From NCBI RefSeq assembly GCF_964204865.1, contig NC_135254.1, positions 23,684,001 through 23,748,000 on the forward strand: a stretch of 64,000 bases of DNA, written 5' to 3'. Shown here piece after piece: positions 1-64,000 of the stretch. A program made the translations under genes and the position numbers. This DNA is from Styela clava. Its lineage: Eukaryota. Positions within the stretch are counted from its first letter, which is position 1, and each line of letters begins with the position of its first letter. The notes under the pieces were generated by a model. It was not told the origin of the DNA. It was given only the letters and a program-made list of their open reading frames with translations, and did no database searches.

Positions 1-4
1 CACT

Positions 5-457
5 ACATCTTTACAACTAAGCTTTACCATTTTCTCATTTTGAAATTTGAATTGCACAGTTCTTAGTTGCATGGAGCTGGATTTCCAAATATTAAATTAC
101 ACTGCACTTATTTTGGTATATGACCTAAATGCGTTGAAGTCAGTCACCACCCACAATTTATAAAAACATGTTAGCTGTCATGCTAGTTACAATTTTCTTC
201 ATTTGGTTGCTCTGCAAAAGTTGAGTTCTCAAACAACTCATTATAAAAATGATAAGATATGGCCTTGACCCTATTGAGATAATCAAAGCAAGAGAGGCAA
301 AGTATATTTGACTAGTTTAATTATTATAAATCACATACATATTATCGAAATCAATAGCACGAAAATAGTTTAAAAATGGTATCAGTCATTACATCTTCAC
401 AACTAAGCTTTACCATTTTGAAATTTTGAATTGCACAGTTCTTAGTTACATGGAGCT
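5..457. repeat. Direct repeat of about 70 bp (5-77 and 390-457) in an esterase intron
   Basis: TACATCTT(T/C)ACAACTAAGCTTTACCATTTT...GAAATTTTGAATTGCACAGTTCTTAGTT(G/A)CATGGAGCT occurs twice, about 385 bp apart. Confidence 0.8.
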
Positions 458-560
458 TTTTTCCACATAAGACAATTGTGATATTTTACAAGGTAAATTA
501 TGCTAACAACAAGCTTCTTATTGCTGAAATAGTCAATTTATTGCATTTCTGATAACTCAC

Positions 561-3500
561 CCAGTCCTTGCAAAGTTTCCCCAAAACGATGTCATCTGAA
601 GACTAACTTCTACTTCTGCCAATGTCGAACCAGTTGTTGACATTGGGACACCAAACACATATGCCAGTTCTTCAGCATGTCTAGCACCAGTTACCCAATC
701 AAATTGCTCATCAGGCGAATATGCTTCAAAATAGCAAGTAAGTATTGCTCGAATTTTAAAACGGTCAATAGTATACTATTCCCAAATGCAGCATCGAGTT
801 ATTTCATAGAATTCTTATTCTCTGGTTAGAGTACTAATCATGGTATTTAACATGCAATCATTTTTGAACAATTGCATGTGATTAAGGTTTGAAACTTGAA
901 TCAAATTTTTCGCAGTGGTTTTTTATGTTCTATCAAATGGTAGATATTTTGCAAAAAGGATATTTATGCCACATTTTCACTAGTACTGAAAATATATTAT
1001 GGAAATATTCTTTAAATCAACATTTACAAAAATTAATCTTAAATTAAATCATAATTATGTAATTACCCCATTTTGTGTTGGCTATCGCTTCTGATGGCCT
1101 TGGAGTAAATATATAAAGATAAACATCAGAATTAAATCCATCTTCATCTGAAGCGAGATTTGAAAAATTTACAGTTGGTGATAGAATATCAAAATCTCTT
1201 GTGGCATTTATAGCGAGCCATTTCCAGTCATCAGCATTGGTGGGAAGGGGTTCTGTCCAATCAACATAGTTGAAAAATACAGCATCTGCAATCTGTACAA
1301 ATTATAAATGTTATTGAAATAAAGGTTAATATTAAAAAAAATGGTAATTTTTTCCCACTATTTTCTGTTACTATTTCATCTTAAAAAATCAATCCGAACT
1401 CATACAGGACGCTGAAATCACTTTACTTATTCCATTTTATTTAACATTGATTCCTGAAAGTAATAGATACTCCAAAAAGTCAAATTTGGAAAAATTAGGA
1501 AATTAATAAGAAATTATTGGTTGATAATCGACATACAGAGAACAGAATTTAGAAACAAAGATCAATGCCATCAATTGTTAATTGAACCATGACATTGAAA
1601 TTGCCTGCTAGTTTTGAAGTTTGGTTAGAAACTACAAGCCTTTGTATCGAAAACAACCTATAAAAGACTTTGAAAAGTATGGCCATGATAAATATGAGCA
1701 TATTCGCAAAAATAAAACTTACTTTACTTGGATCTCTAAAATCCTTTGCGTGAAATTGTTCGATAAAATCGTTGAAATTATCTGCGTCCGTAACATTGTC
1801 AAGTAGTGAATAATATACCAGTGCATCAAATGAATTTAATCCTACAATGTAGTCGTATTTTCCGCGTAGTCTGGATATAATATCTTGGTCATTAGAAAGG
1901 TTCTGAGGTGTGGCAGGGAAAATTTCGCCATCAACGACTGGTCCGAATGAAAGTCCAATCGATGCTACCATTATTTCAGCGGCAGTTTTTTCTCGGATAC
2001 ATTCAACTGCGAGAGTGGTTGAGTATGTGGGACAAGCTAATCGTTCGAATAGAAATTGTGCATTCTGGCTGGGGTTGGTAACAAACCCAAAATCGGAAAA
2101 AGCACTTCCGCTTTCTGATATAATGCGGTGGAATAATTGTGGCTTGTCAAGATTGGTATGAGCAGATGCTGATAATGCATGGAGCTGTGTAGATGCCGCG
2201 CCCGAAGATTCACCAATTATTGTGATACGATTCTTGTCCCCGTCAAAGTTCTCTATGTTCTCATTTATCCATTGCAAGGCAGTAATCTGGTCGAGAAATC
2301 CAATGTTAGATGTTGATTTCCCATCACCTGTAATAATAATTTCGTGCTTTGTATTATTGTTGGCGCATTATTTTATGTTTTAGGTAGAAAACGTTTGTTA
2401 TGATTACGTTTACTATTTTGATACGATTCTTATTCGATATCGACACATCTGAATATTGTTTATTCGAGTTTTCGCCTTGAAATTTTGCTACCCATGATCT
2501 CTGATACACAAATTCGCTACAGGAGTGGTGACTCCTCTACGGCCCATGGGCCGGGGCCACGGCCCATTTAATTGGGCCACATGGGCCGTGGCCCATAGCT
2601 TGATGGGCCGCGGCCCCATCAGAAAAAATTCAATTATCTTAATAAAATTTTCAATTTTTACCAAATTGTCAATATTCGAACCAAAAAAATATACTCCTGT
2701 AGTATGTGTACCAGGTTAGGGTTAAGACAAAAAAATTCAGATTTTTTACATTATAGTTCTGTTATAAGTTCGGGTACTGTCTGTGTTAGCCAAGTGAATA
2801 GTTTCTTTACACAACTTCAAGGCCGAGGCCCAATTCGAAACAACTTGTCTACTCTACGTTATTTGAGACGACTATCAACTCCTTGTTCTTAGGGTTTTGT
2901 TTTTTATCAATTCTAAAAAAAACATCGTGTTTTAAAACAAGGGCTTGTTTTAAATCAATTTTTTTTTTGTACTTTTTGTATTTTTTATTGAAAACCCCCT
3001 GCATCGCCGCGAAACTACGCAGAAACGTTGCATTCTGGCAGCTGCACACGCAGCCGGAATTATAATTTCAAAAATGCAAGTAAAGATTCTTATTTTGACT
3101 TTTACTTCTATTGCGTACATTTATTGCCATGTTTGTATCTTCAATAAAGTCATAAGATTTTAACCGGAATGTTTATCCGAGATATCAGAGAGACATTTCG
3201 ATCAAAATCAAAACGAGAATATCGGTCTAAGACCGAAGACTTGTCGATCGAAAGTTAGGTATTTAACGTAATGGCTTATCGGTTGCGTCTTACTGCGCAA
3301 ACCACTGAACTACAGCTTGAGAAGGTGTGTATGAGCCTCTATCGACATTTATGGCGTTTTGAAGGATTTATTGCAAATAAGGAAGCGCTTGGCAATTTTT
3401 TACATTCATTTTTCTTCAACATATTTTATACAAAAAAATCAAATAGTACAGCCATTTAGAACGAAAAAGCAAAAAAAAAACTCGATTTAAAACAACTGTT

Positions 3501-4654
3501 TTGAAACAATTCTTTTTGAACAAATCCCTACTTGTTCTGTTTACCTTCTTCGACGTATTTGAAGTATGATAGTGTGTCATATTAAAATCTACCATGCAGC
3601 AATCGATATCAAACTTTCAAACACTTTGCTAGTTATTAATTCTTTATAATTTTGTTCATATTGGAACAAATGCACGTGGTCAAATTTGTATGCCCTTCTC
3701 GAATAATATATACAATATTATGTTGATACCCTGTCTGAGCGTGCATTTCGAGAACGTGCTGATATTGAGCCACATTCTCCCTCTTAATAGATTAGAAAAT
3801 CCTCCAGAATTTTGAGGGATACAATTGTTATTTTTATATCTGCTCTGTTTTGGTATCTGCATAAAGCTACTTCAAAATACAAGCGACCACTCGCGTGTAT
3901 TGTTTCACAATAAAACTATCGAAATAGTTAAGACACGTGAAACTCACCCGCACTTAGAAATCCCAAAGCCCCCAATCGGTAGTTCATTGTAACTACTATA
4001 ACATCACCGTACCATGCTAACTCGCCGTCGTAGAAGTCCGCAGACCCCCGCCTGTTAAAACAAGCCGATAGTGTTTAAAAATTCAGTAGTACGAACAAAT
4101 GATCACTTCTTTGATATAAGGCGATATAAATAATTATATGGTTCATTTAGGGCGCAGGATAGTTTTCAGGGGGAAAGGCAATTCAAATTAACCAGGCCCT
4201 ATTAATGCCAGCCTGGATCGTTCTACTGGTAATATACGCTGTTGACATACATGTATCCTCCTCCATGAATCCAAACCATTACAGCAAGGGGCTTCTCAGA
4301 AGATGTGTAGTTCTTGCGAGGAACGTAAATATTCAAATACAAACAATCTTCTTCTCCTAATACTTCACCGTTGATTGTGGATATTTGGGGGCACACTGAT
4401 TTGAAAGAACTGGCATCTAACGGATCCGACCATGTTTCGTGCGGGCTAGGAGGTCTCAATCTTCCTTCGCCAACAGGAGGTGCAGCATACGGAATTCCAA
4501 AATACTTCTCGATGGTCACTGAGGGTGGAAATTCTCGAACAAATCCTTCTATTACGCCATAATTTGTATTGCGACGAATTACTTCATTAGCTGCCAGGGA
4601 AAAGCTTATGTGCTTTACTAAAACACAAACTATGATGAAATAGGGTTGTAGCAT
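561..4654 (-). CDS. Secreted type-B carboxylesterase (COesterase family, bile-salt-activated-lipase-like triad), 3'-partial; exons 4654-4251, 4051-3948, 2327-1723, 1292-1067, 723-561
   Basis: Signal peptide [21 protein letters not shown]. Family motifs: [59 protein letters not shown] (Ser 2206-2208), [19 protein letters not shown] (Asp 1825-1827), [13 protein letters not shown] (His 677-679), FWGNFARTG. All introns are GT-AG with compatible phases (2,1,0,1,2). The last donor (555-560) leads off the window. Confidence 0.93.
2517..2885. repeat. GC-rich GGCCC/GGGCC palindrome cluster, probably the end of a non-autonomous DNA transposon
   Basis: Hairpin AGGAGTGGTGACTCCT. Repeated (G)GGCC(C) motifs at 2541-2617 and 2821-2831. 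CTACAGGAGT (2517) and ACTCCTGTAG (2693) are inverted. Confidence 0.45.
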
Positions 4655-4700
4655 GATGTCTGTTTAGATATGATATATTTGCATTATAATGGAAATACTT

Positions 4701-4710
4701 CTTATATAAG
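4701..4710 (-). promoter_or_regulatory. Possible TATA box of the esterase gene
   Basis: Palindromic CTTATATAAG about 50 bp upstream of the ATG at 4654. The AT-rich context makes this weak. Confidence 0.25.
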
Positions 4711-6424
4711 AATAAAATATTTTTGTCACACTAATTGGAGTTCTAATAATGTAGCCAATTTATGTCGTACTTGACCGTGTCATAAGCTTACTAAATATAT
4801 AGATAAACTAGACCAGTGATTCTCTACCTCGGCCTCAACTATGCTAACTATTCTTCCTGTGGCTCTCATTATTATTTAATATTCAAACATTTTAAGTGAA
4901 AATAATTATTAAATGACTTGAATTTGAATGATTGAGTGCAGCAATAGCATTGTTGTCATCGTTGCTGTTAGGTCGTTTGAATGCAACATTTTAATTATTC
5001 TTATAATGCTGTAGTAGGTTTTCCCACAACAAAAAAAGTCTCAACAAAAAAGTTGAGAACCACCGAACTAGACCCTTATGTATGTTTTATCACATCTTGA
5101 AGAAATTGTAAAAACTGGCAGTTCATTTCAATTTGTGTATAACTATGTCGATACAAACTTGGCTTATCACGAATGGTACATTGATTTACTTTTTTTCATT
5201 ATTTGTGGTACGATTCCCATTAATCTCGCCGCGTCTGCTACGGTTTGTATTGTTAAGTTTAATGCCTCAAAAACCACAAGACGAAGCAAACCTATTTCAG
5301 ATAGCCGACCGTTTCCTGTCCCTAACGAAACAAACGCAGCTGTTAAGACTATTACATCTTAATAGTGTTTATAATCTACAGTCTCGGAAAACGATAGGCC
5401 ATCCATGCAAACATAGATTATACAACCCGCAAATTTACCAAAACGTTTGTCATGCGATATCTGTTTACTTTTCTGCTAATCAAGGCCAGAGCATTCGCAA
5501 GGCAAACTCTCGGTTACCGATTCGCATAACAAACCATGAATTTATATTGTTATATATTGGAAGCGGTAAAACGTATATCGCTACTGGAAACGTAAGTTGT
5601 AAGAGTGAATATATTCTGCACAATCCTATATCGATATGACGATATATATAATATAAATCTTTAACAATATATATGTTGCGGTGTTGCGCATATGTTGTTT
5701 TACTCAGGTTTTGCACATGGAGCGATACATTGTCTTCCTAAGCACTTCTAATAAAAAGCTACGAAGTTAGAAGGTAAATAGTTCTGAAAGATCACTTCGA
5801 AACTTCTCGCCAAAAATACCCATGAAACAAACGCTCTTTAATAGGCAAAATACATCATAGATATTTCCAAAATTTCCACAGGTTGCCCACATTTTTCAAA
5901 ACATAAACACAGATACGGTGATGTCTTCAAATACGCACCGGGGCTTCGATTGTGACATATTTCCCGGTTATCTTTAATATTTTTTTTAATTTCTACCTAA
6001 ATTTATCTACTCTGGTTCGACGGAAGGATAGCACGCCGAATGCCCCAACATTTGAACACCTTGATGGTGTTAAATAGAGTGTGTTAATATAGTAGATTGT
6101 GTTTCCCAGTATATATATTTATACCTTTAACTCGGAACAGTGCTACAAACATGGGAGAAGCGTGGGAAAAATATAGTAAAGTGGAACAAATATGCTGAAA
6201 AGGGTACAAGTGTGTGACACGGCTTTTCTGAGACACCGTGATGAAACAATGCTTGAAGATTTACAATTTATTGACTCCAAAAACATCGCAAGCATTCAGA
6301 GAAAAATATGCTTCCTTGGCCAAATACTCCAAACGAATAGATCATAAATTTAGAACGTAAAATAAATATTTCCGAAATAAATTCATTAGCGGAGTCCTAT
6401 TTTCGATTAAATTATAGGCTATAC

Positions 6425-6640
6425 CAGGGGTGTGCAACATTTTTGTCGCAGGCCATATAACCAACTTCAAACATCTAGCTGGACCACAAAACATGTATTT
6501 TTAACATGAGCGTCTTTTTAAACATAAACGTTGGGATTAGAATTTTATGCTTGATGGAGAAAATCCGAGTGTTGCAAGGGCCAAACTAAATGTTTTGGCG
6601 GGCGCGTTTTGGCCCGCGCGCCGCCTGTTTCACGCCACTG
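6425..6640. mobile_element. hAT (Charlie-type) MITE, degenerate
   Basis: Termini CAGGGGTGTGCAAC...GTTTCACGCCACTG with subterminal GGGCC/GGCCCGCG motifs like those of the 42309-43984 element. No clear TSD. Confidence 0.65.
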
Positions 6641-7115
6641 GTATGTTCGGTTCAATTTAGTTGAGATACATCAAAGAAGTCAGATTTTAGTCAACACATT
6701 CTCACGTAAACGAGACACCAAAATAACATGTATAGTGTTACCTTGTAAGCATTCTATTTATATTATACTCTGTTGATGTTTCAATCTAATCCATGGTACG
6801 AAAGGTGACCTAATTTGGCTTTAGTATATCGGATCGTGTTTGAAATCTTGAACAATGAGCCAAACAGGAAGCGGGCACATAACACATTGAGCACGCAAAT
6901 CATACCTTCCATTGAAATCTGACTACGAAACAAATGTCAAATCATAATCATAATATTTCGCAATTCTTACAAAATATATCCGTTTCCTGTAAGTCCGATT
7001 TATATTTACATAATGTGGGTTTTAATCATTCCCATGCATTTGCTGGGTTATTCTTCTCGTGTTTGTCTTGGAGAGATCATCACAATAACGGGTTTAGTTC
7101 TTGAACAAGGACAAT

Positions 7116-10100
7116 ATGGGAGGAACGGATTTTCACGTCCTAAAACTCCTAATTCTTATATCCGTAATCAAAATAATATCTGTGGGGGGATACAGTTTAA
7201 ATAATTTTTATCCACCCTGGGGAGGTAGTAATGGAGCTACACCCGTTCGTCTTCACGGAGGTAAGAATATCATTAATACGCAATGTATCGATTTTATATT
7301 AGTTGCGTTTCATGCCATACGATATTCTGCCAACATTAATTTCCTGAAATTTCATCTGTCATCTTTTAATCTTTAAAGAAATCACTTAGATAGTTAATGT
7401 TCGTAAAAAAAAAACGTTTTTTTTTTATAAACAAATTACAATTATTTCAATCGCATTCAATAAATATGTACCACCGTCGACAGAGAATCCAAACTGACAT
7501 TGTATAATTTTAATTATAGAATTCACTATCAATCCTTTCAATACGGGAGTTGGGCCCGAAATCCCAGAATTGAAAGTTTTTTTCATTGGAGAACACCAAG
7601 TTTTTGAAGCAGAGGTTGAAAAAGATTCAACGAAAGAGCATGTAATTGGATGCTACACAAGGTAAACTCTCCTGTTTCTACACTGAATCAGATGCCTTTG
7701 GCGTATAATATTTCTTTATAACTATGCACTATCGTTTGATAAAATGGTTGAGACATTTTCCACTAAAAAGGCCATACCTTGCAACACAACTTGGGTCAAG
7801 GAATAATCTCCTTTCCTTTTGATTGAATTCGCGTGATTTCCTAAATATTGTAGAGTTTTTGTGAAAGAAAAAATGATTGCCTTAACTACATAATAAAAAA
7901 ATGCATTTTTATAATATACATTGGCTCGAGTAAGGTCCACCGACTCACCAAAATGTCAAACATATTTTCGTCAATTTTGGCACAATAGAAAACTTTACTA
8001 TTCTTCAAGTCCTTGCTTCCGAAAACAAATAACTGGCTAAATAATCCCATACCCAACAGGAATTGGTAAACGAACGAGAGCCGTGGTTCGCCATATGATG
8101 AAGCCGTCTTATCGGCTTTCCTCTCCCCGGGATAAATGCAAATCATATCCTATCCTTTTATTGGTAGATGGTTTCACAGTAATTCACCAAAGTTTTTTTT
8201 TCAGACCAATGCCCGTCGGTAAATATAAAATCTGCGTGGAGATTGAAGGGGACCAATACTGCAAGTCTACTTTTCATGTGCGTCATTTAGTCTTATGTAC
8301 TAATTTTTATTAAGTTTTGAATTCATTTTAGTGTGTTTTGTGGTTTAATCAACATAAAATGGCACCGAACGATTGAAAATAGATCATTGACTATTTGATT
8401 TTGAGCGTTGCATATCGTTAAATCGGTGTTACATCAGAGATCAAAATTGTTTGTTTTTTATTGAAGACTCCATGTGAATTTCAACATGCGTAAACAATGA
8501 TTGAAATGTAAATAAGAAATATTTTCTGATTGCGGATATATTGCTCTTTTAAGGTTGTGTGGTGGCGTACACCCTACATTGCAGAATTCCTATTTTCTGC
8601 TGATCACGATTCATTTGCCGGAACACCTCGCAGTTTACTGACAGTCGATGGGAGAATTTTTACTGATGTTTATGGCACAAATGACATTCGCATGCTGGGA
8701 TCGGCTGAAGAATTGACAATTCGACGGTGAGTCCTAAAAAAAGGATTGCCCCTAGCCCCATACTTTATATATCTTAGAGACACCGCTTACCAAAAAAATT
8801 CTAAATCATCAGAACATTCATTGTTGTCAGGACACCTTTACCGTTCATAATGCAGCGACACATATGTTGCTTATTACAAAATTTTATTTTGGTTATTTTT
8901 AGTTCTGCAAATAGGAATTCCAGAAGGTCATATTTATCCAGCTGCGGTATCAAAATAAAGTTCATTTTATTATGGTTGCGGTTCTCGTTTGTGTATTAAT
9001 ATTTGTGTTCCAATTCCATTCACATTATCACGACGCGTAATATTTGTGATACCATCGTTTTTAGTAGTAACGACCATTTGAATTTTTAGAATGTAGCTTG
9101 ATTTCCAGATTGCCTTACTATAAAACGATGCATTCTCATAAAGTGATACTTTAATTTTCGTCGAGATAGGGCCGTTGTTTGTTTTCGTTTACAAAAAAGA
9201 AAGCTAATTTCAACTAGAGGCACACTGTGAACAATAGCAATCAAAACAAGAGCATGTGTTTCCCGATCTATTTAACCATGTTGTACCCCTTGCAAGTTTG
9301 AACTACTAACCTCTTCACAGTCCATGTTGTCTTTTAAAATACCATAAGTATAAAAATTCCGCTGATACCACTGAAATTAGCCTAATGCACACGTTCAATA
9401 GTCGATCGAATAGACACCGACAATGGCACTCCATGTCAACAACGCAGATTGGTACAAGAACTTATTTTGCATCCCATCATATACTTAGCGATAGAATAAT
9501 TTTTTGCAAACCCGCGCCTTCTGCGGCTCATTCTAACCAACGGTTTGCGTCCATCTGATTGCTTCGAAAAAGCTAACAATTATGCATCAGGTTTTCAATA
9601 AGTTAAAATATCTAGTCTAGTAAGTTAAATGACTGCTTGTAAATAAATCTGTGAACGGGTAACCGCAGATACATTTGCTTCTCTCAAAAGTCGGCAAGAT
9701 AATAACGTACCGTGCGAGTTTTTTACCATTTTGTTACTTAGTACTTAATCAAGCACAGCACTTGGCGTAACGGTCGCAAGACATTTCGATTTCAGGCATA
9801 TTTTACCAATTCTTTTCGTACGATCGGCGCATTTGACTTGACATTATTTTATAGAGTTTATGCTGGTTCAGAAGATTGTTCACTAGTCGACGAAAATGAT
9901 GATTTGTACGGCCTACAGTTGGATTCAGAAGGTTCGTGGGATGGCGAATTCACATGTAAAATGAACAGCGAATATGTCGGTAAGTTATGCTATGCTTTTA
10001 ATCTTTTTTGTAGTTTTCCTGATACACTTCTCGACGATAAATAGAACACTGTTTATTTCCGAATAGTCCGACCAGCGGCGTATACGTTTATTTTTATCAT

Positions 10101-13100
10101 ATTCCGGATGTTTAATGAAATCGTGTTCAGCACAAAATTGTTCCTGTTTGGTAAATTTTGGTTCGAGTAGATTGAATGCGATTGTTTTGTCATGAATGAT
10201 TACATAATAAACCGCCGCTGCACGGTATGAAAACAAACGACGATCTGTGCTTTAGTCGATTGGTCAGAAACTGTTTTAGGACCCAAGTATTCAGAAAGTG
10301 ATGCTAAAAATATTAGATCACTTTATACTAGCGATATACCGCCGGAAAAGTCGACACAAAAATATTCCGACTCTTTGGCAGTGATTACTATGAGTCGTGA
10401 TGCATTTTTTCAATCCACGATATGGTCCATGGATAGTGAATGTAATATTAGCCCGTTCGACCTTTGTTTTATGCATACCAACAGTACTTTTGAATGCTAC
10501 ATAATATGGCATGATTTTCTGCAATAATTTATGAAAATTACAAAAACCAAAAAAGTAAAAAGAAAACGACATATCATCTATTAGAAAACAAGAAAAATAC
10601 AATTAAAAAAAAGTCTAAATCCAAAGACGGAAATCTGACCTCACTGCATAATTTTAAATGCTACATAGTATGGCATGATCTCCTGCCAAAAATTATGAAA
10701 TTACAAAAATTATAAAAGTAAACAGGAAACAATATATCATCTGTTAGGTAACAAGAATGATACACATTAAAAGATTGCTAAACCACAGGCCGGAAATAGG
10801 CATTGGTTGAATCTTTTTAAGATTTAGATTTCCCGGGTTTGCTCGTGTGAAATCAGGAAATGAATCATTTCCTGAGATGAGACTTCTTTATATTTTTGTT
10901 ACTTATAGATACTTATTTAAGCATTAATATAAATAAAATATTATATTTCAATATACATTGTAACTTTTTATTCATCTAAAATAAGAGAAAAAAAAATCTA
11001 GAAGAGAATACAAATACAATATTTTAAAATCTTTTCACATGCATTTGTGTAGGAATCAAATCTGATACACTGCTGAATTTATACATTCTATTATATTTAA
11101 AAATATCCATCAGTTTTATTAGATTTATATTTACATTTCAAATACAGGTAACAACAATTTCAGTTTCATTGTTACTGGTTATGGAAGATCAAAGGTTAAC
11201 GAGAACTTAATGAGAATCACAGGGGAGGATAAGATCTACATGTTTCAAACTTATGCAGGTAACAATTTTGTAAGACATATTACAAACAATTTATAATTTT
11301 GCCAACTTTAATTAATTTATTACTCATGGGTTGATTTATGATTTGTTCTAATATTTTATTTGTTATAGGTGTAAAAAAGGATATGTGTTTTGATATTTTG
11401 TGTTTTATAGAGGTTACTGGAATCAGCCCACAATCGGGAAGTGAGGAAGGAGGAACAATTATAACAGTTTCAGGAAGATATTTTGATCCCAACCCCACAA
11501 AAGACACCCATGTATGGGTCGGCCGTGAGCTTTGTGAAATAATTGATGGCTCGCAGACAGATACTGAGTTGAAATGCATCACTCCATCAAAACCATCCAT
11601 TATGGAACTTTATCCAGGTATTATAGAAAACTATTATCAAGATCTAGGCCATTTCCAGATCAGCGATATCAAATATGATTTCGCAAGGCTCTGAAAAACG
11701 TTCCAGACAAACAGCCATATAGAAACCTAGACATGCGAGGATAAAAACTCATCCGGGTAAAATTACCTACTGATTTTATTACATCCTTGGTGAATCTTCA
11801 ATCTGTAGTAGCTATCATAATGGTTCAATGATGAAAATTAGTGGAGTCTATAAAATGAAGAGGTTATTAGACAGTAAATCCAATATTTAATTATTTGAAA
11901 GTATTTAGATTTTAAAATTTATTCAAAATTAATCCATTATGAAACAAAGTTGTATTCAATATTGATCAGTTAGGACCTATAATTTTTGATTTCTATCTCA
12001 AAAATCACTAATGCAGATGAATTCGTGAATTTAGTGAAATTATGAGAACAAAAACATATATTTGTGAACATTAGTCTTGCCAAATATTAGTTTTGACTTT
12101 CATTTATCAAATTCTTCATTGGAATACCTGATATGATCAATCAGAGTCTATTATACTTTACTTCAGTAACCATTTTCGATTTTTATAATTTTTTAATGTT
12201 CTTTTTTTATTTTATATATCCAGGGTCCAGAGGAGTTAACGTTGAGGTATGGTACGATACACAGATGAATCTTGATGATGCTAGAGTAACGCTTAACTCC
12301 ACTCATGATGGGTGAGGGATTTAATTTATTTATTACCATCCTGGGATTGTTTCGTAAAATTGTGGCTTGGTTAAGCAGTAATTAATGAATTCATCTATCT
12401 GATAAATTTATTTGCATAAACACATATTTATCCCTGGTCATGCTTTTTAAGGTATAGGATATAACCTATAGGTTGCTGTAAATGAAACCAAAAATATGCA
12501 GAAAGTCTATATATCAGCAACATTGAATATTATATTTCTGCATCTTGTTTATAAATGTTTACTTATTTTTTAAATATTTTATTCCATTTAGATATGATAC
12601 TTGGGAAGCTGATTCTGCTGGGTATTCATTTGAAAATGTGACAACTATAGTGAAAATTACTGGAACTTTTGAAGTTCCTGTGGATGACAAATATCAGTTT
12701 TATATCAGATCAGATGACGGAAGTGTTTTGTATTTGTCATGCGATGGAAATTCTGCCAATGTGGTAATAAAATTTTAAAATTTTTCCTCGATACGAATTC
12801 AATGAAATAAACCTGATTATATTTTTGTTATTATATTTTCTTAATGACATTGTAAAAACATAAATCCCTGCACCACATGATGATATGTTGTTTTTTTCCA
12901 GGAGAAAGTGGCTTATGCATCATCTTATGCTCCTCATTTTAGACACTTTTCATCACAAAAATCGGATTGGATGGACCTAGATAAAGGTCAAACTTTTTGA
13001 TGCTTTCTAGAAGAACTATAGCAATTTGAACTTTTATGGTTACCTGATGATGTCCAACAGCCCCATAATTTTTATGTTCAAAAAATTGTTATTATTAATG

Positions 13101-16100
13101 AGACTAAATTCATTAAATCATTAACAGGCCAGTTTTGCTATTTTGAGGGACTTGTTCAGAATTATCAAGGGCCTGGTAATATTTATATTGGTGTCTTGCG
13201 TGCAACAACTACTTTGACTAGTGCTCAGTCTGCAAATGCATGGATGGAAAGGCAACAAATATTATGGCAAGCACAGGAAAAAAAAGAGAAGCAGGTTTGG
13301 ATTATCACATTTTAAATTCAACATTAATATTTTTTTTTGGAGTTCTTATTTGTCATTTACCATATATTGCTATCTGCATGGATCTGTTTTTCTCTATTTA
13401 TCCTGTTGCTCCCGATTATCTTTAGCCAAAATATACCTAATTTGTGAATATTTATGATATTGTGATTTGTTTTATATCCATGTCTCACTTTGAAATTTCA
13501 AAAACAAATTTTTAATCTCTGAAAGCTGCAATGGCTTAAAAAGAAGCCATTGACTGATGGATTTCTGTAACTGTTCAGCAGACTCAAGCAAATGATTGGC
13601 ATTTGGTGCATCATGCTAAGCACCAGAAATAATTAGATTATCGTACATAGTTCATGGTTTCCAACATTATGAATGATAAATATGTGTGAGATGATTGTTT
13701 AGCTCCTTGTTACAGATGGCTTTATCACATATTTCCATGATCTATCCACAACTCCTTGTGCTGAATGTAATGTAATAATTCAAAATAAATGCAGTATTTA
13801 TTCTTATAATATTCAGTGTGAAATCAATAAAATTTGAATAATATAGTGTGTCTCAAAAGTGAGTATACACTTTTGATTTTGATCTGCTTTTCAGGTACTC
13901 ATCATAGAGCTTTCATTTCTTAAGAAAACATACTATTATTATGGATAAGTAATAAAATTTAGGTATTGTTTGCATCTTTCATCAACCCACAAAATGACAA
14001 GGAGATTAACCAAGAAATGAGGTGCAAAATTGTTGCTAGGCAAAAAGCATATACCGGTAAATCAGTAAGAAAACCGAGCGCCACTTTAACAGAGATTGAT
14101 ATTGATTCAGTAACTACAAGACAACCAGTTTGTGCAATTCATCTTAAATTTATGGAAACTAGATCTGTAGTTGATGCACAAAAAGTAACTTTGCAGCTCA
14201 CAGCAATTTTGCACCTCATTTCTTGGGTTTATCTCCTTGTCATTCTGTGAGTTGATGAATAATGCAAACAATACCTAAATTTTACTATGCATCCATACTA
14301 TGTATTCTGAAGAAATGAACTCTCTATGATGAGTACCTGAAAAAAAAAATCAAAATTAAAAGTGTATACTTACTTTTGAGACACCCTGTATATTATATAT
14401 GAATCGTAAGTTTGATGCTAATCAATTTTGGCATACTAAGGATCATTTATCGTCATTGGCACATTTTACTGTTACTTTCAGGTTATTTCATTAATAAACT
14501 GGAATCCTGAAACACCATTGTCTGAAGTTCAAACTGTTGAAGTTTCAAGTAATTGTTATCAGACAGATTTTCCAGATGTAATTTGTGCAAGTGAATTCTA
14601 TGTGCTCTCATACCGCGGACGCCACACTAATGTGCTTTCTGTAAATGTAAGTCATTTACTACCAGTAAAGGTTTTTTTACCCTGTGGCAAGTTTCCTGTT
14701 ATGTTGTTATATGAATTTTCTTCTAGCAATTCCTTATAGTAACTTAAAGCAAATTTTATGAAATGGCAATGCTGACCCTCTTAACTACAGACCTTTATAA
14801 TGATTTTTCAGAATGTTCGATATTTTTCCACTGCTCTTGACTTTTGGTCATTTTTATTTCATAAATGCTGATGTGGACTGTGCAAAATCTAATTATTTCA
14901 AACAAATCATGAAATTTATTATATTAGGCTCTTGATTTTGATGTTCAAGAAGCTTTAAATAAAATTATGCCAACTGATGATGTTGAAGTATCAGTAACAT
15001 CCACACCAATGTTAGATGTAAATGGGAATGAAATTGGAACATCATACGAAGTTACATTCAGTGGATACATGGGTATGTCGATATATAATTCAGTGTGAAT
15101 TTTTCAAGATTTTGAAGGTTTTTCAGTTATTATTATTGTACCTATTTATTTGCCTAAAACATCTTAATAGTAATAGTAAATGTATATTTGGTGCATTCAT
15201 TGCAAATTGACTTTTATTGATGAAGTATTTTTCTTTTTCTCGTTATCATGTGCACTTAATGCCCCTCAGTTATTTATTAGAATTTTTGGTTTTCAACATA
15301 AATCATAGCATTGCGAATATATCCATAAAAAACATCATGTCAATCTCTTTATTCTGGCTCAATTTTTCCGTTATGTTCAGGAGATGAACCTGCACTAGTT
15401 GTAGAACATGCCAGCGCCAATGTTACAGTTGAGGTTTCCGAAGACACAAAGGGTTCTCCAAATTTTTTGAAGTTTTCACTTAATTTCCTGGGAAGGTGAA
15501 CAATGAATTTAATAATAGCAATTCTTTGGTTTGTGATATAGCCTATTTTTTTTTCTGTTTATGAAAGCGGTAATTGGCTATTTTAATGAATATCAAAATA
15601 TGGCAGTGGGTGTATTGGTTGAAAAGTGGCAACTTAATGAGATAAAAATATCCAGAATAATTGCAAAATGAAATTTGTAACCTTATATATTTAGGCTAGG
15701 TGATCAAATATTCAGTTTATATTACAATCAAATTTTCAAAGCTTTCCTATGAGTCATTTACTGTCAACTATTATAATTTTTATTGTTTAATGATGCTACA
15801 ATATAATTGAAAATTGAAAATCCTAATTTGTAGGATCACTGATGCGATTCGAGTTGATGCAACTGCTGAAGATGTTCAGGAGGCATTAGGGAAAGCAAGA
15901 GAAGCAAAATGTGTTGATGAACTTATGAAACTTAGCTCGTTGTTTATCAGAGAGTTTTTACATTTTGAAGGAAATAAACCTTCTGATTACTCCGAATCTG
16001 GTGAAAGGACAAAGGTACATACAAATTCATTCTTTACAGCTTTGAAGCAGGCAAGATCATTAGCAGTCTTAAAAAGATATAGATTTTTTCATAGTCATAG

Positions 16101-19100
16101 ATTTAGTACAGATTGACGTATAACTCAATATGACATGGTCACTGAGAGTATCACTAATCCATGATAAAAATGCTGGTCAAGACATTCGAAACTGAAAAAA
16201 GGTCTCCAAATAATACCTAAAATGTAATAAACAGGAAAGAAATTAATTTAAAAATAATATATTTCGAGTACTGAATTGATTGATCAACATTTCTAAAAAA
16301 CTTTAAAGTTATTGAAGATATATGATTCAATTTTTAGTGTTATACATGCATATTGCATGCATTGTTTGGCCGTTTCGGTGGTTTAGATCAGGTTACATGT
16401 TTTCGAATTCATTTGAATTTGTCGACCCATCAAATTTTTTATACAAATATTGTATTTCTATACCAATGCTCCATTATTTTTACAAGTTTTAATTAATATC
16501 AATAATTTATTTCATGAGAATGTTTAAGTTCAGAAACTTTTTGTTAAAATAAATTCAGAATATGGATGCTTTTTGTGGAAGCTCCTCTCTCCTCAACCCA
16601 CATGATGTTTTTGACTCTGGTCGTGATCATTTTTCAAAGTACAGTGTGGAAGAGTTTCCTTATGTGAGTTTTTTAAATATAAAATGGTTTTATCATCTTA
16701 TTGGAATATTGAAGATTAAGTGATAAAGTTTTATCTTGATCACAGTTATTCACTAGGAAAAGTGTAACAGAATTGTGTCCAAGCTGGCTCCCATTTTACA
16801 TAATATTCCTATCATGTCATGATTGGAGTTGAAGTCACTAAGTATCTTCTTTTTACCACTTTGGAATTTGGTTGCATTGACAATTAAATGGATGGATTTC
16901 ATATACATTGGTAAACTTAAGATGGATATGTTATGAACTTCTCCTATTGCTCAATTTCTGTCTCAAGTTAGATTGACATTCGAAACTCATGTTAAAATAC
17001 TTCATTATTTTGACAAATATGTATAAAATTTTATTTGTTTTTTGGCTACTGGATTGAATTTGTTTTATTATTCTGTTGATAGAATCTATGTGAGTAGGGT
17101 TTACTCTTTTCTTTTTTTTTTCAAAAACTCACATCTTTGTAAATAGTATAAAACATTGGGAACCTTTTATCAACTGCTACAATACCATAGGTTGAATCAC
17201 AATGACATTTAATTCATAAAACTATAAAACTGTATATGTTTTCTGATCAGTAAAATCTTTATTTATTCTACTGGAGTCTAATAGTGTCATGAAAAATTCA
17301 AAGGATATTCTTATTAAACGGTATACTAATAATGATTTTGATTAAATGAATACAGAGCTTTTAATACTGACAGAAATACTCACGGATAAAGTATTCAGAT
17401 TGGGACAGTTGATCTCAAAAACATATATTATACAAGATATGATCACACATGCATCCGCGCTTTTAAAAAATACAAAAAAGGATATTTGAAAAATTTGAGA
17501 TTTATTCTAAGATTCTATATTTATTTTTTGTTTTCAACAGTTTTGCTTTGCACACAAAGGTTTGTTTCTGAACAAACTTTCAATAAAATTTGAATATGTT
17601 CGACCATCAGATGGAAGAGTTTTAACGCCGGAAGTGAAATTCTTCGAAAATGAAATTGTAATGACAGAAAATGCTTGGAGTTATAGTTGTTTCAACATTG
17701 AAGAGGTACATTTTAGGGATTGTATAAGATATATTTTTCATATGTAATTTGAATGAATTTTACGTGTTTCTTTACGATAGATGCCACACAAATGTTCTTT
17801 CTGTGAATGTAAGCATTTGATCTCATCATTATTTGTAGGTGGCAAAGAGTTATATTTTTTAATGGAGCATTGAATAATAAAAAAAATTGTTTGATGCCTG
17901 CTCACAGTATTTTTAATACAAGATAAATAGCAGGTATATTTGTAGTGCATCATTTTCATAATATTCATTGCTAAATAATTGATATGGCTATATTTGAACA
18001 TTCAAGGCTATCAAAGAACATGATGATTACATGGATGCTCAAAACATCAAGATACTTCGTTTGGCTGGTTTTCAAACTATCTCTAATCAACAAAATTTTT
18101 ATATTGACGAAGTGTTGATAACAAGAACTATACCGGATGATCTAGAAGGTTGTGTGAGCTAGTAATTGATTAACTGATAAAAACTGAAATATAAAAAGGT
18201 TGATAAAAAATTTAATATATTTAATGTGAGGCTTGTTTGAACCAACTAATTTTTGTAGATTGTCATTTGTTTGGTTTTTCTATTGATATTGATATATAAA
18301 ATTTGGTATCGATGCAAAATCAGACATTTCAAGATTTACAACTTTGTCATAAAAGATTCAGCATAATTTTTTTTCTAAAGAATATGATGTTCTGGATAAG
18401 TGACTAAAGATATCCTTTTTCGATAACTGAAAAAAAAGCACTAATTTATTTATATCAAATTTGACAACAGATATTGTCATCAGAAGGCAACCACCAGCAA
18501 TGTATCAAGGTGAAGTGATTTCTTCAATCGAAGTTGAGAAGTTGGAATCAAACCATACAGAGTTTGAGATTACTTTCTCTCCATATAATTGTGCCCATGA
18601 TCTTCCATTATTATCGGTTAGTGATTTTATTTTTAACTTCAGTGAATGTACTTTTAAAAAAGGGAAAACATTATTCTTAATATCTTAGATTGTTTTTACT
18701 CATTTCAAAATATATTATAATGACATTATTCTCCTAGTCCAGTTGGAACTATACCCCAATTTGGATTTTATATGCTATCTCTGTTTGTTGTCAAATTATG
18801 TAGATCTGCTATTGTGATGTTATGAAATGAGTTTAGTAACACCACTTCATAACCACCACCTTTTTTTACACACAATAAATGGAATACCATATTCAACAGC
18901 ATGTAGCTATGAGTGATTCTGTTTTTCTATCAGAATGGCTAAGTAAGTGTGCCTGCCGTCAATATAACTTGGAATAAAATAATAGTGGAAATGAAATAAC
19001 GACATATATATTGGTACAAATATTATATTCTACTCGGGTAACCTCCTATTATGAATCATAAAGTCTTTGCAAAATTTTAACAAAAAAGGATTTATTCAGG

Positions 19101-22100
19101 TCGTTAATGCACCGATGATGTTGGAACAATCTGTGGATGCTTCTCAGTACAACGGTATTGGCTGGCCTGTGGGAACTGTTGTCAATGTAACAAGAACTCA
19201 GAAGACTAATATTCCTGTTGGAGGAACATTTGATATATCATATGATGATGATGAACTTGGCCTTCTATCTTATTCTGGTAATAATTGTTGAATTCAGACA
19301 GAACTGTTAATAAAAGTTTCATGTAGTTCCTGGACTATGGTTATGGTTTTCTCATTTTATAACTTTTGGATTATTTTGTATTCGAAAAACAAACACTTCA
19401 TTCTGTGTATCTGCATGTGTCTCTGTTAATAAGTAGTAGTTGCGGAAAAAGCCTGAATAAATAGCAATATATTACATTTTATGTAATTTAAATTAAGTCT
19501 TATACATAAACTAATATTTTAGGTATTCCTGGATCAATTGCTCTTAAGGAGTTGGAGGCAATATTAGAATCAATGGGATTGGGTGACATGAAAGTTTGGG
19601 GACATCAAGATTATTGCTATTCAAGAAGAATACTTGTTGAATGGGTGGCAAATGGTGGAGACAAGAAAATGTTTGATGTGAGATCTGAATTTTATTATGC
19701 AACAAAGTACTACTATTGGCTCAGTGGTGTGGCAAAACAGTCATGTTTATTTTGCTATAAAATTTTAGCAGCATATGCATACAGATACACCAGTGCAGAA
19801 TAACATAAGAAAAATATGCACTGAGTTGATATGATGTTATAAAACAGAGAGAAAACAATGGAAAAATATGCTAAAATAAAATCACAAATAGGATTTTTAT
19901 ACATTGTTGCAAATACCCAGTTTGTTGCATGTAAAGATTAATCATTATGATGTTTTGCTACTTTAGTAATGTTTGCATGCAAAAACGATATACATTCAAA
20001 ATAAGAACGATGTATATTATTTAGTTGAAAACTAGCATTTAATAATTTCTTTTTATTCAGATTGATGACACAAATATACAAGGGGAGGAAGACTTACAAT
20101 TTCATCATTACTTCCGGAATGGTGGGGCTTTGCATGCACCATTTGGAGGGGATATGACCAGACGTATGTATAGTGAATCTCAGGTATGTTGTAAAATTTG
20201 AGTTTGGAGTTGGAAAGTGAACGTGTGCTAATTTGAATTTACTTAACTAATGTGTGACAAAGCTCCTATTTTGTTTGTTAGTACTGGAAAATTTATTTTT
20301 ATATTTTGAATAATTTATTTGTGGATAAGTTACATACCAGACGAACGTTCTTCAATGCTTATAAAGTAGAAATGATTATGGATATTGTAATCTCGGTAGT
20401 AATATTTTTTAAAAATATAGTAAATGATGAATAAAAGAGTTGTGATTTTCTATTAATGGTGATAGTGCCAAATCCAGAGCAGTGTTCATAAAAAGCACAG
20501 TAATCTGTTTTCATATTAATATTCAATGTCTTAATTAAGGTTGAAGTATTGATGAATGGGATTCACTCTCGTTGTGATGGAGATTGCTCTTTCTCATATT
20601 CAAATGCTTTAACTCCAGTGTTGACTTCAAGCTCACCTTCCTCCGGTGAGATGATTTAATTGTTTTTATTCATATTGTAAAAATTAAGCTACAAATATCT
20701 AAAATTTATATTCATGAAGCTTAGAAAATTAGGGAATACATCTGAGACTCATTGAATGTGGGTGTCCCTTGACCATCGTGAACCATCCTGCACTTTGTTT
20801 TTGTTGCAAATGTTAGGTTCAATATATGCTTACCATACTTCCAGGTTTAGCCGGGATAGCCCAGATTTTAACAAGATGTCCCGCCGTCCCGCTCGGTAGA
20901 ATTAACTGTACTGGTCATGCAGTATTGCAGTCATGAATTTTTTTCAATTCAATATCAATGCCAAATTGTTTTTTTAGTAATGGACCCCGTCCATTACACT
21001 GATTTGTAAGTCCCTTCACTAGTTAAATGAGGGAGTGAACTACTATATTGTTATGTCATAATTATTACATGTTTAATGGGTTTATTTAACATCTATCGTT
21101 AGCTGTACTGCAGTTGAATTATTCAAAAAATAAAATTATTGAAAATCCACAGAAGAAAGTGCATGTTTCACAATAGTTTTAATATTATTAATATTCATAT
21201 AATTTGAATATTACATCGCCTTGGAATTGAACCAGAATTTGTCCATTCTGCACTGTCCGAGTTTTTTGTTTCATGTATATGGTAAGCCTACATTTAACGG
21301 AAACAGGTAATTTATCAACAATGGCAGCACAACTTACAAAAGTTTGTGGAATTTCTTGAGCAAATCGGCTGGATTAAATTTGTGTGTCGATGTTATATTT
21401 CCACAAATTTCACACATGTTTGTATTGTTACATACCATAGTTGCTTACTCAATAAGCATAATGTGCCGAAGTATAGAGTTCCTTGTTGAACTTGGCATTT
21501 CAGCTTTCAAAATTTTTTATTCCAGGAAGTAATCCTACTCCAATTACAATTGTTGGAACCAACTTAGATGAGAGTAGTAGTGGATCAGAAGTTCTCATAA
21601 ATGGAGTGGAATGCACAATTACTTCACATGTAAATTATTTATGTCAATGTTGTTATTGATAGAGTTTTGATGTCAAGGACATTTATTGTTAACTTTATAA
21701 ATCATCATTACATCAGTGTTTTCAGTGATTTTTAATTTACAATTGACCTTTGAATTGTCTTTGTTTGGGAATTTTTCCATAGAGTATTTTCTCATTAATC
21801 TGCTATAAAATATATTTCATTTTGAATTACAGACTTCCACAGAAATCATTTGTACTACAGGCAGCATGGAATATGGAGATCATGATATTATTGTTCGTGT
21901 TGGTGGTAAAGGGTATGGAACACAACCCGACCCTGCTCTTTCTTACACTCAATTATACTCTGTATCATCCATTTCACCTTCTAGTTCATTCACCCCAGGT
22001 ATTATTGTTTTAATGTACAAAGAAGAAATGATGAGTTATCGAGCATTGATCCTGTGGCTGAATGACTCAAGCTCGCACCACAGTTATCTAATGCGTTGAA

Positions 22101-25100
22101 GATTATTCTGGATTTAATCACTGTTGTAGAATATATGTTGCCCCTGCCAGTGATACAAGAATGCACTTTCTCATTGGTTACCAATCTTGAATGTACCAAA
22201 AATGTACTGCTCTGATTAAACGTAGAGTTATGATTCTCAAAACCAATGTGTAATACACCAGACAGAACTGAACATCTGTATCTGACAATTTGATTGTTTC
22301 AGGAGGGATATTTTTGACACTTACTGGTGTTGGTCTGAGTTCTTCACTTTCTGTTGAAATCAATTTTGTGGATTGCCCTGTTGTGTCAGCATCACCTACA
22401 ACTATTCAGTGCGTTGTTCCACCCTCTTCTACTGAAGCATCATACTCTGTTGAGCTAATTACTAACTCTGGAACGAGAACAACAGTTGGTACTTTTGAGT
22501 ATTCAAATGCTGGAATGCCAGTTGTCACATCTATTTCTGGAGAAAACATTATGGGGCCGGGTAAGTTGATTACATACTAGAAATATAACAAAATTGACTC
22601 AATGCAAGATTAACAAGATGTTTCAAGCTAGTGAAGATAGCTACAAATTATTTTGAAAAACCAATTATTTGCCTGAAACAATGTTGTAGGAATATGCAAC
22701 AACACTTAAAAAATGTAGCAAGTTGTTTGATAAAATTTATAGATCATCATTGTGACTGAGACAACAATATTAAATATAAATAACTAAGATTGGGACAGTG
22801 CCAGAACAATAGGGAAGCTAAATTTGGATTAAAATCAATAATTAAAGGACTTTTCAACACTGTAAAAAAGTTTTTTAAACTTACAGGAGGAACATCTGTG
22901 ATATTGAGTGGTTCTAACTTCGGAACTGTGATCGATGATATTTTAGTTACCATAGGAGGACAAACTTGTGAAATTCTTAACTTATCTGATACATCAATTG
23001 AATGCACTTCACCATATCTTTCCAGTGGAACGTATTCATTGGAAGTTCTGCTAACTGGTCTTGGAGCTGCTGATCTTGGGTATGATAATGGATATAATAA
23101 GCTCAAGAACTTACACTAACAAATAATAAATTGTTTCGTATAAACTGTATATTATTTAGTATAAACTGTATTTCTCAGATATAAATATGCATGTTATGTC
23201 TAATAATCGTGAACAATGTTAAATTGCCATGCTAAATTTTCACCCTCTCAGTAAATACTAACCAAAATAGTAGACATATTCAGATTTCCAAAGAAAGTCT
23301 GGATTGTATCCTCAGACATCGTGTGTTTTAGTAATACTGAGTCATTTTTGCAGAACAAACAGTATTCCTGATATTGTATATACTTTTATTGTAACTGATA
23401 TCCAACCAAGAATGACTTCATTATTTGGCGGGCAGACCTTGGAACTAACAGGAAATGGTATGTAATGTTTTGACTGGCCACTATGACCTAATTACTTTTT
23501 TTTATTCCAGCATATTTATGAATATTTCAATTGAATAGAAAAAAATTGCAAATTTTTTTTTTATAAAAGAATTGGTTTTATCACATTGTACGCTGAGTTA
23601 TTTTACATGAATTCTTCAATCAATTATTGGCCTTTTTTGGTAATTTTGAACATGTTAAGTAAGTTTTTATTCAGTAATAAAATAACTTATTTATATATAA
23701 CATTTACAAAAAAGTTTAAATTTCAAGAGCAATTATGATAACAATATTACATCGAAAGTTTTTGAGAGTAAATGTATCTGTTACATAATGAAGTTTTTCG
23801 TGGTATTGAGCTTTATATTATATACAATACGTTTTTGTATCATTATAAAAATATGCAGAATCTATTTAAAATTGACAATTCTTCCCTAGGATTTTTGGAA
23901 GACACAACTGTTTCATTGGGTTATGTTGATTGTGAAGTTACAAACATTATGTCAACCTCACTTTCGTGCACATTGGGTTCAACTGCACAAATTCATTACA
24001 TTTATAATGAAGGAAGCCATGCTGGTAAATTTCAGAAGTTATATCTAATTTTTCATTTATACTTGAGTTATAAACAAATAGGTTTGTGTGTGATTTGGTA
24101 TATGCCAATCCCATGATTACTAAATTTAAGCTTGACGTATTCACCACATAAATATCAGAATTTGCCAAAGCAATACTAGATGAAAGTCTCAAAGTGATAC
24201 TAAATTATGCTAATACACCATTTACAAAATTATTAGAATAGGTTCATTCTTAGAGCGTGACTTTCTTTTTTCTTCAGCAGAAAATGAAAAAGTCTACTTG
24301 AGTATGCAAGTGTTTATTTATATTAGATGGGCATGCCATGTAGAGACCTAATTTGAACTTTACCAATCCAAACAGTCATGATATATATTAGGTGTTACTC
24401 ATTTTCCTTTTTGAAGTCACAATATTAACCTTTTCTTATATCATAAATTTTTATGGGTGATGACAAAGTTATACGTAGATGCAGATAAATAAGTTTATTT
24501 CAACTAAAAGGGTTGAACCTTTAAACTTGACTAGCGATTTATGCGAATTTGATTAGCATAAATAGGTTTTATGAATACAAACTTGATACTTATATGCTAT
24601 TTACAAGTATATTACAATTTAAATTGCTCAAGGTAAATAAGTGTATTTAGTTGAAGAAGAGAAACGATGTGTATTTCAAATTCTTTTACAGATTTTGGTT
24701 TTGGTTATGCTTGGCTTCCTGATGTGATGACAATTGTACAAGGAGATACAGTCGTCTGGGACTGGTACTTTCCAGAGTGGATTGATGACATTGATGGCAT
24801 CGAAATATTCGAAACATCTGTACCAGATGGTCTAACACACAACGGTGGATTTTTATCAGGATATGATAGGACTTTAACAGGTATATTGGTATAGTGCTCA
24901 TATAATTTTTCTTAGATTAACCTTTGGGGCGCTCCAAAATGCCGACTGCTCATTATTAATTTAAATAAATATGAACCATTTTGATATTACAATTTCAATA
25001 GAAAAAATATAATTCGGAATCAATTGGACGTTGGGTATGGCGTTTGATATTGGCGTCATAGTCTGTTCATACATCTATTTAATATTGTAATTTTGACAAC

Positions 25101-28100
25101 AGCTCTGACTATCAAATTGGCAGTCAGTGTTCTGATCAACTGCAATGTATAATAAGACAAAATCTTAGATTATAATAATAAAAACAATGGATTTAACTTT
25201 AGGCCGTACAGTTATTTTTGGCTTTTACAGTCTATTTCTTCTAAAAATAATGCACATATATAAATATAGAACAAAATTCGGACTTCCAGAAGTATGCGCA
25301 CCAAGATGGCGCACAACCTGAACATAGTATGTGTGTACCGGTTAGGATTCAGGCTGTGCGACATCTTGGTGCGCATACCTCTGGAGCCCCCAAAATTCTG
25401 ATTTAATATGTGAATGTGATACATACAGTGGCATGCTATGATTATTCCTGGCTATATATGTGAGTTAGTCTATATTTATGTTTTTATCTGATACAAAGAA
25501 AAAAACTACAATCTTGTTGGTTAATAATAAGATTTCATTAAAGCATTTACAATCTTTTGAATACAAGAATTGTTATGAAACTTCCATAATTTGATAATTC
25601 ATGAGTCAATAAATAATCTATATACGGTAGCTTAATTTCAATTTCCTTAAAGCATGTGTTACAGTAATTCATTTTTATTGCTGGATATGAAATGAACTCT
25701 ATATTCAATACAGAGTAATAAACCTTTCAGACATAGTTTATTTTTGCATTCTAGTTCTATGCAGTATCAATTTTTTTCATAATTTTGCTTCTATATTATT
25801 TTAGGAACATTCTCCCATACCTTTACCTCGGTTGGAACCTTCTATTATTCAAGTGGATATGTTGATGATGAAGACTATGGTTCAATCCTTATGTCTGGAA
25901 CTATAAATGTTGTGGCACTAAGTGATATTTCTCTAGGGTCTGTATATTATTCAGTTTTTATCATGCTTTATTTACAAATTTATTTTCCATGACTGATTGT
26001 ATTGACATCCAATTGTGCCTCTTTAGAAAGGAGTTATAAAAATTTTATAAATATGATTCCTCTTACAGCCTTCTTTATTAAAATGATTATTAAAAATTAG
26101 TATTCTGTTTACTATCAGATGTTTAGTTGATTAGCGTAGCACAAAATCATAAATGCCACAAAGTCACAATGCTTCCGTTCCGAACAAGTATGCAAAGTTG
26201 CAAACATTTCATAAAGTAAATTCTTCAATCTGAATCCAGTCTGTATAATCAGTTTATGTTAATGAATACTTATAGCACACTTGCATAAACACAGCTTAGG
26301 TCTTGTTTTGGAAACAATCCTGGTATGAATTTACAACTTTGTGAAATTGTTTTTCTTCTCTTTTAAAGGATATTTTTAAGCATTTATTTCAATGAATCAA
26401 ATATGTACTTTTCAAGAAGCTGGTATAAGAAAATGAACAAGATGTAGACTATTATCTACTAACCTTTTTAAATTCCGAATTATCATTTTTATTTTCAAAG
26501 TCATTCATATTTTTAGATTGGAAGTTCAAAATAATGGAATTCCTGCAGAAATCAATTTAGTCACCAATGGTAATATTAAACTTATTATAGCTTTGTTGTA
26601 CATTCTTAACTTGTTCATAAGTAAAGTAATCATTTTATTAGTCTTGTAGGCCATCAATTGGTACATAACCTTATGACAGTGTTTCCCTTTCCCAACCTTT
26701 TTTAGTCGCGAACTATTTCCTCACCAGGAAAAATCTTTGCGGACTCAACATGCGTTAATTGTAAAACAGGACTCGAGGGTGCTCTATCATTGAGACATTG
26801 AGAACTGCTCGCTCTGACAAACTCGAAAAATATTACGTGATCGCTGGCGACGATTCACTGAGAAAAATTATAGGATGGAATTTGCAGCTAAAATTTCCAA
26901 ATAAATTCATTCTAATTATTATCTCTCAAATGGACTTTGATTGTCCTCATCGCCTTCATAAAATTAATAAATTAACAATATCTTTATGACTGGCTCCTGG
27001 ATTCGCTGTCCTTTTTCTGTTTGTATCTTTCTATTGTCTCTATAATATTTTTTTCCTCAAAACAAAATCTCTGAAATGCTGTTACTGCGTATCCGTCGAA
27101 ATCTGATAGAGTTCACTTAATGGTATTTCATATTCAAATTAATATATCCTCTCGGAAAATTTTGAAATGTTACATTTTTATTATTTGTGATTCGAATTTT
27201 ATCAAATGGCCCACTAAAAAGATGCGAAAGTCATGTGACATTGGCGCACAATAAGATCATTTAAAATTGGAGCAATGGAAAACAAACAGGAAACAAATAG
27301 ATAGAAAAAATATACCCCTCAATTTTAACGAAAGCGAAGGTACGTGTATACTCGTATTTTTGTCAGAAATCCGCAAGTGCGGTGTGCAATCCAATCGTTT
27401 AATTCAGCGAGGCGCGATTGACGTGCCGTGTCCAAGCCACATGTTATTAGGTATTCGAATAGTTTACTGTTCAAATATTTTTCCCAGCCTTACTCAGTAA
27501 CAGGTAATTATTGACTCGGTTAATTTTATTTGAATATACTTGCTTTTTATGTTTTAATTAAATACTTAAAACTTGACTTGACTGGTTTGGTAAAATCGCT
27601 TGCGCCCCGCAATGAATTTCGCGACACTAGAAAAGTTAGTGACCTACATGAAATATACTACTACATAACGTTCTAAAATGGTATTATTGCTCCCTGGACT
27701 ATTGCTCCGCGGACTCATTTGAGAATGCGGACTTTGGTTGGAAAACACTGCCTTATGAATAACATAGTCCTATTTTAATACAGATGGAATAACTAAAAGA
27801 GGAGCTCCTTGTGTGCCACTCAATGCTGGAATAGATGGATGCGCTCCAAGTGAGTTTGGCCGATTTTATGAAATCTTACTTACTTTTGTTTATATGTATC
27901 ATTATGATGAAAGTGGTCTTGAATATTACCAGTCATTGAAACAGGGTTGTTTTTTCTTGTGTGAATAGGTCATGAAAGGGCATTTCTAATTTTAAAAAAT
28001 TTATTTTTGTTTCTGTAATTGTATTATAACTAACATACGATATATATTATTTAAATACATTGATATTAGCCCAGTAAAAATTGTTGCATTTTTGTCTTAT

Positions 28101-31100
28101 TTTCCTTGATTTTGACAGGTCGCAAAAAAAGGGATATTGGCATTCGTAGTCGAACAAAAAGAGGAACAGGTTCTATAGTAACAATAACAGAAGATTACAA
28201 AAATCAATTTTTACACTCTCATAATAATGCAAGATCGAATGCGTATCCACAAGGGTCAAACATTATACTAATGGAATGGAATGATGAAATTGCTGCCAAT
28301 GCAGAAAGTTATGCAGAGTAAGTGTGTAAATATGAAGAACTTGAATTCATTCATATCATGACAAAATGCAATCTTTATTTATTTGTATGAAAATTATATA
28401 TGAAAAATCATTTTTTAAAATCATTCTTTCCCTTTGTATACGAGGCTCTTGTTCTATATTTATACATGTGCTAAATTTTCAGAAGTATCTAAAGGACTGG
28501 GTTTGTATTTATCTCGAAGTTTATTTCATCCTATGAGATCTTTTGCCAGTTATATCTTTTGAATACATGGCTATGGTTTGTGGAGGAAGCCCCATCCTAA
28601 TCTACCATGTTAGCTTGAAACTTCCCACCCCCTGAGAAATCCAGCAATCTGCCATATTCAATCATTCGAAAGGTGTTTTAATTAGATGATATTATAATTA
28701 TCTCAATTTTGAGATTTCTATTTTCCTATTCTGTATTTTGGGCATTGTAACATATATTTGGCTAACTTGTTTTGACATTATTGCAACCTATTTTTTATGA
28801 ATGAATAAGAAATCAATTAGAGTGTGTTATTATTAGTAACTAAAACTTCTAACCATAATTAATGTAAGGAATAGGATTTCATTTTACTCATTCCATCAGG
28901 ATTTATCTTTTAACAATAAACTACCGTTGTGCAATTCCATATTCAGCCAGGTATAATACACACTTTCAAGGTCAAATTTTGTTTTCGGAATAAGGAGTTT
29001 TTTGTATTAACATAGAAAATGTCACAAAAAATATTAATTGATTTTTTATGCCTAATTACTATCCAATGTCTTTTAATTTCATTTGGAAGAGCCTGTTAGA
29101 AGCAGATCATGCTTGTTTCATAAAACATACCCAGTTCAACAAAAATTTAGCCTTAATAAAGATAGCGAAAGACATTTAATTAATACAATACAATTAATTA
29201 TCTCAAGTGTTAGCTGCAGTCATTGTCTCATCTAGGTTGTTTCTCTCGTTTTGCCAAATCGGCAAAACTTTAGGGACATAAATCACCAAGTGTCACCCAA
29301 ATTAATGACAGGCAAAAACAGGCTCTCACGTCGACCTTATGAGCTTTTAAAAAGAAAGTTGACCAATAATAGCACATCATGACTGGGATGTGACGCAACC
29401 CCCCGCTTGGGGTATTATGCTTAGGATTGAGAAATTTTCCTGATTCATGTGCTAAAATGCAAATGCGTATTATCTATTGATACATATTATACAAGGAGAA
29501 GCCTGGTTTCAGAACTAGTAGACAACCAATGTAATTCAGAAAGTGTAAAAAATCATTTACCCTTTTGTTATTTGTAAATAGGCAATGCACTTGGGGTCAT
29601 AGCACTTCCGCATCAAGAGTTACGAGTGACCATGGTCAACTAGGAGAAAATCTTGCAATATATACCAGAGGAAATTCCTTGAGCAATATTGCCAATGCTG
29701 CTGTTGTTGACTGGGCTGATGAAGTATGTGTGTTTTGCATGTTTTTTATATATTGTTGTTGATGCAATATACTTTATACTCTGTTTTGGAAATACTGTAT
29801 AGTATTGATGTCACACTTAATGTTAAATTGATTATTCTTTAGTCCCTATTAGTTGGGGTTACGTAAGACTAACTATTTTTTATTGCTCTATGTCTTTGTG
29901 CTGCATATAATGTGAGGATTGTGCAACAAGATTAATGATGACTATTTTATTTGATTCAAGAGTCTTACTGCACACTAACACAAATTTATTTCTATAATGT
30001 TTTATCTGTCCTCATCCAGGCAAAAAATATCATTCTTTAGTTAAGCATTTTGCTTTAAGAGTGAAGGAAATATCTACCTTTAGCTTTTTGATTCAGCGAA
30101 AAAAAGTAATGTTTTAATAATAGTACTTTAAGTATCCAAAATTTGGTAAAATGAAATTTGAGAAGAAAAATATTGCTTTGTCATCAGATTGAATTAACTG
30201 TATTTATTATCAGGCAATTGTGATAATGTTCAAAAATGTTCTGATAATATCATGACCCAAATGTGTATATACTGGAGTGAAAATTTCTTATTATACAAAA
30301 CTGCTTTTGTTGTATGCAATGGGTAGAAAGATAACATTATAACACTTCATAATGTATTCGCAATTAAAGATTCTAGAACATTAACATTAATACAGAAGCT
30401 GTTTTTCAAGTATTTGAGTGCTTATTGTATGATCTGTTTTATTGCATCAAAATCTTGGTTCATCTTTTTATCTTTTTATATTGCTTAATACTTGAAATAA
30501 TAAATATTATCAGCTTGATTTTCAATCTTTCTCACATTATATTTTTACTAAAATATGTTTTTATAATCCTACATTTTTAGGTAGCTTTCTACAATTTCAG
30601 CACTTTATCGTGTCAAGATACAGAAGTTTGTGGACATTATACACAAGTTATCTGGGATGACAGTTATGCTTTGGGCTGCGCCATTGCTGACTGCGAGGAA
30701 GCAGACATTGAAAATGATCCATTTACTGACGCAACGTATCAAGGAGCTTATTATATTGTTTGTCAATATGGACCAGGAGGAAATTTCAAGTTGGTATCTC
30801 TTGCTAAATTCAAATATATGCAAATATAGGAAATTTTTATTCTGGTTTGCATTGGATTGAATAAGTATTTCAAGAAGCTATTCATCGAATTTCACTTATA
30901 CTTTTGAATTGTTATACAACATTAATTGTTTAATTATTTTTAGCCCAAGCACTAATCCTCCATATGACGAAGGTGTTCCATGTTCAAACTGTCCTGCTGA
31001 GTTTCCAGCTTGTGATTCAACATATACTTTGTGTGCAAAGGAAACTGGTGGTGGTGGGGATGGTAATGGCGATGGAGGTAAAATTTTTATACTAAGATTG

Positions 31101-34100
31101 TTTTAAACTTCTGTATATTAAAATAAATCCTAGTCTCTAAGGTGGATAAATGGAGAATATGTGTGAGGCAAATTAAACAATTAAATAAGTTTGTTACTAA
31201 ATTAAATTTGAATTATTCTGAGTATGTCTTTGTTTATTTATGTTTGTTAGTTATAAGTAAAGTGAGAAGGTAATTTCCAATGTATGGTTTTCAAATCAGT
31301 GTTACCAATATTGTTTAGACTATGTTTAAGTATAAGAAGTAAGTGATTAGCAAAACTACTATAGTGTGCTATCTTTTATATATTATATTAATGATATATA
31401 TATTATTAATTTATATGAGTATTTCTCATCTTTTTTTGATTGCTTTTAGATGTTACCGCATCAGTGTGCTTCACCCCAACTATAACAAGCATTTCACCTC
31501 AATTTGGGACTGTTGATGATGTTATTACTATTGAAGGTATGTTCCACAAATGCCGATATTTGGTTAAAGGTTTATATTCGATTACTTTTTAATTTTATTT
31601 GAAAACAGTTTGCAAAAAATGTGGATTGCTGTTCTTTCAAACTGTTAATCCATTTAAAACCTTAAAAATGAACAACTACAAGCAATAGTCAAACAAGAAT
31701 TTAGATAAAATCATTGAGAAAGATATATCTTTTTTTTTATCTGAATTCCTCGTTCCAGGGCTAGGCTTTGTAAGTGATATGTTATCAGTTTTGTTTTGTT
31801 CGTTGTGCAACATCCATCCGCTCCATTGTATATGGACACAAATTTTGTCCATGTTCCAAAGTCGTCTTTTGCTATTGAGTTAAATTTATCTACCTGCAAA
31901 TTGTTGTGGAGAATATTTTCTTTAATGCAAAAAATCTCTTGTCACTTATCCCAAAAGTAACGCAAGTCAAATACTGTTCAAATTCCTGTTTAACTCCATA
32001 TCATTCTTAAGATTGTTGTCCAGTTCTAGTAACTTTTTATTGAAAGCAGACTATAAATTGGGTAATTAACTCTGATACATTCTCAAACATCACACATTAA
32101 ATCTGACTGCGGGTGGAAGAAACGATGGTATCATTGTCATTTATATAATTCCCAATCAGCTCAAATAAATCTTGTTCTTTCTGGGGTTGAGGGGAATTGT
32201 TTCATGTCATCTTCTATTCTATGCACACATTCTAAAATTGTATCATTCGATAATATACTGGCAATAGCCAACGCTTATTTATGAATCATGCACTGAAATC
32301 CAGCAATGCATGGATTTTTCTGTTTTATTCTGAGGTTAAATTTAATTAGGGAACTCAGTGCTACGAAATGTTTTCAGTATGCACACCTACTACTTTCCCC
32401 CAGTTTATTTTATTTTTTTCTAAGAATACGAGTTGTTCCGAGTTATAGAAATAGCATTTTTTCTTTGATTTAAGTAGGTCAGTAATCAGTAGTTTATTTT
32501 ACACATGTCGAAAATACACATTGTACATACAGAATAAAGAAAGATAAAAAAAATGCATTTCAGTGTGAAGAGAGATGCAATAAACCAGTGGTCTTACAAA
32601 ACAGGCATAGAATATCAACAGGGGATTTTCGTGCCTCCTGGTTAGAAACAAGATATTAAATACAAATACTTTAGCTATATATGATCTTATTTATATTTGG
32701 CATTGAAAAACTGGAGACATTCTTTTCAGGAACCGGATTTGGTGATGATAGTTGCAGAATATCTGTTGTTATTGGTGATGATATTTCGTGTACAGTTAAT
32801 TCATCAACAACAACCGCCATAACTTGTACTCCCAATCCTAATGCTGGTGCAAATATTGGTATTTCTTATGAGGTAATTGTTTTATACGATTATAAGATTT
32901 ATTCGCTATTGGTCATATTCAATACTTTGTATCTTTACGAAAGAAAAACTATGTGTATTGTTATAAATGCAATGTAACTTACCAAGCATAGCACATTTTA
33001 CTCTTATGACATGCATTTTTAATAGGTTGTATGCTTACAACACTAGTATTTTGTTAATTTGTGATCTATATTTGATAACAACGTTTTTTTGTACTAAACC
33101 AGTGTTGAAAATATGTTTTATACATATTACATTATTAAAGTTAAACTCTTTTTGGTGTATGAATTTCTTTTTATATAGATACTTAGTATTGAAAACTTGT
33201 TGTTATAGGTAATTGTCAATGTGTTGGGATATGGTGATGCTTTTGTTGATATACCCACAGATGCTGACAAAAGATTTGCTTTATTGCCCTCCATATCATC
33301 AATTACACCTGCTACTGGATCTTTAGCAGGAGGAACATACATTGATATATTAGGTGAGAGTGACAACATGCTATAAAACTCCTTTAAAACTATTTTTATG
33401 CTAAATTGTTTACTCAGTTATAAATATTTACCACCAGAATATAAAGCAGGTGCCCTAGTTTATGGAAAAACTCTGACATCTAACTAAATTGGTCTAAAAT
33501 TGAGATCATCGAATGAATGTAAAACTCCCAGTTGAAGTTCATCGAAATAATACCAATTTTAGTAAAACCTCCTATCTATATTAGTGTCACATTGGTTGAT
33601 CACATTGGGTTTCACGTTGCATTTTTGACCTGGGTAGGTGATTGACACATCCACTGTTATTGTTGCTATCAAATATGCCCAATTTGTTTTCTTATGATAA
33701 ATTCGAAATATTTGTATTTTTGTTATCATTTAGATTGCAATTACAAAAGTGCTCTAATATAATTTTCACTTATTTCAGGAACTGGTTTTATGGATGATGT
33801 TACAAGTGTTAACATTGGAGGGGACGATTGTGAAATAATCGGTCAAGATTATGTCAGCATCAATTGTAAAACTTCAAGTGGAAGTCAAGGATCTCAGACT
33901 GTTGGGTAAGTCAGTATCATTTGTTATATTTCCAATTTGATTGTAAAGTTAAAAACAAAATGGGATTTCTTATTCATCTTGCAAGATTAGAAATTCATCC
34001 TCAAGGTCACCCTGAGTCATTAGTTTGTTTTTAACACTTAACTAATTAGAGCATCTAATCTAATGAAAGCATCAAAACTATCATAAAAAAAACATTCTAC

Positions 34101-37100
34101 TGTATATATCTGTCTCAAGATGCTAACAATTATTTACATAAAGTTTTCTTCAAGTTAGGGATGGGCAATATAGAATACCGAATCCGGAGGATTCGAATCC
34201 CAAAGTATTCGAATCCAACAGAATCCGATAACAGGATTCGGTTTCCGCCTCTTTGGCACCATGCGTCGATTTTTGCATTTTGGGTTTCTAAATATCAATT
34301 AAAGACGAGCGTTTTTCTTGCGTGGAAATCTCTCTCGTTTAAATAGACTTGCGTCTGCTCGGAAAGAATCCGTAAAATCGGTAAACTTCAAACACTGTAA
34401 TCTCGATCGGTGTATTCTGGACAGGAAGTCTGCGAAGTACATCTCATTGCGAAGACTCGTTATTGCACCATTTTTGCGTTTTCGCCGTGCGCCAATTTTT
34501 GTATTTCGGGTTTGTAATTTATCAATTGAAGACGAGCGTTCTTTCTCACGTGGAAATTTCTCTTGTTCAATTAAACTTGTCTAATCCCAAAGAACCCGTA
34601 AAATCAGTAAACATCCAACACTGTAATCCAGGGTTGCCAGACCCCAGCGATAAAAAAGCCAAATCAAGACATAAAAAAAGCCAGAAAAAGCCAACAATTT
34701 TACTAAGTACAAAAGCGCCATGATTTGTCAGATTTTAAGCCCTTGGCAACGTACTGATGATAATGTAGAGCCATCAGTTCATTCAGTGAGGCACACAAAT
34801 AGAAAGTAAAGTTCCTATAGAACTGTAGAAAGTAAAATAAATATCAAGCGGACAGCATTATTTTACCATTCAATATATACAATACAGGGTGCCGCTTCAG
34901 TCTGTCAGTATGTAATATACAATATGTTTCTACTTAAACTTGTGCTACACCTCAACAATTCTCCCTATATCGTACTTTACTATTGAAAATTTTCTCACTT
35001 TCAAAATTTATAAACCATCAATTTTATTAAAAAATTATCTAACCCCCTGCCGCTCACAGGTGGACCACTGATATCTAATTCAGTAATTTTAACGTAGTTA
35101 ATCACATCGTTACTGCAATTGCAGAATTAAACTAAAGCTGAAAGCTCACATAAACCATATCAGGCATAAGGAAAATTGAGTTATACAACTATTTTTTGGA
35201 AACAGAACGTAAACTGACAAATAACACGCAAAACTATAAAAACGAGGAAATGTTTACAACCCTGCTGGATAATCTTTCTCCAAAATATCAGACACTTGTA
35301 AAAATTGTAGAGCATTTGAAGCTAAAAGACAAACTTAATTTGAATATGTTTAACCTTCTTGATCAAAAAAAATTTGGCACGATTCAAAGCACTAAACTGT
35401 TCACAGAATGCAGCTTGATTGGGTCAATGTTAAATAAACATTGAATGAAAAATACATGAAGATTTTTTAATATATCTTTTTAGCTTGTATATAATTTGTA
35501 GTTCATTGTTTTATATTGTTCTTTTCTGCAAGTTACAAAATAAATGATGACGGTAATCTATGTCTTTTATTGAGACTTTTCATAGTTGGCAACCCTAGTT
35601 GTTACACACTAACTATTGTATTTCATATAATTTTAATAATAGACACTAGAATAGACTTGAAAAAAGCCAAAAAAACGCCAAAAAGCCAAACGGAAATTCT
35701 AACGCCAAACACGTTTGAAAAAAGCCAAAATGGCAAATTTGGCGTTAAAAAAGCCAATATGGCAACCCTGCTGTAATCTCAATCGGCGTATTCTGGACAA
35801 GAAGTCGTGAAGTGCACTTACGACGAAGACCTGGTATTGCACCATTTTTTGCGTTTTCTTGCTTTGCTATCTAGCTAGGGTTTGATAATAATAATTATTT
35901 GTGCCGACTTACTGGCGATATTCCGATAATCTGATTGCAACAATCTTCAATTGTTTACAGGCGTGCCTCGCTTCATTTTACATTACTGCAAATGATTTTC
36001 CGCGACCGGCGAGTTTTCCACAGAAAATGATGCATGTAAACCAAAAGCCAGGCGTGAAATGTTATGACATTACTTGCGATTAATTTAAATCAAATAATAT
36101 TTAGGAATAATTTTATTACTTTTATTACACCAGTTTCGGAAATACAAAGTTATATCGCAAAACACGACAGTCTGTCGCATTTAAATTTCACTATCAAAAG
36201 ATTACATATTTTCCGGTCCGTTTTTATCGTTCAAGATAGACGCACGTTTGATCGAGTGTCTGTAGTAATTTTTTTTCGCCGATGAATTTAAAATAAAATG
36301 CCACATCTGGCGAATATAGTTACGTATTGAGTTTGAGTAGGGCCTAGACTGGGTAGATAATGATATGTAACGATAATAATAGAAAATGAATTCGTCTTTA
36401 GATGATATTAACTAATAACTAACTATGAAATCGCGTTTACGGGAACCTTGTTTTGTACGTCTTGGTCGCACGGAATAAAAAGTTGATTTCAATTGATAGT
36501 GGTTAAATTTAATATTTTACACCGGTCGCATAGGTTGCAGTGGCCACACGCTGGTCCTGCATCTAATTAATTCTCAGCGGGTTAGTTTTAGTACACTCGG
36601 CACTCCAACATTAATAATGATTTAATGCCGGTTTCATATCAATTTTTGTATTTAACCGCTTACTATTAAAGTGTTTGAAGCGTGTCTTAATTTAGCATTT
36701 CAGTATTAAGAGATTACATACATTTGGAACAATTGAGAGCAAAAATATTGTAGTATTCTTAGATTTAATTGTCCTGGGAAATGCCTGTTTAGTATCAAAT
36801 CAAATCCAATGTTAAGGACATTTCCAAATAAATAATACATTTATAGTAATACATTTACTATTTTTCTAAATCCAGCAATCAGGAAAATTCCCACTAGCCT
36901 ATTTGAATAAGTATGAAAATAGAATAGGATTCGGTATTCTGGATTCGATTCAACTATTCTAGAATATTCTAGAATAGTAAATTATTCTACCTTGCCCATC
37001 CCTACTTCAAGTCTACAATTTTGTATTTTTACCTAGTTAATAAATTGTTACATACACTGAAATTATTAGTACATATTTTTTTAACAACAATGGGTTACAG

Positions 37101-40100
37101 AACAAAATTGGCTACTGAAATTTTTTAATACAAAAGCTATGTATCTACACACATAACTGCTCACATCTGTGTTGTATAGAATTATATCTTTATCCAGAAC
37201 ATTCCTTTTTTAGGGTTGTTGTCAATTCATACCAAGCTGTTTGTTTGAGTTCCTGCGACTTTCTGTTTGATGTTTCTGTTACACCATCGGTTTCATCAAT
37301 TGAACCTAATTCTGTGTCATCAGAAAACACAGCTATACACATCACTGGAACTGGTTTTGATGGAGATTCATCGGATGTCATGATTGGTGTGTTTAATCAG
37401 TACATTATAATAAAAGTGTTTCAAATTTAAATTTAGTTGCATTCATATTGTCATATTCAGTCACATGTCTATTGTCTAATATTGTCACCTTAATTATGCT
37501 CCTGAATTTCGTATTTATAACATATGATACAAATTGTTTGGTAATTTCAAAGAAACTTTCCAAAAACATGACATTTCAGGTGATTCAACTTGCGTTATTG
37601 ATTCCATAAATGCAACTCACATTGAATGCACGATAGCAGAGTTGATTGCAGGAAATTTTGAAACAAAAGTTCACATTTCTCCTAAAGGATATGCTGACTT
37701 TGAGGCATCTAACATTGTCACTGGGTTAGTCATTTTTCACCTTATGACTAAGCATATGATGAAATGGATTGGTGTATAATATACATGAAAAAATAAATTA
37801 ACATTTATGAGAGCATTGTTTATATACAAACAGCATCAATCCGAGTGTTCATAAGGAAGGTTTCAGTCACATTTTTATTCAAATAAGGCCCTAGTCAAGT
37901 CAAGTTTATTTTTTCCAACCAGTAAAAAACAAAATACATTAAAAAAATATAAGAAAAAATGATATTTACATTACTGGGAAAAGGAAGTCGCGGGGAACCA
38001 AAACTTTGTTATTGAGCAGCGACACTCAAGGTTCTAACATCTAATGTTACAGATTGGGGAGGAAAGTTTCGAGTGATAAATACCATATGATTTTTGCAAA
38101 TTAGCCAACTAATATCAATTGTTATAGGTTATTACTAGAAATTACCGCGCATGAAATGTGCCTAGTGAGCAAACATTTACAGTTGTTGAACTTCTATACC
38201 TGGAAACTTTTTTTACAAGACCCAAAAGTGTAACACTTGTTTACATCATTCACATTTCCTATATCATTTTCATATTTAGGATTTTATATTGTAGTTACCG
38301 GTAGTAAGTATTTGTACCTTACGACTTCAGCAAAATGCTGTTGTACCTATTTCAAACCATCATTGAGAATTTAAGGAATTGTTTTTGATATTGAACAAAA
38401 TGAGCACACAGACAGAGATTGTCAATAAGTTACCGCTTATATGTTGTATATGATTGTTCCTGGGAAAAAAATTTTGCTTTTTGTTACTTCACTTACAGTA
38501 TGATTAGCATATAGCAGAACAATGATACTTCTTCTTGTATTGCATGCAGTGAATCTATTGCAACTTTGTCAGCAACATCAGGTAGTGTGTTTGGAGGATC
38601 TGTATTCACTATTGCCGGTCATGGATTCAACTCTGATGACCTGTCCGTAACATTTGATGGTTCTGATGCAGAGATTATGTTAAAAATGAATAAACTGGTG
38701 AGTTTCATGAATTATATAATCAAATTGTCAGGCTAAATATTGAATCATTATTTAGGCTTTGGTATTGCTCATCTAAACAATATATATATACAAATCGAAG
38801 ATCCCAGAAACAATTGTAAATAATAATATTCTGACCATCTCAAACACAGAGAGCCTGTTCCTTTTTGAGAATCCAAATTAATAGATTTTCAGCAAGTCTC
38901 AGACTGCCCTTCACAGAATTGTTTGTACAAAATTGTATTGGAAGCTGGGCAATCATTATTTTAGAGCTGAGAAACATCAGTGCTAGAAGCAGGCTGATTA
39001 AAATATACAAATCTATTTTTCCCATAATAAATACATATACGGTATATATTTTCTACCATTCGGCTGGGCTTTGAAATACTATTTAAACATACCCGCTTTG
39101 GTCAGCAAAGTATAGAATCATACTAAAATACCGAATATAGCACTTATTACATCTCTTGATTTATAATTGTCCTGAAGTGCTATTTTTATAACCCCAAATG
39201 ATTTACACTATAATTCTGTATATTATTGGAATAATATTATGAAAAAATTATGAAAAAATGAATATTATGAAATATTATGAAAAAATGTTTTCATAACTGT
39301 ACATGCCTGTACTGTACTATTTATTTTTAATTTAGCTTCTTGTCAAAACACCACCTGGTACTGCAGGAAATAAAGATGTTGTAATTGTATCAAATGGTGT
39401 GACTTATCCAACACTGCAATTTACTTATGATGCTGCTTTGACTCCGTTAGTCACAAGCATCTTGCCAACATCAGGTCAGTGAATAGTGTATTTGTGAAAA
39501 TAAATGAAGTGCTCTTATATATAAGAGGCTTGTGCTATCCCAGTTGATGCTTGTTCTGCAAGTCATGAGGTATCATGAAGAAAAATGGTACTCAACAAAC
39601 ATTTGGGTCACACCATGTACCTTTTTGATTGTGGTAGAAAAATATTTTTATTTCAAAATCATTTGTAGACATTCAATGTATGAAGTTAGCTATTAAGAAA
39701 TTGCTTTGCATTGCACAACTGGGGGGGGTATGTAAGTTCAAATTTTAAGGGAACTATGTGTAATATGTGAGATAAACTGTTATCTATTCACATACCTGAT
39801 ATAAACTGGAAACCGAATGACAGACCATGATTTTCGATTTTTTCCCCCATGACGAATATGAAAAATTCCATACTTTTCATAATTTCAACTTTTATATTCT
39901 AATATTCTAAATTCAACAGGTGGTGTTGGAACTACTGTCACTATAACTGGCACAATGTTGAACGCGACAGCATCAACTAATGAGGTAAAAATTGGGGATG
40001 CAATTTGTACAATAACTTCAGAAACTGCAACGGAAATTCAGTGTTCAACAGGAGAACCTTCAATTGGTGGAGAGAAAGAAATAACTGTATTTGTTGGGGG

Positions 40101-43100
40101 TCATGGAAACGCTGACACTACTTCTGTCACATTTACTTATGATATGGAAATTTCTTCATTTTCACCAGTGGAAGGTGACTGCAAATGTGGTTTTGTATTT
40201 AACACAATCCAATGTATTCAAGTATCGTATATCTTCTGCGTATCAAAAAATATTATGCTCTAACTGTTAATAACTGCAAACATTAGAAATATGCTCTCAA
40301 AGCAACAACTATGTCTGTTTTTTTTTTTAAATTATACTAATTTATTCAATTTTAGGAAGTTACGGTGGAGGAAATACAATTACAATTACTGGATCTGGAT
40401 TCTCTTCTGATGCAACCGTACATGTTGGATACAGTATATGTGAGGTTGATAGTGTTGTATATGGAAGTATATCTTGTACTTTAGAAGAGAGTAAGTTGAC
40501 TTAAATATTGTTTTGTTTTGTGAATAGTTTATATGTAATTATTATACAATCAATGAAGGTTGTATTGTATTAAATTTATGTTTGTGACATGACAAAGTTG
40601 ATATATGCAGTGTTATAATATCGTTAAAGTGATGTTTTATCAGTTTTATCAAACTAAGTTACCGATAACTTGCCACAGCATATGACAAGACACTTTTATA
40701 TTTATAGAGTATGGCAAAAATCTGTTACACTTATTCTTATTTATATGCAATCATATATCCCATAAAGCTTCTGCTAATATTGTATGAAAGTATAAAATTA
40801 TTATTACTATTGTAGCCCCATCACTTGTTGCCAGAGATGATGCAATCGAAAGTTTTGAAGTACTTCTAAATAGCTTTGATATCACTGTATTTGATTCTCT
40901 TCCACGAGATGACTATCAAGTGATTGGACAATATGCCTCGGATTGTATTGTGAGTCAGCAAATATTTTTAATGTGAACAATTAGGAAACAGTGTTCTAGA
41001 AATTGTAATAGTAAAATTGTTAATTGAATTGTAATTGTTGTTAGAGATGATTGCGTGTTCTTAAAAATTGGTTTTTGCTCTTGTGATATATTACAGACTC
41101 GTACATCTCCCAGATCCATGAGTAATTGAGAATCTCTTGTTTACCAGTTCTAGTAAACTTTTTTAAAATCCAACTTTTTTATTAGTAAATATTGTATTGA
41201 ATGACTAAACAAATTTAGGTTTATTGGAAGTTTATAATTATTTTTATATTAAATTAAATCGTCAGAGAGCCAATGAAGTTTTCTAATTTTTACTAGTCTC
41301 TATTGATATATTTTCAATTGATGAGGTAATTCAATATCAGAATCATTAACAATAATTTTTGAAATTTTGTTCTCAGAATTGTGATACATTGATTTCAAAT
41401 TTGCCAACGTATAGAATAGGAAACGGAGATGCATTGGTGAATCCTGTCAGTTACAATCAAATAATGACTAATGGTGCAGCTCAAATTTCTGTATGGGAGC
41501 CAGTACCCCCATCAGATAGTAAGAATATAAATTGTATTGTTTAAATGGTCTCGTTAAAGAGTCAAATGATATTAAATGGTAAAATAAATAATAGGTAAAT
41601 ATGAAGTCAAAGAATATGTTAGTTATAAATGAAAAATAATTTTTATTACCGGTTCATTAATTTAATTGCAATGTATGTATTCCAGTTTACGACACAATCC
41701 TATTGATATCTAAAAATATTTTTCCTATTTCAGTACTTGTCCAATAAGAATTAATAATGAAGCCACTGTAACTTTGTAAAACTGTATCTAAACAAGATTT
41801 AACAGTTCATTCTACTTTTGTTCGAGTTTTTATTGTGGTATGTCATGTATCATTTCAGGTTATGTATGTTTGGGAAGTTTCATTGTGACTGGTACGTCCC
41901 CTCCCGAACTGGATGCAACCGCTTGCATTCATTATATGTTAGTTGAAGAAAGCACGCCGACACTTGAGCTTGATGCAACAACACTTTATATATGGAGTAT
42001 TACAGATAGTCCTTTTGTTTTGTACACTGCTTCATCTACTCCTCCAACTGTCTATAAACTAAAAGGTACTGCTATCATACTTGCTTGCAAAGCTTATGGG
42101 TGCAGCAAATCGCTGCTTTTCATGTAATACTATACATCTGGTGGAAAAGATTATGCACTGTCTTACATTTGTTATTGTATTATTTCTATGGCGTGCCAAT
42201 CATATTCCTAAACGCAAAGATTTTGTAAAGAGATAATATACATTCTGCATCAAGACAAACATTATTCTTTTTGTGCTTATATTTTAAAACATTTTTGATA
42301 CTCTATATCAGGGGTCACCAAACTTTTTTGACCGCAGGCCGGGTTTGACTCAAACTGTGTTGAAACGGGCCGGACAAATATTTTTGTCAATGCAATACAA
42401 TAAATTCACAAATGTTTGGAAATCCATTCAATTTATTCAACAATAAATATAATCTACATTTCTGAAGACTTGAATATTTAGTTCTATCTCTATCGCAGAA
42501 TATATAAGTATACTAAGTATATTTTGATTTTCCAGCAAAAAAATCATACACAAAACATAAACAATGAACACACAGAAAATTGGGAAAATCGGGGAAACCT
42601 GAAAAACCTTTATAAAGGTTTAATAGATCGAGAACATCCTAGTAAAACAATTATACAAGATTTCTATATCTATTCAACTATCCTGAGTTTAGCTGTTAGC
42701 AAAACATTGCTGTCATAAATTAGGAATGTTGAAAAACCCACTTTTTCGCGCCAAAAATATGTACGCATCACGTCTGCTATTTACCGTTACGCCGCGTTGG
42801 AATACCGCTCATATAAACGACTACGGACTGCCTGCGGTACCTTGGAATTCCATGAAATTTTGACATAATTTAGATAAAATAAACAACTATTATCTGGTTT
42901 TTGATTTTTTTCATTAGCGCATGAATTTCAAGTTACCGGTATACGTAGTGCAAATTTTGATATTGTCTATGGACACCAATAAAATTTATGTGAACTGTGT
43001 ATTTCCTTCCTAACTTGATACTTTTTATGAAGTTTGTTCTATCAGAACATCTTTAATTATTACCCACAATGAACCACTGTCAAACTAACATGCACAACTC

Positions 43101-46100
43101 CAGCGTTTATTTGCGACGATAAAATCCTGAAATAGTCTCAATATTCCCTAGATGTGACGCAGATCGAAAGATTAGAGATGTGTTCTTTTTTCATATTTAT
43201 TACAGTTATTATCCAAAAAGTAATACGATCCTTATGAAAAAAATGGCATGTCGGGCGGTACTAAAATTCCGATATCTTCGTTGTTTCTAGACCGTTTTTA
43301 AAAAACTTGTCTTCTTATTTTCACTCAGATCTATCCACTGGCGCAGTTTTTATTTAAATCGGATGAACTTTAATTTGTTTGTAACATACCCACATGAATA
43401 TCCGCACTTAGGCAAAACAAATGTTAGTCTGAAATTGCAGCAGTATGCGAGGAATCACAGTACTGTTAGCGCAACATGCACATTCGAGGTTCATTTCAGC
43501 ACAAGAAACGTAAACAGTTTCGTCGAAAGCACGCGCCACAAGTATACGAGTGCACCTTTCGCGGAAAACGTTTCGCACCGGTAGATAATTTTAGTCTATT
43601 TTGTCACAGCTATTTCTAGACTTATTTTTCATTACTACTATTAAAACTACAACTCTTAAGGAGGCAAATGATGATTTACTTATTTGATTCATACTTAAAT
43701 TTTCCTAACGCAACCAAAAACTAACGAATAGCATTCAAAATCGCAAAAATGAACTACTGTTTACAACCAAGACTAAAAATTCAAGGTGACAAAAGTGTCT
43801 GAGCGGATGCGAAAAGACATATTATTATGTCACTTTTTTGCATCTTGCTGATTGGCCCTTAATATCAAATGAATAAGGAAGACAATGCTCGGGAAAATTG
43901 CCATTGGAAAAAAATTTTGCCTTTTTTGTGTGTTATTGCGGGCCGGATAAAATTACGCCGCGGGCCGTTGTTTGGTGACCCCTGCTCTATATCTTCCCCT
44001 CTTCTTTATATCGTCTATGGCATGATATGGAATTTTATCTATTATATGAAACAATTTTAAACCACAAAATCGATAAATTGACCACATAGTTACTTTATTA
44101 GTTTTTGATTTTAACTTTTATCAAATCTATATTATGTTCAATGAAATTGATTTATCAGTATCATTTACTGAAGCTCATTGATGAGGAATTAGTTTAAAAT
44201 GAGTTCAATTTATTCAATCGAAACATTTTTTAAATACCTGCATATTTAAATACCCTTATTTTGGAGTTTTTTTTAAATAAATTAATATTTTTCTTGTTAT
44301 TATAAATGTTTTCTGCCGTTTTCATCTGTTTAATACAATAGTTTACATTCTTTTATTTAAAATTTCAAGATATGTCACAAGCTATGTCAAATATGCAATA
44401 CCCCATAACAATTGACAATGATGGGACTGAAGTTATGTCTGCAACAAATTTCACTTTCAAATCTGCATTAACTCCTGTTGTAACAAGTGTGACACCTACA
44501 CGGGGTGGGACAGGAGGAGGAACTCCAATCACCATTACTGGAACTGGTTTCAGTGTAGATACTGCAGATGTAAGTTGGAGTAAAACTTTGAATTCTAAAT
44601 ATCCATGGTGTATAATTGAGACATAGAATGGAATAAACTTATAAACTTAAAAACCCACTCAAATAGTGGAAAACCTTACTCAAATTGTTATTTTCAGCTA
44701 TTTATAAATGATTTAGGATCTTCACCACAGAAAACTGTGAAAAATTGGCATATTACAATGCAATCTTCTTAAAATAGGTTTGTAAGATGTAAAGTTGCTG
44801 AAATAACATTAATATAAATTTTGGACTAATCTGTACACAAATAAACTATTTGTGGCATCAAAAATTAGGTATCCCTCTCAAAGTTCGAATTTTCCTATTT
44901 ATCCTAAAATATTAAATCAGTTCTATTTATGAATGCAGAATTTGTGGAAATATTTATGTCACTTATGAAGTTCAAACTAATTCATTTCAACCAATACTTA
45001 AAATTCGTTTCAGGTTTCTGTCACTATTGGTGGAGTCGTATGTGATGTGACATCTACTTCACTGACAACAATTGAATGTACAACCAATTCTAGGAATGGC
45101 TCCATAGAAACTGCAGTTATTGTAAATATCGCTGGCAAGGGTCAGTCACTGGATATAGGAGCCAAGTTTTACTACATTGGTAAGATAGCAATAACAACAT
45201 ATCACTAGATTGTCTGGATATATCGCCACTATTGTAACAACTCGAGGTAGAAACTCGATCAAACTTGAAATATTTATGAGATCTGATAGATACAAAAAAT
45301 CAATTTATCAATTTAATGCCTTAAAATCTTATTTGAATTTAAGCAATGACATTTTATCACAAAGAAAGCAGCTAATGATTGTAGGGTGCACTTATTAGAG
45401 GCATTGTTGATAGTATTATGTTAAAATGTCAAGGCAATCAGCTTTTTTATGATTTTCATTGAATAAAACAGGGTGACCCAAAAATACATAACCCATACAT
45501 TTTGTTAGATATTTGTACAAACCCTGGAACATGTATAATAGTACCCCAAAGTTTTATTAATTGAGGACGCTTCGCACAGAAGTAATGTTTTTTTTAGAAT
45601 ATTTTACAAACGTCCTGGCTCCTGCGTTTTTCTTTTAGGTCACCCTGTATATTTGATATCGTTTTTTTTTATCAATTTATATTTTAAATATCTTATATAA
45701 TATTTTGTTTCTTTAGATCTTTGGTCATCAATTTGGACATGGGGTGGAAGAGGAATACCTGGTGATGATACTTTTATTGTCATACCTGCTGGTATGGAAA
45801 TCATGATTGACGAGAACACTGCCATTCTAAAGATGCTTTTAATTCAAGGAGGAAAAGTATTTTTTGATGAAGCAGATATCGAACTCAATGCAAAGAATAT
45901 ACTTATTACAGATGGAGGAGTTTTGCAGGTACTTTGACTGACATTGTGCACAAATACTGTTTACAAACATGGAAAAATCTTAACCAATCATTAGTCGCTG
46001 ACATTTATTTGGGTAGGATTCATCTTCAGATAAATAGAAATAAAAATGGGGCCAGCCAGGTACTGATTAAAATAAATTATAGCAAGTATTTTCTTCATAG

Positions 46101-49100
46101 ACTTCAAGCTTCAGTCAGTGCTTTTATCTAAATACTTAAAACCATGGAGAATTTTAAAATCATATAAACTTCGAATTCAGTACTTCATATATTAATGTAT
46201 AATTCTCCTGATTATTTTATGTAATATCAGTAGATTGATATTTCTGTTTATCTAGATCAGTAGTATAATGTGACTATAGTAATAAAACAAATTTCTAAAG
46301 TTTTGCTAATTTAAATTTAGCTAGTTGCATCAATAGATCTCCAACTACTCAGTTATTATCAAATAATTTTCATATACGAAATTAATCAAACAAATATAAA
46401 AATTATTGGACAATGAAATTTTGTATTTGCTTGCTGCCATAAGGAACTTGATATATAACGATGAAATGACTATTTTATCAGTAAATATTGTCTAGTACAA
46501 AAAATGTATTCAATTAGTGACAATCAATGACCCGACTTAAAACTAAACTAATATTTACTTTTGTAATATCAGGTTGGCACTGAAGATGAACCATTTCAAC
46601 ATAAAGCAATCATAACTCTTCATGGACATTTGAGATCAATTGAGCTTCCAATCTATGGTACAAAGACAATTGCAGTTCGAGATGGAATGTTAGATTTGCA
46701 TGGAAAATATGTCCCTGTGACCTGGACTTATTTAAGTGCAACTGCCAATGCTGGAACAAATGTAATCACAGTCGATAATCCTGTTACATGGGAAGCAGGA
46801 GATGAAATTGTTATTGCAAGTACAGGTATAAAAATTTGTAATAACATCCCATCTCATTATTAAAAGTTAGTTGGAATAGTCTTGTGAATATTAAGATTGA
46901 ATAAATTACAAAGAGACCAACCAGATGACAGAAATCAAATGGATAATAAAACTTAGAATATAGAAGATAAATGTATGAAAGGTTCATTTGTATCCTAACA
47001 TCAACATGATTTGCAATTAGAATACTCATTATATCATGAAAGTCTTCCAGCATTATATTTTTTTCATGAGAGAATTGCAGAGATATGGTAGTGTCCATAC
47101 TAGCTTTGCCGAATATTTGCCCAAAATAAAAATAAAATTGACTTGGGTATTTTAGGAGAAAAGACTTTCATGAAATACATGCAATTTGGTCATCTTGTTG
47201 CTTCAATAATTCGAATGAGCTTAAGTTCTTCAAAATTTATGAAATCAACTGTAAAATCTGGAGGACAGTTATTGAATTCATACACACATGCCTATTTTGT
47301 TGGGAAAGTTCAAGATGGAGTTATAAGACTTGTTTCATTTTAATAACCATATTATCTATGTATGACTTTTGTTTAGGTCATCGCCACAGTCAAGAAGAAA
47401 ATGAAAAACACACCATTTTGTCTGTAGCTGGTGATCAAGTTACTATTACTTTGGAAACTGCATTGGAATTTGACCATTTAGGTGTTGTAGAAACTATGCC
47501 AGGTAAGCTGCCAGTCTCAATACATTTTTATACATACCGTACATTTTTATTTCACAATCATTAACTAGTACTATGTGATGAATCATTTCACATTCCTAAA
47601 CTCACCGAGTAAAGTGATAAACTTTGGTTTGCAGCAAAGCCTTGTTATCAAGTGTTATTCTGAATTGCTGTTATCAGTTCATTGGTAACATGAGTTTTTT
47701 GTATGAATTATTTCTAAATAAAAAAATACTTCTGAATAAAAGTGATATCTTCAAGATATATTTATATCCACACATTGCAGTAATTTATTTCTCTTTTTGG
47801 GTTGATAAAAACTTGATTAATCTTTAACATAAACCCATATGTCAACTTTGCATATTACCCAGTACTTTTTATGCAGATGGAACTGTTTTAAAATCAAGAG
47901 CTGAAGTTGGGCTTCTCACCCATAATGTTCTTGTTCGTGGGTCTAGAAACATGGACTGGTCTGAAGACATTCCTGCTTGTCCAGAAGGATTTAACACTGG
48001 AGAATTTGCCCAACAAACATGCTTTCAGGTATTTTCCATCCATTAAGATTATCTTGTTTAGTTAAAATATTGTAAAGCGTATTTATGAACTGTATTTTAA
48101 TATAGGAACAATACTTGAAAAATATATAAACCTGCAGCAATGTGTACTTGTGGTTCTATACTCCAGATAATTTTTATTCATACCAACTCTGCATTTTTAC
48201 AGGGTCGTTTTGGGGAAGAAATGGGATCAGATCAATTTGGTGGACAAATTATGTTTCATCATCCTAGTCCAGATGAGCAGAAAGCCTTCGGCAGAATTTC
48301 CTATGTAGAACTTAATTATATGGGCCAAGCATTCAGACTAGGACGTTATGCGATTCATTATCATTTAATGGGAGACATGAACTATAAAAATTATGTCAGA
48401 GGATGTGGCATTCACGAAACTTTTAACAGGTGTATATTATGGTTATCAGAAAAAACTATTTCAGTATCTACAGCAGTATAACAAAAAAATAACTTTCCTA
48501 TTTGTTATATTGTAGTCTGTGCTGTGAGTTGGTCGAAATTGACTATATGTTTACAATAATATTATATCATACAGTGTCATTAACTGTTGTTATGCAAGTT
48601 TTTCTGAATCTCAATGATGGACGTAAGTCAAATAATTTTATTTTTGTAACTTTTAGCATATTGCTCCTTATGTTAAAAACATGTCATATTTGTTTTTACT
48701 CATCAATAATATTTTGAAAAGATTATGTTTCATTGTAGTGAAGGCATTTTCATATTTAAAATTCATGTTCCAGGGCTGTTACAATCCACGATACTCACAA
48801 AGCATTGGTAGAGAAAAATGTTATATTCAATTCGATGGGAGGAACAATCTTTATCGAGGATGGTTTAGAAACAAAAAATAAAATTATAGGAAATCTGGTT
48901 GTATTCTGTAGACAAAGTACTTCATTACAAAATGATGACGTTACACCAGCAGCATTTTGGATCACAAATGCTGATAACATTGTTGAAGACAATGCAGCAG
49001 CTGGTATAAAATTAATCAACTACAATTATTCTGAATTCTTAATGGAAATTTGATTTCTTTTAAATTTAAATAATTTAGATTTATATTGTAATCTTCAACT

Positions 49101-52100
49101 CACTAAGTAACAAGATATAGACTATTGAACGAGATGTTGTAGTTTTCCCTATACTTGGACGGTCTCATCAGCTTCCCTCTCTATGTGATAAATATTTAAA
49201 AAAAATAATAATAATGAAAAGAATTATGTCTGTGTGGTCTGAAATAATCAAATTGGTTATGTGGTCATTCAGATACTCTACTTTTTCAGTGAAAATGTTT
49301 TTTGAAATCATTCAATATCTCTCCATTATTTCAAATAGGTCTTGAATCAACATTTTAATTGATCCTCACTCGTATTATTTACAGGCGGAACTCATTTTGG
49401 TTATTGGTTTAGAATGCACAAGCATCCAAGTGGTCCATCACATACAACATCTATTTGTCCAAGAAAAGTAGCACTGGGTTCTTTTTCTAATAACACTGCT
49501 CACTCCCAAGGATGGTTTGGAGTTTGGATATTTCAGGTATTACATAGCCTTGTGTCAGAGTTCAACACATCCATATCACCCTCATGTATAATCTTATCCA
49601 AATGTCATTTTATTTGTAGGAGTTCACTCCAAAATCTGGATCTTGTTGCTGGTGTGATCAAAATGAAATAGCAGTGCTGACAGGACTGGAAGTTTGGAAT
49701 TGTGAGAAAGGAGCGGAGTTTGTACAAACTGGTTCCGTTAAAATCAGAGATTCAAAATTTTATAACAATGACAAGGTACCGAAGAAAAACTAAAACATAT
49801 CAAAAAAAAAAATGTAATATAAATTAGTATAAAAGTAATTTTAATGATGCATACCTGGAACATTTTTAAACAGAAAGACAACTTGGAGAAAAGGGAATAT
49901 GTATGAAGACCACTGAATAAATAAAATTGTCCTAGTTTAGCAAAACACGATGAATATAATTGATGGAAATATTACTATTAATTTAGATATGTGGTCCAGT
50001 TATTGAAAATTGTTTTTTTAAATCTTACTGAGAAGTACTGTTTGAGAAGTACGAAGAATCTATTTTGAACAAAATTCAAACTTTAAAATGTCTGATAAAT
50101 ATGGATTTAGAATATTGATAATCCATTACATAAAGCCATTCAATTGACCCTATTTAATGTCTATTAAATTTTTCAATGTTATTTAATAATAAACTTTTTA
50201 AATGACTACATTGTTTTGAAAATTGTGTCAACTCTTCAACAATTAAAATATATTACTTGCATTGTTTCTATATAATATCCATTTCACTGCATATGACATT
50301 ATTTCAAATGAATTTTATATTAAAAATTATGAATTATTTTTCTGCTACTAATACTACTATCAAATATATCAGATATATTAATTTAAACATGTTATTATTT
50401 CAGGCGGGAGTTGAAGTTAAAATGATGAAACCTTTGGTATGGGGAGAGACTGGACTGGAGAATTCAGTCATTGTTGGTCATACTTCTGTTTCTGGAGCAA
50501 GTAATTATTGATTTCATTGCATTAATATCGTTCCACCACATAAAAGTGGTAATAAATATTATATATATATCTTGTAAATATAATTTTTATTGTGTTTCAT
50601 TAAAGCATGAAGATATTTATTAATAGTATATTGTTTTTTATAAATGTTTGGGTAAGACAATTTATACTTCAGAATGAATTTTGGAAAACTCCAATATTTA
50701 AATACCAATTATAATTAATAAAAACAATGCTTTCAGTTAATCAGATGACTTCAGCCATTGTTTTGCCTTATTCTGATGGTTGGATGACTGAAAATGTTAC
50801 CTTTATCAATTTTGATCGTCCTGGTGGGGCAGTTCTTTCCACCACACAAATTGATGGAACATGCGCTGGTAATTGTGGGGGATTCCACTCCAGATTCAAG
50901 GGAATTAAACATCATAACACAGCTAACCTTGGAATATTTAGGTCAGTTATATATATCGATATTTAAAAATTAAGATTGATTAAACTAATTCATGTTAATA
51001 ATAGAGATGACTACCAAGTTATTGCATCCTTAATAGACAAATGATATGGTGCAACTGCTGAATGGAAGGAAGCATTTGGATGATACCATCCACAATCGTT
51101 TGCTGTGATCACATACCATATATTGATAATAACAGAATTGTAGAAGTTATTTCCAATTATTATTTGCAACACTTGAATGCATAGACAGGAGTTCAAAACA
51201 ACGAGTCTGGTACCAAAATTGATTTAATTTTAAAAGTAAGGCTAAGTTTTAAGACTGAATGTCTGTGCTCAAAAATAAGTGCAGTCATATAGCAACATTA
51301 TTCCTTGTGTGCCATCTTTCAAATATTTAAAATAAAAGCAATCCACCATACCAAGGCACAAATCAAACACAAGAATTGTGTGTGGTTACATCCTTTTTTT
51401 TCTATTCTGCAATGTTGTCATACATTTGTTACAATGTATGAATAGTAGTTATGTTATATCTTAATCTTTTATTATTATTCATAAAATAACATATTCAGAT
51501 GGGAACATGAAAATTACATTGAAGATATGGATGGAAGTTTAACAAAAACTGGGAATCCTTCAACAGTAATTGCGAAAACAGATACTGCTCCACCTTCTTG
51601 TATTGAAAAAACAGAATGGAGTGTTCGTTTCCCAGGTAAAAAGCAGGGACAAACTGAAATTTTTTATGTATTCTTCATATTTTAAACAATGAAATTGACA
51701 AAACCCATTATTAATTTCAATTAGCCAGTTATTAGCTTCAACATTTAATTTTAATCCAGATTTGGAGTGAAATACGAAAATGTAATTCAAATGTTAGTTG
51801 TCATGCTATGCAGCTATCAAGATTTCTCTGTCTATTATTCATATTTTACTTTTTGTTATTCACAATAAAATTAGTTTAACAATTGTGAGGCAGATTGTAC
51901 ATTTTAAAGAAGTTTTCCTTTATTATTCATCAAACAGGAATGGTTTGTCCTGAAATGAGACTTCATAGAATTGCATGGAACAATGCAAAACCAACATCCC
52001 TTGATGGCTCACTTGTGAATTTGACAAATCAATATGGAAGAACTCAAGTACCATTTGAGTATGTATTATTTCATCCATGACTGTATGACAAATTCAATTA

Positions 52101-55100
52101 CAATTTGTTGTGGAAACATAAAAAAGAATCAGTTCAGTCGCAAGTGTAAATACTATTTCTTGTTTCAGACAGAAGAGAATGACTCATAAACCAGGATGGA
52201 TGGCTCTTCTATTTGACGGAGAAGAATATGAATGGACTTACAATCATTTGCCAAAAATGGCTAATGTAACATATGATGCATCATACTATAATTATCAGGT
52301 AATAGTCATAACTACTATCACAGTGAATATTAAGTATTGTTGGTTCTGAACAATGTCTACCTAACTTGTGATCTTCTTCTTACCTATACTCATATATATA
52401 TTGCATCCCCAATTTCCTCTCCCCGGGATAAATAAGTGAATACATCCTAACCTTCAATTGAATGATATCATAGATATCACTGTGAGATAGCCAGCCCTAT
52501 AATATGATTCAGTGATTTCTATTGCTTTAATCAATATATAAAAAAAATTACCAAAATATTACACACTCTTTTTCTAATTTTATTTTTAAATTTGATATTA
52601 TTCTATGTCAATATTCTTATTTCTACTTAGCCCAATGATTGCAATATTATGAGGCATCAATTTACTCAAACACCAGATATGTTTTTGGTTGCAAAAGGCC
52701 AATTAAAAAACAACAGTCTAGCTCCATTGGATTGTTCTTCTAATGAGCATGGGGATTATTACTTCAATGATGCTACAAAGTTGATGGAATATATTGGTAA
52801 CTTTATTTGTGATTAATCAAATACTAACTTAATTTTATAGTTGGTGATCTGTTAGGAGAAATAGTGTGTTATCATGTTATTCTGATTGACAATAGTATAT
52901 CATATTTTTTACATTGAAAAATGCCTATTTTCAATTCAATTTCAATATATTTTAAGTTTCTAACATGTATATTTGTGCAGAATTGTGATAAATGTCTCGT
53001 CAATAAAATAGTATTACAGATGAATTTTGGAGGCACAGTGAATATCATTTTATTGTTTTGATGTATATATATTATAATAGTACGTGGTGACAATCCGATT
53101 CTGAGAAGAAAAAGAGCTCTGGATACTGGAGATTATTGGGCTGACCCCACTGCTCTTAATAGAGATATTCATATGAATACATTTAGATGTTATTTTGCAG
53201 TAAGTTCATTTTTCTTCATGCTGTATATAAGTAGATTTTAAGACAGAGTGTAGGGATTTCAAGAATTCAAATTGTTCAAATTATCACTTTGAACCTGCTG
53301 CACATGCAGTATTACCCTTTAACCCCAAAAGTGTAATTGACTCAATACATATCACATATTACTCCTGCCATGATGGATAGATATTTGAAAAAAAGGCTGA
53401 AGCTAGGAGTGAAACTGTTGAAAAAAGTAGTCTTTTTGTCTTTACTTTTTTTTTTCTAACTTTCTAGAATAAAAAATTTGTTCCCATTGAAACAAGCCCA
53501 GATACCACTTTAAATTTCATTGCTATTTCTAGCTATATTGCTATTTCTACAACCTTATAATCTTGGATAATTCTCATTCATATGTACAGAAATCCATAGC
53601 ATAGTAGTTAAAAAATAGTTAAAAAATATTTTCCTTGTGATTTATTTCTTTGTACCTCTAATTTAGAATTTGTTTTGTCTTTGTTGCAGGACTGTATTCC
53701 ACCACCAGATCCAAATACAATTCCACCTGCAAGAGAGAGACCTGACGATTTTGTTTGGTGGTCAGACACTTCAATATGGGAAGACAATGTGTTGCCAACA
53801 GATAATACAGACGTTACTATTGAATCTGGTAAAGCTTACTAGTAGCATTAAATTTTTTAAAAGCTAGCCAATCCGGTACTAATACCAATGTGAAACATTG
53901 TTATATTTAAAAGGTATGTCAACTAATTTGTAAAAAGTACCAATTGTTAACAGGCTATGATGACGATCACAGACTTTATGTTTTAGCATATAGCATGTGT
54001 GATTGTTTACTATCCAATGAATTTCATGAAGGTTTGCTTTAAACCAGTGGTTTCCAACTCGACACATTTTATTGTACAATGCACAAAGATTGGTGTGAAA
54101 GGTTGTCGATAAGAACTGTTGGTATTCGACGAGATTAAATCTGTTAACGATTCTTTGTTTACAAAATTATTTTTTCATCTTAGGTGACTGGGTTGTAGCC
54201 GATATTGATTTGCCAATATTCAATACGCTCTGGTTGGAAGGAGTTTTAGAATTACAATGGGAACCCACTGAATCAGGCGATTATAAGAATTTTACCATTC
54301 AAGCAACTTACATATTCATACGAGTGAGTTTTTAATATACAAAGCATATTGTACATGCTTCATGTATTATATCGTCTTATGCAATTCAGTTTCATGTGTG
54401 GCCGTAAAGTTTCAGAATGCATGCTCTTTGTTAAAATAATTATAGCTGATATATTTTTTATATTTATTTTTTGTTCTTTAATTATCCAGGGCGGAAGATT
54501 AATCATTGGTTGGGAAGACAATCTTTTCAGAGGATTAGCAAATATAATATTGACTGGAGACAGAGATACAGAAGACTTTGCGATTGTCCAAGGAGTTAAC
54601 ATGGGAGCCAAAGCTATTGGTATTAAGAAATAAATATATTTATATACTAAATTGAAAGGTTGTGCTTTCATTTTGGAGTTGGCCGGAAGTTTCTGAAAAT
54701 ATTGTATTATCATGAACCACAATGTCATTAATGTACTCAATTGTAATATGTTTAATTAGGATTTCCTTTAAGCAATTGAATAATTTATGTAGTGTATAAT
54801 GTTGTTTCATCATTATTTCACTGCAAGATGCATTATATTTGATCAATAATACAACCACATAATTTTTTTTACTGTTATAGGAGTGTTTGGTGGGCTAGAT
54901 ATGCATGGTATAAAAACAACAACATCTTGGACATCTTTATCTCAGTCAGTTTCTGCTGGATCATCTACTATTGTACTCTCGAAAGCAGTAGACTGGAAAG
55001 TTGGTCAGTGGAAGAACATAATGAAAAATAAAATACCTATATATTTTCATTACATTCATTTATTTTATTATTTTACTTTTAATATTTGATTGTTAGGTAA

Positions 55101-58100
55101 GAAAAATAATTTGAAGCAATCATTGATAGACACTGAAAACATGAAAAAAACTAACACATTAATAAATATAAAAAATTCAATTTTTACTACCTTTCAAAGT
55201 GAATACAGTATACTACTGCCAAGTCCATGAATTTTTATGACTTGGTTGGGTTGTTGTTTTTTCAACTTGACCATTCTTTGGATAAAAGTGAAATACCATA
55301 TCATTTCATGCTTGAACTTGTTCTGATGTTGCCAGCCATCATCATGATAATTATAATAAGGATCTTACATAGCAGACAAAACAGATGGCGGCTGAAAATG
55401 CTCCAAACTGCTTATGCATACTTATATATTCTGCATTGGAATATTTGGCCAAAATTTGTTTAGTAACAAAATATTATTTAAAATGTTATTTCTTATGTAC
55501 CAAATATAAAACGTTTGTTTGCTGCCTTCTAATTATTCAAATTTTTCCGTTAATAGGTGATGACATCATGATTACAACTACAAGTTATGATCCATGGGAA
55601 ACTGAAACATTCAAGATTACTGATATCAGTGTTGATAAAACAACTTTGACATTGAACAGCACTGTGCAGTATGATCATATTGGTGAGAACATTATGCTTT
55701 TTTTCATCTTCTAAATTATTTTGATTTAATTTAATGATTATGCCTTTGGAGTGTGCAGTCAAGCCACATTCTTTCTCACCTCAACAAAACCCTGAAATGG
55801 CACATTTGTGACCTGGGATTAAATAGTGTAAGACAACTCAACTACTGTTCAATCAACAGTGCTACTATTTTGAAATCTTCAATAGTGCGTAACTTGCTAT
55901 ATTCAATTCAACTTCTTTGTGTCCATTTTAAAGAAATTTTTATTTGAAATACCTAATATTACCATATTTGAATTCAACTCACCAGTGTATATTGATGCCT
56001 GTAAACTTAAAACAGCCTATACTGAGGCAAGTATATTTAATAAACTCACATTGTTTGGAGAATTCGAAACTTTTTGATAAAAGTACATTTATTGAAGCAT
56101 GCTTTTATTATTTCAGCGGAAACTTACACTTATACCAGTAATCCAGATGTTACGATTGCGGCAGAAGTTGGATTATTAACAAGAAATATAAAAGTTATTG
56201 GAAATGAATATCCTGGATCAGATGAAGAATCTTTTGGAGGTCGAATAATTGTTGGACAGGTAAATTCTCGCTTGTGTTTTGTTCTTCATATTCAGTTTAC
56301 TGTGGATATTATTCACCCCAAAATATTGGTAATTATCTCATTTAACATTTCACTCAACTGCTTTATTTTTAAGAGCAGTTAAATATTTTTATGAATGTTA
56401 TATAATGGATTTTATAGTACTTTCAAGGAGGTATCGAATACAAAGGATATGCCAGAATAGAAGATGTTGAATTTTTGCGCATGGGACAAGAGGGGTATTC
56501 TGATAGTGCAGATCCAAGATATTCTCTAGTGTACTGGAAATCAGGTGATAATGCTATCATTTTTAATTGTTCTACCAGACCAATATATCAACGAATTTTA
56601 AGCTATATTCAGATCAGGTTTGGTGAAACTAAAATCTTTTGCGATTTCTGGTTTGAAAATATTTTGAGTAAGAATATCTCCCAATCAGTGAAACTTCAAC
56701 GTAAGAAAAATTCCAAGTGCGACCTGATATGTTCAAGCCTTTTAAAATAGACTGTTAGGAAGGCTTAGGAAATTTGAAGCTGTTTGAGTATTTGTAAAAA
56801 TTTTGTTTGTTCAATTGAATTATTTAAAATTTGAAATTAGGACTCCCAATTGTAAAGAATTCTGAAATTTAACACCTGACTCCTGAGAATTTGGAAATAA
56901 GACTCTCTCTCAGACTCTAGGTGGAAACCTACCAAACTTGACCTCACTGCTCTGATTCAACTAAACAAGTGGTTTTGTCTCGTTGTTATTCGTATACTAA
57001 AGTTTATCGTTTTATTAATATGTGGTATTTTTTCATATCTTCAATGATTCTGTAATTTATGTTACCTATAATTCTTCATCTTTTTGTATAATTAAATTCA
57101 TTCTTTATTTAAGGAACATCCGATCTTATAAAACCATCATATGTGAAACGATGTGCATTCTTTAGAAATTTTAACACTGCAATTGGAGCGTTTCAAGCAA
57201 ACAACATTGTTTTTGAAGATAATGTCATTCTTCATACTGTTGGATCTGGTGTTATTATTGAAGGATCAGATAACAGGTGATGTATACTTCACTTGTGTTA
57301 AAATTAAATTTTTGAAAAATATTTTTAAATTTTTTTATGAACTTTTATGAAAAAGAGGGAATCATCCTTTTTCAATATTTCAAGAATGTGATAGATTTTT
57401 GGGTTTTGAAATAAAAAATATCCTTAGTATATATTGATATATTAAATTTCTGAATTTGTATTTCACATACATACTGAGAACTTGCTAAATGCCGTTAATA
57501 CCCTGTTGTAATTTTTTTTGTCTATATGTTCTATTATTTTGGATTATATTTTTATATTTTTCATGGTAATTAAGTAAAATATTATAAAATGAATTACAGA
57601 AAAAGCATTTGTTAGAAATGCATAGGAACCACAACATATCAATATTAATGGTATTATTTATAGTCTATGAACTGATGTATTCTATACCATTTTATATTAA
57701 TTTCATGCACCTTTATTTATTCATTTTTACCTATTTCAGTTTTACAAACAATATAGTTGCGCTTATGATAAACCCTGGAACATACAGAGACAAAACCAAT
57801 GCAATATGGTACTGGTTTGGTGCAGTAAAGGTCTGTTAATTTAGTCAAGAATGTTGAATGCTTTTGTTTAGATATTTGTCACATTATAGATATATATTCA
57901 AGTTCTGGTGAGTTTAGGAATTTATTTTTGCTCTCCATCTATACAATTTCTGTGAAAATGAAGATGTTCTGCATCTGTTCAAAATGAAATCAGAGTTATT
58001 AAGGTTTTCTTTCCTTTTCAACATACTAGACAATATTCAAGTCCTTATTTCATAGTGATGCATTGTCATTGTATCAGTCAAACACGCTTCCATTTTTTCT

Positions 58101-61100
58101 TTTCAAAATGTAATTTTTTTCATTCAACAGACAAGTGGAGCTACTTCTGTTTATATGAGTGGAAATGTAGTAGCTGGATCTGAGCGTGCAGCGTATTGGA
58201 TAGGTGGCGAGCCATGCAGTAATCCAACATGGGGTACAAACACTGCAAGAGCCAGCTTGCAAGGAGTTTATTTGAATAAATTTGGTAAAACATTTTATTT
58301 AGATTGCTGAATTATGGTATTGTTCATATTCTTTTGAAATCACAACTTATTGACTGATTTTAACTAGAAGGTACATTTTGATATGAGATATTTGTGTATT
58401 GAAATCACCATAATAGTAGATGAATTAGAATTACAATTTATCCTCTTTACTTTTTTGTGTGGATTTGTTCTGCTAGTTGTTACCTAAGAAATTATATATC
58501 ATATAGGACAAGTTGGATGTACTACGATAAGAAATTTCAACATACATCACTCTTATGATTATGGAATATATTTTCAAGACTCAAGTGATGCTGAAATTCA
58601 TTCATGCACAATCACTGATTCTGCTATAGGAATTATAACTTTGTTCAATGGGTAGGTTTTCTTAACGCTGTTAATCCATTGTTAAATTTAAAAGTTTCTT
58701 TGTGTGAGTACGAATAATGTGGTATATTATTTATATTTTGTTAAATGCATAACTAAAAATTACATTGTACATTTAGCAACCAAATTTAAATCCTTTTATG
58801 TTTATTGGTAATTTATATTTTTAAATATGCATTATAAGAATAGATAACTACATATCATTACATGCATATGCATGGTAATAATAAAAATCTCTTTTATAAT
58901 ACTGTACATACATACTGATGTCACACAATGCAATATTTTATGACCACAATTGCATATGATTTTAGTAGTTCTATTTTAACGAAATTGTAGTTGTTACTTT
59001 TTTCTTTGAACATACTGCAATAGAAAACGTTGATATAAATCTCATTGTGTTATGTGTTTTATAACCTTTCAGACCATCTGCTACGTCCCATGTTTTTGAA
59101 GATAAATATGCTCTTATCAAAGATACAACTGTTATTGCTATTACAAAACCAGGTAAGTATTTCTTAGCTGGATATAATCTACTTTGTGTTTGCATTCCTA
59201 GTATTATGTTTTACTTGAAAAAATTGAGAATTTGTAATATTATATTTTTCGCTAATTTGAATTTCCAATCATCTGAAACTAATTTCGATTCCAATCATCT
59301 GAAACTAATACATCATAATATTTTCTGGAAAATTTCGCACACTTTGGTTGGTCACAATATATCTATCGTAGTTCACAGTTTCATGTTGTTAAATCTTCAC
59401 ATTTTTAATTCTGATGTCGCAAAAAATTAATCAATATTTCAGATATAATTATTTCCAGGAAAACAACTTGTTTTCAGTGACAAAATTTTCGAATTTGCCA
59501 GAGTAAAAATTCTATCTTTCTTTGTATAAAATTATATTTATTTTTCTAGGTGTTTGTGCTGCATCGATTTCTCCAGCAATTGATTATCTGGACACCAGTC
59601 CCAATTTCAGGCCACCAAGAACTGTTGCTGGTAACAGTGTCAATGTTGGATTGTTTGGTGCATCATTCATGTCTGCCCACAATGCTTGTACAAAGAAACC
59701 TTGTGCTGGACTAATGCAATATCCTGCTTTGGGAGGTGAAGTAAAAGTTGAAGGTATGCTGGAATAACTAACTACTAAATGTGATCACAAACAGTGTGTA
59801 TTCTTTTAAACCTATGATTTGAACGTTTTAGGAATGTGTAAAGAAAACTGGGCCACTTATATATTATATATACATACCGGTATAGGTATTTGAGAATAAT
59901 AATGACATAAAATATTGTAGATAATATATAATGGTTGTAACATAGCTAGATTGATACTTCATATAACTTTTTTCATTATTGTCACCGAATTGCAAAACGA
60001 AACACTAGTTATTAATTGGAAATAATGAATTAAACTTTTATAATAAAATAAAAATTCAATATGAGTTAGTTTTATTGTCGGCATTACTGCAAACACAGTA
60101 AAAATATGACAGAATTCATGAAATGTTCTTTCTGTGTAGAAATCCAGTATTTTTCTAATCTAAATTATTTCTATAAAAATGTTCTTTCATAAATCCAGTT
60201 CTACTGTGAACCTCGCATTTATGCATTTTTCTCATGTTATCAATGGAAACTAATTTCAAGGATTGCAGTGAAAACAAATGATTATGCTACTTTAAGCTAT
60301 CTTCCACATAATCAACATCTCAACTTTTCCCAACTAAAAAATGTATTAAACAATATAAAGATTTTTATCTATGTGACATCTATACTCTCTCACCAGTGCA
60401 TGTTATCTTATTCAGATGTAGCATTTATAAACTTTGATGACGCTTCTTGTGGGATTGACAACATTATCTTTATGCCAAATTCAAAAAATGAAGATTTCCA
60501 GCATCCCGTGTTTTTCAGTGGAATTACTTTTGAAGCATCATCTGTTAATACAAAAGTGTTATATCTTCGGCCATCAATTGGGTAAATTCACGTTTTGAGT
60601 TTAAATTAGTTTTAATGTTGCATGCACCTGAGAATTCTATTATTATTCAGTTATTTACAAATCTTTGTTAAAATATAGCTCCAGTTGCCCAGTCATTTTG
60701 AAATGTAATGCTATTGAAATTTCAGTATGTGACCATCACCAGCTGTAATTATAATGAAGCTTCATGCTTTTAATTGGCTGTAGGTATTTTGAACTGCAGG
60801 ATTGAATAAAAATATTCAAATATGTCTGCAATATCCATCGCCCCTTTACTATTCAATTTTGACTATTTGACACAATTGATATTTATTAATGAGTATAATG
60901 ATGTTCATACTCATATTCTTCACATTTTTGTATTCCTCAGTAAAGTGAATCCATCAGATTGTGTAGATATGACATGTGATGGATTGAATAAAATGATCTT
61001 GACTGACTTGGATGGTTCTTTTCTTGGATCAGCTGGCACAGTTATTCCTCAGGTTTGTATGATTTGATAACCTTAGGCATTATGTTCGCTGCCTATTGAT

Positions 61101-62789
61101 TCAGAAAGTCAGCTCGTAATAATTTCAAATTTCTTTGTCTTAATAAAAATCTTTACATAATTTTCTATCCGTCTTCCTACTGTAAATATATTGTTTGAGT
61201 ATTCTTTAATTAAGGAAGTTTTGTAAGACTGTTCCTTAGATGGTTACCACCAAAATATTCAATGAACTTAGTTTTACTAAGTTTCTCATCTGCGCATTAT
61301 GTTATAAATAATGGGCAATATTCAATACCATCTAGAATGGATCTAGATAAAGATGGGTTAGTATAAAACATTGTTTTATGCCTTTAGGTGTATGTACCAA
61401 GGTCACTAGAACCTAGAGTATATAGCCTTGTAACAAGCTAGGAGCTTAATTTATTTTTAAACTGTTCTTTATCATTCTTGAACACTTCTTTAGTGATACC
61501 ACAAACGAGATAAGCGAACTATCAGCTGTGTTCACAAGATTTATTATCGATTACAAAATAATACAAAAATACCAACATAAAATTGCAGTGATTTTATTTT
61601 TATTTAATTTTTTAAAATATTCGACAAATTTATTTGATTTTTTATTAGGCTGAATTTGAATGGGATGGTGATGCTAGAAGAGGATTGGGAGATTACAGAA
61701 TTCCAAAAACAATGTTGACAAGAACCAATGGAAGTAGAATTCCAGTTGAAGAAATCGCACCACATAAAGGAATTTTGAGGTCAATATCATTTTGAATAAT
61801 TCTTTAATTATCCGTGACAATATTGTTAATGAATAATGCTTTTAACAGTGTTAAAAACTTTCTAATCAAATTCAATTTGACATAGAAGAAAATTCTCATT
61901 ATTTTAAAGATTTTTTTATCATGTCAGTTTTAATTCAGGGCCTGTCATTGCTTGTTTGTTATGAAATACTTCTTCAGACTGAAGATGTCATTTTTAATTT
62001 TTGTTTTCACGTTTCACTATTGGCCATCTAAAAAGTTTTACTTTGAGAATTCTTCAATATTTTTTTTCCTCTTTTTTATTTCCTCCACTGCTTTTATAAG
62101 ATCTAAATTTTGCCTTGCGTATACAATACCTGCTTGCATTTTTTAGTTTGTTATCATGACTTCATTTCGGTTGAATTAGTTCAGTACAATTTTATAATAT
62201 TTTTATGCAATCTAGTAGATTTGTATTCTTTCTGCTCATAGTTTGATTTACTTGTTATGGATGTATAATAATTCAGCAAATATTATGGTTAATATTTCAA
62301 ACTTTTAACCAGGTCAATTTTTTCATTTTTTTTGTGTCATCATGAAACACACCTCACTCATGATTCTCACTATAATTTGTTTGGTTTTAGGGCTAATGGT
62401 GCAGGAAAAAATTGTGTTTATCAAAGTGATTGGCAAGCATATGAATGCCATGGATACAATCATCAATTGTTCATCATCGAAAGTTTGGATTGGGACAGCG
62501 AAACTAGAAGAATTTCACCTGTTGCTTTATTATCGGAGGGCTATATTGATCTAATTAATGGTTAGCAATCTAAATTTTATCAAAAACAAGATATCAAATC
62601 ACTATTGTGTTAGTTTTTAATAACTGTTATTTCATTTGTATTTAACTCTTGACTTAACTTATTCATAGGTCCCCAGGATCATGGATGGTGTGCAGGCTAT
62701 ACTTGCCAATTGAGATTGTCAACATTTTATACAATAACTGCAATTGATCACAAATATGAGATCCATTTTTCAGGTGACAGTCAAGATTG
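7116..62789 (+). CDS. PKHD1L1: Fibrocystin-L (PKHD1L1-like), about 85 exons, 3'-partial, with inserted CAP and Vps62/DUF946-like modules
   Basis: ATG at 7116 with signal peptide (MGGTDFHVLKLLILISVIKIISVGG). First exons are 7116-7260, 7520-7661, 8205-8277, 8554-8726, 9855-9979, 11148-11258 and 11411-11617; the last seen is 62669-62789. Hallmark PKHD1L1 peptides: VEKDSTKEHVIGCYTR, GRIFTDVYG, MFQTYAEV, YYSSGYVD, ILKMLLIQGG, ITLHGHLRSIELPIYG, CFQGRFGEEMGSDQFGG, GQAFRLGRYAIHYH, SLQNDDVTPAAFW, KVNPSDCVDMTCDG, GLGDYRIPKTML, GPQDHGWCAGYTC. Phases were compatible at the junctions checked. Confidence 0.95.
8040..8157 (+). repeat. Dispersed repeat, possibly a SINE 3' end; second fragment at about 52413-52450
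   Basis: TTTCCTCTCCCCGGGATAAAT is shared by about 8116-8136 and about 52413-52433. Both are followed by ATCCTA-like tails. Confidence 0.45.
10488..10797. repeat. Diverged tandem duplication, period about 164 bp
   Basis: AATGCTACATA.TATGGCATGAT...GAAATTACAAAAA...ATATCATCT.TTAG..AACAAGAA...CGGAAAT occurs twice. Confidence 0.8.
12224..13293 (+). other. PA14 domain exons of fibrocystin-L
   Basis: RGVNVEVW...VKITGTFEVPVDDKYQFYIRSDDGSVLYLS...YFEGLVQNYQGPG, with the PA14 SDDG motif. Confidence 0.8.
13844..14388. mobile_element. Tc1/mariner-type foldback MITE with inverted repeats of about 190 bp
   Basis: TA|TAGTGTGTCTCAAAAGTGAGTATACAC ... GTGTATACTTACTTTTGAGACACCCTG|TA. Arms at about 13844-14035 and 14200-14388 are imperfect reverse complements. 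TA flanks. Confidence 0.85.
20825..21290. mobile_element. Degenerate non-autonomous DNA transposon (hAT-Tip100-like ends)
   Basis: Termini TATGCTTACCATA ... TATGGTAAGCCTA with GTCCCG subterminal motifs. TSD not preserved. Confidence 0.55.
23890..25937 (+). other. Cupredoxin-like segment of fibrocystin-L
   Basis: WLPDVMTIVQGDTVVWDW...GTFSHTFTSVGTFYYSSGYVD...MSGTINV follows a plastocyanin-like pattern but lacks the Cu-ligand Cys. I recall an equivalent segment in vertebrate PKHD1L1. Confidence 0.65.
25285..25385. repeat. Palindromic MITE-like element of about 100 bp
   Basis: Arms of 39 bp: TCCAGAAGTATGCGCACCAAGATGGCGCACAACCTGAAC and ATTCAGGCTGTGCGACATCTTGGTGCGCATACCTCTGGA, with about 4 mismatches and a loop of about 23 bp. 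Confidence 0.8.
26677..27750. mobile_element. Non-autonomous hAT element, 1074 bp
   Basis: Termini CAGTGTTTCCC..CCAACC and GGTTGGAAAACACTG. Perfect 8-bp TSD CCTTATGA at 26669-26676 and 27751-27758. Confidence 0.9.
28119..31077 (+). CDS. CAP/SCP domain plus Cys-rich hinge module, in frame within fibrocystin-L; exons 28119-28317, 29582-29723, 30581-30789, 30944-31077 (684 nt, 228 aa)
   Basis: FLHSHNNARS...MEWNDEIAANAESYAEQCTWGHS...GENLA...WADE...CGHYTQVIWDDSYALGCA...YIVCQYGPGGNF...PYDEGVPCSNCP...C...LC. The CAP1 and CAP2 signature motifs are present. Confidence 0.9.
31750..32272 (-). pseudogene. Possible highly decayed hAT-Charlie transposase relic
   Basis: Minus-strand fragments IASILSNDTILECVHRIEDDMKQ and WTKFVSIYNGA resemble the LSNDT..RRI..M and W..CVSICTDGA motifs of ZBED5/SCAND3-type transposases. 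The frames are broken. Confidence 0.3.
34156..37004. mobile_element. Non-autonomous hAT (Ac-like) element hosting a nested insertion
   Basis: Terminal inverted repeats (TIRs) TAGGGATGGGCAA and TTGCCCATCCCTA. Perfect TSD CTTCAAGT at 34148-34155 and 37005-37012. CGAATCC/GGATTCG subterminal repeats. Internal tandem duplication of about 220 bp. Confidence 0.92.
34629..35770. mobile_element. Nested non-autonomous hAT (Tip100-like) element, 1142 bp
   Basis: TIRs CAGGGTTGCCA and TGGCAACCCTG. Perfect TSD CTGTAATC at 34621-34628 and 35771-35778. AAAAAGCCA subterminal repeats at both ends. Confidence 0.92.
37893..38035 (-). repeat. Possible 3' end of a CR1/L2-type retroelement
   Basis: The minus strand ends in AATAAACTTGACTTGAC, a polyA-like signal plus short-repeat tail, after a GC-richer segment. 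Confidence 0.3.
40816..42065 (+). CDS. Vps62/DUF946-like module, in frame within a TIG repeat of fibrocystin-L; exons 40816-40949, 41377-41518, 41859-42065 (483 nt, 161 aa)
   Basis: FDSLPRDDYQVIGQYA...ALVNPVSYNQI...ISVWEPVPPSDSYVCLGSFIVTGTSPPELDATACIHYMLVEE...LYIWSI resembles the DUF946 repeat pattern P..Y..IW / S.W.P.PP.GYV.LG....G...P......C....LV. Confidence 0.72.
42309..43984. mobile_element. Non-autonomous hAT (Charlie-type) element, 1676 bp
   Basis: Perfect 15-bp TIRs CAGGGGTCACCAAAC and GTTTGGTGACCCCTG. TSD CTCTATAT at 42301-42308 and 43985-43992. GGGCCGG subterminal motifs. Confidence 0.93.
45469..45647. mobile_element. Short Tc1/mariner-type MITE, 179 bp
   Basis: CAGGGTGACCCAAAA ... 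TTTTAGGTCACCCTG|TA. The left flank is AA (degenerate TA). Confidence 0.7.
45717..46825 (+). other. G8 domain 1 of fibrocystin-L
   Basis: WSSIWTWGGRGIPGDDTFIVIPAG...LLIQGGKVFF...ILITDGGVLQVGTEDEPFQHKAIITLHG...GMLDLHG. Confidence 0.85.
53690..55002 (+). other. G8 domain 2 of fibrocystin-L
   Basis: WSDTSIW...LPTDNTDVTIESGDWVVADID...LWLEGVLEL...YIHIRGGRLIIG...IILTG...KAIGVFGGLDMHG. Confidence 0.8.
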
Positions 62790-62797
62790 GTAATTAG

Positions 62798-63742
62798 TAC
62801 GGATGGGCCGGGATTCGGATCCGGACCCGGATTCGAGTCGAATCCAGGCATTTTTTGGACTCGGATTCGATTTCGAGTCCAGGTCATTTTTACCGAGTCT
62901 ATAATCTATTCTGTTTTTACTACGGTAATTTACGCCTATATTTACACTCCTAATAAAAATGATGACAGATATCCAGATAATATAACGCAAGTTAAAAACT
63001 ATTGATAGCTTATAACAATGATGCGCAAGTCGTCTTCAAACTATCTATCCTTTTTATTATACATGTGGTACACAATAAAATATGTGCGCAATATTTCAAG
63101 TTTTCGATTCGCGTAAATAAGTATGAAACATGCTCAGGATCAACCCAAGGGGGAATCTCATCAATACCTCGTTTAAATTGAGTTTATTATGTGCAATCTT
63201 TCCTCTAAAAAGGGAGCAACGAAAAGCATGGAGCGTTTCGGAACGTTTACATAAACTACTAACTTGCAAGCATTGTTTTGACGACGAGTGGCATCTCTCT
63301 ACCAATTGCGCACACGATATAGTAAATTTAGGGCTAGAAATATCTGGAATTATGGGGAAGCATTGTAGTCAAAATCTTTTCATTTTTCATATTGACATGT
63401 AAGAATTTTTAAATAGCCGCCCAGAATTGACGCAAGGTGGTGGGCTGGAAATCCGGTTCACAGCCAAGGCGCACATTGACCCACGTTTACGTTTGTATTA
63501 TGGCTGCCAAAAAGGAAAAAAAATATATTTTTAAATTGATTCAACAGCTATCTGCGGAACCATTAGGCGAGAAATATGATCTACGACGTATGTTTGTGAG
63601 CGCACGATGCTGTAGTATGGTCAAAAACGTGTTTCTCTACTTTAACATTGTGACGTCACAGACTCGGTGGATTCGACTCGAGTCCCTGGCCTATTACTCG
63701 GATTCGTCGAATCTCTGTAATGCCGGACTCGTCCCATCCCTA
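62798..63742. mobile_element. Non-autonomous hAT (Ac-like) element, 945 bp
   Basis: TIRs TACGGATGGG and CCCATCCCTA. TSD GTAATTAG at 62790-62797 and 63743-63750. GGATTCG/GACTCG subterminal repeats, with termini like those of 34156-37004. Confidence 0.9.
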
Positions 63743-64000
63743 GTAATTAGTATTATTAGTACAAAATGTGGTGTACTGGTTGGAAAAGTTTATGTCGATG
63801 TTGACAATGTGTACAAAGAAAAGTCATGAAGCCAACGATCACCAAACGTTATAATTAGACAGAATTTTAAAAGTGCAAAAAACTGGTCAGATAATTTAAA
63901 TTCGTAAGTTGAAAATCTTGTTCTAACATGATTTAAAATAATCGCTGATATATTTCGTCAGTAATTGTCGTTTTAGCAAAATCATGTTTTCTTCTAATTT

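What the first reader, a model, noticed from the sequence alone, without database searches (positions are those of the whole stretch)
28119..31077. Complete CAP/SCP (CRISP/GLIPR-like) domain spliced into fibrocystin-L
Seen: four exons (684 nt) join in frame between ...GIDGCAP (exon 27784-27849) and DVTASVCFTPTITSISP (exon 31450-31536). They encode a full CAP domain that keeps the His-Glu-Glu-His tetrad (WGHS, GENL, WADE, GHYTQ). A CRISP-type hinge (PYDEGVPCSNCP..C...LC) and a Gly-rich spacer (GGGGDGNGDG) follow. Established knowledge, from memory: vertebrate PKHD1L1 has only a short linker here before the SSCFSPSI TIG repeat and no CAP domain. CAP domains are known to bind sterols, lipids and divalent metals and to act in immunity and fertilisation. 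Inference: this is a lineage-specific chimeric fibrocystin-L with an added ligand-binding module.
Basis: partly seen in the sequence, partly recalled or inferred. Interest (0 to 1): 0.88.

Follow-up and report, generated by a model that had tools for sequence, protein, structure and literature searches.

The report
CAP domain cassette inside fibrocystin-L gene
One of this animal's three fibrocystin-type giant receptor genes carries four extra exons that encode a complete, intact CAP (GLIPR1/PR-1-like) domain, copied long ago from a secreted CAP gene; whether the exons are in the mature mRNA could not be checked.

Summary
Four GT-AG exons (28119-28317, 29582-29723, 30581-30789, 30944-31077; 684 nt) join exon 27784-27849 to exon 31450-31536 in frame, with no stop and phase 1 at both ends. 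Searched exon by exon, they cover consecutive positions of a CAP profile plus a four-cysteine hinge. All four CAP signature motifs and the His/Glu/Glu/His columns are kept.

The host gene is fibrocystin-type (TIG, PA14, G8, CEMIP beta-helix). Two colinear paralogues in the same genome (C13, C1) have a single uninterrupted exon at this site and no CAP. Among 1.84 billion representative proteins, none of the 150 best CAP matches carries fibrocystin sequence. No held paper links fibrocystin with a CAP domain.

A stand-alone secreted CAP gene (C1, ~12.52 Mb) shares the cassette's intron positions and phases, its odd hinge spacing and the S-R-x-K-R-G site before the domain. The cassette therefore looks like a genomic copy of such a gene without its signal-peptide exon, that is, exon shuffling.

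Not shown:
- Presence in orthologues: no eukaryote genomes were on hand.

A signal-peptide-like ORF (27868-27931) in the upstream intron keeps an internal-start transcript possible. "CRISP-type" overstates the case, because there is no ICR domain. Interest is moderate.

The parts
27784..27849 (+). Host exon A (66 nt, phase 1 at both ends), reading ..GITKRGAPCVPLNAGIDGCAP. It is the end of the domain that precedes the insertion site.
   Evidence: Its homologue in the C13 paralogue (..KRKKRAASSCSGEVTSISGCTP) is fused to the exon-B homologue in one exon.
27868..27931 (+). Signal-peptide-like ORF in the intron between exon A and CAP exon 1: MKSYLLLFICIIMMKVVLNIT. It ends at a weak donor (A|GTCATT) in phase 1, which fits CAP exon 1. 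It may be a relic of the donor gene's signal exon, an alternative first exon, or chance.
   Evidence: The background rate of such ORFs is about 0.1 per kb per phase in this window, so about 0.03 are expected in 269 nt. This was found after the fact and has not been tested with RNA.
28119..28317 (+). CAP exon 1. It holds the linker with RKKR (28121-28132) and RTKR (28151-28162), then the first CAP helix with the HNNAR motif (CAP3).
   Evidence: Local CAP profile positions 38-84, 34.4 bits. 29 to 34 CAP proteins match it by tblastn.
29582..29723 (+). CAP exon 2: WGHS (first His), GENL (CAP4, first Glu) and WADE (second Glu).
   Evidence: Profile positions 86-127, 25.7 bits, with the conserved H, GENL and E columns matched.
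30581..30789 (+). CAP exon 3: CGHYTQVIW (CAP1, second His) and YIVCQYGPGGNF (CAP2).
   Evidence: Pfam PF00188 at E 2.5e-5, 25.5 bits. Human GLIPR1 (3q2r) at E 1.4e-13. 1360 library hits.
30944..31077 (+). CAP exon 4: four-cysteine hinge PYDEGVPCSNCPAEFPACDSTYTLC (30960-31034), then the Gly-rich spacer GGGGDGNGDG (31047-31076).
   Evidence: Profile positions 194-221. P0051 matches at E 1.9e-6. The same C-x2-C-x6-C-x6-C spacing is found in the stand-alone CAP gene on C1.
31450..31536 (+). Host exon B (87 nt, phase 1 at both ends): DVTASVCFTPTITSISPQFGTVDDVITIE, the start of the next IPT/TIG domain.
   Evidence: Weak Pfam TIG match to profile positions 1-21. 67% identical to the C13 paralogue exon.

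Best explanation
The four exons are a real, selectively maintained coding cassette of the fibrocystin-L-like gene on contig C5. An intron-containing genomic copy of a secreted CAP+hinge gene landed in what is a single exon in the two paralogues. The copy ran from the intron after the signal-peptide exon to the hinge exon. The site is the linker just before an IPT/TIG domain. Because the cassette is phase 1 at both ends, like its neighbour exons, it reads through in frame (shown). It would place a GLIPR1/PR-1-like CAP domain, with its His/Glu/Glu/His cation-site residues intact, on a Gly-rich tether in the extracellular IPT/TIG region of the giant protein (inferred). The cassette brought along the donor family's R-x-K-R site directly before the CAP domain. 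A proprotein convertase could therefore cut the chain there and leave the CAP domain at a free N-terminus (inferred, untested). The role proposed is an added ligand- or cation-binding head. Whether inclusion is constitutive or alternative is unknown, since skipping the cassette is also in frame.
For: Exon anatomy, frame and phases. CAP identity exon by exon: Pfam, colinear tblastn of 150 CAP proteins, consecutive positions in a local profile, GLIPR1 structure match. Host gene identity: TIG, PA14, G8 and CEMIP beta-helix. Empty site in the paralogues: the C13 gene is colinear exon by exon and reads ..SISGCTP-TSSTSKFSLSTD-PCYTPTITSVSP.. in one exon; the C1 gene also lacks CAP. Origin: the stand-alone CAP gene at about C1:12.5236-12.5266 Mb has a signal exon ending in phase 1. 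Its next exon starts in phase 1 and carries SRVKRG, which aligns with the window's SRTKRG. Its internal introns sit at the same positions with the same phases (2, 0, 2). Its hinge spacing is the same. Long-term upkeep: the nearest CAP exon elsewhere in the genome is only 57% identical over 37 residues, yet the cassette has no stop and keeps every motif and cysteine. Against a separate gene: CAP exon 1 has no start codon or signal peptide. Exon 4 ends at G|GTAAAA with no stop codon. Both outer phases fit the host, which would happen about 1 time in 9 by chance.
Against: No protein holding this CAP exon at more than 63% identity was found among 1.84 billion representatives, so no annotated model supports the join. 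A signal-peptide-like ORF with a phase-1 donor lies 187 nt upstream of CAP exon 1. After exon 4 the frame, if left unspliced, stops after 10 codons and ATTAAA follows, so a self-contained transcript can be imagined. The spliced protein was neither searched nor folded as a whole.
Confidence: 0.65

Rival explanations
1. The cassette is an alternative module. Most fibrocystin-L mRNA skips it (27849 joined to 31450, in frame, giving ..GCAP-N-VTASVCF..), and the CAP-bearing isoform is restricted to some tissue or stage. This overlaps with the best explanation rather than excluding it.
For: At 684 nt the cassette is a multiple of three and is phase 1 at both ends, so skipping keeps the frame. The skipped form resembles the paralogues' single-exon layout. 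The exon 3 donor GTTGGT is weak.
Against: Nothing in the sequence argues against it. The acceptors have good pyrimidine tracts, and most donors are near consensus.
Confidence: 0.25
2. The CAP exons belong to a transcription unit with its own start. The signal-like ORF 27868-27931 would act as first exon and splice in phase 1 to 28119. The product would be either a small secreted pro-CAP protein ending just after exon 4, or a CAP-headed, N-terminally shortened fibrocystin-L if splicing continues to 31450.
For: The ORF MKSYLLLFICIIMMKVVLNIT has a phase-1 GT and sits 187 nt before exon 1. About 0.03 such ORFs are expected by chance. It mirrors the layout of the stand-alone CAP gene: signal exon, phase-1 intron, R-x-K-R, CAP. 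Read-through after exon 4 stops after 10 codons with ATTAAA nearby.
Against: The donor A|GTCATT is very poor. Hydrophobic ORFs are common in DNA that is 68% A+T. The test was post hoc. A purely nested gene does not explain why both outer phases fit the host, or why exon 4 ends at a good donor without a stop codon. In both paralogues the site is exonic, so no host intron was there to nest in.
Confidence: 0.15
3. The exons are a non-functional relic of an inserted CAP gene that is now simply part of one long intron.
For: No expression data. No annotated protein with this exon was found.
Against: 228 codons without a stop at 31.8% G+C (about 1.5e-8 by chance). All CAP motifs, the cation-site residues, the conserved cysteines and all eight splice sites are intact. 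The nearest paralogue is at most 57% identical, so the copy is old.
Confidence: 0.04

Closest known systems
Vertebrate fibrocystin-L (PKHD1L1) and fibrocystin (PKHD1)
   Same: The host gene has the family's domain set in the same order: IPT/TIG, PA14, more IPT/TIG, G8 with a CEMIP/TMEM2-type beta-helix, then a second G8 with beta-helix.
   Different: The published architectures list no CAP domain (PMC13424714, PMC11043200). Here a 228-residue CAP+hinge module sits in a linker within the IPT/TIG region. One-to-one orthology, the transmembrane segment and the tail were not examined, and the gene runs past the window's end.
GLIPR1 / PR-1 / PI16-type CAP proteins (CAP domain plus hinge)
   Same: Exon 3 gives human GLIPR1 (3q2r) as the best solved match, E 1.4e-13. 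The CAP1-4 motifs, the His/Glu/Glu/His columns and a four-cysteine hinge are present.
   Different: These are small secreted or membrane-anchored proteins with the CAP domain at the N-terminus. Here the domain is internal to a giant protein. The hinge spacing is C-x2-C-x6-C-x6-C, longer than I recall for CRISPs (from memory).
CRISPs (CAP + hinge + ICR domain)
   Same: The CAP domain and the hinge-like motif PY..G.PC..CP.
   Different: No ICR/ion-channel-regulator domain follows; only a Gly-rich spacer does. It is not a CRISP in the strict sense.
Stand-alone secreted CAP gene of the same genome (about C1:12.5236-12.5266 Mb, minus strand)
   Same: It has the same intron positions and phases, S-R-V-K-R-G aligned with S-R-T-K-R-G before the domain, and the same hinge spacing with 52% identity.
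   Different: It has its own signal-peptide exon. Its CAP1 motif has decayed (CASYVAMI in place of CGHYTQVI). Its hinge exon runs on for about 35 more codons and ends in phase 0. No TIG sequence lies around it.
Other CAP mosaics (CAP+TSP1 repeats P0076; reprolysin/ADAMTS-like+CAP+SEA, Lingula anatina LOC106173376 = P0021)
   Same: The CAP domain is used as a shuffled extracellular module.
   Different: None of them carries TIG, G8 or PA14, and none matches the window outside the CAP exons.

Membership tests
CAP superfamily (Pfam PF00188) | Match to the CAP profile above the curated threshold | tested here: met
   Exon 3 alone scores 25.5 bits against a cut-off of 21.1, E 2.5e-5. The four exons tile positions 38-221 of a local CAP profile in order.
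CAP superfamily (Pfam PF00188) | Signature motifs CAP3 (HNxxR), CAP4 (GENL), CAP1 (GHYTQ.VW) and CAP2 (C.Y.P.GN) | tested here: met
   HNNAR, GENL, GHYTQVIW and CQYGPGGNF are read directly and align to conserved profile columns. The motif definitions are from established knowledge.
CAP superfamily (Pfam PF00188) | His/Glu/Glu/His cation-site tetrad | tested here: met
   The H of WGHS, E of GENL, E of WADE and H of GHYTQ align with the conserved H, E, E and H columns of the profile. Metal binding itself was not tested.
CAP superfamily (Pfam PF00188) | Alpha-beta-alpha sandwich fold | not tested
CRISP subfamily | C-terminal ICR (cysteine-rich, ion-channel regulator) domain after the hinge | tested here: not met
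   After the hinge come only AKET, GGGGDGNGDG and then the host TIG exon.
Fibrocystin / fibrocystin-L family (host gene) | PA14 + multiple IPT/TIG + G8 + parallel beta-helix (TMEM2/CEMIP-like) in this order | tested here: met
   Pfam on exon ORFs gives TIG at 11338, PA14 at 12545, TIG at 22290, 22790, 32681, 39955 and 44372, G8 at 46630 and CEMIP beta-helix at 48140. A second G8/beta-helix lies at about 54.9-57.3 kb, seen as internal similarity.
Fibrocystin / fibrocystin-L family (host gene) | Single C-terminal transmembrane segment; one-to-one orthology with vertebrate PKHD1L1 | not tested
   The gene continues beyond base 64000. The genome has three paralogues (C5, C13, C1). No vertebrate sequence was available for a tree.
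Expressed chimeric CAP-fibrocystin protein | Transcripts spanning junctions 27849/28119 and 31077/31450 | not testable with these tools

The most novel reading that the evidence does not exclude
The captured CAP module still works as in its donor gene, at a free N-terminus. This could come about through convertase cleavage at RKKR/RTKR, making the roughly first quarter of fibrocystin-L a giant shed 'propeptide'. It could also come about through an internal first exon (27868-27931) that supplies a signal peptide. Either way the animal would make a membrane-anchored IPT/G8 stalk capped by a CAP domain, an architecture and processing route not described for any fibrocystin.
Probability: 0.15. Interest if true: 0.55.

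Novelty: new variant of a known kind. Interest (0 to 1): 0.36.

Why it matters
Fibrocystin and fibrocystin-L are disease-linked giant receptors (polycystic kidney disease, deafness) whose ligands are unknown. A natural variant carrying a known small-ligand/cation-binding module at a defined linker shows where the ectodomain tolerates an insertion. It also offers a lineage-specific handle on what the ectodomain meets. In addition it is a clean case of exon shuffling. The probable donor family, the shared intron phases, the signal exon left behind and two empty-site paralogues are all visible in one genome. Beyond that it is one more mosaic extracellular protein in a genome where other scan notes (not checked here) report several CAP mosaics. 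Its function is unproven.

Tried and rejected
- **Exon 1 protein search:** The search for homologous proteins with exon 1 gave nothing. Its length window (36-114 aa) would miss longer transcript-derived ORFs, so this says little.
- **Architecture search:** I tried a search through a long CAP protein (P0021, region 840-935). The word index passed only 5 candidates and returned the query itself, so this was uninformative. The third search of that tool was left unused because the same limits apply.
- **ESM Atlas:** exon 3 returned generic CAP clusters only.
- **PDB searches:** TIG and upstream exons found plexin/MET IPT domains and chance xylanase hits, with no PKHD1L1 entry. Exon 2 alone found nothing.
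- **Organism:** the genome is not Lingula anatina, because P0021 has no match in it. The nearest CAP proteins come from scattered phyla, so they show no orthologue and do not place the organism. I did not pursue the organism's identity further.
- **Papers:** no paper combines PKHD1L1 with "CAP domain". The only paper with fibrocystin and "cysteine-rich secretory" is unrelated.
- **Strict first-exon scan:** a strict scan for an alternative first exon found none. Only the relaxed scan found 27868-27931.
- **Joined model:** the spliced protein was not searched, folded or sent anywhere. All searches were made exon by exon, by reference.
- **Assembly artefact:** rejected as unlikely, because an artefact would not give phase-matched, splice-site-bounded exons.

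Full report
**1. What is there.**
The region was read directly and the boundaries and frames were checked by script. On the + strand there are six exons, all with AG acceptors and GT donors:
- Exon A: 27784-27849.
- Exon B: 31450-31536.

The reading frame runs from A to B with no stop. Exon A, the cassette as a whole and exon B are all phase 1 at both ends. The internal cassette introns have phases 2, 0 and 2. The window is 31.8% G+C. By my arithmetic, 228 stop-free codons would arise by chance about 1.5e-8 of the time.

The joined protein was never searched, folded or sent to a tool.

**2. It is a whole CAP domain plus hinge.**
- Pfam CAP (PF00188) hits exon 3 alone above its curated cut-off (25.5 bits against 21.1; profile positions 82-117 of 117).
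- Exon 3 finds 1360 proteins in the 1.84-billion representative library. Its best solved relative is human GLIPR1 (3q2r, E 1.4e-13).
- The 150 best library hits were laid back on the window with tblastn. They match exons 1, 2, 3 and 4 in the order of one CAP domain. For example, P0056 residues 2-34, 35-80, 80-143 and 147-164 match the four exons in turn.
- A local profile built from 83 single-domain hits places the exons at consecutive positions 38-84, 86-127, 129-191 and 194-221.
- The motifs HNNAR, GENL, GHYTQVIW and CQYGPGGNF are present. So are the conserved H, E, E and H columns, and a four-cysteine hinge.
- After the hinge comes only a Gly-rich spacer. There is no ICR domain, so this is a CAP+hinge module of the GLIPR1/PI16 sort and not a CRISP proper.

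**3. The host gene.**
Exon ORFs along the + strand from about 11.3 kb to beyond 62.8 kb give, in order: TIG, PA14, several TIG, G8 and a CEMIP-type beta-helix. A second G8/beta-helix follows. That is the fibrocystin family layout. Reviews of the vertebrate proteins list PA14, IPT, G8, PbH1/TMEM2-like, SEA and TM, and no CAP (PMC13424714, PMC11043200). The cassette sits about eight residues before the start of a TIG domain (exon B), so it lies in an interdomain linker.

**4. Empty sites in the same genome.**
The window is C5:23684001-23748000 of a 377-Mb assembly. Two other fibrocystin-type genes exist, on C13 and C1.
- The C13 gene is colinear with the window gene exon by exon. At the insertion site it has one exon reading VKRKKRAASSCSGEVTSISGCTP-TSSTSKFSLSTD-PCYTPTITSVSPNNG... 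That is the exon-A homologue, a 12-residue linker and the exon-B homologue, with no CAP.
- The C1 gene is also colinear and also has no CAP. Its only nearby intron corresponds to the one before exon A.
- By exon identities, C13 is the closer paralogue (for example 82% against 45-55% at two exons).

Together with the vertebrate architectures, a gain in the C5 gene is therefore the simplest reading.

**5. Where the cassette came from.**
CAP exon 3 is unique in the genome. The next best match is 57% identical over 37 residues, so the copy is old. One stand-alone CAP gene, at about C1:12.5236-12.5266 Mb, is organised in the same way:
- Its signal-peptide exon (MMLSKVKYLVLAFITLCVA..) ends in phase 1.
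- Its next exon starts in phase 1 and reads ..TLSRVKRGD.., which aligns with the window's ..IRSRTKRGT...
- Its introns fall at the same three internal positions with the same phases.
- Its hinge has the same unusual spacing (CEECLTDFPFCDSFYSLC against CSNCPAEFPACDSTYTLC).

The cassette is thus best read as a genomic, intron-bearing copy of such a gene, from its first intron to its hinge exon. This is classical exon shuffling. The R-x-K-R site in front of the CAP domain was inherited with it. How the two new flanking introns arose is not resolved: the fragment may have landed in an exon, or both paralogues may have lost an intron.

**6. Is it in the mRNA?**
This is the weak point.

No protein with this exon at more than 63% identity appears among the representatives. 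None of the 150 best CAP hits matches the window outside the CAP exons. The long ones are multi-CAP, reprolysin/ADAMTS-like+CAP or CAP+TSP1 proteins. So there is no annotated model to lean on, and equally no sign that the architecture is known elsewhere. Orthologues whose CAP domain scores under about 49 bits, and members hidden behind a cluster representative, would have been missed.

The sequence-only arguments for inclusion are:
- matching phases at both ends;
- good splice sites;
- no start codon or signal peptide in exon 1;
- no stop at the end of exon 4;
- an old but intact frame.

Against certainty:
- A relaxed scan found a signal-peptide-like ORF at 27868-27931, with a weak phase-1 donor, 187 nt before exon 1. 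About 0.03 are expected by chance, though the test was post hoc.
- Read-through after exon 4 would stop after ten codons, with ATTAAA close by.

An internal-start transcript, or a relic of the donor's signal exon, therefore remains possible. Skipping of the cassette is in frame too.

**7. How it would work (inference).**
If included, the protein carries a CAP domain with an intact cation-site tetrad. It sits on a flexible Gly-rich tether within the extracellular IPT/TIG region. This would be an added binding head for a small ligand, a metal or a protein partner. The tandem RKKR and RTKR motifs just before it could let a proprotein convertase cut the chain. That would expose the CAP domain at a free N-terminus, as in its donor family. 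None of this has been tested.

**8. Verdict.**
The module is real, intact, in frame and absent from both paralogues and from the described vertebrate proteins. Expression, orthologue distribution and function are open, and "CRISP-type" is too specific.
- It is a new variant of a known kind (a domain-shuffled fibrocystin) and of moderate interest.

Noticed in passing
Pfam found nothing in the three longest open frames of this stretch.
   Followed up: partly
G000:C13:~14090001-14141400 (minus strand; L011-L020): The closest fibrocystin-type paralogue. It is colinear exon by exon with the window gene, 29-82% identical on aligned exons, and lacks both extra modules.
   Followed up: partly
G000:C1:~5409700-5454000 (plus strand; L021-L027): A third, more distant fibrocystin-type paralogue. 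It has no CAP, and the exon-A-like segment seems shorter or absent.
   Followed up: partly
G000:C1:~12523650-12526620 (minus strand; L033): A stand-alone secreted CAP gene with a signal exon, an RVKR site and the same intron phases and hinge spacing as the cassette. Its CAP1 motif has decayed (CASYVAMI). What follows its hinge exon was not worked out.
   Followed up: partly
window 1549-4654, minus strand: Exons of a carboxylesterase/cholinesterase-like gene. One ORF starts [13 protein letters not shown].. (signal-like) and another carries GESSGAAS, so the serine motif is present.
   Followed up: no
window 25226-25403 and 29839-30012: Short intronic stretches with translated similarity (about 48-86%) to several other places on C1 and C13. 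They are probably dispersed repeats or transposon fragments.
   Followed up: no
window 27784-27849 and C13 homologue: A basic motif also lies in the host part just upstream of the site (TKRG in the window, KRKKR in the C13 paralogue). Dibasic sites near this linker are therefore not only a property of the cassette.
   Followed up: no

Follow-up and report, generated by a model that had tools for sequence, protein, structure and literature searches.

The fibrocystin-L gene examined here raises the question of what a stretch of 161 residues is doing inside one of its TIG domains, where it came from and what it might add to the protein. The gene lies on the plus strand of the window, by which we mean the whole stretch of 64,000 nucleotides analysed (G000:C5:23684001-23748000; 32% GC) from the 377-Mb genome of Styela clava. 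It has many exons, ordered as in the fibrocystin-L genes of fish, shark, gastropod and bryozoan, and its TIG array, first G8 domain, beta-helix and second G8 domain are colinear with named fibrocystin-L (PKHD1L1) orthologues, an order kept across vertebrates and invertebrates. Over 419 residues around the insert site, identity to the gastropod and fish proteins is 46-49%. The N-terminal strands of the second-last TIG are encoded by an exon at 40356..40490 (plus strand; Pfam TIG 32.9 bits), which ends in phase 1 and is placed by orthologue alignment and by an RNA length check. The last two strands of the same TIG, together with the start of the last one, are encoded by an exon at 44370..44569 (plus strand; Pfam TIG 32.1 bits), which aligns to orthologues when the insert is left out; the rest of the last TIG (45014-45179) and the first G8 exon (from 45717) follow at 45014..45926 on the plus strand. 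Human PKHD1L1 is described as having 14 IPT domains, and because IPT14 adjoins the TMEM2-like region (PMC11043200), the split TIG is the equivalent of IPT13.

An earlier note, made from the sequence alone, had read three exons totalling 483 nt inside this single TIG, and splice sites, reading frame and the transcript contigs of two studies bear it out. Insert exon 1 (40816..40949, 134 nt, phase 1 to 0) encodes a linker and what reads as the first, degenerate beta-tripod repeat; it aligns from position 75 of the family profile onward. The end of repeat 1 and the start of repeat 2, including a W-x-P-x-P-P motif, are encoded by exon 2 (41377..41518, 142 nt, phase 0 to 1), and the end of repeat 2 and repeat 3 by exon 3 (41859..42065, 207 nt, phase 1 to 1). 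All three lie on the plus strand, have AG/GT ends and add up (134+142+207) to 483 nt or 161 residues, with junction phases 1-0-1-1. Both peptides quoted in the note are present, the longer one spanning the junction between exons 2 and 3. Spliced together with the flanking exons, the insert lies within a 712-residue stop-free stretch that runs from the upstream TIGs to G8. The inserted peptide is acidic (20 D+E versus 5 K+R), and the GC and GC3 of its exons equal those of the host.

Transcript support comes from Logan contigs labelled 'RNA?', whose runs are guessed to be RNA yet skip GT-AG introns. In X3 record 8 (5,501 nt) and X5 record 10, segments 39917-40172 and 41859-42062 are separated by exactly 413 nt, which is the predicted sum (2+135+134+142) of an exon remainder, exon 40356-40490 and insert exons 1 and 2; insert exon 1 thus falls within the 413-nt span of two RNA contigs. 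The first of these contigs then continues for exactly 368 nt to the first G8 exon, matching the gene model. Both outer junctions had been proposed as targets for a search in reads. The downstream one was found directly, with X8 record 15 joining 42062 to 44367, that is, the 42065/44370 junction shifted by three shared letters, which links insert exon 3 to the exon of the last two TIG strands. The upstream one, 40490/40816, is supported in its length by the X3 and X5 contigs and not by a joint among those listed, and the same holds for the internal junctions 40949/41377 and 41518/41859. Insert exon 3 is present in RNA contigs of X3, X5 and X8, and among the matches listed the insert is seen in three of four runs, from two studies, the X1 pieces here not being among them. 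No skipping isoform occurs among the transcript matches listed.

Once the module is removed, 322 residues of the region align to 322 residues in proteins of three fish (Megalops, Triplophysa and Brachionichthys) and one gastropod (Batillaria). Fifteen orthologue rows were returned, of which 13 span the loop, the remaining two being one that begins inside it and one aligned to another TIG. The loop is short in 12 of these 13; the Gambusia model has about 40 extra residues there, which are non-homologous to the module. The short loop that the earlier note had ascribed to human PKHD1L1 is seen in named fish, shark, snail and bryozoan orthologues, which here stand in for the human protein, and exon order and orthologue alignment agree with its placement of the insert within one TIG, just N-terminal of the last TIG and the first G8 domain. 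Two more fibrocystin-L genes reside in the same genome, on C1 (about 5.42-5.46 Mb, plus strand) and C13 (about 14.08-14.13 Mb, minus strand). In both the second-last TIG is intact, with all cysteines and a short loop, and a phase-1 intron lies at exactly the insert site, the gaps measuring 675 and 385 nt; no tripod signal was found in either (best 3.9 bits among 1,678 ORFs). That the insert was acquired, as had been proposed, is borne out by its absence in the orthologues and both paralogues. Furthermore, the intron that both paralogues have in this position and phase shows that the module was placed, as a phase 1-1 cassette, into an intron that already existed; phase 1 at both 40490 and 42065, together with the intron at the site in the paralogues, is the configuration of class 1-1 shuffled modules. 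The host TIG of the window gene has lost one cysteine pair that is kept in all aligned outgroups and in both paralogues.

The module has also left traces in other species. Insert exon 3, searched exhaustively against 1.84 billion representatives, returned five matches, two of them true homologues, the Logan contigs P0001 (51%) and P0003 (44%), both of which stop at the same exon end as insert exon 3. Judged from these contigs, homologues of this exon appear in two other species at 43-51% identity. In P0006, from the cluster of P0003 (44%), the module exon is followed directly by the TIG exon that also follows it here, so the module occupies this position in at least one other species. Compared with that species, identity in the module (23/53) lies between that in the tail of the split TIG (9/32) and that in the last TIG (24/34), and the downstream cysteine of the host TIG is absent in P0006 as well.

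The likely relatives of the module are the beta-tripod domains, which form the N-terminal part of PF06101 (Vps62/DUF946, IPR009291) and have been solved in GNIP1Aa/Mpf3Aa1 of Chromobacterium piscinae (PDB 6FBM); they occur also in plant VPS13M. The name Vps62 is itself reported as a spurious alignment link (PMC7613979), so it permits no inference on vacuolar sorting for the module. We assembled a family sample by motif from 86 prokaryotic and 26 viral stretches, yielding 108 usable domains and, after removal of near copies, 79 (57 prokaryotic and 22 viral). Ten of ten sampled members pass the Pfam Vps62 (PF06101) cut-off, one narrowly; a 50-sequence family alignment finds only PDB 6FBM (GNIP1Aa, E 8e-39), and the model of one family member (pLDDT 91) compares to 6FBM with a TM of 0.80. 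Against the 57-domain prokaryotic profile the spliced module scores 50-55 bits, the maximum of 1,000 shuffles being 3.8, and much of the 50 bits is there by construction, since family members were collected by a motif that resembles the module. When the 15 residues of this motif are masked, the module still scores 14.2 bits against a shuffle maximum of 3.1, both flanks aligning in the right order. After masking, the scores are modest: 14-16 bits remain with the prokaryotic profile or the pooled one, and the viral profile gives about 1 bit. On the pooled profile, unrelated G8 fragments score up to 10.8 bits, which is as much as either flank alone. When the window ORFs are ranked by profile, the best of 1,500 is insert exon 3 (29.0 bits) and the second is exon 2 (18.4 bits). 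In hhalign, exon 3 aligns to the family at 92% over 32 columns. Single insert exons (44-68 residues each), scanned exon by exon, matched nothing in Pfam, and the 68-residue model of exon 3, which is part of the module, matched no fold by Foldseek and VIA. Repeats 1 and 2 are aligned by the HMM; repeat 3, the weakest, lies outside the HMM alignment and was aligned by MAFFT to compact members, and in the exon-3 model it forms a hairpin (pLDDT about 90). We regard homology of the insert to the Vps62/DUF946 (PF06101, beta-tripod) domains as highly probable, and the resemblance first noticed by eye in its peptides has stood up to the profile scores, the masked score and the ORF ranking.

The module shares with the beta-tripod a build of three repeats in about 160 residues, with P-x-x-Y, W-x-P-x-P-P, Y-x-x-L-G, P and C-[VI] in this order, and a mobile, accessory character, insertion into loops of larger proteins being known there too (VPS13M). 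It departs from it in one extra residue after PP, found also in three metagenome members, and in its setting inside an Ig-like fold of an animal extracellular protein, instead of next to a pore-forming domain or within a cytosolic lipid bridge. A third difference concerns D-x-G-[ST]-G-x3-D, the recognition sequence given as the defining mark of the beta-tripod in GNIP1Aa (PMC8624791): none of the three repeats of the module holds a strict or loose match, and the motif occurs in 32 of 57 prokaryotic domains (40 loose) and in 0 of 22 viral ones (1 loose). The module would then be a divergent tripod homologue without the known binding loops and not a canonical GNIP1Aa-type member, and because these recognition loops are missing its ligand is probably a different one.

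The tripod is not the only addition to this gene. It stands beside a CAP domain, another acquired module, encoded upstream of it by four exons at 28119..31077 (plus strand, phase 1 at both ends), so the earlier note was right to count it as a second added module. The CAP exon at 30584-30790 scores 25.3 bits with Pfam CAP, over the cut-off, and lies within a 5,885-nt RNA contig; the CAP insert sits between two TIG-region segments, after two basic cleavage-like sites. Outside the window, exons of consistent frame run on from the last Ig-like domain to an EGF-like segment, ZP-N and ZP-C (Pfam 17.6 bits for ZP-N, below the cut-off; 33.6 and 31 bits for ZP-C, above it). This EGF-ZP end, with a basic cleavage-like site, lies just past the window at L144:8080-9894 and L145:214-1823. 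No membrane helix was found in the 30 kb downstream of the window gene, and no CAP or ZP match in the C1 and C13 paralogues, both of which end in a C-terminal membrane helix; that of C1 is preceded by apparent extra Ig-like segments. The window gene thus appears to end in EGF-ZP instead of a membrane helix, the putative link from the fibrocystin exons to those of ZP being one of frame consistency. A fibrocystin-L-ZP fusion would be a finding in itself. The window copy consequently differs from other fibrocystin-L in the 161-residue insert of the IPT13 equivalent, the CAP insert, the lost cysteine pair and the apparent EGF-ZP end.

Tunicate fibrocystin-like proteins redeployed in extracellular matrix are described in Oikopleura dioica. 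One of them, the oikosin oik14, probably has no membrane helix and forms part of the house (PMC3390340), and expression in the house epithelium is described for four of the eight fibrocystin genes (bioRxiv 10.64898/2026.03.31.715263; PMC3390340). Additions of tripod, CAP or ZP are not mentioned in those descriptions. If the ZP end is confirmed, the Styela paralogue becomes a candidate structural and recognition component of the tunicate matrix.

The history of the gene may be reconstructed in a few steps. The ancestral TIG had a phase-1 intron here, and a phase-1-flanked insert, absent in outgroups, is now spliced in frame; how the insert is spliced, where it sits, its phase and its absence from relatives are all observed. 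Exon shuffling would have brought the phase 1-1 cassette into the intron, the most likely source being a tripod gene that the lineage already carried. At least one other species would have split off after this step, and the host TIG would subsequently have lost one cysteine pair. Because its last two strands follow in register, this TIG presumably still closes around the insert. The module would have kept the three-repeat core and exchanged three acidic-glycine loops for tight turns, for which reason a GNIP1Aa-type site is probably not used. Finally, the duplicate fibrocystin-L may have been released from a membrane-anchored role and have gathered modules by exon shuffling, the two plain paralogues staying anchored. 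The CAP insert and the frame-consistent EGF-ZP end, with no membrane helix found, suggest that it became a matrix protein of tunic or mucus that is secreted, may form polymers and bears recognition modules. As to the module itself, we favour with moderate confidence a likely beta-tripod that folds alone in the loop of the second-last TIG, projects from the rod and likely adds a recognition site for a ligand of surface or matrix.

The main rival of this recognition-site reading is a purely structural role, in which a real tripod fold would stiffen, kink or cross-link the rod by G8, or pair with a neighbouring chain, and would have no outside ligand. Such a role would fit the loss of all three recognition loops, the loss from the host TIG of a cysteine pair that outgroups and paralogues keep, and the acidity of the module. 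However, the 22 viral domains have no copy of the motif either, so its loss need not equal a loss of binding, and tripods elsewhere are described as accessory domains for target recognition (PMC8624791, PMC10683392). We consider a purely structural role unlikely, and retain the recognition site as the preferred reading.

A second alternative concerns the donor. The fibrocystin intron might have received the module directly from a bacterium or giant virus, the module then being exonised in place and later acquiring two internal introns, with no resident donor gene. No second tripod copy or donor gene was found in the genome, which would agree with this, but the searches were weak, bacterial queries missing even the module itself, and count for little. 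Most descriptions of the family concern plants, fungi and bacteria, and plants and fungi are said to supply most of its roughly 6,000 InterPro members (PMC10683392), and horizontal acquisitions are documented in tunicates (PMC13390645). The loss of the loops, moreover, is common to the module and the giant-virus members. On the other hand, the nearest microbial match reaches just 36.7 bits, GC and GC3 are those of the host, and in the tree the module sits on a long branch (2.07) with no starred support, among rows that include no animals, plants or fungi. The phase 1-1 symmetry, seen also in the CAP insert, is typical of ordinary animal exon shuffling and fits it here. A direct microbial origin seems to us quite improbable on this balance, and a lineage-resident tripod gene the likelier source. 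If the donor was microbial after all, this would be a transfer at the level of the domain, inside a conserved animal gene, of the kind that whole-gene screens miss; the Ciona screen for transferred genes, which works by whole-protein best hits, would be one such, and the parts of it that were searched do not mention the domain (PMC13390645). We also entertain, as a doubtful extension, that a toxin-type targeting domain of microbial or giant-virus descent, the CAP domain and the ZP tail together make the fibrocystin-L duplicate a secreted filament in the tunic or the feeding mucus, with microbes or polysaccharide as the targets that it recognises; a surface protein of hair cells and epithelia would then have been turned into a secreted filament.

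The remaining reading, a tolerated and decaying passenger or a chance likeness to Vps62, could appeal to weak per-exon signals, the long branch and the degenerate first repeat, but is already largely refuted and extremely unlikely given a frame open over 483 nt, transcripts from two studies, homologues of 43-51% identity that stop at this exon end in two further species, and a colinear profile match on either side of the motif.

The literature search returned no report of a tripod in fibrocystin-L. The parts are known and their combination is new, making this a real, new domain architecture. It is a clear-cut example, present in transcripts, of one domain set within the Ig-like fold of a TIG, and two paralogues of the same genome preserve the state before the insertion (intron and cysteines). 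A probable beta-tripod, so far considered in connection with fungi, plant VPS13 and bacterial insect toxins, is thereby placed in an extracellular protein of an animal. That the IPT13 loop by G8 tolerates a whole domain also bears on the build of the poorly understood fibrocystin rod.

Several neighbouring features deserve mention. The intron after the module holds a 1.7-kb non-coding element (42309..43984, no strand assigned), unrelated to the module, recognised from the sequence by 15-bp terminal inverted repeats and an 8-bp target-site duplication and with high multi-copy read depth; in these terminal features it is hAT-like. A long intron stretch at 33400-37200 of the window consists of several high-copy repeats (read depth 100-500). 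At 1047-4663, on the minus strand and divergent from the fibrocystin gene, lies a gene that by eye resembles carboxylesterases/cholinesterases (GESSG motif). Elsewhere in the genome (G000:C9:16178395-16181664), an intron-bearing GH6 domain over the Pfam cut-off follows a hydrophobic stretch, as in tunicate cellulose synthase; among animals, cellulose synthase and GH6 genes are tied to tunicates (PMC6523144, PMC7464555), in keeping with a tunicate host. In a short tree the host falls outside the vertebrates. Within the family sample, the giant-virus tripods (L088-L113, many named GVMAG), with DxG[ST]GxxxD loops in 0 of 22, form their own group in the tree, and several giant-virus contigs carry two tripod genes each. 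A recurrent and closely conserved tripod-domain protein is also present in marine group II (Poseidoniales) archaea (L005, L020, L021, L030 and others).
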